From assembly GCA_964016885.1 (NCBI GenBank), contig OZ024741.1, positions 347,882,001 to 347,946,000 on the forward strand: a DNA stretch of 64,000 nucleotides, in the 5' to 3' direction. Below the pieces are notes generated by a model. That model was not told the origin of the DNA. It worked only from the letters and a program-made list of their open reading frames with translations, and made no database searches. Below, piece after piece: positions 1 through 64,000 of this stretch. Positions within the stretch are counted from its first letter, which is position 1, and each line of letters starts with the position of its first letter. The translations under genes were made by a program, and so were the position numbers. This DNA is from Eledone cirrhosa (lineage: Eukaryota).

Positions 1-249
1 GATCTGTTGAGGTTAAAATGGGGTAAAAGCTAGGTATCTATTGATTATTCAAAAGGATAAATCTAATTATATGTTTATATATAGTTAAATTATGCTTGAA
101 GCCATTGTATGCTAAACATGTGTATGTTTTCCAAACACATCCCACACTTCTTTGGCAGGGTGACGAAGTTTACTTACAAGCTTTTATGTTCTCAGTTTTA
201 TCCCGCCGATGTACCAGTAGCGCCCTGGTACCGATTTAATCGACCTCAC

Positions 250-520
250 CTTCTTCTTCTTCTTCTTCTTCTTCTTCTTCTTCTTCTTCTTCTTCTTCTT
301 CTTCTTCTTCTTCTTCTTCTTCTTCTTTTTCTTCTTCTTCTTCTTCTTCTTCCTGAGAAGACCATGGAGACAGAGTCTTCAAACACTCATTACAGCAGGA
401 CCTGTTAGAAGTAACCTTCTCCAACTGTTCCGGCCGGATCCCAAAGCAAGACCAACAACGCTAAGGATGTTATCCAACCATATTGACCCAGCACCTATAA
501 TTCTTGCACTTAATCCAGCC
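250..520 (-). mobile_element. RTE-clade LINE 3' end with (GAA)n tail
   Basis: Minus-strand translation WLDNIL...LEKVTSNRS resembles the RTE C-terminus at 63.9 kb (LDNIHGLVWSDLGIQPDLLEMVAS). It runs directly into (GAA)n, which is (CTT)n at 250-352 on the + strand, a typical RTE microsatellite tail. Confidence 0.6.
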
Positions 521-758
521 TGCTGCATTCCATCAATCGTGAGCACAGCACCGATATACATTATTTTTTCCATTTATTTCAGTGGAACTCCTTTGACATG
601 TGGAGGGCAATGCGTAGGATTCCTTGACAGACGGGCGACTTAGTTTGTGTAAGAATGAATTTCATTTCAGCTATACAGTACTAGGTACCAAACCTATTAA
701 ACACAAGTCGGAGATCACCGTCTTCAAATTGCAGCCGACTGATTTTATACATGCCAGT

Positions 759-1100
759 CTAGCCGCTTGTTCCAAATATGTCAGGTCACTCTTGAGTGCT
801 ACTTGTAGCATGTAACCCAGTACAACCTGTTACATGGTCGGGTCGCCGGCGACTAAATCGGCAACCCCACCAAGTTTACTTGGTGAAGAATATGATTTTG
901 GACATCCTGCAGGACAAAGAAAAACTGACAAAGAGCGGAAGAGCTCATAACAGAGAACGGCCTACTACAAAAAAAAAAAAAAGAAAAGATTCTGCCAAAT
1001 CAATGGGTGGCAGTAGTTCCAGCTGCACGCATATAAAGTCTGGTGTAGTGGTTCTGAGAACAATGCGGCTTTGCAGAAGATCAATGTAAATTGACAATGG
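759..1100. repeat. ~340-bp repeat, copy 1 (inverted relative to 2241-2581)
   Basis: TAGCCGCTTGTTCCAAATATGTCAGG...GTAAATTGACAATGG is the reverse complement of 2241-2581 with scattered substitutions. ORF-track peptides 945..1202(-) and 2223..2465(+) share LSIYIDLLQSRIVLRTTTPDF. Confidence 0.9.
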
Positions 1101-1625
1101 AGCCTGAATGCGCATGTCAATCCTGTTCATGAAAATGAGGAACAGGAGAGTTAAGAGAACGCATGTCTGACGGAATCCGTCTCCCAATTGAATGATTTTC
1201 ATTTATCACCATTTATCCAAACAAAAATACTCGGGCATTCGTCTAGAGACATCAGGGCAATAAGAAGCTGAACATCGTGTCCATAGCAGGTCCTGATAAA
1301 CGAGGTAATATGATTTTTCGACGTCTAGAGAACAAATAGATATCTCTTGCCAATACATCCAACATTTTTCGAAGACCTGCGGGAGTGTGAATATTTGATG
1401 GGCTGTGTTGCGTCTGGGGCGAAAATCAAACTGTTCATCACCTAGCTTAGACTCGACAATCTCTTTGTCAGACACTTAGCATAGACGTTACTGGAGAAGA
1501 TTAACAAGGAGATCCCTCTGTAATTATAATAATCTCTTTTGTCTCCTTTAATGAAAAGGTGGGATTATCACTTCCGATTGCCAATTCTTTGGTGCCTTTC
1601 CAGAGATCTAGGCCACCCGGCACAC
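1101..1625 (-). pseudogene. RTE-like LINE reverse transcriptase fragment
   Basis: ORF 1206..1475 contains LGDEQFDFRPRRNTAHQIFTL...LDVEKSY, a decayed QxGFRxxRST.DxIF...DxxKAYD RT motif. An NYRGISLL-like motif (aattacagagggatctccttg) lies upstream on the minus strand. Confidence 0.8.
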
Positions 1626-2240
1626 ATGAGTCAGCCAGAGAATACCTTCACTATGTAAAACTTTTAAAATATTTTCAACCGCAATCACCATCACAAGAAC
1701 TACAAAATAGAATGAGCCCAACAAAAATCAAACCCAACACAACCCTAAAATTATCACAACCACTGAAACCGCAAACATCATCACCACCATCATCATACTC
1801 ACTATAACAACACAAAATATAACAGAAACAACATATATATAACAATGACAACAGATGTATTAACAACAATATCAAAAATATGAACATCAACAAAAACATG
1901 AACAACAACAACAACAACATTAATAACAACAGTTATAGCAATGACTATAAGAAAAACATAAATTACAACAACAACAACAACAACAAAATACTTTTGCAGC
2001 TCCGGCTGACAAAGGAACGGATCATTTTAACGTGAATCTTTGAGAAAAAGACACATATTTGGAATCTAATCTAATCTAATCTGGCCGGGTATACACTCGC
2101 AAATAGGGAGAACCAGGGCCGAACCGAGGAGCATTGGATTTGGTGTACTTCATATTTGTTTCGGTTGCTGAACACAATCGGGGGTCACTTCTTCTCAAGA
2201 AGGACAATAGTTCTCCTTTAACTTGAGCGGGAGTGCCTTT

Positions 2241-2581
2241 CCATTGTCAATTTACATAGATCTTCTGCAAAGCCGCATTGTTCTCAGAACCACTACACCA
2301 GACTTTCTATGCGTGCAGCTGGAACTACTGCCACCAATTGATTTGGCAGAATTATTTTTCTTTTTTTTTTGTAGTAGGCCGTTCACTCTTATGAGTTCTT
2401 CCGCCCTTTGTCAGGTTTTTTTTTTGTCCTGCACGATGTCCAAAATCATATTCCTCATCAAGTAAACTTGGTGGGGTTGCCGGTTTAGTCGCCGGCGACC
2501 CGACCATGCGACAGGTTGTACTGGGTTACATGCTACAAGTGGCACTAAAGAGTGACCTGACATATTTGGAACAAGCGGCTA
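2241..2581. repeat. ~340-bp repeat, copy 2 (inverted)
   Basis: Reverse complement of 759-1100. Confidence 0.9.
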
Positions 2582-2956
2582 AATCGATCAAAGTCAGAGA
2601 AGCGTTGGAAGATACACAAATGTCCACAAATGTCCACAAATACAAAATAGTCACAGCTAACGAATCAGTCAGACGTAGGAAAATCACTCGAGTAAATGAT
2701 GCCCGACACATACAGCTCATCCCAAGGTCGAAGAGGGTGCACCTGTCTAGATTGTCCTCAACGATTAGGGTAGTTTCGGATATGTAAGTTGCATAAACTA
2801 CTCCTATTTGAGTATTATGTTATTTATTTCTTCTTAATTCTTACCTATTTTTATTACTTGGTATGTTTTATGTAAATCCCCACTTTCCATTGCCCTTTAT
2901 ATTTTGGCCGTAGTTGCCAATAAATACATAACTATTAGCAGTAGAAGCGCCAAACT

Positions 2957-3005
<49 letters not shown>

Positions 3006-3020
3006 TGTAGTAGTAGTAGT

Positions 3021-3058
<38 letters not shown>

Positions 3059-3160
3059 TTTTTTGTTGTTGCTGTAATTGTAGCAGCTGTTGGTGCTTTT
3101 GTTGTAGTAGCAACAAGAGAAGCAGACAAGAAAGAAGAAGAAGAAACAGAAGAAGATACA
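2957..3160. repeat. compound trinucleotide microsatellite (TAG)n-(CAG)n-(TTG)n-(GAA)n
   Basis: Directly visible in the sequence. Confidence 0.95.
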
Positions 3161-3515
3161 TTACATGTTCTAGTCTTATTGATATAGGTTAGATAATATA
3201 TATGGATATGTACATAAAATATACGTAAACATAGTTCGGTCATCTAGTGCAGTGCTTCAGCCATCTCCAAGTTATGATACAATATAAAGGTGTTCATTAA
3301 TAAAGTTCTTGTCGGCAACGTTAACTCACAAATACAGGCATCCATATATCATTTGTTGCATATATATAGACATAATTTCATATGTACGCACACCATAAAT
3401 ACATAGAAGCATACTTAAATTCAGTTAAATGCATTTACTGAAGTTTTACATTGGAGATAAATTGACATCACTCGAGATAGGTGCATAAGGCAAAACAAAG
3501 TTAACTTTACATATG

Positions 3516-3617
<102 letters not shown>

Positions 3618-4699
3618 TGTATGTGTGTGTGCGTGTGTTTCTGTGTGTCTGTGTGTGTGCGTGTGTTTCTGTGTGTCTGTGTGCGTCTCTCTCTATATAT
3701 ATATTCAAAACTTATTTGACAAAGAAAATTTAATAATATCGTCTCTTTGATCATTACGAATTCTTAATTCGCATCTCAGTGAAATAGACGCAAAGCACCT
3801 TTTCCCCCAAACAATATACACTTATGTTTATCACAATTCTTACTTATCCTATGCATAATGTTTGATGCTTTGACACATTATCCAGAAATGTATTTTTACT
3901 TCTTACGTGAGAAGTCAATAAACTTCTGTTATCTCTATACCATATGTATAATATATGTATAATTGATAAACACGAATTAACTGTTAATTGTTTACTATTT
4001 TTAAAATCATCCTATATTAGAATATTGCTGAGAGAAATAGAGTCGCACACTGTATACACACCGAAATGTATATAACATACACATTGGTTTATTACTGTAT
4101 CGATGTATTGGGTTCTCTCATACATATTTTCTCACCTCTAGTAAAACAAGGGACCTCGTATTTCACCCGCAAATTCCTTCCTGTATATTGTCATACAACA
4201 TACACTCAGGTCTGGCATTGCTTACACCTTTAACGTAAGCAGACCTTTCAACTCGCTCCATCTGACAGGGAGATCTCCAAATCATTCTCTTGTGAAAATG
4301 GGTATAGCTTTCATTATGTAAAATCTCCCCATTTTGCCACATTCGCTGAGATGAAATCTAGACAGGTTAACATTTAAACTGCATTAACTTCGTAAACAAC
4401 GATTTGAGAAAACAATATATAAGAAGGAGACTATATTTTATTCAACAAAACATTACTCATATGAAAGATCCAATTATCATCCTCATGCTATCGAGGCTTA
4501 GATAGCATTAGAATTAAAAGCAGACTTAGAACTTCAGTTGATTTCTCATTGTGGTCACATTTCCATAACATAGCAAACGCTTTAACGAATATTCACTTTA
4601 GTGCCATCAAGCAAATTATCTCTAAAGGATTGTCGAATGCGTAACATTCCCATGAGTGTATAAATGACCAAGGTAGACTTATCTGACCGTATGTATGGA

Positions 4700-6560
4700 G
4701 GTATATTATCTCTTTCTCTTAATTTCGAGTATAATTTTTTGACCGGTCACCTTCCTGGTGGCAAGGTTGTAAAAGAAAAGAAATTGTCATCCCTTGAATC
4801 GCAAGAATGTTTTGTAAATTTTGAAGGTGCCAGCTATCGCAGCCATTTTTAGACTATGAATTAGGGAGCTGCGTTCTTTGTTCGCAAATTCAAGTTCAGT
4901 CATACTTTGGTCCAAACGGGTTGGTATATAACCCGTTGCTCCAATAATGATGGGTATGAAGCTAAAGGTGTATCTTGGATACTGGATTTGTAAACTCCTC
5001 ATCAATGGTCCGTAGCTATTCTCCTTCTCCTGTATTTTTCTGACAACGTTTACATCAAGTGGGCAGCTGATCTCCACAACAGAACACGTTTTCAATGTGT
5101 GGTCCCAAACAACAATATCAGGCCGGTTGTGCTTTAATTTGGTGGCAGTGTTTATTTTCAGGTTCCACCAGTATTCCTTAGTGCCATCTGTCTCAATATA
5201 TTCTTCCTCGTTTGTTGATAATTTTGTTTTCCGAAGTGCGTTCCAGATGGTTCTAACTATCCCATCGTGTCTCATGAGGAGGTAGTAGCGAGATGACATT
5301 CTTTCGCAGCTGGCAACAATGTAGCTTACATCCTAGATCTTTGTTTTACATAGCCTACATTTATTGTCAGCTGCTGGCCCTCCCCTTTTGTGCAGCAGAT
5401 ATTTGGTAGGGAGTTCTTGTTCCTGTATTGCATAGAGATATCCCTCAAGGTGTGATGTCATAAACGTGTGGAACTCCATGCCAGGCTTTTTGAGTGGTTT
5501 ATCCTCTCTATGGTCTGTGTTTTACGTCTCAAGTATCCATGCACAACTTTTTCTGTAAATTGGTCAATTTTTTCATCATGTTTGAACATTGAATAGGATC
5601 TTCCGATTTCTCTGGGTGAGAGACTTATATCAGGCTTTATTCCATATCTCTCCTCCAGATCAGTCGCTATTCTAATGATTCTTTTTTTTCATGCTCATAA
5701 ACCTGAACAAGATGGTAGCCAACCTTTTTCCTCTGTTGAAGGTGTTGCTTTAGTGTTACTATCCGGGTCTCATATGATGTTAATATGGATTTTAGACTCC
5801 GGCCACCTTCCTTGCGTGAGAAGTATAGCCTATCCACATCACCATTGATGTTAAAGTTCCCTGTAACACTGAGAAGTTTGCGAGTTCTACCATCCATCTC
5901 ACTTAGTTCTTGCAATGACCAGTTCAGCAGGCCAAATGTTGGCTTTAGAATTGGCACAGCATAAGTATTGTGGGCAATGTATTTGTTGTATGCTAACAGT
6001 TCTGATGACCATATTTTCTTTACTCTTCTCAGGTATTCAGTTCTGGTTCTCTCCTTATTTAAGGGCCCATCATATCTGACATCCTAATCCTGTCTAAAAT
6101 ATCTGTAGTTGTCACCTGACTGTAGAGGTTGTATTATCAGGCCGTTCATCTCTAGATTTCTAGAGGAGGGCACAGCTATTCCACGTTTTACTGCCAAATA
6201 TGCACACATGGACTCACAACATTTCATGTTGATGTCTGTTGAAAATTGTGTAATGAGGTCCAATTGTTTGTTAATATCATAGATATTTGGTCCATTCAGC
6301 TTCAGGTCATCAACAAAGAAAAGATAGGAGATACTTCTGGACCCGCTTCTTTGTCCACCTTGTTTCCTGAGTAGGTAAGATAGTGGATTTAATGAGAGAA
6401 CGAAGATAGCACTGACAAGCTATCACCCTGAAAGATGCCCTTCTGGTAATGTGTCTTATCAGTCTTAACTTGCTCCTTCTCACCTCTAAGGATCAAATTG
6501 GTGTACCAGTTCTTGGTCAGACGTTCAACAGCAGCTACAGTGGTTGTGGAACTTTGGCTA
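4700..6560 (-). mobile_element. 5'-truncated R4/Dong-like (RLE-type) non-LTR retrotransposon, decayed
   Basis: Minus strand carries KGIFQGDSLS (~6415-6442), SISYLFFVDDLKL (~6300-6335), ILKPTFG...DVDRLYFSRKEGGRSL (ORF 5667..5957) and a CRLC zinc-knuckle remnant (~5310-5362). ORF 4787..5299 has RHD...RPDIVV...VVEISCP...KENSY, a restriction-like endonuclease. Stops and frameshifts are present. Confidence 0.9.
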
Positions 6561-6667
6561 ACTGTAAAGCCTTAACAATCCACCCATGAGGCACGTATGT
6601 ATGTATGCATGTATGTATGTATGTATGTATGTATGTATGTATGTATGTATGTATGTATGTAGGTAGG

Positions 6668-6763
<96 letters not shown>

Positions 6764-6861
6764 CGTGCTCAACATATACTCTAGCGGTTCGTTCCACTTA
6801 TATATTCGATTGACTAAATTCTGCCTTACATGTGGTTTCATGTATGCGATTACAATTATAG

Positions 6862-6912
6862 GGATTCATGATGATTTCTAAGGAATGAAACAGTTCTAGT
6901 CCTGTAGAATCT
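6862..6912 (+). ncRNA. degenerate type I hammerhead in a solo Penelope pLTR fragment (6850-6990)
   Basis: gattc-ATGATGA-tttctaaggaat-GAAA-cag..ctg-TA-gaatc. It is homologous to the pLTR of the PLE at 32.5-36.9 kb, with a stem I compensatory change (gattc/gaatc vs gcttc/gaagc). C3 is mutated to A. Confidence 0.7.
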
Positions 6913-7014
6913 CATCTATATTAAAAGTTTTATACTCTGCTATGTATTGAGTAACTTACTTACTGTGGTTACCTCCGATTCAACCCGGAATAACTTACCT
7001 ATATATATATATAA

Positions 7015-7370
7015 TATCAATTCAAAATATTAACAAAATAGATATTCTTCTGATCAATTATATTTTGTTTAAGATAGTAGATGGTTAAGATTCAGTCATG
7101 GTAGTGACTACCATGATTGAATCTTAACCATCTACTATGTCAGGGTATGTCATGTATCATTTTATTTTATCTGATGAGGACGTACTTTTAAACCTAACTC
7201 AGTACCTTTGAAATATGTATAATAAAATATAATTGATCACAAGAATATCTATTTTGTTAATATTTTGAATTAATATTAAAAACTCTGGAAAACCTCGCTG
7301 TTGAGTGCTTCCAATCTATTGTAAAACTTATTATTTGATGTATTCATTGAACCTTGTTTAACTTTTAAAT
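7015..7370 (+). mobile_element. TA-flanked fold-back mini-element (PLE pLTR-like)
   Basis: Outer arms at ~7018-7068 and 7224-7273, plus an inner near-perfect palindrome at ~7075-7138. A hammerhead lies on the right side and (TA)n flanks both ends. Confidence 0.8.
7163..7229 (+). ncRNA. minimal type I hammerhead ribozyme
   Basis: tattttat-CTGATGA-ggacgtac...gtaccttt-GAAA-tatgta-TA-ataaaata. Stem I is 8 bp and stem III is short and quasi-palindromic. Predicted cut after 7221. Confidence 0.75.
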
Positions 7371-7415
7371 ATATATATATATACATACATACATATATAT
7401 ATATACATATATATA

Positions 7416-7458
<43 letters not shown>

Positions 7459-7467
7459 AAGTGTGTC

Positions 7468-7538
7468 CTCATCAGTGGCCTTCCAACCGTCGTAGGCATT
7501 TCGTCGCATTAAAGGCCATATACCTCAGGTTGGTGCGA
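7468..7538 (-). ncRNA. non-circularly permuted hammerhead candidate, copy 1 (core intact)
   Basis: Minus strand reads tcgca-ccaacc-TGA-ggta-TA-tggcctt-taa-tgcga-c-GAAA-tgcc-TACGAC-ggttgg-aaggcca-CTGATGA-g. Confidence 0.75.
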
Positions 7539-8367
7539 GCAACGGCTAAAAAAAGTCGTTGGGACACGTAAATAAGGGGGACGCTAGGGTAAACAAACAA
7601 AATGGTTTAAGCAACAGAAAGTGATGAAGAAGAAACAAGTCACAGATTTCTATGAATATAAATTCGGTGGAATCGTGAACGAGAGAATAAAGACCATAAA
7701 ACCTGGTTGAAATGTGAGCAAGGAAGGAATTTCGCACAGGTCTAACGGGAGGAAGAAGGGGCCTGGTCTGCGAATTCGGTAAACATAAGTTCTGTGAAGT
7801 CGCAGACGAGAGAGAGAGTAACAAAATTCATACCGGCTTGGCCACGTGCCCGCGAGAAAAGGATTATCATATTTACACATATATTTTTTCCTCCGCTGCC
7901 ACCAGTCTGTTTCGTTCTTTGTGTGTTTACCCTTTCTAGCAGTCTCTCTCTCTCTCTGTTAGCCTCTTCCTCACCTTTCACTCACTCACTCTCTGTCACT
8001 ACCTCTCCTCCTCCCCTTTCTTCCCGTTTGACCTGTCCGTAATCCTTTTCTCGAGGGCACGTGGCCAAGCCGGTATGAATTTTTTTCCTCTCTCTCTCGT
8101 CTGCGACTTCACAGAACATATGTTTACCGAATTCGGAGACCAGACCCCTTCTTCCTCCCGTTAGACCTGTGCGAAATTCCTTCCTTTCTCACATTTCAAC
8201 CAGGTTTGATTGTCTTTATTCTCTCGTTCACGATTCCACCGAATTTATATTCATAGAAATCTGGGACTTGTTTCTTCTTCATCACTTTCAGTTGCTTACA
8301 CCATGTTGTTTGTTTACCGTAGCGTCCCCCTTATTTACGTGTCCCAACGACTTTTTTTAGCCGTTGC

Positions 8368-8438
8368 TCGCACCAACCTGAGGTATATGGCCTTTAATGC
8401 GACGCAATGCCTACGACGGTTGGAAGGCCACTGATGAG
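8368..8438 (+). ncRNA. non-circularly permuted hammerhead candidate, copy 2 (GAAA changed to GCAA)
   Basis: Same as copy 1 but with GCAA at 8404-8407, so probably impaired. Confidence 0.65.
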
Positions 8439-8447
8439 GACAAACTT

Positions 8448-8495
<48 letters not shown>

Positions 8496-8717
8496 CTCCC
8501 GTTTGGCTTGTGTGGGTCTCTTCTTGCTCACATCTCACACACATCAACACGGTCTGTACCTCTCTCGCACATGAAATCCACCCAGCTTATGCTGACCGGA
8601 CAATCATGTTGCTTGTTTATTTTCCTATCTTCGGTTTGCTTTTGTCCTTCTATGTTGTTTACTTGTCCCACTCGCCTTACGCGAATTCTGGTGCCAATAA
8701 CTTATTTTAGTTATTGC

Positions 8718-8788
8718 TCGCACCAACCTGAGGTATCTGATTTTTAATGCGATGAAATACCAATGATGGTTGGAAAATCACTGACGAA
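8718..8788 (+). ncRNA. non-circularly permuted hammerhead candidate, copy 3
   Basis: tcgca-ccaacc-TGA-ggta-TC-tgatttt-taa-tgcga-t-GAAA-tacc-AATGAT-ggttgg-aaaatca-CTGACGA-a. Predicted cut after C8737. Confidence 0.75.
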
Positions 8789-9243
8789 GGACTATTTTTA
8801 TCATATGTAACCCATGTGCAAACCACGCAGTATTCTTCTTTCTTCTCATGTGTTTTTATATATATTTACCTCGGCTGCGTTTGTCTGTTTCTCTCTTACT
8901 GCTTCGCCGCTCTCTCTGTTTCTCTCACCTTGTTTCGCCCTCTGTCAGTTACACTTTCTCTCGACTGACCTCTTCCTCACACTTCCAATCACTCACTATC
9001 TGTTTCTGCCCTTCTCCCTTCCTCCCGTTTGGCTTGTGTGGGTCTCTTCTTCCTCACCTCTCACACAACTCAACACGGTCTGTACCCCTCTCGCTCATGA
9101 AATCCATCCAGATTATGCTGACCGGACAATCATGTTGCTTGTTTATTTTCCTATCTTCGGTTTGCTTTTATCCTTCTATGTTGTTTACTTGTCCCCCTCG
9201 CCTTACGCGAATTCTAGTCCCAATAACTGTTTTTATTTATTGC

Positions 9244-9314
9244 TCGCACCAACCTGAGGTATCTGATTTTTAATGCGATGAAATACCAATGATGGTTGGA
9301 AAATCACTGACGAA
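9244..9314 (+). ncRNA. non-circularly permuted hammerhead candidate, copy 4
   Basis: Motif identical to copy 3. Predicted cut after C9263. Confidence 0.75.
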
Positions 9315-9373
9315 AGACTATTTTTATCATATGTAACCCATGTGCAAACCACGCAGTATTCTTCTTTCTTCTC

Positions 9374-9441
<68 letters not shown>

Positions 9442-9627
9442 GGAGGGAAGAGAGCGAGAGAGAGGGAGTGAGAGAGAGAAATAGGGAGAGAGAGTTACAC
9501 TAACTACAAGTGCATACATCAAACCACATGTAAGGCAGAAACTAGTCAAACGTATAATATATATGGAACGAACCGCTAGAGCATGTGTGTTGACCACGCA
9601 TACATATATACATATATACACAGATAT

Positions 9628-9734
<107 letters not shown>

Positions 9735-10635
9735 TACATATGAATTCTATTGATCTGTTCCAGAATCAGGAAATATATCTCAATTTGCCCCTGCACAATT
9801 TGCTATTAAGAACAGTCATTTAGCATCCTCTATATCTGCTTAAGACACAGGCGAGCTAGAACGTAAGTAATCTAAACAAACTTCTTCCTGTCAGGAGATG
9901 GAAATTCAATTGATGTTTCAAACTCTTGGAGTTGAATATTGCAATTGTCCAACCAGATGAATTACCTAGAATTTGCCTTATAACTTAAGATTGAGCCTAA
10001 ACCACAGACACTTACAAACTGAATGTAAATGTTGATTCTCCGCAGTTCTCACCACTCAGTTTCTTCGTAGATTTATTTCTCTCAAAATATGTGGATAGAT
10101 TCAATATTATGGACAAACAAATGTCCAATATGATTCATAGTCAGATCTATAACACCGTCATTTAGATAGGAACTGAATATCTTCAAATCTCGGGGTAGCA
10201 TGCATACAATGATTAGACACATATTTCAAACCTACGCACACACGCGTGACCTCCCGCGCAGAATTAGTCACACGCACACATACGTGCATGAAAGAGGAAG
10301 ATTAATACCCTTCAATAACATATGTTTACGTAGGTAATTACAAATTTATCATTTGCCGACGGAACCCATTTTATTTCCTGTGGTATAAACAAAGTTCCAA
10401 AGAAGGAATATATTTTTACCATTAAATAGGTAAAATTATTTATTCTTTCCCATTAGCATTTCAGAACCACATAAAATGTATATAGCTGCCATTTAGGCAT
10501 TTTATAAAGGTGATAAGTATAAACGAAATGCAGCAATATACTGTATATACACTCGCAAGAACAACTACTTGGTACACCTGTTTTAACCTATCTATTCAAA
10601 TATTTAAATAGAAGTAAATATTTAAATAGAAGTAT

Positions 10636-10739
<104 letters not shown>

Positions 10740-11211
10740 TATATGTATAAAGAGAAAGAGGAGGAGGGAAAGAGAGAATGGGGGAAAAAGAGTGAAGTGT
10801 GAGAGGGCACATCTTAATAATGGACAGAATATATTGTACATGAAGTGCACAAATTCATTTTTAATTTAAAAAAATCAATTGACATTAAAGATCCCAGCAC
10901 AAAACTTATGTTAAAATATGGTTACGTTCAGATAACCAATGTACTAAAAATCAAATAGAGTTAAATTGATAGGTGATGTAACAATTCCTCAAAGATGAAA
11001 ATAAGAACCAAAACAGGAAATCCAAGAAAAATATACGAAATAGAACTTTGAAAAATTAAATATAAAATAACACAAGCATTCTTGAACACACAAGCATTCA
11101 CACGGGCACACACTCACCGACACATCCGAACACCCACATACAATCTACATACAAACACACGCACACACACACACGCACACACACACACACGCACACACAC
11201 ACACATACACA

Positions 11212-11395
11212 CATACTCGATACATAGCAGAGTATAAATATTTAATATAGAAATGGCTTCTACATGACTAGAACTGTGTCCTTCGAGAGAAATCATCAGG
11301 AAGCCCCGAGGAAGGGCTTCCTGAGGATTTCCTGAGGATTTCTTCCGAATGAAACAATTCTAGTATTGTAGAAGGCATTTCTATATTAAATATAC
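11212..11395. mobile_element. fold-back pLTR fragment with two outward-facing degenerate hammerheads
   Basis: The + arm reads ggcttc-CTGAGGA-tttc(11-nt duplication)..gaat-GAAA-caa..ttg-TA-gaaggc. The - arm reads ggcttc-CTGATGA-tttc..gaag-GACA-cag..atg-TA-gaagcc. Same family as the 36850-36900 HHR. Confidence 0.8.
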
Positions 11396-11428
11396 ATATA
11401 TATATATATAGATATATATATATATATA

Positions 11429-11479
<51 letters not shown>

Positions 11480-13519
11480 TGTGTGTGTATATATATATAT
11501 ACATAAATAAATATATATGTTTGTATATATACATATGGGGGCGGTTACGGATGTGTGTCATATATGAATATATGATTGCGTCTTTTACAAATAATCGGAT
11601 ATTTCATTACATCATGCGATTGTAACGGAGGGTGTCTTAGATTACAATATAAACAATGTTGCGTGAAATGTCCGTGACGTCGAGTGGAGAATAATTAATA
11701 ATTATTAGAAAACTACTGGAATGAATTAATGCGGAAATTATATTACAATAGATAACTCAAAATTTATTTAACTTTAATGAATCAGCAGGCCTAATTAGTT
11801 GCTGATTAGTGAAACATTTCAATATAATCGTATTAAAATATACATATTATATATTTGAATGAATTACATTAATTGTGATGAATTTAATGGTGAAATAAAT
11901 TGTCAATCATGTTTACTCTTATCCGGAGTATCGTATTTTAATTTACTTGAAGGGTTCTTGCACCACCCAGATATAATATGATAAATGTGACAAGTAAGTA
12001 TATATTTTACTGTTCGTTGTAATTTGGATGGAGTACATTAACGAATGGTTTTTATTTTTGGACACCAGGGAGGCTCATTTTGTGGTTGTCTAACTCACCA
12101 GGTAAATGCTATCGTATTTGTCTTCTGCATCTACGGTAGTCTACAATATATTTACTACAACATGTAGGTCATACGATTGTAGGAATGGGCACGTGTCATT
12201 CATTTGATTTTACATATCAGAAAATCAAATCAAATAAAGTTGATTAAATTGTACTAATATTATATCAAATTGGAGGATACTCGTTAGTTTGTCTAATTTT
12301 TCCTTCTGTGTATGTGTAGGTTTCAGGATTGCTAATATTGATCATTAGTGACTGACAGAAACTGCGAAATATTATTTATTATTTAGGATATAAATAATAC
12401 GAAGTTGTGTTATGATGCACAGTGAAATCATTAAGATCAGTCAGTATACGAATCGATTTTCAGTGAGACGCTTTATTTGCATTATACGAATATCGCTAGA
12501 AAACACCTTGTGGAGTTCTTCTTCGTAAGAATCAATACACGTATGTAAATAAGAAAATGGATAGAGACAGGAAATATAATAAGTACATATAATAAGACTC
12601 AATAAAACGATTCTTTCCAACATTAAGTGAATTTAGGAGTTTACATACAGTTTAAAATGGAATCTACAGAGGTTTCCTTCTTGTATACTGTATAAACAGA
12701 GCAGATATATATCTTCTCCAGTTTAATCTGTACAAACAAAAGAAAACGTTTATTATGTTATCATTTAACGATTAATCATGTTGCAACGAATTTTGCTGCA
12801 CACAAGTGAAAATAACTGTATAGTTTTTATATGCATTAAGGTCAGTATTTTACATTAGAGAATGATCCTTAAAAGAACCGACGTAAGTAAATCAATATTT
12901 ACTTGATATACGAAAGTCAGATACATATAACTGAATAGCAAAATACACGAATGTTATATCTTGGTAACATATATTGTGTAATTTAGTAAAATGCAATGAG
13001 CTTTCAATGATACGAAAAAAGATACCCAGTCAATACACGAACCAGCAAAAGATTTATGATATTTTTAAAATCAGGGATATCACACATTAATGCATGCTCG
13101 GATTGTTTCACTTCATCTATGGTATTTAGGCGGATGGGTAATGAATTGAATGGATGCTTACGTCATGCACGAAAGCAAGAAAATGACTAACATTTAATAA
13201 ATACACCCGTGTCAGGAACCGAACAAATTAAGGCATATATAGGCTATGTTAGAACATTTCGATTGGGGAAATCGCGACAAACACTAACTTGTGCTTTATA
13301 TCTGAAAACACTGAACGTTATACAAATTAATTGAACAATTCTCACTAGTGTTAGCATTTTGCTCCCATCTTGGTATTATTTATAAAATAAGTAAAATATT
13401 TCAGCTTCTGAATGATCAATACTGACCTCTTACATACATTTATCCATCCATACATTTATGAATATGTATACATACATGCATTCATCCACACACACACACA
13501 CACCTCACACGCACACATA

Positions 13520-13624
<105 letters not shown>

Positions 13625-13700
13625 CACACACACACACATATATATATATATACATACGCATGTCGATGGAAGTATACGTACCTACACACACATGTACATA

Positions 13701-14867
13701 CGAGGTGTGTTAAAATAGCAACAGGATTTATTGTGTTTATTGTGTGCTATGAGAGGAATAAGGATTTAGCGGTTTGTGTTGCATTGTGAGATAATACTCG
13801 AAAAGTGTATAATTGCCAACTCAGCTATCTGCAACCATTGTATGTTTTTTTTACCTGCTTTTGCTAACATCTTTTCATTATTAGGCTGTCGAGTGTTGGG
13901 TACAGAGTAACGAACCAACCTAAGGTTTCTGATCCTGTTGGGGAAAATATTGTCAGAAGCACTGGTCATAATGCAGGAAGTATACGGGAATAAAACGATG
14001 TCGCATTCAAGGGTTTTCGGGTGGCACAAAAGGTTCAAAGATGAATTCAAAAAAGTGGAAGACGTTTCCAGGAGCGGAAGGTCTTAAAAGAACCGAACTG
14101 AGGCCAGCGTTGAGCCCATAAGGCAGCTGGTGCGTGGTCATCTTCGGCTACCTGTTAAACTGATCGCAAGTGAGCTTGGCTTGAAACCGGACATCGTTTG
14201 TAAGATTATCACAGAAGATTTGACTATGCGAAAGTTTAGAATATACTAGAGTGTCTTAAACCGACGCTTGACGGCAAAATTTATGAATCTTTAGACAAAA
14301 CCCTAGAGTATTCGGTGTGGAGTCGCTGAGGCCGACAAAATCAAAACACTCGATGTCAAATGTCAAACTCATGTTGATCACGTTCTTCGATGTTATGGGC
14401 ATCACACACATAGCTTTTAGCTATAAGGACAGACGATGGACCAGCTTGTTTTATATAGAAATCCTGTACCGTTTATCTCCTTCTGATAAAACGGGAGAGT
14501 TGAGGAAGGACAACTGGTGGCTGCATCACCACGACATTACACCGTGTGACAACGCCCTCAGCATTTGGCTGTTCCTGGATGGTAAGAATATCGCAGTGCT
14601 AGAGCAGCCACCCTACTTACCCGACGTGGATCTATTTATCTTTTTTCCTTTCCTTAAGCTTAAGATGATCATTAAAGGGGCCCGTTTTCCTTCCATGAAC
14701 GCCCAAAAATGGACTGTGTCGACGGTGCTGCGGTGAATCCAGGAAGAAGGAAGGGAAAGTGCGTTAAACTGGAGGGGAATAATTTGGAAGGACAAAAGTT
14801 GTAGTTAGAAGTTTGTTTTTAATATATTTTTGCAACCCCAGTCCTGTTTATTTTCTGACACACCTCA
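13701..14867 (+). mobile_element. mariner (Tc1/mariner) DNA transposon, decayed
   Basis: Imperfect TIRs TA|CGAGGTGTGTTAAAATAGCAACAGGATT ... AGTCCTGTTTATTTTCTGACACACCTCA. ORF 14317..14736 has KLMLITFFD..GI, WWLHHHDITP (HDNAP-like) and PPYLPDVD (YSPDL-like). The N-terminal part is disrupted. Confidence 0.9.
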
Positions 14868-17274
14868 CATATATACACATGCAGGCATGTATACATACAT
14901 GTTTTGGAGGATAATTCATACGATAATCTGTACGTCAGACAAACTGAAACTCATCCTAGAAATTCGGTCAATTAGGAGAATAGTAAATATTTGCAAAGCA
15001 TTCCATCGATTCTCTTATGTGGTTTCTGGAATGAACATATGTGCAATTACCATAGATACCTAAAGAATAATCATGCTCACAAAGCCGCAGGCACATACAC
15101 AAACTAGTTTACTAAAAATACATGTACACCGATCACATTATTGTTAGAGAGATATTTTACACAAAATTACACATATTATATGTGAATTCGATGGAATGAA
15201 CATATGCTCTTAATGACATAAATGCATATGGCATGGCCACAATTAGATAGAGAGTAAGCATACATACACATACTCAAACATATGTAACAGTATTACTAGT
15301 ACACGCATAACGTGAGCAGACATGTAAATGTATATACGCCCACGAATATATGTACACATATATAATACTTGAGAACGTTTCGCAGACACAAAAATGGTTT
15401 ACCATAGTATTATTGACCGACTTGAATTCTGCGAAGAAACTGTACAAAACATACATAAACACGTAAATATCTGTGTATTATCAGCAACGAATTGAAGATC
15501 CATGAACCGTCTTCTCCTGTGGTCTATGCGTACATTTCGTACTCCACCCAATATAGTATAATGAGGAGGCTGCTTTACACAAAATTCAATTTACTTTCAA
15601 TTCGTTATCTCGATAGCTGATGGATATTATGTAATTAATCTGAAATTTATTTCTATAGAAGTCATTATTCCTCCTTATAATTTAATATATTGTTTTCTTG
15701 AGCTCGGTTATACAATGTAGATGAGTTTATATGTAGTTTATGTAACATTATAAGGATTATAATATTACTCCAACATGTATTGATTGTATGTGGGTTCCAG
15801 AGCTTTTTTCAAAATATCGATTGCTATTTATACAGCCGGACAACGAAACGCTAATGCATGTAAATGCTAGTAACTGCAAAATGTGTTATTCTGCATAAAA
15901 CTTAGAGCTATGCTACTTCAGACTTTACGTTCTCCCTTACGACCTCGCTACAACTAATATAACTGAAAATTACGAACAGATATTAAAACCGTCAGTGTAA
16001 TAACTTGAAGGTAATTTAACAATGTGGTGGTCTTGGTGGTGTATAATATGGAATCTTATTCCATTGGACATACATGATTCTTTCAGACACATCTTCAAAT
16101 TCAAAATATATAGAAATATATACGGGGAAAAATGAATTTAATTATGAGTGAATCTACCAAATCCTTAATTATAGAGACAACAAATTTCCTAATAAAATAT
16201 CCTGACATTTCCAGGATCATAAACATAAATAATCCTGTGCGTAAATATTAGTATTACTCAATCTATTTCTCTCTCCTTTCCTATTACTCTCTCTCTCCCT
16301 TCCTCTCTCGTTCTCTATGTATAGATATTTAGATATATATGTGTGGGGTATGGGTGTGTTCGAATATGTAAATTTATACGTACACACTCGTAAACAAACG
16401 CACAGAAGTAATAAAACCTATAATAACTATAATTACACGATTTGTGTATAGAAAATATAAATGATATTGGATTTAATGAGAATTATCAAGATATAAATTG
16501 AACTTGATTTTTGTGAATAATAAATTTACCATGTGGATTTTCGCATCTCTTATTTTTTTTTTATTCCGAAGTGATTATTGGTTACATGTTTCTCCAATAT
16601 ATGTTCAACAATTATAATAAGAGAATATTTTGAATATACTGTTGTTGCAAATTTCTGCATTTCTTTAATTGATGGCTTGTTGCCTCTGAGTCGTTCACAC
16701 AAAGCTATCTGTCTGAAAGATATATGTCTCTATACAATCAAGAAGAAATATGCATTTTATAAATCTTATTAATTTCTTTATAAATCTTAATCATTTCTGT
16801 ATTTGTTTTAAAACATTTCCATTTTTTTTCAGAATTAATATATTTATTATAGATATCGTTTCTGCACACGGACACTTGCTTACTTTGCAGATTTTATTGG
16901 AAAATTTGGAAACATTTTCTGTTGTCAAGTTTGCCATTTTGAGATAAATAAATATTTACGATCTTTGAAAAGATTTGTAAAAGAGTTTTGGTGCCGTTCA
17001 CTAGATACTTCATGTGAATTCGTAAAACCATAATTGGTCGGTTTCTCTTAATAGTAGGAAATATAATTCATATGAATTAACTAAGTTCCTTCCCTGTTTT
17101 TGTATAATATAGAGGAATAAGTCTTTTGTGTTAGGCACCTTTCCATGATTTATATATATATATGTGGGGGATGGCGGGGTGAGGGGTGCGTGTGTGTGTA
17201 TTAAGGTACAAATTAATTGCGTCCATAGGCCGTATGCCGAATGAGCACTCGATGCTCTTGGGGACCAGAGTATC

Positions 17275-17660
17275 AATAATATTAATATATAATGGAACAA
17301 AGAATCAATGTTACATCATGTACATATTTAATAACAAAATACATTTGTTTCACTGTCGATCAGCTCGAGAAGCGATATATTAATTATTGAACCTGACTGT
17401 GGAATCGGAAGCAGATAGGTTTTAATATGTAGACTCGCCCCTGAGAGTGATTGAATATTATTACGAATCGGGATAATATTCAAACACTCTTAGTCACGAA
17501 TCTACATGTTAAGATATATCTGAGGAGCTTCCAATTCCACAGTCGATCATTAATAGATAGTTCCTCGAGCTAATCGACAGTGAAACATATGTCATGTGTA
17601 ATTAAGTATATATATGATGCAACACAGATTCTTTGTTCCCTTATATATTAATATTATATA
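17275..17660. mobile_element. fold-back mini-element with a hammerhead-like motif with expanded stem II (+ arm 17514-17598)
   Basis: Diverged inverted arms centred near 17468. The + arm reads atatat-CTGAGGA-gct...(gtcgat..atcgac)..agt-GAAA-catatg-TC-atgtgt. A related single arm lies at 52230-52380. Confidence 0.65.
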
Positions 17661-17662
17661 CA

Positions 17663-17754
<92 letters not shown>

Positions 17755-18269
17755 TAATTGGTGCAGGATGCTTAAAGCGTCCGTATGCGGTAGGCGGTTT
17801 GAGCACTCGAGGCTTTTACAGAGTAGATTATAATATCACAGAAGAAACGGAGAATCAGTGGTGCGACGAATAAAAGTCATTAGGTGTTTCAATTATACAA
17901 CCCCGCACCTCCTACAGTAGTAACTCCGATATAAGAAACAACTTTGATTGACAGGTGGCATATGAAAGGAACCAGATAAATGACGGCCATGAGTGGCCAA
18001 AAATACCGATGATGTTTTCAATTCATGTACCATCGTTGCGAAACATATTTGTGTTTCGAAGTTCAAATTCATCTACGGAGCGGGTTTGGATTTTGAAATT
18101 TAATTTTGTCCAGGAATCACGGCTTTTGCCAATATAAGCCTGTCTTTATTGACTATATCGAGACAGACAAATTGTATTCACTTTAATTAGTTTATTTCAT
18201 GCTGGCTAACTTTGTTTGTTACCATACAAACACGTTTTGGGTTTATCATATATATTAATATATAACTTG

Positions 18270-18307
<38 letters not shown>

Positions 18308-18330
18308 TAGCTAGATAGATAGATAGATAT

Positions 18331-18527
18331 ACGGAGGGAAGTATGGTAAGTGACCAGGTGGACCATAACACTCTAAAGTACTCGATATTAGGTAGTAGAG
18401 TGGGTAATAGGAAAAGAGTCAGGACACAGACGGCTGAGCTCCGGCCATTTCGACAGCTATGTCTGCGTTCAGACCTAGCTGTCGAAACGGCCGGAGCTCA
18501 GCCGTCGGGATCCTGCCTCTTTTCCTA
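18331..18527. mobile_element. TA-flanked fold-back element of the half-hammerhead family
   Basis: ataggaaaagag..gacggctgagctccggcc..tttcgacagcta/tagctgtcGAAAcggc..gccgTCggg..tcttttcctat is palindromic, with a one-sided ~75-bp tail. Relatives lie at 23.3-23.9, 37.0 and 40.7 kb. Confidence 0.8.
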
Positions 18528-18576
18528 TATATATATATATATATATATATAAACGCAAACAATTAAACGATACATA

Positions 18577-18616
<40 letters not shown>

Positions 18617-19852
18617 TTCTTTGACTGACTCCAACAATTAATGATATTTTTTTCTTTATTGTTCCTTCGTGTAATATCAATAATATCCATTTCACAGTAA
18701 GAAATACATTTCTCAAGGCAATAATAGTAGGCCTTATGAGTCATGAAATTAAGTTTGGTTCATAAATTTCATAATCTATTACGAAAGATTTGTATTAATT
18801 CTATTACAAAGTTTGAAGCAACTCAATAACAATTTTAAATCACAGGTCAGCCTAATACTTAACATACTATTCATGATTATGAAGACTGTTTGTACATAGA
18901 GTAAATATTTTGTCCGGTTTTCTGTGCATGGAAAATGTCGATATATATTAGTAATCACAATATATTTGTGAATTTTGGGTGAGAAGTTTCTAACATATAA
19001 AATTAAGCATTTTTTTTTTCAGCGCGTTTACGGCACATGGAATATGCCCTACAGCACACCTGAATTACTCTCTTACAGGGAAAGACAAAATATTTACTCT
19101 AATACGAAAGCTATAATTTGTCAACACAAGTGATTTACTCCGTACAACCACTGAAAATATTTTGAGATATTTCCATATTTATTAAATTGGGTAAAATATA
19201 AGATACTATTGTCCAGAAAAAAATCCACTGTTTAATCACTTTTATGTACGGAAATAAAATTATAAGAAATCATCACTCATTCATTGTATACTCGATAATA
19301 TAATGTAATACAACAAAATGCTCATATGTTTTTATTAAATCTTACAACTCATAAGATTTATCATATTCTCATTGTGAAATCATTGTTCCAGTGTTGAATG
19401 TAATGCATGATATTATTATGTTAGTCACATGTTTGTTATTCACATGCTTTTATTATGTTATTCACATGCATATATTTCAATCTGTCACATTGTTGAGACG
19501 AACCTTGAACCTTACATCGGAAAGTTAATTCCTGAGGATATTGTTTTTAACTCGAGATTATATTAAAAAAAATTAAAATCCTGGAAATAAATAAAACGCT
19601 GTGAACCATCAAAACATGAATCGCATCCATCATGTTTATAAATGAGTTTAGCAAATCTAATCAGCTATCGTACTTAATATTCTCACCATATGAAGCAGCA
19701 ATGTCAAATTTCGAATTTTGTAGAGGAAAATCAAACGCATATCACGTATATGTTTTGTAACATAATACTAGGGGACCTTTAAAATAAGTAAGTCTATACC
19801 GTAACATCTTACAACAAATATTCAAATTAGTTTCATAACATTATAATATCAC

Positions 19853-19970
<118 letters not shown>

Positions 19971-19984
19971 GCGTGTGTGTGTGT

Positions 19985-20087
<103 letters not shown>

Positions 20088-20329
20088 GTTATAACATTCA
20101 TTCAATTAAAACCACTAGGTTATTTTTTAATTGGTTGCTAAATTTGTAAGATTCTCTGCGTTGAAAAAATTCTTGTTCTTTTTTTTAGTCATGTGTTATA
20201 TTTAACAACCAAATAAACTTTAGATAGTAATGACAACGATAATAACAACAACAATAAAAAAATAAAATGAAACAAAAATAAAATTATGAAAATATAGAGA
20301 AGAAAAAGAGAAAAAGAAAGAAATAGAAT

Positions 20330-20870
20330 GGAAAGGAGAGAGGATGGCAAGAGCTCTAGTGTCTCAGAAGAGAAGGGAGGTTAAGGGCGACGGTGAATGG
20401 GCTTTGGGCCTAGGGCATGGGGGCAGTAGGGCTGCGCTCCGTGGATAAGACTACCAAAGCATTCCCCCGGAAAATGGCCAGTGGTAACCGCTGCACTAGC
20501 CTCATCCTCGCAGGGTTCCTTCCTCAAACGGGCCTCCGATTTTCCAATCTTGTGTAGGAACTCGGCTGTACGGGGTCGAAGTACGCCTAAGGTCTCGACG
20601 GTGACTGTACAATACCCGGAATTTGTTTATTTTTCGTTCTTCTGCGAGGCGGGCCGCGATGCCGGGGTTTGTGGCCGAAGCGACTAAGCTGGAGGTGGAG
20701 AACATGTCACAGCAATTGGCGTCCCAGATGAGGGATCTACCTCCTTCGAATGAGAAGAGGGTGTTTCCGTCGAGGCACTTACCACCTCTGCGGTCTAGGC
20801 GAACTGGCTCCAGTTGAGATGGAAAGACAGCTGCGTCTTGGCTCCATCTCAGTATGTTGTTGAGACAAAT
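20330..20870 (-). mobile_element. CRE-like (RLE) non-LTR retrotransposon 3' fragment
   Basis: GC-rich island. The minus strand reads GKCLDGNTLFSFEGGRSLIWDANCCDMF (cf. GKRPDGxTxxPWxxGxxLxWD) and LVQRLPLAIFRGNA (cf. QRLSxAIQRGNA). Confidence 0.75.
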
Positions 20871-21611
20871 TCTATTTGTCTACAAATTAAATCGCAAACA
20901 AATGAAAAGTGAGTAATATGAACACGAATGATGTTTGACGGCAATGAAACCAACTTATAAAAAGTGATCAGTTCTTGCATGTGTCGTATAACATTTCAAC
21001 TATACTTTCAGTATATCTTAAAAACACCCTTTCAAATTCCTTTTTCAAAGTAAAATATATCTATGATTTAATTTCTTTTAATTTATATGAAAATTCGATT
21101 TCATTTATATGAAAATTCGATTTCATTTCTTCATCATTTATAATATTAGACATTAAATCATATAACACTTCATACAAGTATGTATCTGATATCTTATATA
21201 TAATAAAATGTGATATAAAACTATCTACTCAGATTCTAACACATCATTCTCTTTTGACATCGAACACAAATTATAAAATTAATAAATATGCTGACAGAAA
21301 CAAACCCAAGTTGTTGGTTCATATATCACAATTTCAAAATAGTGAATCTTGAAATTGGCCACATGTTAATCTGAAGTTATTTTTTCATTAGCCAAATGAT
21401 AGGAGGAATCTCAAATCACGACGAGATTTCTGACACTTGGATATTATGTAACAGCACCCGCACCACATACTAAAAGATAACTAGCTTTAGGTGTTTCTCT
21501 GAATATATTAAATTCTCATTTTAATCTTTGGAAGCCAATCACACGTAGTAAAATAAATGGGGTGAGTAAGCCATCTTTACAGAAGATCAATAGGATTAAC
21601 ATATCCCGGCC

Positions 21612-21688
<77 letters not shown>

Positions 21689-21866
21689 GTATATTATTGT
21701 GTGTTAGATTTTGCCTAACACAATGTTCGATTTGTCAAGCTATTTAAACATATGTTATTACTCTAAGGACCTAACTTATCGAGTGCTTTGCTAACTCATC
21801 ATTTCATATAAGTAGGCCGAATTTGCTTGCAAACCGCCAGAGATTCGATTTTACTAAATTTCCAAG

Positions 21867-21909
<43 letters not shown>

Positions 21910-21938
21910 TGTGTGTGTAAACAAAGTTTAACATGTAT

Positions 21939-22023
21939 GTGCTACCAGTGGTTTCGTGAGACGGGCCTGACCACAACTGTATAGTGGAGGAAGCACTTTT
22001 AAACTGGCCCTTCATTCAGGCAC
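21939..22023 (-). ncRNA. degenerate hammerhead-like motif
   Basis: gtgc-CTGAATGA-agggcc...ggccc-gtctcac-GAAA-ccactgg-TA-gcac. There is one extra nt in the core and the base of stem II is irregular. Confidence 0.45.
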
Positions 22024-22407
22024 GCTGACAAAAATATGAAAAAGGGGAGTTGTTTTCCTTAAATCATATTTTAAGTAGTGGAGGTAATTCGAGTCTAAAA
22101 ACTGTATATGAATGTATCTATTTCTAGAGCTATCCGGTCTACTGGATAAAAGGATAAAGGGACTCAACTCAATGACCTATTGTGTACTTTGTACATAGTT
22201 AATATGTGGTATGTAAATGGACACACGTACACATGCGGACAGAGATGATGAATAATTAAGATTGAAAATATATAATATACATGCATCTGCTTACATACGT
22301 GCGCTAGCACACGAATAGCTTGCACAGAAATGTTCGGCTACCGACACATATATACATATTTACACACGCATTTATGTAAATACACACACAGACACATATA
22401 AACACAC

Positions 22408-22459
<52 letters not shown>

Positions 22460-22462
<3 letters not shown>

Positions 22463-22980
22463 ATCTGTTGGTCGTTTACCGACACCTGAGTACGCGGGTA
22501 GGAGCACTGAACGAACTACGCAGGTTGGTTTGTTTACTCCGGACTAATGTAAAATAATATGCGTAAGTCAAACATATTAAAGTTTGCTTCGTTTATTCTA
22601 ATTCGCTGCAATATATATTTCAGTGACAGCCATTATTGGCTCTGACCTCATCAGGCAGTACGAAATAATGTAGAAAAAACAGGTAAACCTGGTGTTGTAA
22701 TGTGTTCTACCCTGTTAATTCATCGATATGACCAGCTACTGGGTGTATTGTTAGTCCTCAAAGGAACTGGAATGATATGTTTCCAGTTCCTTTGCTGGAC
22801 ATATCGATGAATTAACAGGTTAGAACGCATTACAACACAATGTTTACCTGTTTTTTCTGCATTAATTCTTACTGCCTGATGAGGTCACAGCCAATAATGG
22901 CTGTCCCTGAAATATATATAGTAGCGAATTAGACTAAACGAAGCAAACTTTAACATGTCCTAATTACACATATTAATATA
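22460..22980. mobile_element. fold-back mini-element with two outward hammerheads (22605-22660 minus, 22871-22925 plus)
   Basis: Arms at ~22555-22736 and 22793-22977, with central hairpin aaaggaactggaa..ttccagttccttt. The + HHR reads ctgc-CTGATGA-ggtcacagcc-aataat-ggctgtccct-GAAA-tatata-TA-gtag. Confidence 0.85.
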
Positions 22981-22991
22981 AATATATAATA

Positions 22992-23186
22992 GGGAGGTGG
23001 ATTGGCAGTATCGGTAGAGGGTCGGACGCCATGCTTTGCAGCATAGAGTTATTGCTTTTATGATCTGAGTTCAAATCCCGCCGAGGTTAACTTTGCCTTT
23101 CATCCATACGGAGTTGATAAAATAAAGTACCAGTAATACACAGATTTAATTGGTAGCCTTGTGACAAAAGTAGAAACAATAATTAT
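22992..23186 (+). mobile_element. tRNA-derived SINE
   Basis: A-box TGGCAGTATCGG, B-box GAGTTCAAATCC and body ...GATAAAATAAAGTACCAGT. At least 7 related copies occur in the window. Confidence 0.85.
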
Positions 23187-23240
23187 AAATATATTTATAT
23201 ATATATAAATGTTCACAAGAGATATTTAACACACACACAT

Positions 23241-23287
<47 letters not shown>

Positions 23288-23291
<4 letters not shown>

Positions 23292-23419
23292 AAAAGAGCT
23301 CAGCCGTCGGGATCCTGACTCTTTTCCTATTACCTACTCTACTACCATAAGTATCAAGTACCCTGGTCCGTTATGGTCCACCTTATCTTATCACACCCTC
23401 TTTGTCTTTGTTATATATT

Positions 23420-23492
<73 letters not shown>

Positions 23493-23945
23493 CAAAGACA
23501 AAGAGGGTGTGTAAGATAAGGTGGACCATAACGGACCAGGGTACTTAATACTTATGGTAGTAGAGTACCAGGATAAACATTTTCATTTAGTCCAGAATTA
23601 GCTGTCAAAACGACTTGAGCTCAGCCGTCGGGGTCCTACTCGTTCATAATACCCACTCTACTACCCTAAGCATTGAGTACTTTGGTGCGTTATAGTCCAT
23701 CTGGTTCCTTACCACATTTCCTTCGTTATATATATATATATATATAAAACGAAGGAAGTGTGGTAAGGAACCTGGTGGATCATAACGCACCAGAGTACTC
23801 GATACTTTGGGTAGTAGTGTGGGTAATAGGACAAGATTCAGGACCACGACGGCAGAGCTCAAGCCGTTTCGACGGTTATTTCTGAGTCCAGAAATACCCG
23901 TCGAAACGGCTTGAGTTCTGCCATCGGGGTCCTGAACCTTTTCCT
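23288..23945. mobile_element. cluster of four half-hammerhead-family arms separated by (TA)n
   Basis: Segments 23288-23412, 23490-23728 and 23746-23945 share gagctcagccgTCggg..tacccactctactacc..ttatggtcca in alternating orientation. Confidence 0.8.
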
Positions 23946-24221
23946 TGCGATCAATATTGTGGAAACACCATGTGTATTATATATTTTACACCCAGCCTCA
24001 GCGTTATGTCGAGGTCAGTAAAAAATCTTTAGCTGGGTCCTGTATTTTCGTTGCCCTAGTGATGCGGTCGGACTGCCGACTGCTATATCTAATTTGCTAA
24101 GGTGTCTGAACATAATGTTATACCCTGGTGTCTTACCTCATCTGAGTGCTAAAGCTACAAACCGAATAAGCATACACCTTAACTTGGCCGTATGCTAAAG
24201 CTTCGTCTATGCTGTACTAAA

Positions 24222-24276
<55 letters not shown>

Positions 24277-24279
<3 letters not shown>

Positions 24280-24879
24280 CTTTGAGCACATAATTTGAAG
24301 GGAATAACGAGAGTCTATGGCTCCGTTAATTTATCGTGATATTTCGTTCCTTATAACAGTCTTTCCTCTCTCTTTGTTTGGTTCAGCACATTTCTTTGTG
24401 TGGCTTTTGGGCTGCTCTTTCTAGCAGCTCGTCCCTCAGATACCACTGATTCACTGTCCTACACACGCTGTCCCATTTCTCTGCCGCGTGTTGCTAGGCG
24501 GTTGTCTTAGATTTTCTTAGAGTTGTCAGGATTGTATTGTATTACATGCGCGGATGACCCATAGGCGAATCCATTTCAGATAACAATTTCTTGGCGAAAG
24601 AGATCTCTTTGAATTTGTACCCGTGTGATATATAGTTATAGAGGTGCGTATATGCATTCTAATTTATATTTTTAATTATTGTGTGTCTACCCTACCTTCC
24701 ATAGGTTATAGATTCCATACACTGGGGGTTTTCCCTGTTTTATTGATGGCACACGATCTCCCTCTCTGTCTAGCGTGTTACCCTTTCAACATATTGTATT
24801 TTAAAGAGCGGAGGATTCTTTTTCCTTTGAGCACATAATTTACAGGGAATAACGAGAATCTATGGCTCCGTTAATTTAT

Positions 24880-24886
<7 letters not shown>
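24277..24886. mobile_element. TA-flanked non-coding element with 65-bp terminal direct repeat (period 545 bp)
   Basis: TTCCTTTGAGCACATAATTT..GGCTCCGTTAATTTATCGTGATA occurs at 24277-24342 and 24822-24886, with long (TA)n on both sides. Confidence 0.8.
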
Positions 24887-24965
<79 letters not shown>

Positions 24966-26869
24966 GTCCGATCAATTAATAAATCTCAGCTAACTTTATT
25001 GGATGGGATATTCATTTTAATCTCCAAAAGAGTGTAACCAAATATGACCATCACTGCACCAACCCATTCAACTGTATAATTCATTTAAAATTGTAAATGT
25101 TATTTGACATTGTTTAGAAACACATTATCGTGTCATTTACTCAACGGGAGCTACTAAAATCTCTTTAGTCCATGGGAGTTTGAATTCACTACCTGCAACA
25201 ACACGCGAGATCGACTGTTAAGTTTGTACGGAGTCACAAACACATCAAATCGAAGTCTTTGTTTAATAGTAGAGCTTCAAATCATGTACCGTACGATGGA
25301 ATCTATGACTAAGACTGGTTGTTTCAATAGGAAACATGATTTATTTCTATACAATAGCTAATCTATGACATTTCAATTTCCAGCAGTTTCCAGAGACATT
25401 TCATTGTTATGTCCAAGGTGTAAAATGTATTAGTTTATGCTGTCAACTGCATGTATCATGTTCACGTGGTATGTCAAACGTTCTTATTTTCACCAGATCA
25501 TCAAATCATAGAATGTTTTGAGCCTTGTGAAGAAAACCTTTTCCAGCAAGCATATTGCTTGCTTAGTGTATGTCTGACGTCAAAATCAATGAAAGAGCAA
25601 ATATAACTCAATAAAAGAAAGATATCTGGACGGCGTCCATTTGTAAATATAGGAATAGCACAAAAGTCTGTATCCTTTTCAGACACACGTTGATAATGTT
25701 GTACACATGCACAATAACCTCCATACTAATGCAACATACATTCCAAGAATTTCCGACAATGAAATTCTTTGCGGTGATATTCGCTAATATCCCATGCATC
25801 GGGAACGAACAGGATATAGAGATTTTTGGAGGAATATTTGTAAAGATTCGCCGATGGTTACGGTTATACTTAAGTTCATGTTGAATATTTAGAGATTTTA
25901 TTTTAAATTTAAATTCACCTCCAAATATAAATTATGTTATGCCATCTCTATTTTTTCCCATCTCATATTCTGTCTCCTCATTCCCCGACGGTTTTAGATG
26001 TTATTTTATTTTTATAACAATCATTTCAGCTACATCCCCTTTTATTATTTTTCTTTCATTTTACTTCACTAAATTTTCAAGAAAGACATTTAAAAAATAT
26101 TCCATGTCTTTCTGACTCTTTAGCAATTCATCATTACCAGAATTATTTACTAGAGAAACAAACAAACCAGAGAAAGTTAACTAAACAAACAATGTCTTTG
26201 TTTTCAAAATTTATTTACGACTTTATTTTACTGCTTTTCGGTATTATTATTGTGTTTATAACAGAATTCTTGATTTTTGTTAATGTTATATTTTAATTTT
26301 AATTTTAAATTATAGAGTGGAAGATGTTATCACATAATTAGATATTAGCATTTTTTTATTTCTTAATCGAATCATACTACTGCGACTCTCTTTATAAAAT
26401 TCTTCATATTTTTATTTCTTATATTCCTCTGTTATCAATATCATTTTGTTTTTAGATTATTAACGTTATCTTTATACTTACTAATGATTAGACTTATTTT
26501 ATTTTTGCAGGAATTAAAATTGAACACCCTGGTGAAATGTTATACTATTTCTTCCATTTTCTCATCAATAAAGAATTATACTTTTGTTATTGCAATTTTT
26601 ATTTTGCCACATCTTCTTCTCTTAATATGTATTTCTTTATTTGTGTTATGATACGTCCGCTTAATTCGTCCTTTACTCTTATAGGAAAACAAATTTCACC
26701 AAAAATAAATCATACACAAAAGAAGAAAACCATTGTCATTAGCAAACATAGCTCTATAATTATTGGTTTAACGCATCGTGTAGTTAATCTCTACCATAAA
26801 TCATATTTACAGACTATAGGATACGAAGAGACAAAACAAAAATAAAGGACATATTAACAATATAATGGT

Positions 26870-27060
26870 TTCTGATTTAGACACAAGGCCAACAATAGGA
26901 ATTTCGATTAAATTAAACACAGTGCGTTATTGTTATTTTATTTTATCGACACCCGAAGGATGAATGGTAAAGGTAATCTGAGCATGATTTGAACTTAGAA
27001 TGAAAAGTAACATAGCTATCAACCGAAAACATATACCGATACTGACAATCCGCCAACCTA
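26870..27060 (-). mobile_element. old tRNA-derived SINE copy
   Basis: acaaggcc...ttttatcgacaccc..ggatgaatggtaaagg..gatttgaact..ccgatactgacaatccgcc is a diverged reverse complement of the SINE family. Confidence 0.65.
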
Positions 27061-27129
27061 ATCATAATTCCCCAATAGGGGGAGACTCCCGAGGGACACT
27101 CGTGGAGAAAATCACGAAAGCCACGGTGT

Positions 27130-27830
27130 CCATGACCATTATGGCAAGTGCGCTTTCCCAGTTTTCGCCACTAATCTACAGGTGCATACACAGAACAGGC
27201 CTATTCACTCGGCCTTTGTTGACTTCACTCACGCATCCTTCAAGAAAGTTTGGAAATGTGAGGAAATCCCTCTCAAACATGAATTTTATTTCAAAATAAA
27301 ATTTGAAAACGATAATCAGAGTTTGGCCGTAGAGGTAAGTGCTCATCTTCAGCCTTTTCAAACGTGTCCGCGACACGACACCCTTCATCATAGCAACCGG
27401 GTAGATAAAAACTGCTTGACATTCCCGGCTAAAGGCATCTTCACAATGGACTCAGCTGATAGCCGGATCGTACCTACATGCTACAGCAGGTGTTTGACAT
27501 AAACCCACAGGGCAGCTATCTTCGAACACTCGACGAGAGCGTGAAGGACGGTTTCGTGGCCCTGCACGCAGCTTGGACAGGTCCGGCTAACAGCTCTTCT
27601 ATGTATGCCGGTAGTGTTTATTCCGAACTGAAAAATCTCCTCTGTAGCACTGCTAGGCCAGGTATTTCTAGATGTTCTCTATGGGCCGTGACACGAAAGT
27701 TGTACGGAAGAGATGTATAGTTGAATTTCATCGACGCCCAGAGTCTCCCCAAGGTCGTCGTCGCTTTGTACCTCAGATAAACCTTTACAGGTCGCCAAGC
27801 TGGAATTTCCACCGATCGTAGTGCCCGATT
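27130..27830 (-). pseudogene. Tx1/L1-like LINE ORF2 C-terminal fragment
   Basis: The minus strand reads ...LA*QCYRGDF..VRNKHYRH...RTCPSCVQGHETVLHALVEC, a CCHC zinc knuckle of L1/Tx1 type. The segment is GC-richer than its flanks. Confidence 0.7.
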
Positions 27831-27839
27831 GGATAATGG

Positions 27840-28050
27840 TGGTGAGCGCCTGAAGACGCTGCAACTTTTATACTCACCTCGGCTCTTCTGATTAATGAAT
27901 TACGCTGAAGCGGGAACATTGCTACACCAGCTCCTTCAATTCTTGCATTTAATTTAACCTTCTGCTTTCCATCACTCGTGAACACAGCCTCGAGATACTT
28001 CAACTTCTCTACCTACCTCTGTGTAACTCCATTCTTATGATGATTCAATG
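27840..28050 (-). pseudogene. RTE LINE fragment (RT thumb)
   Basis: VEKLKYLEAVFTSDGKQKVKLNARIEGA resembles F.YLG..FTSDG....EI..RI..A. Confidence 0.65.
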
Positions 28051-28800
28051 TGCATGCTTTTTTTCACCAGCTACTACATTGATTTAATTACGAAGACTAA
28101 ACGACATCCTCACAATAACATAGCTTCAGTGACGTCTGTTATTTTATAGGTGATATCCGAAATGTTATGCAATTCAATGATCTAGGTACCATACTGAATC
28201 AGTCACCAAATCTAACGGCGGTTTATAGAAATATACCAAAAGAATGCGTATAAAAAACCATGCGCTCAGTTTTATTTGATTATAATACGTTGGATTTTTG
28301 TAGATTAGAATTGCTTTATTACATTACCGAATATGTACTCAAATACTTCAACGCAACCTATATTGAAGCATATAAAGAAAATACAAGTACATAGAGATAA
28401 GAATAAGATACTATTGAGAAATGATACATTCAGTCTTATTGAACACCCACTGTGCGTGGTGCTGTATGCTCATACATCCAGAGCTGCAAGGCAGCGTTTG
28501 ATAGACACGGAAAATAGTGAATGTATTTCATCATCAGCTGGTATTTTAATTTCAGGTGATGGCGAAATCAATTTTGTTTTTTGTTTGATATGTTTCGTTC
28601 CTTAAATCCTGATGAGGGGACTTTTAGGTCCCGACTTTTGGACAGACAATAGAAGACAACAACAAAAACAAAACAAACATTACCATGTAACTTACTTTTC
28701 TTTACCTCATTTTACAGTCTATTTTGCATTGTTTAGTCTTCTATCTTTTTCAACGTTATATATAATATACAATGCTTCAAGCAAACCAAACTATAACATT

Positions 28801-28845
<45 letters not shown>

Positions 28846-28875
28846 TTTAGCTTTAAACTATCTCTGTTAATGTAT

Positions 28876-28941
<66 letters not shown>

Positions 28942-29739
28942 TATACGCTAAGATTGAGCGCGCATGTCACAGCTTCGATTAATTTTATTGGAAACAGTAT
29001 ATTCAATAGAGAAATCTAAGGTCTTGCAAATGCCACGTAAGCTATTGTCTAAAAGACCATTTTGCGAATTCTTATGACCTTCAACTGAACTTTTGGTACA
29101 GTATTCTCTTTGCTGACTGCTGAATAATATTTCCTTTAGCACTCAGTTATTAAGCGCAGAAAAAAAATACCGTTGCTGCCTTAGGCATATTTACCTAAAA
29201 GAGTTGATCCGAATTTATTTTTTGTTTTGTCTAGTGTGAAGACTTGTATTATCATTGAACGTGATCGCTCCGTTTCGTGATGTTAATAAGCGAATTGTAA
29301 ATACGAGTAATGAAGATAGTTCCTCATTGGATTTTTGCAGCACGTCTCAATGTGTTCATATACACTGAAGCACAGAAACGCATACTCACGCGTGTGTATA
29401 TGCTTTAGCAACGGAGTGGGGATAAAAATGTAAAGATCATGTTCATCTGTTTTCAGCTTGTTATTTTTCCGAGGGACTGCGGGCACATCTATATATATAG
29501 GAATACATACATAGCCGTAATTGTTCGGAGAATAGGAAGATGTATAATTATGTATTAAATTATTGAAAATTTTAGTTTGAAATGAACGTATGGTTATATG
29601 GTCTGAATTTGAAACCCACTCTGTCGTAGCGAAATTCTTGGATATGTCACATACTCACAACGAGATATAGGTATAAACACTCGCACTCACACATAACCCA
29701 GACACGAACACGGACACACACATACGCACACACACACAT

Positions 29740-29836
<97 letters not shown>

Positions 29837-30577
29837 TATTGAAATTTCCGTTGGAAACAGAAAAAGTCATAGAAGTGAAGAGTGCTCTATGTAAGTATCA
29901 GAGCAAAATTTAATGTATAAAAATCAATACAATATAATTACCTCATTACCAGAGGTTTCCCGAATGAGGCGAATACGAAAGAAACGTCTTCATTCGTTCG
30001 TCAGACGAGGCAATATAAAACATGGGTAAATACTTGGAAAGTCTCATCAAGAAAATCAAAAAAAGATATAGACAAATGAATTAGAAATTGAAATATATAA
30101 AAATCTATCAACAAATATAGTTAGGTGTGTGTATAAGTATGTATATACGCTCACAAATGTGCATACATGTGTATGCACATATGTATACGTATAGTGAAAA
30201 AGTGTGCGTAAATATAAAATTTAGGGCAAATGTATCTGTATGTCTGTAATCTACAGACAGAATAGACACATCATAAGAATATGAATAAGAAGGCGCGCGC
30301 ATAAACACACCCACACACACACGTACACTTAGATGCGGAAGTAAAAGCGGTAAGGGAGTGTAATAATTAAATGAAAGTATCAATCTCGATATATTTATAA
30401 AAATGTAACAATAAATTAGAAAGAAAATTTTTTAGAAAGAAAAAAATATAGAAAAGAAGACAAAAAAGGGTACATGCATACACAGACACGCATATCTCAC
30501 AAAAGAAACGCAAAAATATACATGCTTATATACACACGCACACTTACACATCCATACGTTCGATACGTATATATATA

Positions 30578-30958
30578 TATATAAAGAAAAAGAGATGAAA
30601 TCGAAAATGCAACTGGAGTCTTATTTTTTTTTTTAAATATATATATTTATTTGGTTCCTTTACCGGTTTCGCAGTTCTTCTTTACCGGTTTCGCAGTTCT
30701 TCTGCTTTTCAAAAGGTGAGTTGAGATGGAGGGTCTGTGGTTTTTCTCACATGATGTGAGAAAAACCACACACCCTCCATCTCAACTCACCTTTTGAAAA
30801 GCAGAAGAACTGCGAAACCGGTAAAGGAACCAAATAAATATATATATTTAAAAAAAAAATAAGACTCCAGTTGCATTTTCGATTTCATCTCTTTTTCTCT
30901 ATACTTTCACTCGTGTAGGACACCTCGGTTATTTTTCATTTTGTAAAAAAAACCTCAC

Positions 30959-30965
<7 letters not shown>
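30578..30965. mobile_element. young near-perfect fold-back element with variant hammerheads (TTGAAAA core)
   Basis: Palindrome centred at ~30753 (tctcacat-g-atgtgaga) with ~150-bp arms and a 21-bp duplication in the left arm. The + arm at 30790-30826 reads cctt-TTGAAAA-gcag-aagaa-ctgc-GAAA-ccgg-TA-aagg. Confidence 0.85.
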
Positions 30966-31014
<49 letters not shown>

Positions 31015-31018
<4 letters not shown>

Positions 31019-31295
31019 AGGGTCATATTGTGTAATAATATTGCCAGAATTAATAACAGAACACAATCACTGTTTGATAGGTTTTCACTTCTGTATCTTT
31101 TATATCAGTTAATTCATTCCTTCCTCAATGTTATCATTGACTGACCAACGGTTAAAAGTACAGATATAATATAGACACAAACTCATATATATAGTCTAAC
31201 CAAGTTCTTTCGTTGCACATCTGCAGCATCGTCAGTGGTGCTATTATGTTTCCTCCTGTTGTATTGTATGTTTACGCCATCTTTATTTAATCTGT

Positions 31296-31326
<31 letters not shown>

Positions 31327-32480
31327 TTTTTGTCTTCTCTGCGCATGCGTTTGCGTGTGTGTATAGTGTTTGATATGTGTTCGCGTTTGGGTGACTGTGT
31401 TTTGGTTATTGTAGTCTATCTTAGTTTACTAGTGTGTGTTTATGTGTCTGTTTTTATTGTGCTTGTGTATATATTTATTCATTTATTTACATTTCTCCTA
31501 GGTCAGTATTGTTTGTTTGGGTGTTGTTGTTATTCCATTCATTTTTTTCTGTTTAGCTTTGGCCTTCTAAGTTCTATTTCACTGGCCTCTCTGATTTTCT
31601 GGGTCATTTCTATGTTTAGATATTTATTTTAATTTCTATGTTGTCTATGTTACCGGCATGTTGTTGTCTGGCGTGTTCGTATATTACTGAACCGTTTTTT
31701 CGTCCTTTTAGTTTCCCCCAGTGTTGATCTATCCTTTCACCTATGTTACGAGCTGTCCCGCCTATGTATGTTGTTGTCATGTTTCTGCAAGTACACTCTG
31801 TACATCTTATGCTATAGACTACGTTTCTAGTTTTACAGTTTATCCGGGGCTTTACTTTGTATATAATACATTTCCTATTAGTACAGTGGGTTTTCTTAAA
31901 AGGGTATGTTTTGCTGATCAGGGATTTTATGGTGGTTCCTGTCTTTTCTACCACCTTAATCTTTAAGTAGGTCTTTGTCAGGTCCTTTCTACACTGGTTA
32001 GCTAATTTCCCTCCAGGGGTAGCGTCCAGGAACATGACACTCTGGTATCTCTGGTTGTCGCACCATAAGATGGCTTTCCCTATCTTATGTTTAGTCCTAT
32101 CTAAGCTATTCCATGATTTGCTCCTGTATAATGGGCAAATTCCTTTCATGTCCAGTTCTATGAGGGTCTTATACTTCTCCGTGGCTCCTTCGTATACTCT
32201 GATTCTGTCACATGGGTTGTAGCCAGAGAACTTCATGCGGTTGATGATGTGTTATATGTGTCTTTCCATTTCTGTTGGGTCGCACATGCGGGACACGTTC
32301 TTCATCACTCGTACCAAGTCTGCGGTCAGAATTTAAATTTAGCACTGCTGGACATTGCTGAGTTTTTGAGTATCAGGTATTTGGAGGCCATAGGTTTCGC
32401 GTAGTGTGAGTGGAGAATTTGGCACTCTCGTCTATAGTGTTAATCCAGAGTTTCGTGTCTAATACAGGTAGTCTGTGGTT
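31015..32480 (-). mobile_element. 5'-truncated Penelope-like element B (RT C-terminus plus GIY-YIG), decayed
   Basis: ORF 31616..32236 reads SGY...PLYRSKSW...TPGGKLA...CKTRNVVYSIRCTEC...YIGGTARNIGERIDQH...HARQQH. HYAKPMASKYL occurs upstream. A degenerate HHR (acca-CTGACGA-tgctgca..tgcaac-GAAA) lies at 31198-31240 in the 3' region. Confidence 0.85.
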
Positions 32481-32594
32481 ATATATATATATATATATAT
32501 ATATATACGTAGGTCCCGAGTTGAGTCGGGGATAACCACAGTAAGTAAGGTACTCAATACATGGCAGAGTAAATTTTTTTTATTTTATAGTAGG

Positions 32595-32645
32595 AGCTTC
32601 TACAGGACTAGTACTGTTTCATTCAGATGAAATCTTCAGGAAGCT
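32595..32645 (-). ncRNA. type I hammerhead in the 3' pLTR of PLE A
   Basis: agcttc-CTGAAGA-tttcatctgaat-GAAA-cag-tactagtc-ctg-TA-gaagct. Confidence 0.8.
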
Positions 32646-33158
32646 GGGTGTCATATTAAGTTCTGGTATTTATACATTTAGGTAGTGGTAAAGGAGGGGT
32701 GGTGGCTGGGAGGGGGATTGTTTGGGGTAGGTGGTATTTAGATACACAGGACCACAACATGGCACAGGCCGTTTTTACTTTGGGGTGTGGTCAATTAGCC
32801 AGAGTGCTTTTTTGAAATAAATAAATAAGTAAATAAATAAATAAATGAATAAATAAATGAATAAATAAATAAAGAAAATAAATTAAAAAATTAATAAATA
32901 AAAACCCCAAGAATAGTAATTCAACAGATATATAGTAGGGAAATTTTTTTAGGTGGGTTGGTAATAGAAATTAAACATTAAACAAGACCGAATCATGGCA
33001 CAGACTGAGGTGAGTGGTCAAGTTAACATACAAGCCACAGGTGGCCAGAGTGTTTTTGTAGAATGGAAAGAATAAAATATATTTACATACTCACAACCAC
33101 ATACAAAAACACTTACACACACATATATATATATATCTACATATAAAAACGTGCGCAT

Positions 33159-33239
<81 letters not shown>

Positions 33240-33400
33240 CACACCTACATGTATGTATGTCTCTCGGTATAAACTATACTATACATACACATACATACAT
33301 ATGCACACACATACATACACATACATACACACACACACACAAACACATACATTCACACATATATACATATATACATATACACACACACATACATATATAA

Positions 33401-33487
<87 letters not shown>

Positions 33488-36231
33488 CACACACATACAC
33501 ATATACAAGCACACACGCATACATACACATACATACATACATACAAATAAGTACACATAAACGCATAGCACAAACACGCACTCGTTCGCACTCATATATG
33601 TGTCTATAATATAATGGTAGTGGGACAAATTTTAAATTTTAAATTTTAAATTTTAAACTGGGCCTGATAGAGGATTAAAATAATTAATATCACTACTAAG
33701 TTATTAATATTATCATCAAGTAATTAATTACTATTTATTATTTACTATTTATCATTCACTATTCGTTACCTATCTTTTATCTTTTATCTATTCATTACCT
33801 AATCACTCACTCATAAATAAATAAATAAAATAATGAGTTAACTAACAAACAAACAGACAAACAGATAAACAAATAAACCTGTAAATAAGTAAATAAATAA
33901 ATAAATAAATAAATAAATAGATAAATAAATAAATAAGTAAATAAACAACTAAATAAATAAATAAATAAATTTAAAAAAATAAAAAAAAAAATAAAAAAAT
34001 TAAATATACAGATAAATAGATAAATAAATCACGAACGTGTGCGTGCAGCAGTTCATAACTGCACGTATGCAAACATGAGCAGGTATATACGTGAATTTGT
34101 GAGTGCGGCCACAGAACTTTACTCAGAGGCATACAACACGATATATAAGACCTGGAAGGGAGGAAAGAATGTAATAATGAGAGATAGAGGGGAGGAAAGA
34201 GGGTAATAATGAGAGATGGAGGGACGGAATTGGGATGGGGGACGGGGGTGGGGTGGTGATATGGGGGGCGGGATCAGTCGGGGGGCCGGGGGGTCAGTAG
34301 TTTTTGTAATTTGCATAGTTCTTGTGCATGCAATTAGGGGAGTGTTCCGAGATCTTGTTGAGGAGAGGGCCTTTGACGAATAGAATCTCATAGCTCTCGG
34401 AGATACAGAGGTCACAGCAATTATGGCCTCCCGTGTAGGATCGCGCTCTCTGGAGTAGTCTCCATTGAGTCTTGAAGGGGATGGAGTTCCTTTTAAGGTG
34501 CCAGATGTGGGCGGCGAGTGTAGTTTGGTTAGATATGTCCTGGCGCCGGAACGAATGTGTGTGGGCGTACCAGCGAGTCTTAAAACTATTAGAAGTCATC
34601 CCGATGTACGAGTTTCTTTTTTCATCGGGGCCTGAGAGTACATCGCATATATAGACGAGATCTGTTTTTAGACAGTTGTTGTTGAGAGGGCAGGTCGTCT
34701 TATCAGGGCAATTGCTGTTGCTATCGGTTGCTGGATGGGCTTCGGAAAAAGTAGACTTATTTAGCTTCTTGATGTTATTGTTGGCTAATTTCCTAGCTAG
34801 ATTAGGTGTGGTAGAGTAAGAGAGTCTAATGGTATTCTTATTAAGGATAGTATAGTACCTATGTTGGGTGGGGAAGTGTTTTTGTAAGAGAGTGAAGAAA
34901 ATTTTAGCTACAGGTGTTGAAACTTCGCGGTTGAAGGGGGGGGGGGGGGTGTACCAGCTAATGTGCCTTCGCCTATTCTTCCTGGGTGGGCGTGGGGCTA
35001 TACTAAGGTAGGTGATCTTATCTCTAAAGCCGCTGCGGGCCAGGGCCTCGTTGTAATAGGGGGCTGCTGCTCTAAAGATATCTTAATTGGCGGCGAGGCT
35101 AGATATCCTAAAGGAGACACTTTTTACTAGGTTGTCTAATATATTTTTGGGGTGGTTAGAATTAACGTCTATATATCTAAGAGATTCATTAGGTTTGTGG
35201 TACGGGTAGTAAACGGAAGTTTCTAAGTCGAGGGTAACGTCTAGGAAATTAGCTTTAGTTAGTTCGAATCTAAGGTAATCCTAAGGCCTAAGTTTTTAAA
35301 GAAGGTGTAAAGGTTTTTCCTGAACCCATCCGTGGTCCTGGGGTTGATTTTGTGGAGGGCAAAGAGGCCGTCATCTCGGTGGAGACCGCCGGAGAGGCCT
35401 GTGAAGAGGGTCTTCAACCTGTGGAGGATGAACAGACCCACAAGGTCACTAATATCAGCTGAGTCGCTAGCACCCATGATAACGTCGAAGGGGGTCTCAG
35501 ATTTTTTGTTGATCCAGTGGGATCTGTCATGGTAAAGAAAAGTCTTACGTGCATGGAGGATCACATCCTGCTCGGCTTAGGTAATTGTGGTTAAGTTCCT
35601 GGCGAAGTTAATCGCGTCAATCAGCAGGCTCTCTGATATGGATGCGTAGTAATCCTCGATGTCTAGCTGCAGGAAGCGGGTGTTGCTTTTGTCGGGCAAG
35701 TCCCGGAACCATGTGATTGCCTCTGATGTCCTATTCAAGAGTGGGAGAGATGAGGCAGCACGTAGTCTAGGTAGAATCCTGTCCAGGATCTTCTTACTGA
35801 CTGATCCTATGTCAGACTTGGTCGGGTTAATCAGCCGGACCGACGGTTTATTGTCGAAGTTGTTCTTGTGGTCTGTTAGGGTGAAGTGTGGGGACTTTAC
35901 CCTCAGAGGTCCTGTCCGGTCTTCCAGTTTAAGGGAAGTGGCGATCTTCTTTCCGGCTATGTTTGTTTCAGTCAAAGTAGTGTCATCAACTTTTTTGTAC
36001 TTTGCTATCATGGCATTATCAGCAAGCTTGTTGTATGTGTCGGGAATAACCGCATAAGTGTTTTTAGTTTTGTCTGAAGGGACGTGGAGGTACGGGGAAC
36101 TTTTCATTTTCAGAAGTTTCTCCTTTAAGTCCGTTTGGAAAGGTATGTTGACTTTCCTGAATTTAATATTTTTTATCATTTGAAGAGGTCTTCTTCAAAT
36201 GGTTCAAGTAGGCTGTTGGTGGGTGGAGCCT

Positions 36232-36315
<84 letters not shown>

Positions 36316-36849
36316 TGTGTGTGTGTGTGTATGTGTAGGTATGCACATATATATATGTATATATATATATATATATGTGTGTGTGTAAGTGTTTTTGTAT
36401 GTGGTTGTGAGTATGTAAATATATTTTATTCTTTCCATTCTACAAAAACACTCTGGCCACCTGTGGCTTGTATGTTAACTTGACCACTCACCTCAGTCTG
36501 TGCCATGATTCGGTCTTGTTTAATGTTTAATTTCTATTACTAACCCACCTAAAAAAATGTCCCTACTATATATCTGTTGAATTACTATTCTTGGGGTTTT
36601 TATTTATTTATTTCTTTATTTATTTTCTTTATTTCTTTATTCATTTATCTATTTATTCATTTATTTATTTATTTACTTATTTATTTATTTCAAAAAAGCA
36701 CTCTGGCTAATTGACCACTCCCCAAAGAAAAAACGGCCTGTGCCATGTTGTGGTCCTGTGTATCTAAATACCATCCTACTCCCCCTCAGCCACCACCCCT
36801 CCCTTACCACTACCTAAATGTATAAATACCAGAACTTAATATGACACCC

Positions 36850-36900
36850 AGCTTACTGAAGATTTCATCTGAATGAAACAGTACTAGTCCTGTAGAAGCT
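36850..36900 (+). ncRNA. type I hammerhead in the inverted pLTR of PLE A
   Basis: agctta-CTGAAGA-tttcatctgaat-GAAA-cag-tactagtc-ctg-TA-gaagct, with one stem I mismatch. Confidence 0.75.
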
Positions 36901-36908
36901 CCTTCTAT

Positions 36909-36992
<84 letters not shown>

Positions 36993-36997
36993 TATAT

Positions 36998-37289
<292 letters not shown>

Positions 37290-37919
37290 AAGTTGCATCG
37301 TTGCATGTAGTAACGTTACTATATGTGTCGAATATTCATAACCCTACGCACCAAATATGAAAGACACCTTCTCTGGGTTACGTAGATATACGTGATGTGG
37401 GTATATCATTCAATGACAACCACAATCTGATGCGGTAAAAATAAGTTATTAAAGCGATAAAAAAATGTTACATATAGAATATAAATGAAATGAAAAAATA
37501 AATAGGAATTGCAGTTACATTAAAAAAAGGTGAAGTATACACACACGCAAACAACCTCAAACAGACCCTCACACAGAGATATATGTTTGTATATATTTAT
37601 ATCTAGTTGTATATACATATATACATAAGTATATGTATCCGAATACATAACAACGTTAAGTGTTGTCCACATAGAAAACATTAAACGGTGTCAAGGTAAA
37701 ATTGCTTTGTATAGAAAAAAACCCATCCAATATATGTATGTATCTATGGTACCGTAACAACTGATAGAGTCGTAGTGGCGCCGTATCGACATACGGATTT
37801 TCTTGGTCATTTAAAACCTGGCAGAGCCTTTCCATCTCTAGGCCAGAGTACAGCATATTTCTTCGAGAGAAAGATATAAAGTGAGAGGGAGGAAATGAGA
37901 AAGAGGTACAGAAGAGGAA

Positions 37920-38065
37920 TGGACCCCAGTATTAGACTGCTACTTTTGTATCGATCTCGAAACGCTGAAAGGCAAAGTTGACTTCAGCAGGAATCGAATT
38001 CCGAGAGGAGAGAACATAAAGTATTCTATCTGACATTCTAGCGACTCTGCCAATTCGCCGCCTAA
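37920..38065 (-). mobile_element. old SINE copy
   Basis: ccccagtattagactgctacttt..tatcgatc..gaaaggcaaagttgac..gactctgccaattcgcc resembles the SINE reverse complement. Confidence 0.55.
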
Positions 38066-38099
38066 TTTCATGTATAGAGAAGACAAATAACATTTTATA

Positions 38100-38870
38100 C
38101 ACTTTTATGCACTGTGGGTTGTTTGAGATCGAATGATAGAAGGCTGAAATTTAGGACGATAAGTTCGTCAATCTCGTCTCTAAAGCAGCTGACGCCTTTG
38201 GAAAATTAAATCATTTTGTACGCGGTGTCAGATGTATACCTATGAAAATGAAAGTTATAGTTTATCATGCAGTGGTATTGAAATAATTCTTATACGACTC
38301 GGGTTGTGGACAATCTATCGCACCCATATTAATAAGCTATCTTCGCGCTATCTGTGGTTATGCACTTTCTGACAAAATGTTCATTGCCGATCTTTTCACG
38401 AGGTAAAACATCGGTGGAATTGTATCGTTTCGGATGCAATACCAACACAAATGGTCTGGCCATGTCCTAGGTGCCTTAGGACCGCAAACCCAAGGTACTC
38501 TTATCCAATCAAATTCCCAATGGTTCATATAATGTAGGCAAACCATTAGCCATACATAAAGACAAACTGAATTATAATTTTAAGTCTATGAACATACATC
38601 TTCCTTCTTCTGAGCCTCTCGCAGTTGATCGTGGAAAATGTAGGACTGGCTGACATGTAGATATAAAACACTTTGTAAAATCTCCTCTGGTCCATCTTTG
38701 TGATCTAAGATATAACTCTAACATCCTACGAAAGGAGATAAGGGTAGCTGTGTGTCAGTCGCCTATTGTTAATTTCACGAACAGCTTATTCAGTTTCTCG
38801 GATCAACTGGAACACATTTGGTTGCAACAGACGGAGTGCCAGTTTTATATGTTTTATATACATGTATACG
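38100..38870 (+). pseudogene. highly decayed RTE-like LINE 3' fragment
   Basis: Fragments RLVSKAADAFGKL...KMKVIVYHAVVLK.ILIR and KWSGHVLG resemble the RTE C-terminal region. Many stops. Confidence 0.55.
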
Positions 38871-38990
38871 AGCACAAACTCGCTATTTTACTGATGGCAT
38901 ACATGTCTTCTATCATATATGTAAGCATATCGTGATATAAAAACATAGGTAAGGAAGAATCAACAAGATATTTTCATTTTAAAGTGAATT

Positions 38991-39198
<208 letters not shown>

Positions 39199-39997
39199 TA
39201 TCACACACACACACATATATATATATATGAAATATCAGAATTAATTTTGTAATGATTTTCAACTCTTCCCTTGTGTGTTGATTCTGAACATCTATATACT
39301 AATAGTTTTTTTTTGCATTTTTGTTAAAATCTGCTGCAAGAGTAGGCGGAAGATCATCAGTGCTAACTGTACTTAAAGCTTCAGTAATCTGAATAGGTGG
39401 AAACGTTACTGATGCTATTCTGGGGAAATCCCCGAACCATAAAATTACATATGAATTCTAATCTAATTTATTCAATAAGTATTATCTAAATATTACAGTT
39501 CAGAAATAAACACCCATGTATGTAAAGATAACAAATTCATTTTCAATAAGTTCATGTTCTATTCCCCAATCTAATGTACTACAATATCTACGTATCATAA
39601 TAGTCACTAGGTCGGGTGTATCAAGTTATTGGCATTTCTCTATAACACTTCATTTCATTCTTTTCCATTCATAATAGTACTAAATCTCAAATGTTTACTG
39701 AATCAATTGCCCTTATCAGAAGCACATTTTTACAAATATTTAAGTTATCTGGAAGTTTGTAAATTCTTCTCCATTTATTTATACTTATTTAACTAATGGG
39801 TTTCAATATGATCTAGGTTTATGTATGTAAAGAATTTCATCAAACTTAATTTGGGGTTCAATTTTGAACATGGGATCATACTGCTTTACATTTCTTGCTG
39901 TTATAACAGTACTTACTTCTATAAATAATTTTCGGTAAGTCACAATTTTAGGTAAGTCTTTAATGAATCATAATGAACGATATGGATTCGTTGCTAT

Positions 39998-40205
39998 GAT
40001 TGGCAATATCTCTAGAGGGTCGGACGGCATGATTTGCAGCATAGAGGCACGGCCCTTTATGATCTGAGTTCAAATCCCGCCGAGGTTGACATACCTTTCA
40101 TCCTTACGGGTCGATAAAATAAAGTACCAGTCACGCACTGGAGTCGATTTAATCGACTTTCTCTTCCCCGAAATTGAGGGCCTTGTGCCTATATCAGAAA
40201 CCATT
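39998..40205 (+). mobile_element. tRNA-derived SINE with 10-bp TSD
   Basis: B-box GAGTTCAAATCC and GTCGATAAAATAAAGTACCAGT. TTGCTATGAT occurs at 39991-40000 and 40204-40213. Confidence 0.85.
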
Positions 40206-40744
40206 GCTATGATGTCCTGTAAAATGCTGGCTGATGGAATTAATAAGATAACGTCTTAGTTGTCAAATCAAGATTTTTGTCGAAAATGTAGAAACATAGG
40301 AATACCATCTGTACAAAGTCTAATTCATTTGCATGATGATAGAATTTGCGTCGTATATTTATATTTACAGATCGCATACTTTTATTTTTAAATTAGGAAA
40401 AGAATATATTATCTTGTTGTCTCTCCATTAAAGAATGTCACACTCTCTCGATCTCGAGATAGATAGATAGAGAAAGAGAGAGATTGTTTGAGAGAGAGAG
40501 GGGGGCATATAGAGAGTGTGTGTGAATCTCAAAGATGAAAGATTAAGGAAAGTTGGAACATCACTATTTTGTATTCTCGATCTCTACTGAGAAAATATGT
40601 GACGTAGTATAAGACACAAATAGAGAACAATTATTTTTACGTTATGAAAAAATGATTTTGCGTTGATAATGAGGCTACCTCTATGTTTTCGATATGAACG
40701 TAAAGAATATTATTTCATATAAACTCGTCTTACATATATATATA

Positions 40745-41085
40745 TTTCGACGGCTAATTCTGGCTCAGCCGTCGGGGTCCTACTCGTTCCTATTACCCAC
40801 TCTACTACCCACTCTATTACCCACTCTACTAGTATTGAGTACTTAGGTGCGTTATGGTCCATCTGGTTCCGTACCACATTTCCTTCGTTATATATATATA
40901 CATATACATCCATATATATACATATATGAAAACATTCAGACCCAGACAGGTTCTGACACCTACATCCGAACTAAGGCACCAGTATTCGAACGGCTGGAAT
41001 CTAGTACCCACTCTACTACCTCAAGTATCGAAGTATCGAGTATTCTGGTGGGTCATGATCTACCTAGTTTTACAAAAGCCTATAT
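40745..41085 (+). mobile_element. two half-hammerhead-family fragments
   Basis: ctcagccgTCggggtcc..tacccactctactacc..ggtgcgttatggtccatctggttcc at 40745-40890, and a more diverged copy at ~40930-41085. Confidence 0.7.
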
Positions 41086-41942
41086 GTTATATATATATAT
41101 ATATATATATATAAGGATCGGAATTAGAATATTCCGCAGTTCACAGTGATAATAATATTAGCTCAAAGAAGAATAGAGAATTTTCATCTGAGCTCAAATA
41201 CAAATATATTACACAGAGAGATGTGTGTATATACTCTAAAAGTATATCAAAACTGCTTCAACAAACGTTTTCAGACAAAAAATCTTGCAAACCATATATA
41301 GTAGTATATATATATATATATACATATACTACGTTTCAAAATTTGCTTTACGAGATTTCTTGTCTGAAAACATGTTTTGAAACAGTTTTGATGTACTTTG
41401 GGAGAGTCATGCTACCAATAAAAAAACAACGCACACAAGGAGTTTCACTTCAATGTATTATGAATTTCTGGTTGGTTCGATATCCAGATGATTGTTTATA
41501 TATTGTCAAAGCTCTTTCGTAACCTATTACTACCACTACAGTCGATGTCAACACCAAGAACACATAACGCGCTTGTGCTATTCTCGCAACCATTGCTGTA
41601 ATTATAGTGTATACCACCAAAGAGAGAAAGCGATCCACACAAATATGAACTCTTCTATATATATGTGTATGTAAACCATGTTTCTTTATGACATATTTTT
41701 TATTAATATACAACTTAAATCCATTCTAAATGTTATTATACACTCCCGTAGTATGAAGATGCCCACGGGGCTGAAACCATTAGGATACATTTCTTCTTTA
41801 TAAATAATTGTTTTACTGTTGTTCTAGGAGAAAATCCCATTAACATTTTCTAATGTTTTCTTTTTCTTTTTTACTATTATATATATATATATATATAATA
41901 TGATATTAAATAAATGGAAACTATATTTATAAAACCATATTT

Positions 41943-42007
41943 ATTTCGTTATATATATTTCAGGGATATCATATTAACAATATGTTATGCCTTCTTCAGA
42001 CAAAATA
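41943..42007 (-). ncRNA. minimal type I hammerhead in a short TA-flanked fragment
   Basis: attttgt-CTGAAGA-aggcataacatat-tgtta-atatgatatccct-GAAA-tatata-TA-acgaaat. Confidence 0.75.
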
Positions 42008-42086
42008 CAATATAAACAGTCTTATAAATAAATAGATATGACATACCTTTCAATCACCTTGCATTTGGGAGGTTGATTTGGCAGTC

Positions 42087-42131
<45 letters not shown>

Positions 42132-42796
42132 GTATATCAAGTGATGGCCCGTGTCATGTCACAGTGGATAGGGAGTGTTGTTGGTCGAGTACATCTGACA
42201 ATTTCTACCAGCCGGAACTGTTGCGTTAACCAGTTATTAGTGCCCCTATAGGATGGATTCGTGTACACATAATTTCTTAACGCCAATAAAACGGGATAGG
42301 CCTCTGAATAAGTAGACCCCGTTTAGATTATCTCTATATATATAAACCATTTTTCTCATGAAATAACGTATGCCATTATTTGAGTGTTTCATATTCTGTT
42401 CAATTATCAATTTGAATAAGAACCAATGTCTTCTCTTGAACGGCCAAGACTGGCTTACCTCTTTGCTGTGATGTCGAGGTTACTATTACATCAGCCGATG
42501 TTCATCGGTGTAGTGTGGTAGAGAGCTTGTCGGAAGTCTCCATCCAGGGAGGTTAATCCCAACTAATGACGTGACTCTAGCCACTTAGATAATGTTTACA
42601 AACAGTATCTATCCTTTGCGCACGGCAATTCCTTTCGGAGTGCCACAAGCATATAACTTTTCTCAATAATTAACGTATAAATATGATGTGCACTCTAAAT
42701 TTCTTGGGTTTTAGTCTAAATACAGATTTATTGAAATTATTGAATGAGTAAGAAATCGACAGAAGCTGTGTCGGTTCTAATCGATAGCATCGTTTC

Positions 42797-42851
<55 letters not shown>

Positions 42852-43011
42852 TGATTTATCCTTCTCAAAACGTGTTCTGTTGTATGATTGTCCAAAGGGT
42901 TATATTAGCGGGTAATCCCAATATACATATATATATATGTATATATATATATATACGTATATACATACATATATATATAAATGTATATATATATATATAT
43001 ATATGTATATA

Positions 43012-44022
43012 TAATATATAGTAAGAAATACAGTAAACCGTGTGTCTAAAATTACAAGGGTTGAAAAACCACATTTGTTTGAAATATTTAACCAAGAAGC
43101 AGACAGAATGATAAAATAAAAATATATTATTATACAAACCGCCTCAATAACCAGTATATCTCTCGGACAGATTATCCCTAATCCCTCGGACAGATTATCC
43201 CTGATTGTGTTTGTAACAGATAATCCCGGGCATCATCAGCGAGAGAATCTGATTAAATGCAACAAACACTATTTGCCAACGTTCACACAGAAAGATGAAT
43301 TTGTCACCTCGTGCGCCGCTAGTCAAACGTGGTAAGCGCGTATTGAATAGAAATAACAGTCCAACATACACAACTTAATAAGCTCAACTTGTGTTTACAA
43401 CTGTGTTTCTTACTCTATATTATTAATCGGCTCAGTATTTTTATACTTGGAGCTTAATAGTTACAGGGTTCCAATTGGAGTTTTAACTCTAATTTTCATA
43501 TATATTTCTGCTCCCTCACAAGTTGAGCTTATTAAGTTGTGTGTGTTGGACTGTTATTTCTATTCAATACGCGCTTACCACGTTTGACTAGCGGCGCACG
43601 AGGTGACAAATTCATCTTTCTGTGTGAACGTTGGCAAATAGTGTTTGTTGTATTTAATCAGATTCTCTCGCTGATGATGCCCAGGATTATCTGTTACAAA
43701 CACACTCAGGGCGAAACAGATTAGGGATAATCTGTCCGAAAGATATGAGGGTTATTGAGGCGGTTTGTATAATAATATATTTTTAAAAATACGTATTTAA
43801 GAAAGCCACAACAATGCAAAGGGAAATCTCGAGGTAGGAAGTGAAATATTCTGTCTGCTTCTTGGTTAAATATTTCAAACAAATGTGGTTTTTCAACCCT
43901 TGTAATTTTAGACACACGGTTTACTGTGTTTCTTACTATATATTATTAATCGGGTCAGTATTTTTATACTAGGAGCTTAATAGTTACAGGGTTCCAATTG
44001 GAGTGTTAACTCTAATTTTCAT
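43012..44022. mobile_element. non-autonomous PLE-like element: inverted partial copy, tail copy and full unit
   Basis: 43015-43392 is the reverse complement of ~43518-43945 with internal indels. 43400-43503 directly repeats ~43923-44022. The element is nested inside an outer IR at 42858-42925 / 44598-44665. Confidence 0.85.
43664..43744 (+). ncRNA. type I hammerhead with stable stem III
   Basis: tctctcg-CTGATGA-t-gccc...gggc-GAAA-cagatta-ggga-taatctg-TC-cgaaaga. The inverted copy has the perfectly pairing cgagaga. Confidence 0.8.
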
Positions 44023-44042
44023 ATATATATATATGTATATAG

Positions 44043-44428
44043 ATGCAGAGGTTATATTTAATTTGTTGGGATTCAACAAGCATAAACATTGTATAACTGA
44101 TATAAAGCGCTTTCATCAGATAAAATACAGATTTGTTTTATAAATAAATATTGACATACCCGGAAAAAAGACAACCTTAACGGTTGAAGTCCCCGGGTAA
44201 GTCAATATTTATTTATAAAACAAATCCGTATTTTATCTGATGAAAGCGCACCATAATGTGCCTTGGTTGTCCTTGAAATATATACAATAAAATAATTATG
44301 GTTTTATAACTATAGTTTCCATTTATTAATATATTGAATATTTACTCCACTATCTGCTGAGTGCTTTATATCAGTTATACATTGTTTAAGCTTGTTGAAT
44401 CCCAACAAATTAAATATAACCTCTGCAT
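44043..44428. mobile_element. two-tier fold-back mini-element with hammerhead 44229-44294(+)
   Basis: Outer arms 44043-44108 / 44362-44428 and inner arms 44106-44164 / 44192-44249. The HHR reads tattttat-CTGATGA-aag...ctt-GAAA-tatata-CA-ataaaata, with U16.1 changed to C. Confidence 0.85.
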
Positions 44429-44444
44429 ATATATACATATATAT

Positions 44445-44548
<104 letters not shown>

Positions 44549-44553
44549 ATACG

Positions 44554-44600
<47 letters not shown>

Positions 44601-45735
44601 TGGGATTACCCGCTAATATAACCCTTTGGACAGTCAAACAACAGAACACGTTTTGAGGAGGATACTAGACTATCAGCGTTGAAACGGTTAAATAAAATGA
44701 TACATTGTTGCTAATGATTGGCGTGAATGATAGACTTCACACTATCTAGGAGGGATAATTAAAGAAAACCATAATTTTCGAAGTCGATAGTGTTATCATA
44801 ACACATAATTTCATACGAAAACATTAACTAATATATCCTTCGTAACGATGCATAATAAAAAAAAAAATGTATAATCAGAATGACATGAACTTTTTTTTAT
44901 TTTTCATGATAATAATAAAATTAGTAAAACAATTTTTACACAAAGGGTTACAGGGAAACTACATTTAAATAATCATTTCTTTAATGACAATGAAAACTGC
45001 TCCAAATTATTATAAAAAAAATGACAATAACTAGATCTCACAAGTAAAAGATTGGAACAGAAAAGATAAAAAATATTAATTGAGATTTGAATTAAATGTA
45101 ATTATTGTTATTACTACAAATTCTATTGCTAATATAAATATTAATAATAATTATCGTAATTATCATTGAAAATTGAATAATCTTTATTCAATGTCAAATA
45201 AAGAGAAAAAAACATTCGCGCATTTATACAAAATATTGTATATGACAACTATGGAATGCCAAGAAGAAAAACATAACACAACAAAAAAAATAACCATAGA
45301 TGTTTTTTTATAGAGAAGTCGGATTAGGACGTCATAACTGAGAGAAAATATAACCTCCAAAATATGAATAATTTTAGTGAACAAGCATTCTTTATTTATT
45401 TAGATACTACATTGTGACTCCATTAAATAGGAAGTTGATGAATTTTGAAAGCCAAGTTATTTATTTATATAAACCCAGATGGAATTGTAACTAATCTACA
45501 CCACAAACAATAAAGAATTAAATAAACTAATTTAATGAAAAACAAAACAAAATCTAAGAATAAAATACTATCGAGAATAGATTTCAGGGTTCTAACAAAA
45601 TGTCCAAATATATTAATCATGAGTATGAGAAAAACAGCGCCGATCGTTTCACGAAAATTTACTAGAAATAAATTCCAACAACACACATAGACTCCTGCAC
45701 ACACACACAAACAAACAAACACACACACACACACA

Positions 45736-45850
<115 letters not shown>

Positions 45851-45867
45851 TTATACACACACACAGC

Positions 45868-46160
45868 TATCCTCAGGGAAGTGACATAATGCAGACAGCC
45901 AGACATACAGACATCCAGACAGATATTATAAGGGCGCGACGTTATATGTATGCATCTATCTAAAAAGAGAAACACTGAGAATTATAGAGAAAATCGCTAA
46001 ATCACCTAATGCGTCCCTAGGGCAAACTCCGTGAATACTCCCTGAAACATACGTATTACATGTGTAAAGTTTGAAAACAGTCGGTTGGCTTCTTCTCGAG
46101 TTTTAGGGATTCAAACTCACACACACACACAGAGACATCCTCAGTTTTATATATATAGAT
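45868..46160 (-). mobile_element. non-autonomous Helitron, 5' part
   Basis: The minus strand starts A|TCTATATATATAAAACTGAGG. Homologous to 59941-60241. Confidence 0.7.
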
Positions 46161-46874
46161 AGTTGTTATATATATTTCGGTGATTACCTTTATTACAACA
46201 GTTATGACCTCGTGTTCAATCAGGCGTAACAACATTAAGTAAGGTACTCAATACATTATTATAGTGTAAATATCATTTTTATGGGACTAGAAATCTTTCA
46301 TTTGAATAAAGATTATAGAAATCACTTGCCTGGCGAGCATTGCGAATTCTATATAAACTCTACAGGCATGGAAGTACCATAAGCCGAATCAGTTGGAGAT
46401 GTGCGCTGGGCATCGGAACCGTCCTGTACGGACTGATGGGCATTTCTTTTACATTCCTGACTCTAGGGTTTATATTACCTAGTGGCCATGGTGAAAGGAA
46501 TTGAGAGACAACCAACTTCCTCATCTGCGAAGCCTTGTTTTTAATTTTCAGGTTTCCTTTGAGGATGAAAGTCAGGGTGATGTAGGGAGTACCATCTTCC
46601 AATCAGCCTTGTTGAAAGATATGCGTGCTGTGAGTATGCACCTGTAGATTGATGTAAGGCACCAGAGTAACCCAATCAACCTCGAAAGTTTCCCTCCTAA
46701 TTGTGATTTCTTTTTTTTTTTCTTTTATAATTTTCATTGTTTTCGTTATTTTTCATAAACGTTAAAAACAACACTATATCGAATTGCGTTCTCTCCTGCT
46801 GTTATTAATGTATCCTTAATGGGATAATAATAAAGAGATCATTTTTTTAATTATTTTTATCATTATTATCTTAA

Positions 46875-47053
46875 TATCGGTAGAGGGTCGGACGCCATGC
46901 TTTGCAGCATAGAGTTACGGCCATTTACGATCTAAGTTCAAATCCCGCCGAGGTTAACTTTGCCTTTCATCCTTACGGGGTCGATAAAATAAAGTACCAG
47001 TAATACACTGGGATAATTGCTGGCCTTGTGCCAAAAGTAGAAACAATTATTAT
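46875..47053 (+). mobile_element. 5'-truncated tRNA-derived SINE with 13-bp TSD
   Basis: ATTATTATCTTAA at 46862-46874 and 47046-47058, and B-box AAGTTCAAATCC. Confidence 0.85.
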
Positions 47054-47856
47054 CTTAACCAGACTACACGTTGAGGTTGACAAAGCAAAATTTAACAAGC
47101 CACTACACGAAATGTAGAGAAGAATGCGAAATAGAAGTAGTTTGCAATAGTTAATGCATAGCCAATAACGGCATACGCAAATGAGCAAGCCATCTATAAA
47201 TTCATAAGTAATAAACATGAATAAATAAATATATAAATACATAAAATGTAAATAAATAAATGAAAGATGAATAAACGCAAACGTTTTACTTTAGCGTCTT
47301 AATAATTAAATAGATTGCTTTTAGCAACTGCATGTATTCGCCAAATTATTTATATGTCTGAAGGAAGATTCGACAAGAATTTGATGTTTTATTAATTTTC
47401 TTTTTCTAATTTTTAACTACTTTCCCGCAAACGATAACTTGGTTTCAATATTACTCCTCCCATTCCTCGTTCTTTTTACTTTATTCCCACCTTTCCGAAT
47501 CCACTAGAAGTACACTCTTAAAATGTAGTTTGATTTTAAATTACTTGTTTCATCAAGTTATTCACTACGTTTCGTTTGCTTGTCTTTTAATCTATGTTGC
47601 AAATATGTTGAAATTATTTATTTCAGCCACTCCTACATTTATGTCACTTCTCTACTCAAAGTAGAACTTCGAAATAGCTTGGCATTTTATGTGTCCATCA
47701 AACACCATTGAGCTGGAATGAATTAGGTCTATTGAGAAATATTTATTGAACAAGTGCATTTCGATGCCATAAAGAAGAAAGGTTATTAACTCTGCGAACA
47801 CACATGCTCATGCGTGTATATATATATATGTATATGTGTATATGTATATATATATA

Positions 47857-49154
47857 TATTGGTAAACGGAATAGAAAATGCTGACAAATTGTTCACAGTG
47901 AAAAATAGTTTAATTAGGAATAAGTGATAATTAGTAATAGTATTGGTTAGTATTAAGTTTTGGTTTTAAGTTTTACCGCTTGCGCAGTTCTAATGCTTTT
48001 CAAAAATAATTTTGAAAGTAAATCAACCGAAACTAAAATCTCTTCCAAACATCTCCGCACACAACCCTCTCAACAATGAGCCTCCAGAACATCCCTGTGT
48101 TGAAAAAGGACCATAGAATGAACCAAATCCTACGAACACACGATATCATAAAGAGCAAAAGACAATCTAAGTCAATGAAAAACATCTTAACACATGCCAA
48201 AGTACTGCCAACCACAACAACGAAACCCACAGTAAGAAAATGCGATAGACCCAACTGTGGCATCTGCATCAACCTAATAGAGGGTTCGGAATTCTATTTC
48301 AAAGAAGGACAACGTTTTATAGTAAAACACAATTTCACATGCGCATCGGAAAATCTAATATATGTATTAACTTGCTCAGGTTGTCGAGAACAATACATAG
48401 GCCAGACCGAAAACAGCCTCCGCCAACGCATGACTGTCCATAGATCCCAAATTAAAATACGGGAATACAGGAAAATACCACTGAGTGAACACATTGATAC
48501 CTGTGCAACCCAAAATCATCCCAACTACAGAATATTTCCCCTCTACAAATGTAAAGATAAGGCCACCCACACCCAGCGCATCAGCAAGGAATCTTACTTT
48601 ATTAACAAATACGGACCCCGTCTAAACACTTCTCCCTAATACGAACCGACATCATACACACGTCAACATACATACCTACATCAGCATACATATCTAACCA
48701 CATATAAACAGAATGACATACGTAAACACACATCTTGTATGGTGCAACACAAATATACACACATTTGCATACCTTTTGATGTCTATAGATATAAACATGC
48801 CGACACACACACATACATAAACGCACACATGCATTGCACACTGATGGGCACATACATATTTGTGCACAGGTATTCCAATACGGCAAGGCCTAATGAATCT
48901 GGACACACTCACACATACCTTGGTATTATCATTTCACACCTTTATATTAAGGTTTTTTATATATATCATTTCACACCTTTTATTATTAAGGTTTTTGATG
49001 TTCTATTGAGAGAATCGATTTTACTGAAAATATCGAATAATGTACACCATTTTAACAGAAATATATACTAATCCACCCACACACACACATTCTCACACAC
49101 ACACACACACATATATATATACACACACATACACACGCGCATTAACATACAAAG

Positions 49155-49185
<31 letters not shown>

Positions 49186-49978
49186 CACTTCTCCGTATAA
49201 GACAAGAGCTGAAAAAATATCTTTTAACATGTTAAAATATCCCCCACACACTTACAGACACACTAACATACAAAGAGACACACACACACACACACACACA
49301 CAACCCCCCCCCCCCACACACACACACTTCTCCGTATAAGACAAGAGCTGAAAAAATATATTTTAACATGTTAAAATATCCCCCATACACTTACAGACAC
49401 ATTCCTACTGACTATCCCTCTACCAGGAATTACTCTGCTATACACCCCCCCACACACACACTTGTCTTAATAGGCATTTGAACTGACAACAGGCTGCGGT
49501 TTGCACACACATCCCCGCTGACCATTATCACAACAACTAACCACTTTACTACTACTACTACACACACACACACATATTTGTGGTGAAATACTTATTTCTC
49601 AGTCAGCCGACACAAACCTACATTTGGCGCAAAATCAATTTTTTACATTCACATGACCTCTACCGACCAATCAAAATTGCTTTGACCACAAGAATTTTTG
49701 AAACACGAATTGGCGCAAAACTTATTTTAATACCGCTGGAGCCCCTTTTTTAACATAAAAACAGGTAGAATTCCCAAAACTAATCAGATCAGAGCATACT
49801 TCACGGACGCTCTATCTCAAAATTATTTTTGAAAAGCATTAGAAATGCGCAACCGGTAAAACTTAAAACCAAAACTTAATACTAACCAATACTATTACTA
49901 ATTATCACTTATTCCTAATTAAACTATTTTTCACTGTGAACAATTTGTCAGCATTTTCTATTCCGTTTACCAATATAT
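47857..49978 (+). mobile_element. 5'-truncated Penelope-like element C with inverted pLTR
   Basis: A GIY-YIG ORF remnant is followed by a CA-rich 3' UTR. 47857-48013 is the reverse complement of 49818-49978. Both arms carry the hammerhead-like motif TTGAAAA-gcat..(a/c)tgc-GCAA-(c/g)cgg-TA. Confidence 0.9.
48076..48639 (+). pseudogene. GIY-YIG endonuclease domain of a Penelope-like ORF (open but 5'-truncated)
   Basis: A CDRPNCGIC cysteine linker, then FTCASENLIYVLTCSGCREQYIGQT..LRQRMTVHRS..KESYFINKYGPRLN. Confidence 0.9.
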
Positions 49979-50008
49979 CATAACTTGTGTGCTACACCTC
50001 TATTCTTT

Positions 50009-50128
<120 letters not shown>

Positions 50129-50131
50129 CTA

Positions 50132-51015
50132 CCAGCAGTACGCAGCGTTGCCTGGGTAGGTATAATAATATATACTTTGATGAAAAGGTGTTGATCTTAG
50201 CGATTGCGAGTTTCTTGAAAATCGCTCGTAATTTGTAGCAAATGGCGAAATGTTGAGTGCAATCGTAAGAGTTAAACGGCTGCCACGCCGTCCCTGAACA
50301 TGAAATGCAAAGTGTAAAGCTACTATAAGATGTGCAATGTTAGGTTCTATCGTAGTATAAAAGTTGAACCAAATAAATTCATTTATGTGTGAGGTGGAGC
50401 CGAAGTTTCGAATTTGAACGAAATCGGTTGAAAAATGTGGGAGGTAGAGCCGAAAAGGCGGAAGTTTGAGCAAAAATGTGGTATTTTCAAATATTTAAGC
50501 GGCTGCCACGCCGTTCCTGAACAAAATATCCAAAATATAAAGCCACTTTCAGACGTGAGATAATCAGATCTAGCGTAGTTTAAAATCTGAACAAAGTAGG
50601 TTGATTAATGTGGGAGCTAGAGCCGAAAAAGTGGAAATTTGAGTCTAAAAGTGGTATTTTTGAATATGTAAGCGGCTCCCACGCTGTACTTGAAGAGAAA
50701 ATGCGAAATATAAAGCGATTACAGGATGTGGAAGGATAAATTCTATTTTGCTTTAAAATTTGAACGAAATCGGTGGCAATATATGCGAACTAGAGCCACA
50801 TTTATCGATACCTAAAAAAGGGTGAGCCCTGCCTTATTGATTTTTATCTGCAGAATGGTCGCGGAATAACAAAACGATAGGTTGAGGTATAGAAAACACT
50901 CCCCGATGACGAATCTATGAGCCTATAAAATTTCATGAAAATTGGTCGTAAGATGTAGGCCCCTATAGGTAATACACAGACAAACAGACACACTTAATTT
51001 TATATATATATATAT
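50132..51015 (-). mobile_element. non-autonomous Helitron with internal ~200-bp degenerate tandem units
   Basis: The minus-strand 3' end reads cccaggcaacgctgcg-tactg-CTGG|T (hairpin plus CTRR). Three units recur (cggctgccacgcc at ~50277, 50500, 50673). The other end is cagacaaacagac..tttatatatata. Confidence 0.65.
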
Positions 51016-51060
51016 ATTTATATTACATATATACATACATATAAATACACACACAACACG

Positions 51061-51151
<91 letters not shown>

Positions 51152-51211
51152 ATAATATATTTATATATATATAATATTTATATATTATAGTTATATCTAT
51201 ATCTATCTATC

Positions 51212-51242
<31 letters not shown>

Positions 51243-51294
51243 CTCTCTCTTTCTATATATATATAAATTAGAATTGGTTCTCTGAAATAGCGAT

Positions 51295-51485
51295 ATATAT
51301 ATGAATGTATATATAGTGTATTTTGCAATACACTGTATGCTTAATTAAAAGCTCATCTCACCTTGTTTGCTGAAAATAGAAGTGACATAGTTACTACTTT
51401 AAAACAGTAGCACAAGGTCTTCAAAATGCTTTTAATTAAGCATACAGTGTATTGCAAAATTCACTATATATACATTCATATATAT
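51295..51485. mobile_element. small fold-back element with decayed hammerhead-like spacer
   Basis: Arms atgaatgtatatatagtg..gcttaattaaaagc / gcttttaattaagc..cactatatatacattcat. The spacer reads ccttgtttg-CTGAAAA-..-AAAA-cag-TA-gcacaagg. Confidence 0.7.
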
Positions 51486-52662
51486 ATATGTGTGTGTGTG
51501 TGGCTTCAATCTGGTGAGAGCTGATATATATGATCATACATTTCGGATTACATTTCAGGTAGTACGAATATGATTTCGTGGATGTGTGTCTGCTATTCTA
51601 CGTATTCGAATATGAATCTCATTGGCGAGTTTAAAATCTCATGATTCCGATTCATTTCGTGACTGTCTTTGGCAAAGAGAAGCTAAACCTTGAAATCTGC
51701 CAGATTTTCACCCTCAAATATGGATCTTTCGTGACAGCATCTATTACGCTGTTTCGTGACAAAAAATCCAACGAAAAATTTCTCAAGTATTTAGATTTTC
51801 CTCGTAAATGTTATAAGGGTTAGATAATAGAAACAATTGACAATAACGTGCTGCAATATCATCAACGTAACCAGATGTATTTTCTGATATGGGTTCTACA
51901 ACAGCAGTCATTTATCAATTACATCTACATCAACAATGAAATTTCGATATATTTATAACATTTTTCACCGGTATTCGATATATATCAAACCTGATGGGTT
52001 TTAGCAAAATGATTAAAATGAATGTTAAAATGAACTTGCAATCACTGTCTCTCCTTCTCTCTCTATTTCTCTCCCTCTCTTCCCCCCCCCCTCTCTCTCT
52101 CTTATATATATATATATATATATGATTTAAGCGACGATAACATATTCATCTTAACAAAGTTTGTGGCAGCCTATAATAACCAATCGGATCTTTAACAATT
52201 CAACTGCACTTGGGCGTGCGTCTACGTGCGAGAACACATATCTAAGAATTTTCCTCCCAATACCAGAGTCAGGATCGAACATTAATCAATAGTTCAAGCT
52301 GATCGGCAGTGAAACATTGGTAGTATGTAATTAAATATGTACATGATGCAATACTGATTCTTTGTTCCCTTATATTATTATATAAATATATATATGGACC
52401 CACCCTCGTAAACACGTATATCTGAAGTATGTCGATTATGAGTTGGTATACAATCGCCGGATCAAACCCACGCTGATCGTTATCGAAAGAGTTGAAACAT
52501 GCAATAAAGTTTCATAAAAAGCTGCATATCTGACTTCCTATTGTCACTCATCCTCTCCTTTCTCTCTCCCTCTCTCGTTGCCCTTCAATGTCGTACACTG
52601 TAGAATCCAATTAAATGTTGAAAAAGAAAGAAGAATTGATAATAATATGTAATCAAATAATA

Positions 52663-52848
52663 TTTGTTTCTACTTTTGGCACAAGGCCAGCAATTACCCA
52701 GTGAATTACTGGTACTTTATTTTATCGACCCCGTAAGGAAGAAAGGCAAAGTTAACCTCGGCGGGATTTGAACTCAGATCATAAAGGGACGTAATTCTAT
52801 ACTTCAAATCAGGGTGTCTCACTCTCTACCGATACTGCCAATGCACCT
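52663..52848 (-). mobile_element. tRNA-derived SINE with 15-bp TSD
   Basis: TGTAATCAAATAATA at 52648-52662 and 52849-52863, with A and B boxes on the minus strand. Confidence 0.9.
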
Positions 52849-54618
52849 TGTAATCAAATAATAATACCAAGAGACTTAGATTTTCAGATAAATTATAAGT
52901 TTTGATGAAAATGTCAAATCTGTAATATTTTAGTCTATCATATTTAAGTTCACCCATTCTCAGAATTCTACCATTCGTCATCATAACTATCAATCAGAGA
53001 GGCTATTGAATTACATATTAGATGCGATGCTCAACCAGCTCTTCCTTGACTGATACCTATATAACTTAGATGAAGATGTTAACGTTTGTAGTTAAATTGT
53101 GCGGTGTTCTACCAAATGTGGTGTGTACTATAGATGGGGCATCGAGTAAGCCTCTTGTTTGCCATATACTCTTCTAGATAATACAGCAAAATCACAGCCA
53201 ATATATGTCCTACCTTTTGCAGAAGATGGGTGGAATCGTTGGATAATGAAATTTCACCATTGACTGGCTGGTATAGAAGTGAAGTTTGCGTATGCATTAG
53301 ATGCTCTTTCATTTATAACTCATCAATGAAGGCTATCCAAAATGTGTAAATAAACAAAGGCACAGTAGCAATACCACCAACAAATACAACGATAAATAGA
53401 TAATAACGGCAATTATCAGTTCTAACATTATGCTAAAAATGCCTTATTTTGGAAATTATGTATAAACAATAAGGACAAGCTGTTTTCTGTTTTTATCAAT
53501 CTAGGGGAGCATATTACTGGAGATATTGTACAGAAAAAAAAAGATAAATGAAAACAGAAAAACGCTTTAACCCTGTCTTCAAATTGTGTTATTTTCAATA
53601 TGTTTTGTGTTACATGAAATGTTGCTAGATTTTACGATTACAGGTAGAAGATCTAGGATTAATTGCATTGAAATACTATATACGTTTGAAGATTGAGAAA
53701 ATTGCCAGACAGCACATAGTTATAAAAAGAAAACCCTAGTCGTTCAAAAGTTTGCAGCAAATAAATAATCTCAATGTATTCAGAATAACCCGTGATCCGA
53801 ATTTAGTTAGTAAAATCCTATGTGTTAACGTGGTCTACTAGGAACAGCATCAAATGTCAATCAAGTTAGATAAATATATCTAACATATTGTACAGCTCGA
53901 TGCCAAAGAATTAGTTGGCAGTTTTTCCTCGGTTGTATTTGATCATAATTCTATGGGATCTGGACTCATCCGAATATATTTAAAGTTGACAAAGCATTAT
54001 TTACGTAAGATTTAAGAGACGTTTCATTGATATATCATCAATATCAAGTGTAGAGGATCCCACACTTGTTGGGTAGCTTTCGATGCTCAGCAAATTATTA
54101 TCATAAAATGCATGAGAATTATTTTATTCTGAACAAATGATTTTAAAGTTAACTCATATGAAATAAATGCATAAAATATGAAGGCATTCTACTATATACG
54201 CACATGCTACGAAGGTCAATTTATCACGGAGAAAATTCATTAGTTATATGTGTATAATTGCTATATGAGACATGCGTTTGATTATATGCTACGAAGAGGC
54301 AGAGAATCGATGCAGCAATCGCTCACTCCCATATTTGCTATGCCTTTACGAAACGATATTTTTAATATTTCACTTTATCATCCAAAAGTCAATCAATAGA
54401 AAGGAAAGTATTTGTCTTGCTTGGCAACGCAGAGTGGTTTCAAGACAGTTTAATTGACTGTAGCTGGAAACCAGAAAACCAGCAGTTGATATGCAGAACC
54501 CCAACCTTCTTTTTCTGTGGTCTAGCGTGTCAGGTTGTAGTTAAACACTTACTCACAAGAACGCTGGACTGTAGCAATAAATCGCTTTCCAATACCCTTA
54601 ATACACACAAACACACAC

Positions 54619-54685
<67 letters not shown>

Positions 54686-54713
54686 ATCAAAAGATGGTTA
54701 AAAGAGTTCCATG

Positions 54714-54783
54714 TATTTTATTATGCGCATTTCAAAAACAAATATCATCGTGTAATAACATTGTGTTTTCATCAGATAAAATA
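54714..54783 (-). ncRNA. minimal type I hammerhead (left arm)
   Basis: Reverse complement of the 56012-56082 motif with an intact core. Confidence 0.85.
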
Positions 54784-56011
54784 GGAAGATATGATATGAA
54801 GGTTAACAAACACTTGTGGATAGTTCAGTTTTAAATCAACATATGAAAAGTAGTTTTAGATTGATGTGTGATATTGGGGAAAAAAGATTTTGAGTGGGGG
54901 GAGGTTGGAAAGGATGAAAAAGAGGAGGAGATGAGAGTAAAACGTGGAGGGGGAGGAGTATAATGAGGAAGGATGAGATAGGAGGAGAGATGGGTGATAG
55001 AGAGAGAGAGAGACGCACTGACTTGTTTTCTCTCTGCTTGCATAAATTCCACAGAACATTCCATAAAGTATACAGCTTATATCCTAAACTTTATCAATTC
55101 AGAATCCTTTTCTCAAAGGCACACACACATATATATATACTTCTTTAAAAATATACCCATCTTTCTACCTTATTTCAAAGTTATTTATTATACATTATAT
55201 AATACTTGTTACTCATTCTATATCACTCCTATTTATCACTTCCATTTCTTCCTTTCCCTTTTCTTTTCTTTTTCTTTTAATTTCTAACACCTAATCTGTA
55301 CCTTTTCTCACTGTGCCTAACATAGAAACCATTATTACACAATTATTACACAATACAATATATTCTTACTTTATATCACCTTGAAAAAATCCTTCGTAAA
55401 CATAAACATTTTTTTGACGTTAGATTATTCATCCTCAATTCATTATTTTTTTCTCACTTTCATGTTTCATCCTATCTTCTACTTTTTTCACAATATAACC
55501 TTACTTACATTACTATTGCTATTTTTAATAATACATATCAACATTTTCTTTCCATCGCACATATTATTAAACCCTTAAATATTATTCTTAATACATATTA
55601 ACAATTTCTTTTCATCGTACATATTATTAAACCCTTAAATATTATTCTTAATACATATTAACAATTTCTTTTCATCGCACATATTATTAAACCCTTCAAT
55701 ATACAAACCTTAACTTTACATTATTTTTCTCTTCGTTAATTTTAAAGTTCTTTTAATTTATACATTATCTTCCAACGGTTTTCAGTTATAAAAGCTATCT
55801 CTCTCTATCCCCCATCTCTCCTCCTATCTCATCCTTCCTCATTATACTCCTCCCCCTCCACTTTTTACTCTCTTCTCCTCCTCTTTGTCATCCCCCCCCC
55901 CCTCAACATTTTTCTCCCCAATATCACACATCAATCTAAAACTACTTTTCATATGTTGATTTAAAACTGCACAATCCACAAGTGTGTTTTAACCTTCATA
56001 TCATATCTTCC

Positions 56012-56082
56012 TATTTTATCTGATGAAAACACAAATGTTATTACATGATGATATTTGTTTTTGAAATGCGCATAATAAAATA
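56012..56082 (+). ncRNA. minimal type I hammerhead (right arm)
   Basis: tattttat-CTGATGA-aaacacaaatgttatt-acat-gatgatatttgttttt-GAAA-tgcgca-TA-ataaaata. Stem I is a perfect 8 bp, stem II is long and stem III is palindromic (dimer-type). Predicted cut after 56074. Confidence 0.85.
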
Positions 56083-56205
56083 CATGGAACTCTTTTAACC
56101 ATCTTTTGATCTTATATATTATGTATACTCCAGTCCTACAAACTGTAGAGTGCTTCTTATCCGATATCTGCATTGCTTTATTGTACTACAATAAAACTTA
56201 CCTCC

Positions 56206-56600
<395 letters not shown>

Positions 56601-57006
56601 ATGTGTGTGTTTGTGTGTATTCGTATATATGGCCCTATTTGGCACACATTCATATATAAATATATATATACATGTAATATTTAGATGCACACATACATAC
56701 ACACCACACACACACACGCGCATATATATACATGCGTGTGTGTGTTTTTTTTGCTCCTCCATCAGGCTGTGTTGGCCACACTGTGTGTGGTGTTAGGCTT
56801 ATATACTGCAACCTACCTCTTTATTTATGCTATTTAGAGAGAGAGAGAGAGAGGGAGTAGGAAAAAGGAACGTGACTAACAGACGAATAGATAAAGATTG
56901 GGAGAGAAAGAGAGAGAAAGCGAGTGAAATAGAGAAAGAGAGAGAGAGAAAGACAGAGAAATAAAGATAGATAGATAGAGAGAGAGAGAGAACGAGAGAG
57001 AGAGAG

Positions 57007-57068
<62 letters not shown>

Positions 57069-57415
57069 TGAGAGAGAGAGAGATTGTGATAATTAGATAA
57101 GGATACAGAAGAATACCTCTTAGGATTTCCATAAAAATATCACATATAGCTTATTATAAACGTTGTGTAATACAGATTACATTTAGACGAGTAGTTGTAG
57201 AATATTCAGTGTTTATTACCTTCTATCATTATTAACGTGAATACTTTATCTATGAGTTAAGGGGTTCTAGGTTAGATCATAGTGAATACAGCACAGTATT
57301 AAGGGTCATAGATTATTCGTTCAATACAAAATTTCGTAGAATATCGGCAACATTCACAATGCAGTTCAAATTAATATTGATACCATTGTTTTATGTACTG
57401 CTGCACGTCATGCTG

Positions 57416-57520
<105 letters not shown>

Positions 57521-57566
57521 AATATGTATATATATATATATATGCATATATGTATATATATATATT

Positions 57567-57697
<131 letters not shown>

Positions 57698-57772
57698 ATG
57701 TTATATATATATACATATGTATATATATGTACATATGCATATATATATATATACGTATATATATACATATGC

Positions 57773-57806
<34 letters not shown>

Positions 57807-58095
57807 GTGTGTGTGTGTCAATATCTCCATATATTTAGATGTATACATCTATGTATACATATATACACATATGTGGTGTGAGAATAGATGTGTTTGTATT
57901 ACAAAGATTGCAACGGATTCCAACTTAACTTTATATAGTTTACTCAATTCTTAAATCGATTCATATGTACACATACATAAACCATCTCCCGTTAAGTTTC
58001 TCTTCATCTATTTCTTTCTATGCTTCTATCCATCTTTGTGTACATAAAGACACACGCACAAACACACAAACACCGCCCCCCCCCCACACACACAC

Positions 58096-58161
<66 letters not shown>

Positions 58162-59359
58162 TATAAATATACGTATTTATATGCATATATATATATATTT
58201 GGGTGTATGTGTGTGAGGAAGCAAATGTGTATGTGCGAGTGTGCATACATCAATGTATATGTGAGTGTATGTGTATATGCATGTATGCGTACATATATAT
58301 TTGTGTAAGTGTGTACTGGTTAAAAGTCTTGAAATAGTATTATTTGGCATTCTCGCAAGTCTAATTATTTAGATGTGAGTTGATCATAGCTTAAACATTT
58401 ACAGCTGTACTCATGTATGTTTGTTATATAAAAACAGAGTGTGAAATTTGAGATCGTCGATTTCCTAACGCAAAACCTAGCCCAAAGTAGTTTAAGTAGT
58501 TTATCACTACTGATACAAGTTGTGTAAAATTGATGGATAACAAGACGTTATACGTGCACTATATGCAAACTAGCATTTCCATAAATGTAGACATTTTAGA
58601 AATACAAAGAAGTTATCAACTCATTTTTACCCCGTATCTTGAAATATCCGCAGCGAGATTTATGTGTGATCATTTTATATCAATAGATTGCAAACAACAG
58701 GCAGAGAAATACAATATGCCAATCTGTTTACAACTTGTCACTCAATTTTACTTTTTACTTATATTAATATATTACAGGAATATTGACATAATTCTTTGAG
58801 AGCATGCGGTTATTAATGCCATAGGTTACTACCATTTCTAGCCATAAAATCAGAGGAATGTTATAAAAAAATAAACAGTAAAATAATAGAATCCGACTTA
58901 TTTCATTTCAAATATATGTTGTTTTTACTAACCCATGTTCGTATAAATGTCGTACTTGTTTTGGTATTCAATATGACCCCCCCCCCCCCCCCCCACACAC
59001 ACACTTATAATATTGTTAGCCTGTCTCAATCTTGAGCTATTTTTCTAAGGTGATTATCAGTTTGATTGATATTGCTTTATTTCAATCGCTGTTGAATTCC
59101 ATTTTTACTTTTCATCTGAATAATTTGAAATGTATTCAAATTAAATGTTAATCTGCTAATATTACACCTAGAATGCTAATAATTCTTATCTTAAATTGAA
59201 ATAGAATATCTAAGGAAATAATTTGCCTTCCAGAAATTTGGAAATAAATTAGTACATATTAGCCTCTGAAAATGTTTGTAGGTATTTATACATTCATATT
59301 TTTTACTTTAATATTATATATATCGTATAAATAATTTAAGTAGCTTCTATTATGTGAGA

Positions 59360-60241
59360 CTAGCAGAGTACTCGGCATTGCACGGGATAAGATGTTTTGG
59401 AACGCGGGCCGCCAACAGACCTAATCGTGGAAAAACTGCATGCCTTGACAATATGTAAATAAAATAAACTGAATACTCTGATGGCTGGATAATCTTTAAG
59501 ATTTTCTTCGATGAAGCAGGAAAAATTCAGGTTTTCACCTAATGCGGGCCCTAGTGGATCAAGAAAATGAATTTTTTCATGTGCATAATATGCCTTGAAA
59601 TTTTAGGAAAATCGGCTAGACGTATGGCCTCCAAAAAGCCCTAAAACGCTGAAAAATGAAGTTGTTCACCTAGGCCATAAAAAGTTGGATTTTCTTTGCT
59701 CACAGTATGAAGAATGACTGACTAATACATAGTTACAATTTCAAGGAAATCAGTCTGACGTAACGACTCGAAAAATCCCTAAAAACCTTTAAAAAATGCA
59801 GTTTTTCACATAGGGGATCAAAAAGTTGAATTTGTTTATGTGCATAACACTCCCTGAAATATAAGTAATACACATGTAACGTTTGAAAAAATCTGTTGGG
59901 TACCGAGTTTTAGGGATTCAAACTCACAGACACACACACACATCCTCAGTGAAGTGACGTAATGCAGACAGCCAGACATACAGGCAGATATTATAAGGGC
60001 GCGACGTTATATGTATGTATCTATCTAAAAAGAAAAAGACTAAGAATTATAGAGAGAGATCGCTAAATCGCCTAATGCCCGTCCCTAGGGCAATGAAATT
60101 TTGAAATTCATTTTGCTCAGAACACTGTCTGAAACATAAGTATTACATGTGTAAAGTTTGAAAACAGTCGGTTGGGTGCTTCTCGAGTTTTAGGGATTCA
60201 AACTCACACACAGACAGACACCTCAGTTTTATATATATAGA
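59360..60241 (-). mobile_element. compound non-autonomous Helitron
   Basis: The minus strand has 5' TCTATATATATAAAACTGAGG and 3' cccgtgcaatgccgag-tactctg-CTAG|T. A duplicated terminal-like block gagttttagggattcaaactcaca occurs at ~59905 and ~60185. Confidence 0.75.
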
Positions 60242-60768
60242 CTAGCAGAAAACCACACATAGGCGGTTTTCTGCTAGTATATATATATTACACACACAGA
60301 AATGTATATATATTTCTGTGTGTATATATATATATATTACACACACAGAAATGTATATATATTTCTGTGCGTATATATATATATATTACACACACAGAAA
60401 TGTATATATATTTCTGTGTGTATATATATATATTTCTGTGTGTGTATATATATATATATATATTACACACACACAGACATGTATATATGTTTTTGTAGCA
60501 CTCCTCAATTCCACCCTCTCTCCCTTCCGCTATCCACTCTCTCTCTACGCGTGCGCAAAAAACATTCGCACGCGCGCACGTGTTTTAGCGCCTATTCACT
60601 CTCTCTCTCTCCCTCTCTCCCTCCAGCTATCCCCCTCTCGTAGTCTGTCTCTTTCTTTCACTCTCACTCTCTCTCAACGCGTGCGCAACAAACATTTGCA
60701 CGCACGCATGTGTTTCCACTGTCGGACAGACAGACAGAGAAATTGCTGGTTATATATTATAAGGAGAT
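60242..60768 (-). mobile_element. second non-autonomous Helitron abutting the first, with palindromic 40-bp minisatellite
   Basis: The minus strand has 5' A|TCTCCTTATAATATATAA and 3' hairpin ctagcagaaaacc..ggttttctgCTAG|T. Units acacacagaaatgtatatatatttctgtgtgt repeat about 4 times at 60290-60480. Confidence 0.7.
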
Positions 60769-60778
60769 AATGCTATAA

Positions 60779-60970
60779 TGGCGGGGGATTGGCAGTATCG
60801 GTAGAGGGTCGGACGCCATGCTTTGCAGCACAGTTACGTCCCTTTTCGGACTGAGTTCAAATCCCGCCGAGGGTAACTTTGCCTTTTATCCTTACGGGGT
60901 CGATAAAATAAAGTACCAGTAATACACTGTGATTATCTCTGGCCTTGTGCCAAAAGTAAAACAATTATGT
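60779..60970 (+). mobile_element. tRNA-derived SINE
   Basis: TGGCAGTATCGG A-box, GAGTTCAAATCC B-box and GGGGTCGATAAAATAAAGTACCAGT body. Confidence 0.88.
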
Positions 60971-63299
60971 TAGATAATGACGCTACGGAATTGATTGCAA
61001 TGGTAGAATGTGCGATCGGATTTCATTTTGTAATATGTTTCACGTCTAAAAATTGGGAATCGATCATCGCGTGCGCATGTCCACATAGATTGTTGAAATA
61101 TATGTCATTAATATTTCAGTAACATAAATGCGAGTGGATGATTTTAGAGTAACATAAAGAAAGTAATATGCAGTAAGAGAAATTCAGGGAGCCGAAGTTT
61201 TGAAAAAACAAACAAGTGTTTTATTATTTTTTTATTTTTCTATTTGTATGTTTGCTAGGTCGACATCACACCGATGAATATAAAGTGGACGAAACGAGTG
61301 ATTTGTACATACCTGAATGAATTAGACATAAACCCATTCTAATATAGGATACAAATGTCGAGTCGAAAATAGAGACAACCAATAGATGGTTGATATTTCG
61401 CTAAATCTTCCGACTGTCCTTTCTCCCTATAATGTCTCTGTGTGGAACAGTAATTTTTTATGAGGTTCATCTGTATTTTGAATTATGTTTCCATATATAC
61501 ATGTATATTTCGCTTGTGTTAAAAGCTTGGCTTTGAATTTCGCTTTACGAATGATGCTGTAATTCAGAACCAGGCTAAAATTATTTACTTCTGGAAAGGA
61601 ATTTACAGTAGTTATTTACATTACAATGACAGAAGCTTAGCTTGTCATTGATAATTTATATACCAGTCATATTCTGCAGCGATGTAACTCTATGTATCTT
61701 GGGCTAATATAGTTAAAGTTGACATTTCTAAATATAAATAAATATATATTTGTCGACTGATTCAGACGCAGTCGTAGTTGCTGAGAAAGTGACTTTAGAA
61801 GAATAGCTATATATATACACTGTAATTCTTAAATGATTGATACCTTTGCAAAACCCAGCATTACTGGTTGGTTTGGGTCATATTACTACATGACGGTTGC
61901 CGCCAATTCGATGAATATTCCAATTACATTTAACAAATAACGATTCATGATTAACTGAAAGTGAATATAATCAGAATCAATATGGAGATCTACTATAATT
62001 GCATCATGCTAATATGTAATTAAGGGCAGACGCACACTTAATAAACAATTATCTGTCTACAACAAACGCTTGGAACTAACAATATTGAAATTAGTTCTTT
62101 ACTGTTTGCAGCAGCGGGATGTCATCTCCTCTACTCCGTTACTAAGAAGCAACTAACAACGTACATATTATCTATTGCTTTTAAACATTAATTGAATAAA
62201 TTCCTGATAATTGAACATTGTGTTTAATGTCAGAATTTTAACAATTCTTTGCAAATATATTTCCATAAAGCTGTTGTATATCAGGTGATTGCAATGACCT
62301 CTCCTCATAATTTTATCTGATTCTGTCGTGGTCGTGTCTTGGGGGCTTCAATTAATCCTGATCAAATTTCCAAAGAGAAAATCTAATGTAATTAATTAAT
62401 TCTAATAGACTTATCTGTTTACATTAGGTTTCATTATGAAATATAGATAACAATATGATCCTATCGTGATACGATGCATTGAATTGTGTATCAATAGAGG
62501 TTGCTTTGATATTGTGAAAGGAAACGATTCCGCAGAATATATTCCGAGATAAAATATTTTGATAGCATTTTCTTTTAGATATTATATAATTATATTTTGA
62601 TATATTTAATCTTTAACTATATAGTTTCTTTTTTTTCTATTTCAGTTGAATATATCGTAAACAAATCCATCCTATATTTGTATTTGTGATTTACTATATT
62701 TCGCCTTACTTTATTCACTATCTGCTTTGAAGTATGGGAAGCTTTGTGTTGTTGCCGCAAACTAGAATCAATTGCTTGTTTACTAGTGAAAAAAATGTGA
62801 AGAAACCCTGCTGAATGATAGTAAATGCCTCGACTCCAAAGAAGGGTGTTCATACAAGTTTTACCTCTTAGCAATAGCATTTACATTCCCTTCAAATCAC
62901 ATACGGTTTGCATCAAATTTGATAAAACATGAATTTAATCTTATGATTTTGAATGAAACACTACAAAATGTAATCCTAGATATGGTATGGTTGAGGTGAT
63001 GTTAGCGTCGGGAATGTCTTTGCTCTCGGATGATCTGCAGCTAATTAAAATCAGAAAAGAAGATGTAAAGCCAGTGATGTTAAATATGTATATTTAATGA
63101 AAATATAATGTCATTATCGTAGAATTCATGTTAGGCGTTCAAGAAATTGCATCATGTCATGTTTTGTGGTGTTTACATTTGTTTTGAAATCAAATTTCTT
63201 TGTGCCTATAAAATTAACTCAATTATGCTCGCTTAATTCCAGTATATCACTTCAGAGTTTTCAGGAGTCTTTCTAGAAAGGATAATCATTACATTTATC

Positions 63300-64000
63300 A
63301 TCTTAGTCATCATGAACACCATCCTCATCGTTTAGAGCGGCTACAAGATGTACATGTCTCCGGGTCATTCTACATCGGCAGTCGGAGTCATTGCGTTGTT
63401 TACGAAAAGTATGGATTTCGTGATAAACACTCTTAACAAAATGGCGAGACCTTCAGACAATTTCCCGTCTTGGCCCAAATAACTTCGGTATTAAACAGAT
63501 TTCATCAGGTGTCAGGAGGAGTTTCCATCAACGTTATGTAATTTAATGCTGGGTCGATAGCAGGAAGGCATTCTGTAATCAAGAGCGGGGAGGTAAGCGA
63601 AAAGCCAAACAGGTTATCTTCATTTTTCGTGACAACATTTACCTATAGTCATGAATCTTGGGTAATGACCGAAAGAATACGATTGTGAAAAAAACCGGTC
63701 GAAAAGTAATTCCTCCAAAGGGACTTTGGAGTAAAGTTACTCGATAAAATGCGTGGCTTGGATATCTGAGATCCACTCTAAATCGAGCGGATACTTCTCT
63801 GAATAGAGAGATCCCTGCTCCGATACTGTGGGCCTATCGCTAGAATATGTCAGAAAATAATTTCTGGACAGTTTTACGAGCAAAGCCAACCGGCAGGAGA
63901 CCCAGGGGTAGACCCCAACGAAGATAGCTGGATAACATCCATGGGCTTGTCTGGTCTGACTTGGGGATCCAGCCGGATCTGTTAGAGATGGTTGCTTCAT
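63300..64000 (+). pseudogene. RTE LINE C-terminal fragment running off the window
   Basis: The + strand reads FVTTFTYSHESWVMTERIR...GVKLLDKMR...IERSLLRYCG...KPTGRRPRGRPQRR*LDNI, the classic RTE GxRxRGRP..RW motif, with stops. Confidence 0.8.

Follow-up and report, generated by a model that had tools for sequence, protein, structure and literature searches.

A predicted pseudoknotted hammerhead ribozyme of non-circular strand order in probable Naiad-derived repeats of Eledone cirrhosa

Motif copies and the repeats that carry them

The window, a 64-kb stretch of the microsatellite-rich 3.0-Gb genome of Eledone cirrhosa, contains four copies of a hammerhead-like motif of about 100 nt. All four lie where a preliminary description had placed them, although the fold begins about 28 nt further 5' than that description had it (e.g., 8690-8792 for copy 3), and the family numbers more than 10,000 members, the four copies representing two of its insertions.

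7464..7566 (-): ribozyme copy 1, of subfamily S1; intact core, cleavage predicted after A7519
8340..8442 (+): ribozyme copy 2 (S1), A13C at 8405, predicted inactive; the site equivalent to the cut is A8387
8690..8792 (+): ribozyme copy 3, of subfamily S2; intact core, cleavage predicted after C8737; P0 with one mismatch
9216..9318 (+): ribozyme copy 4, of subfamily S2; intact core, cleavage predicted after C9263; some decay in hairpin Pa
7453..8453, ends approximate: S1 insertion, in which a plus-strand unit is joined to an inverted copy truncated at its 5' end; each of the two ends in a TA run
8493..9378 (+): S2 insertion with copies 3 and 4, adjoining the TA run that ends the S1 insertion; truncated unit (8493-8801), full 526-nt unit (8802-9327), and tail (9328-9378), followed by a TA run

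The CUGANGA cores of copies 1 to 4 begin at 7475 (-), 8431, 8781, and 9307, and GAAA begins at 7502 (-), 8754, and 9280 in copies 1, 3, and 4, the three in which the hammerhead core is intact. Copy 2 alone has GCAA, at 8404, and its predicted inactivity follows from the effect of this A13C change on the established hammerhead core. We searched the 64-kb window with a descriptor for the order S-G-C, where S denotes the block with the cleavage site, G that with GAAA, and C that with CUGANGA (nomenclature of Eckert et al. 2023); at least 5 bp were required in stem I and at least 4 bp in stem III. The matches were the three intact copies and nothing else, and there were none in each of 100 local shuffles. 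The differences between S1 and S2 are those previously described, namely, three compensatory pair changes in stem I, a switch of the 10.1-11.1 pair from G-C to A-U, and a U.G to U-A change in stem III, the remaining core differences falling at N7 and H17; the GCAA of copy 2 had likewise been recognized.

The motif is located at the 3' end of non-coding, pyrimidine-rich, TA-targeting units that occur in tandem or inverted arrangement, with tandem periods of 350 to 756 nt. In the S1 insertion, the inverted arms carrying copies 1 and 2 (7413-7866 and 8040-8493) are 96% alike. Genome-wide, a G+C-block pattern spanning both core halves gave 10,868 matches (0 in the control), a divergent-subfamily pattern gave 828 (0 in the control), and a 15-mer from the motif occurred 4,433 times (3 in controls). 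The 52 pattern matches found in metagenomes were dismissed as chance, none having an upstream S block. Sampled loci came from contig C1, among the first places listed, and from the window. Downstream of 152 distinct sampled copies lay a tandem unit in 39 cases, a TA run within 45 nt of the core in 46, a TA run after 46 to 200 nt (mostly following a short tail) in 63, and none within 200 nt in 4. The ribozyme end provides the strongest alignment of the unit between distant subfamilies and the deepest cover in a DNA read run, a probable-DNA contig set, and a contig set of unrecorded kind.

Insertions end about 65 nt downstream of the predicted cut. At the other end, 5' truncation placed the start of 11 of 94 copies within 23 nt of GAAA (the cut is at 16 nt), and one clean truncation junction falls exactly at the predicted cut. 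The truncations near the cut are a hint only, the boundaries being noisy and several of the copies rearranged within the same locus. Several of the 5'-most complete units (L005, L057, and L097) start right after CUGANGA, at the 3' strand of helix P0 (see below).

Strand order, helices, and covariation

The non-circular strand order claimed in the preliminary description (A-C-B in its lettering) was borne out and is the S-G-C order of the type SGC of Eckert et al. 2023. It differs from the block orders of types I, II, and III (CGS, GSC, and SCG), which form a nested three-way junction. The expectation that standard hammerhead models would miss the motif also held: Rfam models matched nothing in the 64-kb window at the gathering score, and relaxing the threshold to E ≤ 10 for 6900-9500 gave only chance matches, none of them to a hammerhead. 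From 5' to 3', the first half of the motif consists of P0, hairpin Pa, Pb, Pc, UGA, a stem III strand, UH, a stem I strand, and a 3-nt linker. The second half consists of Pb', 11.1, GAAA, stem III', a 6-nt loop strand, Pc', stem I', CUGANGA, 10.1, and P0'. The elements are as follows in copy 3.

8691..8694 (+): P0 5' strand, pairing with 8789-8792 just after CUGANGA-10.1 and closing the domain; G-C/A-U covariation between subfamilies
8695..8716 (+): hairpin Pa, one arm of the stem II four-way junction; one pair C-G in 30 and U-A in 28, another G-C in 29 and A-U in 27, of 58 copies
8718..8722 (+): Pb 5' strand (upstream stem II), pairing with 8748-8752, the bases before 11.1-GAAA; four positions paired in 107 to 111 of 114 copies
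8723..8728 (+): Pc 5' strand, pairing with 8768-8773; two compensated pairs; recovered by RNAalifold unprompted
8729..8731 (+): non-bulged strand (3n, 2n, 1n) of a kink-turn, with the bulged strand at 8762-8767 (3-nt bulge, G, A, 3b)
8732..8744 (+): block S, with stem III strand (8732-8735), U16.1 (8736), C17 (8737), and stem I 3' strand (8738-8744)
8748..8761 (+): block G, with stem II 3' strand, 11.1 (8753), GAAA (8754-8757), and stem III strand
8774..8788 (+): remaining block C, with stem I 5' strand (8774-8780), CUGACGA (8781-8787), and 10.1 (8788)

The order, the core, and stems I and III of the original proposal stand, but stem II had been left as one base pair. A stem II downstream of CUGANGA was considered and rejected, since only 1 bp there pairs with the G block. 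The four or five bases before GAAA pair instead with the upstream Pb strand, an arrangement that opens stem II to form a four-way junction and splits block C. Eckert et al. assumed that such an interruption of block C could not occur, and their SGC descriptor places a stem II strand, with G-C plus at least 2 bp, directly after CUGAUGA (PMC10085705, in the portion available). Here, that position provides 1 bp only, and the partner strand is upstream. Type SGC also has a helix bridging stems I and II; Pc is its equivalent, with the second strand located 5' rather than 3'. With its block C split, the predicted fold thus falls outside type SGC as published and represents a new hammerhead variant. 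Besides the upstream stem II partner, the four-way junction, and the bridging helix, the preliminary description had overlooked a kink-turn and the Penelope/Naiad context described below. Canonical hammerhead types assembled across tandem units were rejected, the partners being 400 nt or more apart and P0, Pb, and Pc being left unexplained.

For analysis of covariation, 150 distinct sequence windows were extracted, of which 114 were kept and sorted into six subfamilies; the other 36, including window copy 4, were 5'-truncated, rearranged, or unparsed. The alignment comprised 58 copies, i.e., at most 10 per subfamily among those with a 22-nt Pa, plus window copy 4. Over 36 named pairs, 92.1% of 2,088 cells were paired, compared to 86.0% in shuffles and 27 to 46% with slid partners, and 189 cells contained double changes, compared to 60.5 in shuffles (none of 500 shuffles reached this value); the cells trace to about six lineages and are not independent events, so that these figures are not probabilities. 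The number of pairs with both sides changed (15 versus 12.6) was not beyond shuffles, 39 of 500 of which reached it. Stems I and III were paired in 93.3% and 95.9% of the cells, with double changes, and Pc was paired in 97.4%, with two compensated pairs. Compensation between subfamilies was observed for stem I positions 3 to 6, two Pa pairs (fully compensated among the 58 copies), two Pc pairs, one P0 pair, stem III position 3 (U-A, U.G, and C-G), and the 10.1-11.1 pair. P0 pairing is understated in the 58-copy count for rows lacking one base after the core. The 10.1-11.1 pair is A-U, G-C, U-A, or G.U; it is paired in 103 of the 114 copies and mismatched in 11, including five of the seven S5b copies. 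The stem I and 10.1-11.1 covariation on which the initial claim relied therefore holds in the larger set of 58 aligned copies and six subfamilies. Pb is paired in 94 to 97% of the 114 copies at four positions, with no compensatory change between subfamilies in this genome; it is fully compensated, as read by eye, in published Naiad elements of Octopus and corals. RNAalifold, which cannot represent pseudoknots, recovered Pa, Pc, and stem III unprompted. At the level of sequence, covariation supports helices P0, Pa, Pc, I, and III and the 10.1-11.1 pair, and conservation, together with the compensation read by eye in the published Naiads, supports Pb.

In the 114 extracted copies, a set in which extraction favored intact cores, CUGANGA was found in 108, GAAA in 110, U16.1 in 113, and an H17 other than G in 114, this residue being A or C in every copy. 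The core is constant in the six subfamily majorities, in part because of the search patterns for S3 to S5, and H17, 11.1, the bulge, and stem positions vary. Conservation of the catalytic positions and an H17 that is never G form a pattern of selection on catalysis. We conclude from the sequence comparisons that the hammerhead-type structure of new topology is real and selected; it is probably catalytic.

The loop between stem III and Pc consists of a 3-nt bulge followed by G.A and A.G and is flanked by two helices, which is the sequence pattern of a kink-turn. The four G/A bases, which were unconstrained in all search patterns, are all intact in 102 of 114 copies and constant in the six subfamily majorities, and the three bulge bases and 3b.3n vary among copies. 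The 3b.3n pair is C.U, C.C, U.G, or A.G in 70 copies, U.U in 43, and A.A in 1, and Watson-Crick in none of the 114. According to the rules of McPhee et al., a kink-turn with C at 3b or G at 3n folds in Mg2+ alone (PMC4382518, in the portion available); the 70 copies belong to these ion-folding classes. A kink at this position would account for Pc being joined to stem III at its distal end and yet reaching the tips of stems I and II.

Nested single-sequence folds of S1 copies favor an alternative, rod-like structure (-32 kcal/mol) in which Pa, Pc, and stems I and III are lost; a rough pseudoknotted sum of about -43, in which loop penalties are omitted, is lower than that of the rod. In S1, the Pa 3' strand (8360-8366) can also pair with the kink-turn bulged strand and Pc (8414-8420), as can the equivalents in other copies, and this pairing appears by eye to be weaker in the other subfamilies. 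It is possible that this alternative provides an off-state switch.

Relationship to Naiad elements

The units show the pLTR-type tandem/inverted structure, tail, and (TA)n insertion of Naiads, features common to other clades of Penelope-like elements (PLEs), and have the unit anatomy described for PLEs by Craig et al. (PMC8557442). The accessible text of that paper reports Naiads as being without canonical hammerheads, with only "HHR_core" or "HHR_half_core" annotations ("HHR_half_core" in eight families), and describes cephalopod Naiads as remnants. We read by eye the last 260 to 350 nt of 46 of the 54 published Naiad consensuses, the ends being assigned by header order (PMC8557442). Non-circular hammerheads were found in 15 of these 46 3' ends. 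Seven are of the split S-G-C form (Amil, Aacu, Anas, 2_Movir, in which P0 is not visible, Obim, Ovul, and the decayed Esco). Two (Ptep, whose assignment is inferred, and Smim) are S-G-C with a downstream stem II and a bridging helix, and six, all from nematodes (1-3_Nbra, Hcon, Hpol, and Asuum), are C-S-G with clear stems. Four Darwinula ends contain partial cores that were left unparsed, and no hammerhead was seen in the stretch read of the other 27. Five of the eight "HHR_half_core" families parse as non-circular by this reading.

Also by eye, the ends of Naiad_Obim and Naiad_Ovul have the same Pa loop and kink-turn as the window family, with the upstream stem II, Pc, and P0 present and the letters of Pb, Pc, and the stems changed yet paired. 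Three coral Naiads have the same helix set and no kink-turn. In Obim, Ovul, and the corals, the partner of 11.1 is on the upstream strand, placing the split between A9 and 10.1. The motif is probably derived from a Naiad. In the bivalve and hemichordate Naiad 3' ends, no hammerhead is present in the stretch seen, and these ends share other conserved, apparently structured motifs (PMC8557442); these may be other ribozymes.

No Naiad open reading frame (N-terminal GIY-YIG, CxC, C-terminal reverse transcriptase) was found in this genome by exact motif scans and inspection of GIY-YIG loci, which are insensitive to decayed copies, in line with the published remark that cephalopod Naiads are remnants. 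Of two reverse transcriptase motif scans of the genome, one gave no match and the other a single match versus 6 in controls. None of 16 long GIY-YIG loci had an N-terminal nuclease, and all 19 nuclease-motif matches read as C-terminal types. Open reading frames beside units in L002/L031, L026, and L047 were rejected as partners because they are fragments of other Penelope-like elements, separated by microsatellites or on the opposite strand. A stem I motif resembling that of the Octopus Naiads gave eleven scattered matches (0 in controls), upstream of which no convincing Naiad reverse transcriptase words were detected. The loci with such a stem I (L132/L184:1400-1730, L181, L182, L186, L188, and L189), several of which retain the kink-turn bulged strand, look like old decayed relatives. 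Six loci recovered in the search for an autonomous partner match S2/S5-like hairpin starts.

Other Penelope-related sequences were encountered. Three long open Penelope-like reading frames, L165:1275-4562 (+), L163:4309-7122 (-), and L164:1988-4519 (+) (1096, 938, and 844 amino acids), carry reverse transcriptase and C-terminal nuclease motifs and are candidates for mobilization in trans. Fragments of C-terminal-nuclease Penelope-like reading frames are present in the window at 34297-36194 (-), 31619-32251 (-), and 48037-48636 (+), GIY-YIG being above the cutoff in the last, weak in the second, and absent from the first. Elsewhere in the window, reading by eye shows at 7150-7245 (+) a type I (C-G-S) hammerhead of the ordinary kind whose stem III is very short (core at 7171); it belongs to an inverted-repeat element of its own (about 7007-7290), next to the S-G-C motif. 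At 29943-30015 (-), a sequence resembling a type I hammerhead has a stem I of 10 bp and ends near a TA run.

Alternative explanations, proposed mechanism, and known systems

The motif might be an ordinary hammerhead of type SGC whose stem II is a single base pair, the upstream helices being separate or accessory. The 10.1-11.1 pair covaries by itself, Pb lacks compensation across the subfamilies of this genome, and minimal Penelope hammerheads with a tiny stem II exist. However, Pc and P0 covary, tying the upstream strand to the core on both sides, and the upstream strand of the Octopus and coral Naiads pairs, by eye, with the 5 to 6 bases before GAAA, including 11.1; we consider this explanation improbable. 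It is equally improbable that the helices form between tandem units, between two molecules, or only in a circular monomer (G-C...S, with the unit body looped out). Covariation cannot separate pairing in cis from pairing in trans, a tandem unit comes next in 39 of 152 copies, single-copy nested folds differ among the four copies of the window, and Penelope hammerheads acting as dimers are known. Nevertheless, all partners lie within about 105 nt, and the whole helix set is found in one copy at the ends of published Naiad consensuses.

Descent of copies within subfamilies overstates the independence of the counts, as would suit a chance arrangement in a neutrally decaying repeat, but that reading is already contradicted by the absence of matches in 100 shuffles, by between-subfamily compensation affecting five helices as well as the 10.1-11.1 pair, and by the same topology in coral and cephalopod Naiads, and we give it almost no weight. 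Finally, the structure might be kept as a protein-binding or priming signal for retrotransposition, comprising the kink-turn and the junction, and no longer cut. Insertion 3' ends lie past the predicted cut, so that full units need uncut or circular templates, and insertion of the Penelope element PAc in vitro does not need cleavage (PMC11167929). Against this, conservation extends to every catalytic position, variation is confined to N7 and H17, and each of the 114 copies has A or C at H17, making loss of cleavage a still less probable explanation than the two pairing alternatives.

The explanation that we favor, and hold to be probable, is that the S-G-C motif forms the 3' end of a likely non-autonomous Naiad (Penelope-like) retroelement and is predicted to fold, with several pseudoknots, into a self-cleaving ribozyme. 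The kink-turn would bend Pc back along stem III, bringing its far end to the tips of stems I and II, where Pc would act like the "I" helix of type SGC and allow the core to cut after UH. This folding and cutting are extrapolated from SGC and CSG ribozymes, which cleave in vitro at 0.004 to 0.19 per min (PMC10085705, in the portion available). Cleavage of a tandem transcript would yield unit-length monomers of about 525 or 620 nt. After the cut, stem I would be entirely in the 3' product, and P0, Pb, Pc, and stem III, about 20 bp in all, would join the products; held together in this manner, the ends of a unit monomer could rebuild the ribozyme and may ligate into a circle. Because insertions extend about 65 nt past the cut, the templates for full and tandem insertions would have to be circles or uncut multimers. 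A reverse transcriptase and nuclease of the Penelope type, acting in trans, would copy these templates into TA tracts, and tandem and inverted arrays would result. In the case of PAc, cleavage depended on protein, and insertion in vitro did not require cleavage (PMC11167929).

We more tentatively propose that the SGC, CSG, and split-core class is the native ribozyme of Naiads across animals and that the cephalopod form is braced by a kink-turn, perhaps gated by the host protein 15.5K, and religates monomers into circular templates; the evidence makes this broader proposal plausible rather than probable. The motif is likely to be the ribozyme thought to be missing from Naiads. The success of Naiads without canonical hammerheads has been used to argue that hammerheads may merely parasitize Penelope elements (PMC8557442, in the portion available), and the Naiad hammerhead question is an open point of retrotransposon biology that can now be tested directly and cheaply. 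If our interpretation is correct, non-circular RNA permutations move from rare metatranscriptome contigs into animal chromosomes, in more than 10,000 copies, and ribozyme and retrozyme censuses based on type I to III models are undercounts. The split block C breaks the published assumption of an uninterruptible block, and the occurrence of SGC, CSG, and split forms in one element clade offers a natural series for the evolution of non-circular permutations. A literature search that covered few subscription papers revealed no published report of permuted hammerheads in Naiads or animal genomes or of a split block C, and the literature search found no kink-turn combined with a hammerhead stem III.

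The closest known system is type SGC (HRIMA-1 and variants; PMC10085705, in the portion available), which shares the S-G-C order, the full core, the 3-nt linker between stems I and II, and a bridging helix that begins just 5' of the stem I strand. In type SGC, the stem II strand and the partner of the bridging helix follow CUGANGA, whereas both are upstream of block S here, and the four-way junction and kink-turn are further differences. The preliminary description had mentioned rearranged hammerheads from a few other genomes; the S-G-C order is indeed published, with 583 predicted sequences, but these come from metatranscriptomes, and the same report found no example in the genome of a known organism. 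Type CSG, known from two metagenomic sequences (PMC10085705), belongs to the same cyclic class and also has a stem II strand 5' of block S; its entire block C is 5', whereas only the stem II part is 5' here, so that the motif is intermediate between CSG and SGC. The 3-nt bulge, G.A and A.G pairs, and two flanking helices are those of the standard kink-turn (PMC4382518; PMC5061560, in the portions available), here placed, unlike in those reports, at the distal end of a hammerhead stem III. With Naiad PLEs (PMC8557442), the units share TA targeting, tandem and inverted truncated copies, and an optional 30- to 40-bp tail, but they are non-coding and have no linked Naiad reading frame that we could find. 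They also resemble, as non-coding tandem units with one hammerhead each, the non-LTR retrozymes that Li et al. propose to derive from Penelope pLTRs (bioRxiv 10.64898/2026.07.22.740005, in the portion available); those retrozymes were defined and searched by type I hammerheads only, whereas the hammerhead of the present units is of the S-G-C order.

Follow-up and report, generated by a model that had tools for sequence, protein, structure and literature searches.

A high-copy, non-coding tandem retroelement of Eledone cirrhosa, carrying a hammerhead fold with the block order S-G-C, probably makes self-cutting RNA that is pasted into (TA)n targets by a Penelope-like reverse transcriptase (RT) and GIY-YIG endonuclease. 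The copy described below lies in the window, i.e., the 64,000-nt stretch analysed here (contig OZ024741.1, positions 347,882,001 to 347,946,000, forward strand), and coordinates are those of the window unless stated otherwise.

A direct repeat with a spacing of 526 nt (8493-8792 versus 9019-9318, 95% identity) was found in the window. Its second copy reaches ~9379 by alignment, which gives an element of ~887 nt, or 1.69 head-to-tail units, flanked by (TA)n. This agrees with the initial annotation, which had described about 1.7 non-coding units inside (TA)n and had predicted cuts at 8737 and 9263, 526 nt apart; hammerhead cores with H17 at both positions were found. The element and its surroundings are laid out as follows.

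8452..8493, no strand assigned: (TA)n target run, common to the element and its sister element
8493..9379, plus strand: family-A non-coding retroelement insertion, 1.69 tandem units, 5'-truncated
8738..9263, plus strand: predicted cut-to-cut monomer, 526 nt, 43% GC, 68% pyrimidine, weakly folded
9380..9407, no strand assigned: (TA)n run at the 3' end of the element, running on from its internal TA run

The 3' end of the insertion corresponds to the usual internal TA run of the family (unit position about 120-131), and the continuity of the 9380-9407 run with this internal run likely reflects microhomology used in priming. The element encodes nothing: three stop-to-stop frames across 8493-9379 matched no Pfam family, and tblastn with proteins of Penelope-like elements (PLEs) gave no match on it. 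The 526-nt monomer is 44% paired, no better than shuffled sequences whether folded as a linear (z = -1.43) or a circular (z = -1.08) molecule.

In both ribozyme copies, the hammerhead blocks are ordered S-G-C (site, GAAA, CUGACGA), with a stem I of 8 bp and a stem III of 4 bp; hammerhead core numbering is used here for positions such as H17 and 10.1. The strands are placed as follows.

8690..8794, plus strand: ribozyme copy 1, predicted cut after 8737, P0 and P1 placed by eye
Copy 1, plus strand, 5' of the cut: P0a 8690-8694, P1 8695-8716, P2a 8718-8722, P3a 8723-8728, IIIa 8732-8735, UH 8736-8737
Copy 1, plus strand, 3' of the cut, first part: Ia 8738-8744, P2b 8748-8752, GAAA 8754-8757, IIIb 8758-8761
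Copy 1, plus strand, 3' of the cut, second part: P3b 8768-8773, Ib 8774-8780, CUGACGA 8781-8787, P0b 8789-8794
9216..9320, plus strand: ribozyme copy 2, layout of copy 1 shifted by 526, predicted cut after 9263

In copy 2, the core and stems I, III, P2 and P3 are intact, and P1 and P0 have one change each. An S-G-C descriptor matched three times in the window and not at all in 30 of 30 dinucleotide shuffles. The 38 Rfam matches obtained for 7400-9450 (E up to 10) include no hammerhead, nor was any hammerhead family seen among the 150 listed of 299 matches in the whole window, as expected from the permuted block order. A conventional type I reading was rejected because neither family A nor its sister family B has GAAA after the core. 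The core order is not that of type I, II or III; it is a non-circular permutation, the type-SGC order opened at the core.

The permuted ribozyme proposed by the initial annotation is accompanied by covariation. In a fold alignment of 19 copies and 24 pairs, whose rows were hand-picked for an intact upstream half and are mutually related, so that shuffle counts are not probabilities, 84.5% of 453 cells were paired, compared with 30-47% in slid controls. Across four sequence families, 19 of the 24 pairs had changed on both sides, including 6/7 pairs of stem I, 4/5 of stem III and 5/6 of the I-II interaction helix, in which 90%, 89% and 88% of cells, respectively, were paired. Every core nucleotide was kept across these four families, whose stem letters are unrelated; in family C, the register of P2 is off by one base. 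Stem II is divided, with no more than one pair (10.1-11.1) lying 3' of the core, formed in 13/19 rows, and the remainder (P2), together with a helix extending stem I (P3), pairs with the strand 5' of the cut. The closing helix P0 and the hairpin P1 enter beside position 10.1, as placed by eye. With a stem II of a single pair formed in 13/19 rows, catalysis would not be assured.

A search with the family-A unit gave 115 matches on many contigs from the 40 scored of 3378 candidates. A common 17-mer had 4297 exact genomic matches, and six mutually exclusive ribozyme-tail patterns summed to 10,631, with 0 matches of the reversed controls in both cases, which bears out the dispersed non-autonomous family that had been proposed. 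Additionally, a spacing pattern excluding families A and B had 157 matches against 1 in the control, revealing older families with other stem letters. Four of these (C, D, E and F; loci L232-L261 and L375-L381) have the same ribozyme spacing and unrelated stem letters, and family F forms a tandem of ~480 nt. Copies of families A and B differ by just a few percent.

Family-A arrays were sampled from the first 100 listed of the 1698 exact matches of a 25-mer (control: 0), which gave 82 loci and, after overlaps were merged and with two of the regions yielding no row, 76 distinct arrays; this pattern misses copies whose end lies at another internal TA site, close to position 69. The 3' end fell at unit position 120-136, in the internal TA run, in 70 of the 76 arrays, of which 51 held one complete ribozyme, 9 held two or three and 10 held none. 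A TA run was present at the 3' end in 65/76 arrays and within 20 nt of the 5' end in 58/76. Thus, family A has a fixed 3' end and variable 5' ends, the varying start points for which a genome survey had been proposed, and its arrays reach up to ~15 units. None of the family-A arrays examined continued into a coding region. Such insertion marks have been described for PLEs, Naiads included, in the available text of PMC8557442.

Units of one array tended to have rare alleles in common. In family A, 45/559 rare alleles (15 from one array) were shared within an array, compared with 122/31,099 (0.4%) between arrays, a count from which 13 loci that are pieces of one array (L374) were dropped and in which some overlapping loci may count twice; in family B, the figures were 19/222 and 0.25%. 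Either one monomer was often copied repeatedly or units were homogenised later, and this sharing fails to separate copying from a circle from copying by jumps. The array L374 itself (G000:C15:29.89-29.90 Mb) has ~15 units with recurring unit lengths and common core mutations; its higher-order repetition points to amplification at the DNA level, a satellite in the making.

The neighbouring insertion belongs to family B and has two features of its own.

7456..8452, no strand assigned: sister family-B insertion, unit ~620 nt, head-to-head inverted arms
7457-7568 (minus strand) and 8338-8449 (plus strand): family-B ribozymes, the plus-strand copy with GCAA instead of GAAA

Its inverted arms (7413-7866 and 8040-8493) are 96% identical and it abuts the same TA run, in line with the PLE-type inverted structure and common (TA)n target claimed for it previously. 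In one sample, inverted pairs were seen in 4/15 family-B and 0/16 family-A insertions; one inverted family-A case was found at L330. The minus-strand arm of another inverted family-B insertion (L524) starts exactly at unit position 1, the predicted cut.

The window contains ordinary as well as rearranged hammerhead elements. Conventional type I (C-G-S) matches were found at 7171 (+), 17520 (+), 22876 (+) with 22654 (-), 41999 (-) and 54775 (-) with 56020 (+), some of them as inverted pairs, and 44237 (+) with 44119 (-) is type I-like by eye. Penelope-like fragments are located at 48037-48639 (+), 31616-32251 (-) and 34294-36194 (-); they include two GIY-YIG frames, the second below the Pfam cut-off, and two frames that are Hydra-type-like by eye and have no Pfam match. 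In addition, long inverted repeats at 23333-23569, 23656-23820 and 30698-30808, which gave spurious microRNA matches in Rfam, are probably arms of other small elements; the first two surround TA runs.

In the mechanism we favour, which combines target-primed reverse transcription with template jumping, read-through transcripts of copies with two ribozymes would be cut, and a nicked (TA)n target would prime cDNA on the internal UA run of the unit, ~130 nt 3' of the cut. The enzyme would often run off at the cut 5' end one unit further up; alternatively, it would cross the cut by a jump onto the cut 3' end, rebuilding tandems. Helices P0, P2, P3 and III, predicted to total ~20 bp, would keep both ends of a doubly cut monomer together, so that the 526-nt monomer could act as a nicked circle without ligation. 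The family likely descends from a Naiad tail, given a ribozyme of the Naiad 3'-end kind.

Which PLE would supply the proteins is a separate matter. According to the available text of PMC8557442, Naiads insert into (TA)n targets in tandem or inverted form and were reported without canonical hammerheads, eight being flagged with half a core. We parsed by eye the last 330-380 bases of 50 Naiad consensus sequences as given in the supplement of that paper. Six of the 50 tails (two octopus, three Acropora and one ctenophore, the last with a stem I of just 2 bp) showed the S-G-C architecture with other letters, and four nematode consensus tails showed complete hammerheads in C-S-G order with the interaction helix. 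No complete core was seen by eye in the displayed 330-380 bases of the other 40 tails. Bivalve, hemichordate, amphioxus and some cnidarian tails in this set have another conserved motif without a hammerhead core. These tails suggest that the ribozyme family likely originated in Naiads.

Within the E. cirrhosa genome, Naiads were found only as decayed remnants, with 33 matches in one search and 53 in another; of the latter, 48 had stops and the other 5 lay in frames of 102-223 aa. A degenerate RT-motif pattern had 21 matches (54 in the control), at least 4 of which were Naiad-like remnants. No permuted ribozyme was linked to any of 84 overlapping Naiad-remnant loci; a family-D ribozyme near one remnant was considered and proved to be a separate insertion. 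Moreover, no core could be made out by eye in the tails of 20 Naiad remnants, and a 22-mer of a published octopus Naiad tail had 0 genomic matches. A Pfam GIY-YIG search identified long frames, and in all 16 of the 16 fetched (up to 1096 aa) the endonuclease was C-terminal; the C-terminal-endonuclease ORFs examined had no permuted ribozyme attached. Thus, of the proposal that the family is mobilised in trans by a PLE, the link to PLEs stood and was narrowed to a Naiad-type ribozyme, whereas no autonomous element with the same motif, for which a survey had been suggested, was found in this genome among the Naiad and C-terminal-endonuclease ORFs examined.

The same RNA mechanism may therefore be served at present by a C-terminal-endonuclease PLE rather than by a Naiad, a reading whose chances we put slightly below even. 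The elements in question we take, by eye, to be Neptune-like or Hydra-like. Besides the 16 C-terminal frames, this reading draws on the finding of Naiads as remnants only, in agreement with what the available text of PMC8557442 reports on cephalopod Naiads, and on the slight divergence of family A and B copies. However, a conventional type I hammerhead is visible by eye in the tail of one of these elements (L165), and the 53-match search was a stricter first look in which 51 of 23,442 candidates were scored, so that a young Naiad of another clade could escape it.

Whether the RNA is cut was addressed by three indirect lines of DNA evidence. First, 21 family-A arrays are long enough to extend into the 46 nt immediately 3' of the second cut, and 11 of them have their 5' end inside these 46 nt, a stop rate of 0.016 per nt compared with ~0.002 elsewhere (binomial p 4e-6, for a stretch chosen after the data were seen). 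At the first cut, 7/70 arrays stop, which equals the baseline. The 5' ends near the cut scatter over positions 4-45 and do not fall on position 1. In family B, 1/22 later-lap ends fell in the corresponding stretch (p 0.62), with few arrays reaching the second cut.

Insertion 5' ends were also ~4-fold enriched just 3' of the predicted cut genome-wide on the minus strand: a TA run lay within 25 nt upstream of 248/2265 copies of a 14-mer immediately 3' of the cut, compared with 47/1780 copies of a 15-mer immediately 5' of it; these two probes cover partly different subfamilies and do not separate laps. Of 76 copies departing from the family at the cut, 70 were examined and 26 proved to be breaks, whereas a control site located 7 nt upstream gave 9 breaks in 69 examined copies of 91 (p 0.0016). 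Two of the 9 control breaks really belong to the cut, and the 26 include a one-base slip. In a strict class of indels and inversions of at least 4 nt without 3-nt microhomology, from which TA/ATC-repeat ends, slippage-like insertions and repeats of one event were dropped by eye after the data were seen, there were 12 independent events at the cut and 0 at the control. Among these are deletions that run from the cut as far as positions 6-58, insertions of extra bases, one inversion and the junction of subfamily G. In subfamily G, the upstream ribozyme half of one subfamily is joined at the predicted cut to position ~209 of another, and this chimera has spread to at least seven places (L385, L439, L440, L443, L453, L455 and L456). 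Most junctions are precise, which circles or uncut read-through would explain equally well; in the stretches used for the 5'-end counts, 2 deletions start at the cut. Judging from these DNA scars, self-cutting at the predicted site is likely to occur in vivo.

The form of the template is a further question. Double cleavage might yield a 526-nt monomer whose ends, as in known retrozymes, would be ligated (probably by RtcB), and the resulting covalent circle would be the main template for rolling reverse transcription, which we regard as rather unlikely. In favour of a circle, the start points of arrays vary, 68 of the 76 arrays traverse the cut precisely at least once, units of one array share rare alleles, and known animal retrozymes form circles (PMC7229834, in its available text). 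Likewise, a two-unit array (L411/L442; G000:C3:278.71 Mb), in which both tandem units lack positions 1-46 after the cut and no complete ribozyme is present, repeats a shortened unit. However, a closed circle gives no cause for stops at the second cut and not at the first, and the indels, non-templated bases and two-subfamily junction at the cut (subfamily G) imply free RNA ends. Moreover, the fold of the monomer is no stronger than that of shuffled sequences, in contrast to the high self-pairing that the sources available describe for published retrozyme circles. With stops confined to the second cut, copying by template jumps on linear, cut RNA fits better than a closed circle; such stops would follow equally from a linear RNA cut one unit upstream of an uncut ribozyme or from a doubly cut monomer whose ends are kept together by the ribozyme helices and bridged once by a jump. 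The second-cut pile-up and the junction scars together suggest that at least some copies derive from linear, cut templates.

It is quite improbable that the fold does not cut at all and instead acts as a protein-binding or packaging signal or as an RT barrier, with tandems arising by read-through of old tandems and unequal crossing-over. The minimal stem II, the repetition of unit variants at a higher order in the longest array (L374) and the spread of 5' ends over positions 4-45 rather than on position 1 would all suit such a fold. Nevertheless, the core is fully kept across four families with unrelated stem letters, the first lap crosses the same structure at the baseline rate, and left breakpoints fall on the predicted cut. 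A one-off local duplication without dispersed copies, which the initial annotation had named as the case against its own reading, can be dismissed in view of the 1698 exact matches of the family-A 25-mer and the 0 of its control.

Returning to the self-cutting RNA that we favour, we tentatively suggest a broader model: Naiads and their short parasites in comb jellies, corals, nematodes and octopuses may use non-circularly permuted hammerheads missed by earlier descriptors, and the helices of the core-opened form may clamp the doubly cut 526-nt RNA into a nicked, non-covalent circle across which the RT jumps. If true, such a nicked-circle jump would explain Penelope-type partial tandems and pseudo-LTRs without ligation. 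A fold present in more than 10,000 animal-genome copies would join the loose ends of permuted hammerheads and of Naiads and add a hammerhead topology. Since thousands of family insertions record the ends of their template RNAs, the choice between a circle and a cut linear RNA with jumps would be directly testable for Penelope-type tandems.

In the literature searched, which leaves most subscription papers outside, no report of permuted hammerheads in Naiads or retrozymes was found, nor does the available part of PMC13725137 contain one; an octopus repeat annotation (PMC13282606) has 0 mentions of ribozyme. Family A resembles Naiad PLEs (Craig et al. 2021, PMC8557442, as far as its available text shows) in its (TA)n target, 5' truncation, partial tandems and inverted 5' copies. 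Unlike Naiads, which encode an N-terminal endonuclease and RT, it encodes nothing, and no sequence link from family A to a Naiad ORF was found in the E. cirrhosa genome.

With animal non-LTR retrozymes (Cervera and de la Pena 2020, PMC7229834), as described in the available text, family A shares non-coding tandem units with one hammerhead per unit, a GC content below 50%, dispersed monomers to multimers, no LTR features seen and a proposed PLE helper. The derivation of retrozymes from PLE tails is already in print in the accessible part of Li, Clavereau and Pollet 2026 (10.64898/2026.07.22.740005). Those retrozymes have type I (circularly permuted) hammerheads and units of 150-450 bp (PMC7229834; 10.64898/2026.07.22.740005), and in the portions available their highly self-paired circles were seen by northern blot, whereas family A has a 526-nt, weakly folded unit with an S-G-C ribozyme. 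Family A works like an animal retrozyme but departs from it in two defining features, the type I ribozyme and the short self-paired unit.

The closest ribozyme described is the type-SGC hammerhead HRIMA-1 with its variants (Eckert et al. 2023, PMC10085705, available text), which has the same S-G-C order and full core, a 3-nt linker leading from stem I into stem II, and an additional helix between the flanks of both stems. In HRIMA-1, stem II directly follows CUGAnGA on the 3' side, whereas in family A block C is interrupted, with at most one pair after the core. Also unlike HRIMA-1, family A uses a strand located 5' of the cut for its distal stem II and its interaction helix, and has a closing helix with a hairpin next to position 10.1. 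In the accessible text of PMC10085705, metatranscriptomes and metagenomes are the sources of non-circularly permuted hammerheads, and only a single weak candidate is given from a known genome. That text reports type-SGC from no genome of a known organism, whereas an animal retroelement carries the present fold in over 10,000 copies. The C-S-G type was previously known from two metagenomic sequences.

Follow-up and report, generated by a model that had tools for sequence, protein, structure and literature searches.

Results

The ribozyme and its k-turn sequence

Read from its letters, the 64,000-nucleotide stretch of Eledone cirrhosa DNA analysed here (the window) holds at positions 8723-8773 a kink-turn (k-turn) sequence, which lies inside the extension of stem III of a type-SGC, i.e. 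non-circularly permuted, hammerhead. From 5' to 3', a cleavage block (stem III strand, U16.1, C17 and stem I strand) is followed by a GAAA block and a CUGANGA block. Hammerhead positions are numbered throughout in the established way, and the parts of the ribozyme are as follows.

8691..8722, forward strand: 5' extension, with a helix IIa strand (8691-8694), a hairpin (8695-8716) and a helix IIb strand (8718-8722)
8723..8731, forward strand: non-bulged strand of the k-turn, with the 5' strand of the NC helix (8723-8728), 3n (U8729), G2n (8730) and A1n (8731); assigned from sequence, conservation and covariation
8732..8737, forward strand: block S, the stem III strand (8732-8736, at the same time C helix of the k-turn) ending in U16.1, and C17 (8737)
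8738..8744, forward strand: 5' strand of stem I, which pairs with 8774-8780 and covaries
8745..8753, forward strand: 3-nt linker (8745-8747), helix IIb strand (8748-8752) and nucleotide 11.1 (8753)
8754..8761, forward strand: block G, core GAAA (8754-8757) followed by the stem III strand
8762..8773, forward strand: bulged strand of the k-turn, with bulge L1-L3 (8762-8764), G1b (8765) and A2b (8766)
8767..8773, forward strand: rest of the bulged strand, 3b (U8767) and the 3' strand of the NC helix (8768-8773)
8774..8788, forward strand: block C, the 3' strand of stem I (8774-8780), core CUGACGA (8781-8787) and nucleotide 10.1 (8788)

K-turn positions are named as in PMC8191799; published work is cited by accession, in most cases for the portion of its text that was available. 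The bulge reads AAU. Strand 8732-8736 pairs with 8757-8761, helix IIb strand 8748-8752 with 8718-8722, and helix IIa strand 8691-8694 with 8789-8792, the last with one mismatch in this copy. By the hammerhead numbering, cleavage is predicted after 8737 (C17). The 3' strand of the NC helix continues into stem I strand 8774-8780 with a linker of 0 nt, just as the preliminary description had it, and the order of the blocks equals the published type-SGC permutation. A circular permutation or a dimer of a type I hammerhead was considered as a source of this arrangement and rejected, being unable to yield the S-G-C order by the block logic of Eckert et al. (PMC10085705).

At its far end the NC helix joins helix IIb via 0-1 nt on one strand and stem I via 0 nt on the other. 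Stem I and helix IIb are connected by the 3-nt linker, so that arms I and II meet the NC helix in a three-way junction at their far ends. Of stem II proper there is a single pair, 10.1-11.1, which covaries (A-U, G-C, G-U, U-A) and is a C.A mismatch in 6 of the 20 copies of one set. Together with this one-pair stem II the 5' extension would form a four-way junction of presumed geometry.

Copies within the window

Exact matches to the 13-nt 5' part of the motif are found at 8373, 8723 and 9249 on the forward strand and at 7533 on the reverse strand, while a fifth match at 13915 with 2 mismatches is within chance (shuffle mean 0.78). The three further copies and the repeat that holds two of the four are listed below.

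7483..7533, reverse strand: fourth copy, UAC bulge, core intact; inside the inverted arm 7413-7866, which faces 8040-8493
8373..8423, forward strand: third copy, with a UAC bulge and C.U at 3b.3n; its core reads GCAA in place of GAAA (8404-8407)
9249..9299, forward strand: second copy of the k-turn stem, same subfamily as 8723
8493..9400, forward strand: tandem repeat units with a period of 526 nt, holding the 8723 and 9249 copies and bordered by TA microsatellites; the 3' end is approximate

The preliminary description had reported the motif in all four copies, with a bulge of AAU or UAC, and this is what is found: AAU in the copies at 8723 and 9249, UAC in those at 8373 and 7533. The standard k-turn consensus that it had recognised (C helix, 3-nt bulge, tandem G.A/A.G, NC helix) is likewise present in all four, and the helices covary. 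The four copies are members of one repeat family, so that the presence of the motif in all of them is not independent evidence. Three of the four keep the S, G, C order with CUGANGA, GAAA and UH intact; the copy at 8373 is probably dead, judging from the GCAA in place of the core GAAA. A search of the window against Rfam gave no match at gathering score, and at E<=5 the region 7300-9500 gave chance-level matches only, including a weak box C/D snoRNA (E 2.3).

Conservation in the main family

With a pattern that leaves the k-turn free, at least 9,202 genome copies of this repeat family (family A) were found against 0 in the control; a strict pattern gave at least 1,581 genome matches, again with a control of 0. 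As an unselected sample we took the first 100 of the 9,202 listed places, 97 of which are of equal length and 3 of which carry one extra base. Among the 97, G2n is kept in 96, A1n in 93, G1b in 92 and A2b in 97, and both GA steps are intact in 87. In the ribozyme core, GAAA is intact in 91 copies and U16.1 in all 97, and H17 is A or C in 97/97 and never G. The UAA linker is present in 96-97 of the 97 copies; the GA letters are no more invariant than this linker, and this set alone therefore shows no selection on them.

Differences between subfamilies fall on the free k-turn positions 3b, 3n, L1 and L3 and on compensated stem I pairs. Hereby the 3b.3n combination is U.G in 25 copies, U.U in 23, C.U in 22, A.A in 13, A.G in 10, G.A in 3 and C.A in 1; a Watson-Crick pair at this position occurs in 0/97 copies, a count that rests on 7 types (chance 0.07). 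At -1b:-1n, C:G is found in 90 copies and G:C in 0, and L3 is U in 72. In the contigs of four runs no other letters were seen at the four GA positions, at small depth for organisms B and C.

Diverged families and covariation

A general descriptor returned 100 matches against 2 in the control; having required GA/GA, it is unable to show GA conservation. Among its first 30 loci, 7 pass both stem checks, and 5 of these 7 also pair the NC helix, which had not been required. Families B and C (106 matches) and D (10 matches) come instead from searches anchored on the core and stem I only, with no GA letters asked for and controls at 0. Here the k-turn spacing is kept in 27 of 30 B/C loci and 9 of 10 D loci. 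A1n, G1b and A2b are each present in 25 of the 27 B/C copies, some of the misses being 5'-truncated copies, and of the 9 spaced D loci all have A2b, 7 have G1b and 7 have A1n, two being shifted by one base. Position 2n is U in 20 of the 27 B/C copies and G in 4. In families C and D, -1b:-1n is U:A and 3b.3n is U.U; in family B, 3b.3n is mostly C.A.

The flanking helices were compared in an ungapped alignment across families, for which 20 copies were picked by hand: 5 from A, 1 intermediate, 10 from B and 4 from D; C and E were excluded for length. In this alignment 90.8% of the cells pair, compared to 32-49% in slid controls, and double-sided changes occur in 19 of 24 pairs, including 5/6 pairs of the NC helix and 4/5 of the C helix; stems I and III also covary across copies. 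A1n and A2b are invariant throughout, as are the core letters, though most of the latter were search anchors. A second set of 20 copies was picked solely on a changed 3' strand of the NC helix. The 5' strand pairs with it at 6/6 positions in 12 copies, six of which need a 1-nt bulge, and the remainder comprises four point mutants of the main family and four partial cases; GA/GA is kept in 17/20. One subfamily (L045, L057, L085, L336-L339, L343, L348) combines a fully changed NC helix with a 1-nt bulge and U-A at 10.1-11.1.

Taken at the level of sequence, the flanking NC and C helices are real, and the two key adenines outlast their turnover. Since the diverged families change the flanking helices with compensation yet keep A1n, G1b and A2b, the k-turn probably forms; for family A we regard a folded k-turn as likely on these grounds. 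A lack of GA conservation across the family, which the preliminary description had named as a point against its reading, is seen in part: both GA steps are intact in 87/97 copies of family A, with 3b, 3n, L1 and L3 varying, but 2n is U in 20 of 27 B/C copies, and family E, described below, has the motif in 0/30.

Outside the genome, a metagenome scan with the family pattern gave 0 matches. A scan of viral contigs with the general pattern was rejected as chance: it yielded 82 matches in the 80 loci examined of 120, 4 of which pass stems I and III and 0 of which pair the NC helix as well.

A lineage without the k-turn

Family E (692 matches, control 0) has the SGC order and core of the other families, and a standard k-turn is present in 0 of the 30 loci examined. 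In eight of these the bulge is a plain one of 3 nt, the former G and A form Watson-Crick pairs, and a short link leads to stem I. Another 12 carry the bulge on the opposite strand and reach stem I through a single-stranded link, and the remaining 10 show other or larger loops, two of them unclear. A tree of 38 copies from which the hinge letters had been left out (140 columns, midpoint root only) places E as one clade (100/99) among U2n copies, with the plain-bulge forms branching first. The k-turn would thus probably be ancestral and have been lost stepwise, unless the root lies inside E.

Nucleotide 11.1 of family E can pair with an upstream strand (5/5 pairs in 23/30), and 10.1-11.1 is mismatched in 29/30. 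Loss of the k-turn appears to be accompanied by a rewired stem II and may be compensated elsewhere. As a separate observation, the apparent pairing of 11.1 with the upstream strand in place of the base that follows CUGANGA (L411-L440) would break the assumption of Eckert et al. that "block C cannot be interrupted". Given the U at 2n in 20 of 27 B/C copies and the 30 E loci without a standard k-turn, the sequences indicate that the k-turn is not a necessity of the SGC topology in every lineage.

The mobile element

The non-coding units that carry the ribozyme, about 520-680 nt in length, are arranged in tandem or in pairs facing head to head and terminate in TA repeats. At L040 and L130 the repeat is joined directly head to head with a Penelope-like ORF element, and at L064/L066 and L138 nearly so; the repeat and the element have a similar T-run-CAT end before the TA repeat. 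The Penelope-like element has an 828-residue ORF with reverse transcriptase, linker Zn finger and C-terminal GIY-YIG, and is, by the criteria in PMC8557442 applied to its sequence, of the Neptune or Nematis type. Searched against Pfam, the full ORF matches RVT_1 at E 3e-4, below the cut-off, and two short ORF pieces are not recognised. Scattered Penelope remnants lie near B, C and D loci, with none near the 30 E loci. No homology of the repeat to the terminal repeat of the Penelope-like element was found, and 12 of 14 long-ORF loci are without the repeat. From the junctions, the repeat is likely mobilised by a Penelope-like element, for which the one described here is a candidate; given the latter two observations, mobilisation would be in trans.

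Several further observations concern related elements. The autonomous Penelope-like element (minus-strand terminal repeat of L127; L128-L130, L132-L134, L136-L140) has a CUGANGA-stem II-GAAA core in its terminal repeat; this core has no obvious stem I partner past the usual cut position and may be an atypical hammerhead. Other repeats, with hammerhead cores in canonical order, occur at L131, L132, L136 and L138. The stem II letters of one such repeat equal helix IIa of the SGC family, a possible hint of origin by duplication of a type I ribozyme. The window itself holds broken Penelope-like reverse transcriptase and GIY-YIG frames of other families at 34297-36194 and 31619-32251 (both reverse strand) and 48037-48636 (forward strand). 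Finally, Craig et al. list Naiad "HHR_half_core" cases in which the second half of the core lies on either side at a longer distance (PMC8557442), and some of these could be unrecognised permuted hammerheads.

Copies truncated at the predicted cut site are not in excess (1/30, and 1/18 distinct copies listed, read by eye). 5' truncations beside TA repeats instead cluster at the UAA linker, in 10 of the 18 distinct family A copies listed, one truncation filter being biased against long TA flanks; these truncations probably arise from microhomology with the target.

Folding rules for the k-turn

Protein-dependent k-turns have a Watson-Crick or G.U pair at 3b.3n, as in U4, or G:C at -1b:-1n, as in box C/D (PMC4382518, PMC5689011, PMC8191799); the latter keeps box C/D k-turns unfolded without protein (PMC5689011). 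Classified by the published 3b.3n rules, the 97 family A copies comprise 58 good folders, 23 middle ones (U.U, including the 8723 copy), 16 others and 0 poor ones. Together with the C:G at -1b:-1n, the flanking-pair rules thus suggest that family A favours folding in Mg2+ alone. By the same rules, the U:A at -1b:-1n of families C and D predicts a weak folder. The U at 2n is a known variant, that of Kt-23, which folds in ions in its own context, while G2nU abolishes ion folding of Kt-7 and U.G at 3b.3n rescues Kt-23 (PMC2790904). Family B copies with U2n have mostly C.A at 3b.3n, not the rescuing U.G.

The assignment as "C/D-type" made in the preliminary description stands for the letters of one subfamily only. 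CUGA and RUGAUG occur together in 19 of the 97 unselected family A copies, the full RUGAUGA in 0/97, and -1b:-1n is the C:G described above. A k-turn could also be drawn between the core CUGA and the letters that resemble box C; having a single flanking pair, it was dropped.

Discussion

A probable structural hinge

We favour, with some reserve, a structural role for the k-turn of this type-SGC hammerhead: as a hinge, it would fold the lengthened stem III back, and the far end of that stem would thereby close the three-way junction in which it meets stem I and helix IIb. What speaks for it in the sequences is the block order, the helices and their covariation, the junction links and the retention of A1n, G1b and A2b; the kink, the cleavage and the mobilisation are our deductions from these. 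The RNA would adopt a kink of roughly 50 degrees, for which Mg2+ and the closed ring of helices, rather than a protein, should be enough. There is a precedent in that tertiary closure can fold k-turns that are impaired alone (PMC3651934). Arms I and II would be held together by a triangle that stem III, kink and NC helix complete, in place of the usual contact of loop I and loop II. Minimal Penelope hammerheads need a dimer (PMC4209133); here, the long stem III and its closure would let a single copy cut after H17 without one, and a Penelope-like reverse transcriptase would then copy the RNA into TA repeats. The k-turn would be the commonest and probably the ancestral hinge but a replaceable one, B having changed G2n to U and E having then lost the motif. 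Like most k-turns, the canonical versions would probably be bound by L7Ae-family proteins in vitro, though such a protein would not be required.

A crude rod model, in which closure needs about 58 degrees or less, favours a tight kink, which is weak evidence and is contradicted by the plain-bulge copies of family E (subfamily E1). When three copies were folded in a nested model, which leaves pseudoknots outside, the NC-plus-C helix was not part of the best fold for two window copies.

Alternative explanations

The preliminary description had raised the possibility that cleavage is tuned by a host protein. The k-turn would then be a binding site for an L7Ae-family protein (15.5K/Snu13 or a relative), which docks on it, folds the knotted hammerhead and switches it on, with C and D dependent on the protein, A partly freed and E having escaped by rewiring. 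Such a reading would account for the persistence of G1b, A2b and A1n in families with wholly changed helices and for the U at L3 in 72/97 family A copies, and it fits with the predicted poor folding in ions alone of C and D (U:A with U.U) and of B (U2n with C.A). L7Ae reads G1b and G2n (PMC3884654), and minimal Penelope hammerheads have been suggested to need other factors in vivo (PMC4209133). The base G2n, however, is U in 20/27 B/C copies, the box C and D letters are combined in only 19/97 copies, and the signature of protein-dependent k-turns, G:C at -1b:-1n or a Watson-Crick or G.U pair at 3b.3n (PMC4382518, PMC5689011), is absent from family A. Moreover, family E has spread without the motif, which makes obligatory control by a host protein unlikely. 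While L7Ae binding in vitro is likely by analogy, gating is not, and we consider a protein-tuned ribozyme improbable. If it were true, an animal retroelement would carry a naturally occurring hammerhead that is gated by a protein. A word search of the text of PMC4231745 finds L7Ae in the reference list only.

It is also conceivable, if scarcely more probable than protein control, that any break of the helix suffices at this place, the GA letters being inherited and loosely kept and the RNA forming a flexible bulge instead of a folded k-turn. The plain bulges (8/30), opposite-strand bulges (12/30) and larger loops (10/30) of family E, which amounts to 692 matches with an intact core pattern, are what one would then expect, as is the failure of the GA letters to exceed the background invariance in family A. 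In A, B, C and D, however, both helices have been completely replaced while A1n, G1b, A2b and the 3-nt length of the bulge persisted; family E is a single young clade inside the U2n copies (100/99), and in it the partner of 11.1 has moved upstream. Least probable of all, and to our mind very unlikely, is that the hammerhead is no longer catalytic and that its folded 3' end, including the k-turn, is kept for recognition by the Penelope reverse transcriptase or for RNA stability. The motif does lie 10-80 nt from the 3' end in 80/100 copies, and the absent truncation excess at the cut site, the one-pair stem II with its C.A mismatches in 6/20 copies of one set and the competing nested folds would all agree with a dead ribozyme. 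On the other hand, H17 is A or C in 97/97 copies and never G; the 20-copy alignment shows no change in the core letters, most of which had, however, served as search anchors, and type-SGC ribozymes cut in vitro (PMC10085705).

Comparison with known systems

Type-SGC hammerheads were described by Eckert et al. in 2023 (PMC10085705): HRIMA-1 and its variants cleave in vitro and were found in none of the genomes of known organisms. With HRIMA-1 the Eledone ribozyme has in common the S-G-C order, the full core, stems I and III, a linker of about 3 nt between stem I and stem II and the zero-length link of stem III. In contrast to HRIMA-1, which comes from metatranscriptomes, it resides in a genome, as part of a retroelement with more than 9,000 copies; its stem II measures 1 bp and would form a four-way junction together with the 5' extension, an I-II interaction helix like theirs is missing, and a k-turn lengthens stem III, the word "kink" having 0 hits in the available text and supplement text of PMC10085705.

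As in standard k-turns of the Kt-7 class (Lilley rules), there is a C helix, a 3-nt bulge, G1b.A1n, A2b.G2n, a non-Watson-Crick 3b.3n and C:G at -1b:-1n; the differences are a G:C at 4b:4n as in box C/D, which carries a mild penalty, and the placement in a predicted self-cleaving ribozyme. Family B resembles Kt-23, which has A.U at 2b.2n (PMC2790904), in having U2n while keeping A1n, G1b and A2b, but its 3b.3n is mostly C.A, whereas the two bacterial Kt-23s described there have U.G or G.G; its A and U at 2b.2n could also form a plain Watson-Crick pair. The subfamily of the 8723 and 9249 copies shares CUGA, RUGAUG and U.U at 3b.3n with the k-turn of box C/D snoRNAs. It differs from the latter in the C:G instead of G:C at -1b:-1n and in the missing last A of box C (absent in 97/97); most subfamilies are without the letters, and no guide or snoRNA architecture is present here.

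The repeat is organised like the non-LTR retrozymes and Penelope pLTR hammerheads (PMC4209133; bioRxiv 10.64898/2026.07.22.740005), with non-coding tandem units, inverted 5' arms, TA targets and junctions with Penelope-like ORFs. Those hammerheads are of type I, mostly with a weak stem III and thought to need dimers, whereas the present one is of type SGC with a long stem III and would work singly. In the available text of bioRxiv 10.64898/2026.07.22.740005 and of PMC13725137, "kink" has 0 hits. A literature search, with most subscription journals outside its range, found no natural hammerhead with a k-turn, and no genome or genomic retroelement reported to carry a type-SGC hammerhead. Each of the two components, k-turn and type-SGC hammerhead, is known; their joining and the genomic placement of the SGC type, for which we found no paper, are apparently new. 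New here are also the conservation test blind to the k-turn, the Kt-23-like family and the lineage without the motif.

Implications

In some type-SGC hammerheads the far end of stem III has no linker at all, which Eckert et al. found difficult to reconcile with the crystal structure (PMC10085705), and this is the same geometric puzzle that the preliminary description had named as the topological problem of the permuted order. For the present lineage, the k-turn would be a concrete answer to how stem III can reach back without a linker. Descriptor searches for type I hammerheads would miss SGC elements, and counts of animal retrozymes may therefore be too low. The Eledone genome holds a natural series, from the canonical GA/GA over UA/GA and the plain bulge to the bulge on the opposite strand, with which the question of when a k-turn is required can readily be addressed.

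Follow-up and report, generated by a model that had tools for sequence, protein, structure and literature searches.

An S-G-C hammerhead motif with a likely split stem II in a high-copy, retrozyme-like repeat of Eledone cirrhosa

Introduction

Around position 8718 of a 64,000-nt stretch of the Eledone cirrhosa genome (contig OZ024741.1, assembly GCA_964016885.1; hereafter the window) lie the conserved residues of a predicted hammerhead ribozyme without a continuous stem II behind the CUGANGA core, and the question arises which helix, if any, takes its place. A sequence-only reading had answered that stem II is reduced to the single pair 10.1-11.1, upon which a pseudoknot between the leader UCGCA and the linker UGCGA is stacked as a surrogate, the whole forming a compact fold of about 70 nt.

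In the account of Eckert et al. (2023), CUGANGA and the paired bases adjacent to it must be contiguous, the search patterns require CUGAUGA(U)G with 2-6 further pairs directly after it, and in the SGC alignment stem II has its 5' strand, and the I-II helix one of its strands, 3' of CUGANGA (PMC10085705). Non-LTR retrozymes are described as tandem non-coding units with one hammerhead each (PMC7229834), and a preprint derives them from the pseudo-LTRs of Penelope-like elements using type I models only (bioRxiv 10.64898/2026.07.22.740005). Eight Naiad retrotransposons were flagged as ‘HHR_half_core’ by Craig et al. (2021), who noted only half cores, and inverted and tandem insertion into (TA)n has been described for Penelope-like elements including Naiads (PMC8557442).

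Layout of the motif and its copies

The coordinates and letters on which the sequence-only reading was built agree with the window. Positions 8718-8757 read UCGCA CCAACC UGA GGUA UC UGAUUUU UAA UGCGA U GAAA (UGCGA at 8748-8752, U11.1 at 8753), followed 3' of 8757 by UACC AAUGAU GGUUGG AAAAUCA CUGACGA A GGACU. From 5' to 3' the cleavage block S, the GAAA block G and the CUGANGA block C occupy 8732-8744, 8748-8761 and 8774-8788, stem III being GGUA-U with A-UACC and stem I being UGAUUUU with AAAAUCA (Table 1). From hammerhead numbering, the predicted cleavage site would fall between 8737 and 8738. The whole motif measures about 102 nt (8691-8792), and sequencing read depth peaks over 8710-8802 in three of four runs.

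Table 1. Positions of the motif, its parts and its host units in the window
Feature	Position	Strand	Remarks
Inverted pair of A-type units	7413-8493		7413-7866 and 8040-8493, 96% alike, between (TA)n runs
Intact A-type copy	7463-7565	-	G10.1-C11.1
A-type copy, probably inactive	8341-8442	+	GCAA replaces GAAA at 8404-8407; its inverted twin is intact
Tandem B-type units	8493-9393	+	Partial 8493-8868, full 8869-9393, ending in (TA)n
Closing helix P0, 5' arm	8691-8694	+	GUCC in the family, GUGC in the 8718 copy; partner 8789-8792
Hairpin P, CAAUAAC-loop-GUUAUUG	8695-8716	+	94.6% of cells paired; changes on both sides in 5/7 pairs
Leader UCGC(A)	8718-8722	+	Likely distal 5' strand of stem II; fifth base often unpaired
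CCAACC, strand of I-II helix	8723-8728	+	6/6 pairs change on both sides; 4 of the ten best blind mutual-information pairs
Block S	8732-8744	+	Stem III 3' strand GGUA, U16.1 (8736), C17 (8737), stem I 3' strand
Block G	8748-8761	+	Stem II 3' strand (U)GCGA, 8748-8752; U11.1 (8753); GAAA (8754-8757); stem III 5' strand UACC
GGUUGG, partner strand of I-II helix	8768-8773	+	From mutual-information ranking and covariation
Block C, first part	8774-8788	+	Stem I 5' strand, CUGACGA (8781-8787), A10.1 (8788)
GGAC, P0 3' arm	8789-8792	+	From alignment and pairing counts
Second B-type copy	9217-9318	+	526 nt downstream; tail AGAC, one hairpin mismatch

Four copies were found in the window (8368, 8718 and 9244 on the forward strand, 7538 on the reverse strand). 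The pair 10.1-11.1 is A-U in the two B copies and G-C in the two A copies. Both pentamers, as had been claimed, are present in all four, but these copies amount to two pairs of near-identical repeats (94.9% and 96.3% alike). A standard CUGANGA...GAAA scan of the window missed all four, and no hammerhead family appeared among the best 150 of 186 rows of the Rfam scan of the window (E up to 1). At window composition a given pentamer occurs by chance somewhere in 35 nt with p ~0.017, so the window alone is weak evidence for a helix between leader and linker; the support comes from the genome-wide and cross-species comparison.

The genome-wide family and a seven-helix model

When the genome of E. 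cirrhosa (3.0 Gb) was searched with a core pattern that puts no constraint on the leader, the I-II helix or stem I, 12,414 matches were obtained, as against 0 in the control. The 159 loci taken for the main family were deliberately enriched for divergent subfamilies; of 161 parsed contexts 115 were kept, the other 46 being truncated, rearranged, too degenerate or chance matches, and 28 further copies, chosen for a mutated partner strand, were left out of the count set, which holds 87 copies. In a metagenome pattern scan, stems I and III were present in none of the 49 matches, and these were rejected as chance occurrences.

Tested on 48 copies, a seven-helix model paired 88.3% of cells. Shuffling gave 77.8%, with none of 500 shuffles reaching the observed value, and sliding the model gave no more than 44.8%. 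Changes on both sides occur in 25 of the 35 model pairs, a count that kinship of the sequences inflates. The MAFFT alignment put a few ACGC leaders wrongly and cannot capture the displacement of P0 by one base that some subfamilies have. In a blind ranking of 4186 column pairs by mutual information, a pair of stem I came first and the I-II helix held ranks 2, 4, 6 and 10; the best ranks of the hairpin, P0 and the first leader pair were 12, 19 and 23, and that of 10.1-11.1 only 122. Nested folding, which cannot represent crossing helices, gave competing folds for two of the three copies folded.

Hammerhead features

CUGANGA, GAAA and U16.1-H17 are all present in the 8718 copy, at 8781-8787, 8754-8757 and 8736-8737. 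Throughout the 48 rows A15.1-U16.1 reads U-A (U16.1 being required by the parser) and H17 is C or A. CUGANGA, GAAA, U16.1 and H17 persist even in subfamilies that have diverged at most positions of the helices, which is in part by construction, the search patterns having included core letters. Pairing reaches 86.9% of cells in stem I and 93.8% in stem III, where 6/7 and 2/5 pairs, respectively, have changed on both sides, and the tertiary contact of stems I and II is present as a covarying six-pair helix.

A continuous stem II starting right after CUGANGA is missing in all 87 copies. The contiguous run of pairs between the 3' tail and the bases before GAAA measures 0, 1 or 2 in 14, 61 and 12 copies and never three, by which a canonical stem II formed with that tail is ruled out and the single pair of the sequence-only reading is borne out. 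The blocks stand in the type-SGC order, but block C is interrupted, the 5' strand of stem II and one I-II strand lying 5' of block S. Nor is the order C-S-G of type CSG present, only the second half of block C preceding S, and the type I hammerhead of non-LTR retrozymes is replaced by the order S-G-C. As judged from these features the motif likely works like a hammerhead, yet it lacks a contiguous stem II and so is no plain member of type SGC or CSG.

The leader helix and stem II

Pairs 1 to 5 between leader and linker form in 78, 80, 81, 82 and 54 of the 87 copies, and both pentamers are exact in 21/87, in a sample enriched for divergent subfamilies; the invariance claimed for them is an effect of the small sample in the window. 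The first pair is U-A (UCGC/GCGA) in 12,217 matches genome-wide and A-U (ACGC/GCGU) in 578, as against mismatches of U.U (UCGC/GCGU) in 157 and A.A (ACGC/GCGA) in 88. Most of the U.U matches belong to one subfamily with C11.1 and those with A.A are scattered; on the tree the switch amounts to about one event, the leader strand having changed twice. No covariation of CGC/GCG is seen within the main family (mutual-information ranks 645, 2053 and 2530 of 4186). Of 282 matches in which the partner strand has another second base, the 100 listed look like scattered single mutations and not like a compensated subfamily. The fifth pair fails in 33/87 copies, as A.A, C.C, U.U or C.A in several subfamilies, and both A-U and U-A are found at it in the ACGC branch. 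The leader helix would consequently consist of four pairs and an optional fifth.

Thirteen old relatives (loci L163-L175) were recovered with the patterns GGYRUC-GAAA and AG-CUGANGA (control 0) and are degenerate. A matching leader lies 30-31 nt upstream in four of them (ACAUC, ACGCC, ACACC, ACGCC); it is missing in the other nine, and the mean profile has no peak at that offset. The thirteen are possibly remnants of Naiad 3' ends. The covariation that had been looked for in distant members is found in the first-pair switch and in a Naiad leader (see below), not in CGC/GCG within the main family nor in nine of the thirteen old relatives. Uncompensated changes, which the sequence-only reading had named as evidence against its pseudoknot, do occur: the fifth pair shows them, and so does the first pair of one subfamily.

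The base following the core pairs with 11.1 in 73/87 copies (A-U 22, U-A 20, G-U 18, G-C 12, U-G 1), as compared with only 21/87 for the base 5' of the leader; in 14/87 the pair 10.1-11.1 is mismatched, with the exceptions clustered in the ACGC branch (G.A, A.A). From these comparisons the leader helix likely continues stem II beyond 10.1-11.1. It should be called the distal part of stem II, four pairs long, in preference to a surrogate pseudoknot, because one core pair and four leader pairs together give the five-pair stem II of the published SGC and CSG forms. Of the earlier proposal the helix itself is retained, backed by the genome-wide compensation at its first pair and by a compensated Naiad leader read by eye, and its designation is changed.

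The closing helix, the hairpin and a four-way junction

It had been noted that the ggac/agac following the core finds no match, which is correct as regards UGCGA; GGAC has its partner elsewhere, in a GUCC that precedes the leader by about 25 nt. This closing helix, P0, has at least four contiguous pairs in 69/87 copies and fewer than four in 18/87, and neither B copy of the window has it intact. Its arms vary across the family as GUCC/GGAC, AUCC/GGAU, UUCC/GGAA and UCCC/GGGA, those of the hairpin as CAAUAAC/GUUAUUG, CAACGAC/GCCGUUG, CGAUAAC/GUUAUCG and UAAUAAC/GUUAUUA; both helices covary, and they adjoin 10.1 and the leader with 0-2 unpaired bases. Where G directly follows the core it may pair with C11.1 or start P0, and in the subfamilies concerned 20/87 copies fit P0 better from that base. 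The compact fold of about 70 nt, in which P0 and the hairpin at 8695-8716 had been overlooked, is hence too short.

It could still be argued that the 70-nt RNA from UCGCA to 10.1 is the whole ribozyme and that P0 and the hairpin serve the shape of the circle or recognition by a reverse transcriptase. The stretch 8718-8788 contains stems I and III as well as the leader and I-II helices, P0 is defective in the copies just mentioned, and a one-pair stem II is known in natural hammerheads (PMC3088659). We regard this as unlikely, since the two outer helices covary directly beside 10.1 and the leader and, as read by eye, recur in Naiad_Ovul with an identical hairpin loop, and since without P0 base 10.1 would be a free 3' end held by one pair.

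Quite improbable, too, is an arrangement in which P0 stacks under A9-G12 as stem II, with UCGC/GCGA as a sequence motif or secondary helix. GGAC does follow the core like the 5' strand of an ordinary stem II, with at most one base between as in the extra U of HRIMA-1 (PMC10085705), CGC/GCG is invariant in the main family, and 10.1-11.1 is mismatched in the 14 copies given above. However, G12 is covalently continuous with GCGA and not with GUCC, the post-core base tracks 11.1 through four pair types, and the leader covaries with its partner.

It is considered probable, on comparison of the sequences, that the locus carries an S-G-C hammerhead motif with predicted self-cleavage after 8737, the stem II of which likely consists of two parts, the core pair 10.1-11.1 and the four pairs of the leader (UCGC/GCGA), connected via a predicted four-way junction with P0 and the hairpin. 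The comparison itself shows the residues of the core, the helices (stems I and III, the I-II contact, the hairpin and P0) and the pair switches at 10.1-11.1 and at the first leader pair. The junction would lie inside stem II and be formed by 10.1-11.1, P0, the hairpin and the leader helix with 0-2 unpaired bases. Because the strand GCGA-N11.1 contains no unpaired base, the leader helix is expected to stack on 10.1-11.1, rebuilding the five-pair stem II of the SGC and CSG forms, and P0 would stack on the hairpin. The core would cleave after H17, which is the usual hammerhead chemistry.

The split form, SGC and CSG could be regarded as one common ring of strands that differs in its opening point: here all three linkers of the SGC/CSG ring would be closed and the chain would open inside the 5' strand of stem II. 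Within a circle or a tandem transcript, the molecule could be viewed as a type-SGC ribozyme into which the unit body has been inserted behind 10.1, P0 closing off the insert.

Comparison with published hammerheads

The type-SGC hammerhead HRIMA-1 shares with the present motif the order S-G-C, the short linker from stem I to stem II, a stem II of five pairs, a single spacer base and an I-II helix adjoining stem I (PMC10085705). It differs in that the 5' strand of stem II and the I-II partner here lie 5' of block S, and in that here a single post-core base is followed by the closing helix. Type SGC has been published in that paper from metatranscriptomes only, whereas the motif described here sits in a high-copy animal repeat. 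Type CSG, represented by two metagenome sequences in Eckert et al. (2023), is alike in the cyclic order of strands, the five-pair stem II, the six-pair stem I and the 2-3 nt that join the I-II strand to block S, and CSG-1 also in its UUAAU linker. Type CSG opens between block G and the I-II helix; here a 6-nt linker is found at that place and the opening is inside stem II.

Hammerheads with a short stem II of one or two pairs also form their I-II contact as a base-paired pseudoknot, but they are circular permutations with a simple capped stem II, among which no branched junction was seen in the text of Perreault et al. (2011; PMC3088659) as consulted. The literature search, in which subscription journals are poorly covered, found no split stem II, no non-circular hammerhead of an animal repeat and no comparable Naiad ribozyme.

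The host element

The motif is carried by a non-coding tandem or inverted repeat that ends in (TA)n and appears, from its sequence organisation, retrozyme-like. The predicted cleavage sites of the B copies lie 526 nt apart, and spacings of ~470-740 nt recur in the match lists; upstream homology ends within ~950 nt, where it runs into the previous unit. No ORF shared among the copies of the repeat was seen, and a microsatellite follows the core within 100 nt in 118 of 166 contexts. With its non-coding tandem units, each with one predicted ribozyme, the repeat resembles the non-LTR retrozymes, the hammerheads of which are nevertheless type I, in units of 150-450 bp (PMC7229834), instead of a non-circular permutation in units of ~470-740 nt. 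It shares with the Naiads the insertion bias towards (TA)n and the tandem and inverted copies. A Naiad-like reverse transcriptase motif was found neither in the window nor in loci L001-L175, and no Naiad ORF, for which GIY-YIG at the N-terminus and reverse transcriptase at the C-terminus are characteristic, lay beside the fetched copies.

Transcripts of tandem units would be cut once per unit into monomers of ~470-740 nt, the ends of which would stay held in the fold and be joined into circles, with the unit body looped out and P0 closing the loop. Copying of the circles into (TA)n runs would then fall to the reverse transcriptase and endonuclease of a Penelope-like element, likely one of the Naiad clade. 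It might alternatively be supposed that the fold has lost the ability to cleave and survives from a Naiad 3' end solely because retrotransposition recognises it: Naiads spread without canonical hammerheads and have left remnants in cephalopods (Craig et al., PMC8557442), and GAAA is broken in one of the four window copies. This is highly improbable in view of the core residues retained by divergent subfamilies (in part by construction of the search patterns) and of the head-to-tail units with one motif each, which fit a cycle of cleavage and circularisation.

Naiad retrotransposons

The Naiads flagged as ‘HHR_half_core’ and the repeat of the window are alike in their (TA)n targets, their tandem and inverted insertions and, in a reading by eye, the split layout of the Naiad_Ovul 3' UTR; they differ in that the window element is non-coding and in that the leader of Naiad_Ovul would supply the partner of 11.1. 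Read by eye in the consensus file of Craig et al., the octopus elements Naiad_Ovul and the entry preceding it (Naiad_Obim by table order) show this layout some 70 nt short of the end; their hairpin loop is UUAUUUUA and their 6-nt linker AGUGAU or AAUGAU, and layout, hairpin loop and linker appear alike to those of the window. Their leader is ACACC against GGUGU, with three of five pairs changed on both sides. In Naiad_Ovul the predicted partner of C11.1 is the G that precedes the leader and not the U that follows the core.

Naiad_Esco, also by eye, reads S-UAA-G-C with an imperfect leader. The 3' UTRs of Naiad_Parc, Naiad-3_Nbra, Naiad_Hpol and Naiad_Smim (assigned by table order) read by eye as complete type-CSG hammerheads; these four come from nematodes and a spider (File S5, PMC8557442). 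Six of the eight flagged families thus read by eye as non-circular permutations, the remaining two being Naiad-3_Dst and Naiad-4_Dst.

We lean, with some reserve, towards a broader reading in which the split form is a fourth opening of the non-circular hammerhead: all three inter-block linkers would be closed, the chain would open inside stem II, and a four-way junction would offer 11.1 two alternative partners, the post-core base and the leader. This form would be the working ribozyme of a retrozyme of more than 12,000 copies and of cephalopod Naiads, and the ‘missing’ hammerheads of nematode and spider Naiads would be of type CSG; non-circular permutations would thus be common in animal genomes, and the split form would be a descendant of CSG, produced by rotation inside a tandem repeat or a circle.

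If so, the assumption behind the scheme of six hammerhead permutations, namely that block C is uninterrupted, would be broken, and it would be understood why pattern and Rfam searches miss such predicted ribozymes. Non-circular permutations, placed so far in rare environmental contigs, would gain a seat in a major animal repeat, and the apparent want of hammerheads in Naiads would receive a testable answer. CSG in nematode and spider Naiads and the split form in cephalopod Naiads and here would offer a natural series for the evolution of permutations. The predicted four-way junction, one pair away from the active core, could also be a new place for grafting sensors or cargo.

Other elements in the window and at the sampled loci

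A broken non-LTR retroelement with reverse transcriptase and PD-(D/E)xK-like endonuclease motifs lies at 4787-6560 on the reverse strand; it gave no Pfam match, and we take it to resemble the R4/Dong group. Relatives of it occur near the ribozyme repeat in L098, L099 and L108. A link between the repeat and this RLE-type fragment is not supported, the two being mostly separated by microsatellites and their orientation varying.

A family of Penelope-like elements with C-terminal GIY-YIG and an ordinary hammerhead of its own was met at L103 (1290-1330), L026 (1-1100) and L142 (3406-6961). In L103 the end of a truncated GIY-YIG element is joined to the ribozyme repeat via a fold-back, which may record template switching. 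A link of the repeat with such elements is likewise not supported: microsatellites mostly lie between, the orientation is varied, and the family in L026 has its own ordinary hammerhead.

Long inverted repeats round (TA)n at 23333-23569 and 23656-23820, with weak matches to microRNA families below gathering scores, are probably small inverted-repeat elements. A repeated motif CUGA(A/G)GA...GAAUGAAA without hammerhead stems occurs at 11321 and 36856 (forward strand) and at 32639 (reverse strand). Finally, seven CUGANGA...GAAA motifs of ordinary order are present in the window, at 7171-7213, 22876-22912, 44237-44278 and 56020-56066 on the forward strand and at 54775-54730, 41999-41958 and 22654-22618 on the reverse strand. 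They are followed by a short palindrome (for example TATATA or TGCGCA), four of them have an eight-pair stem I, and they are presumably minimal type I hammerheads of Penelope-like elements.
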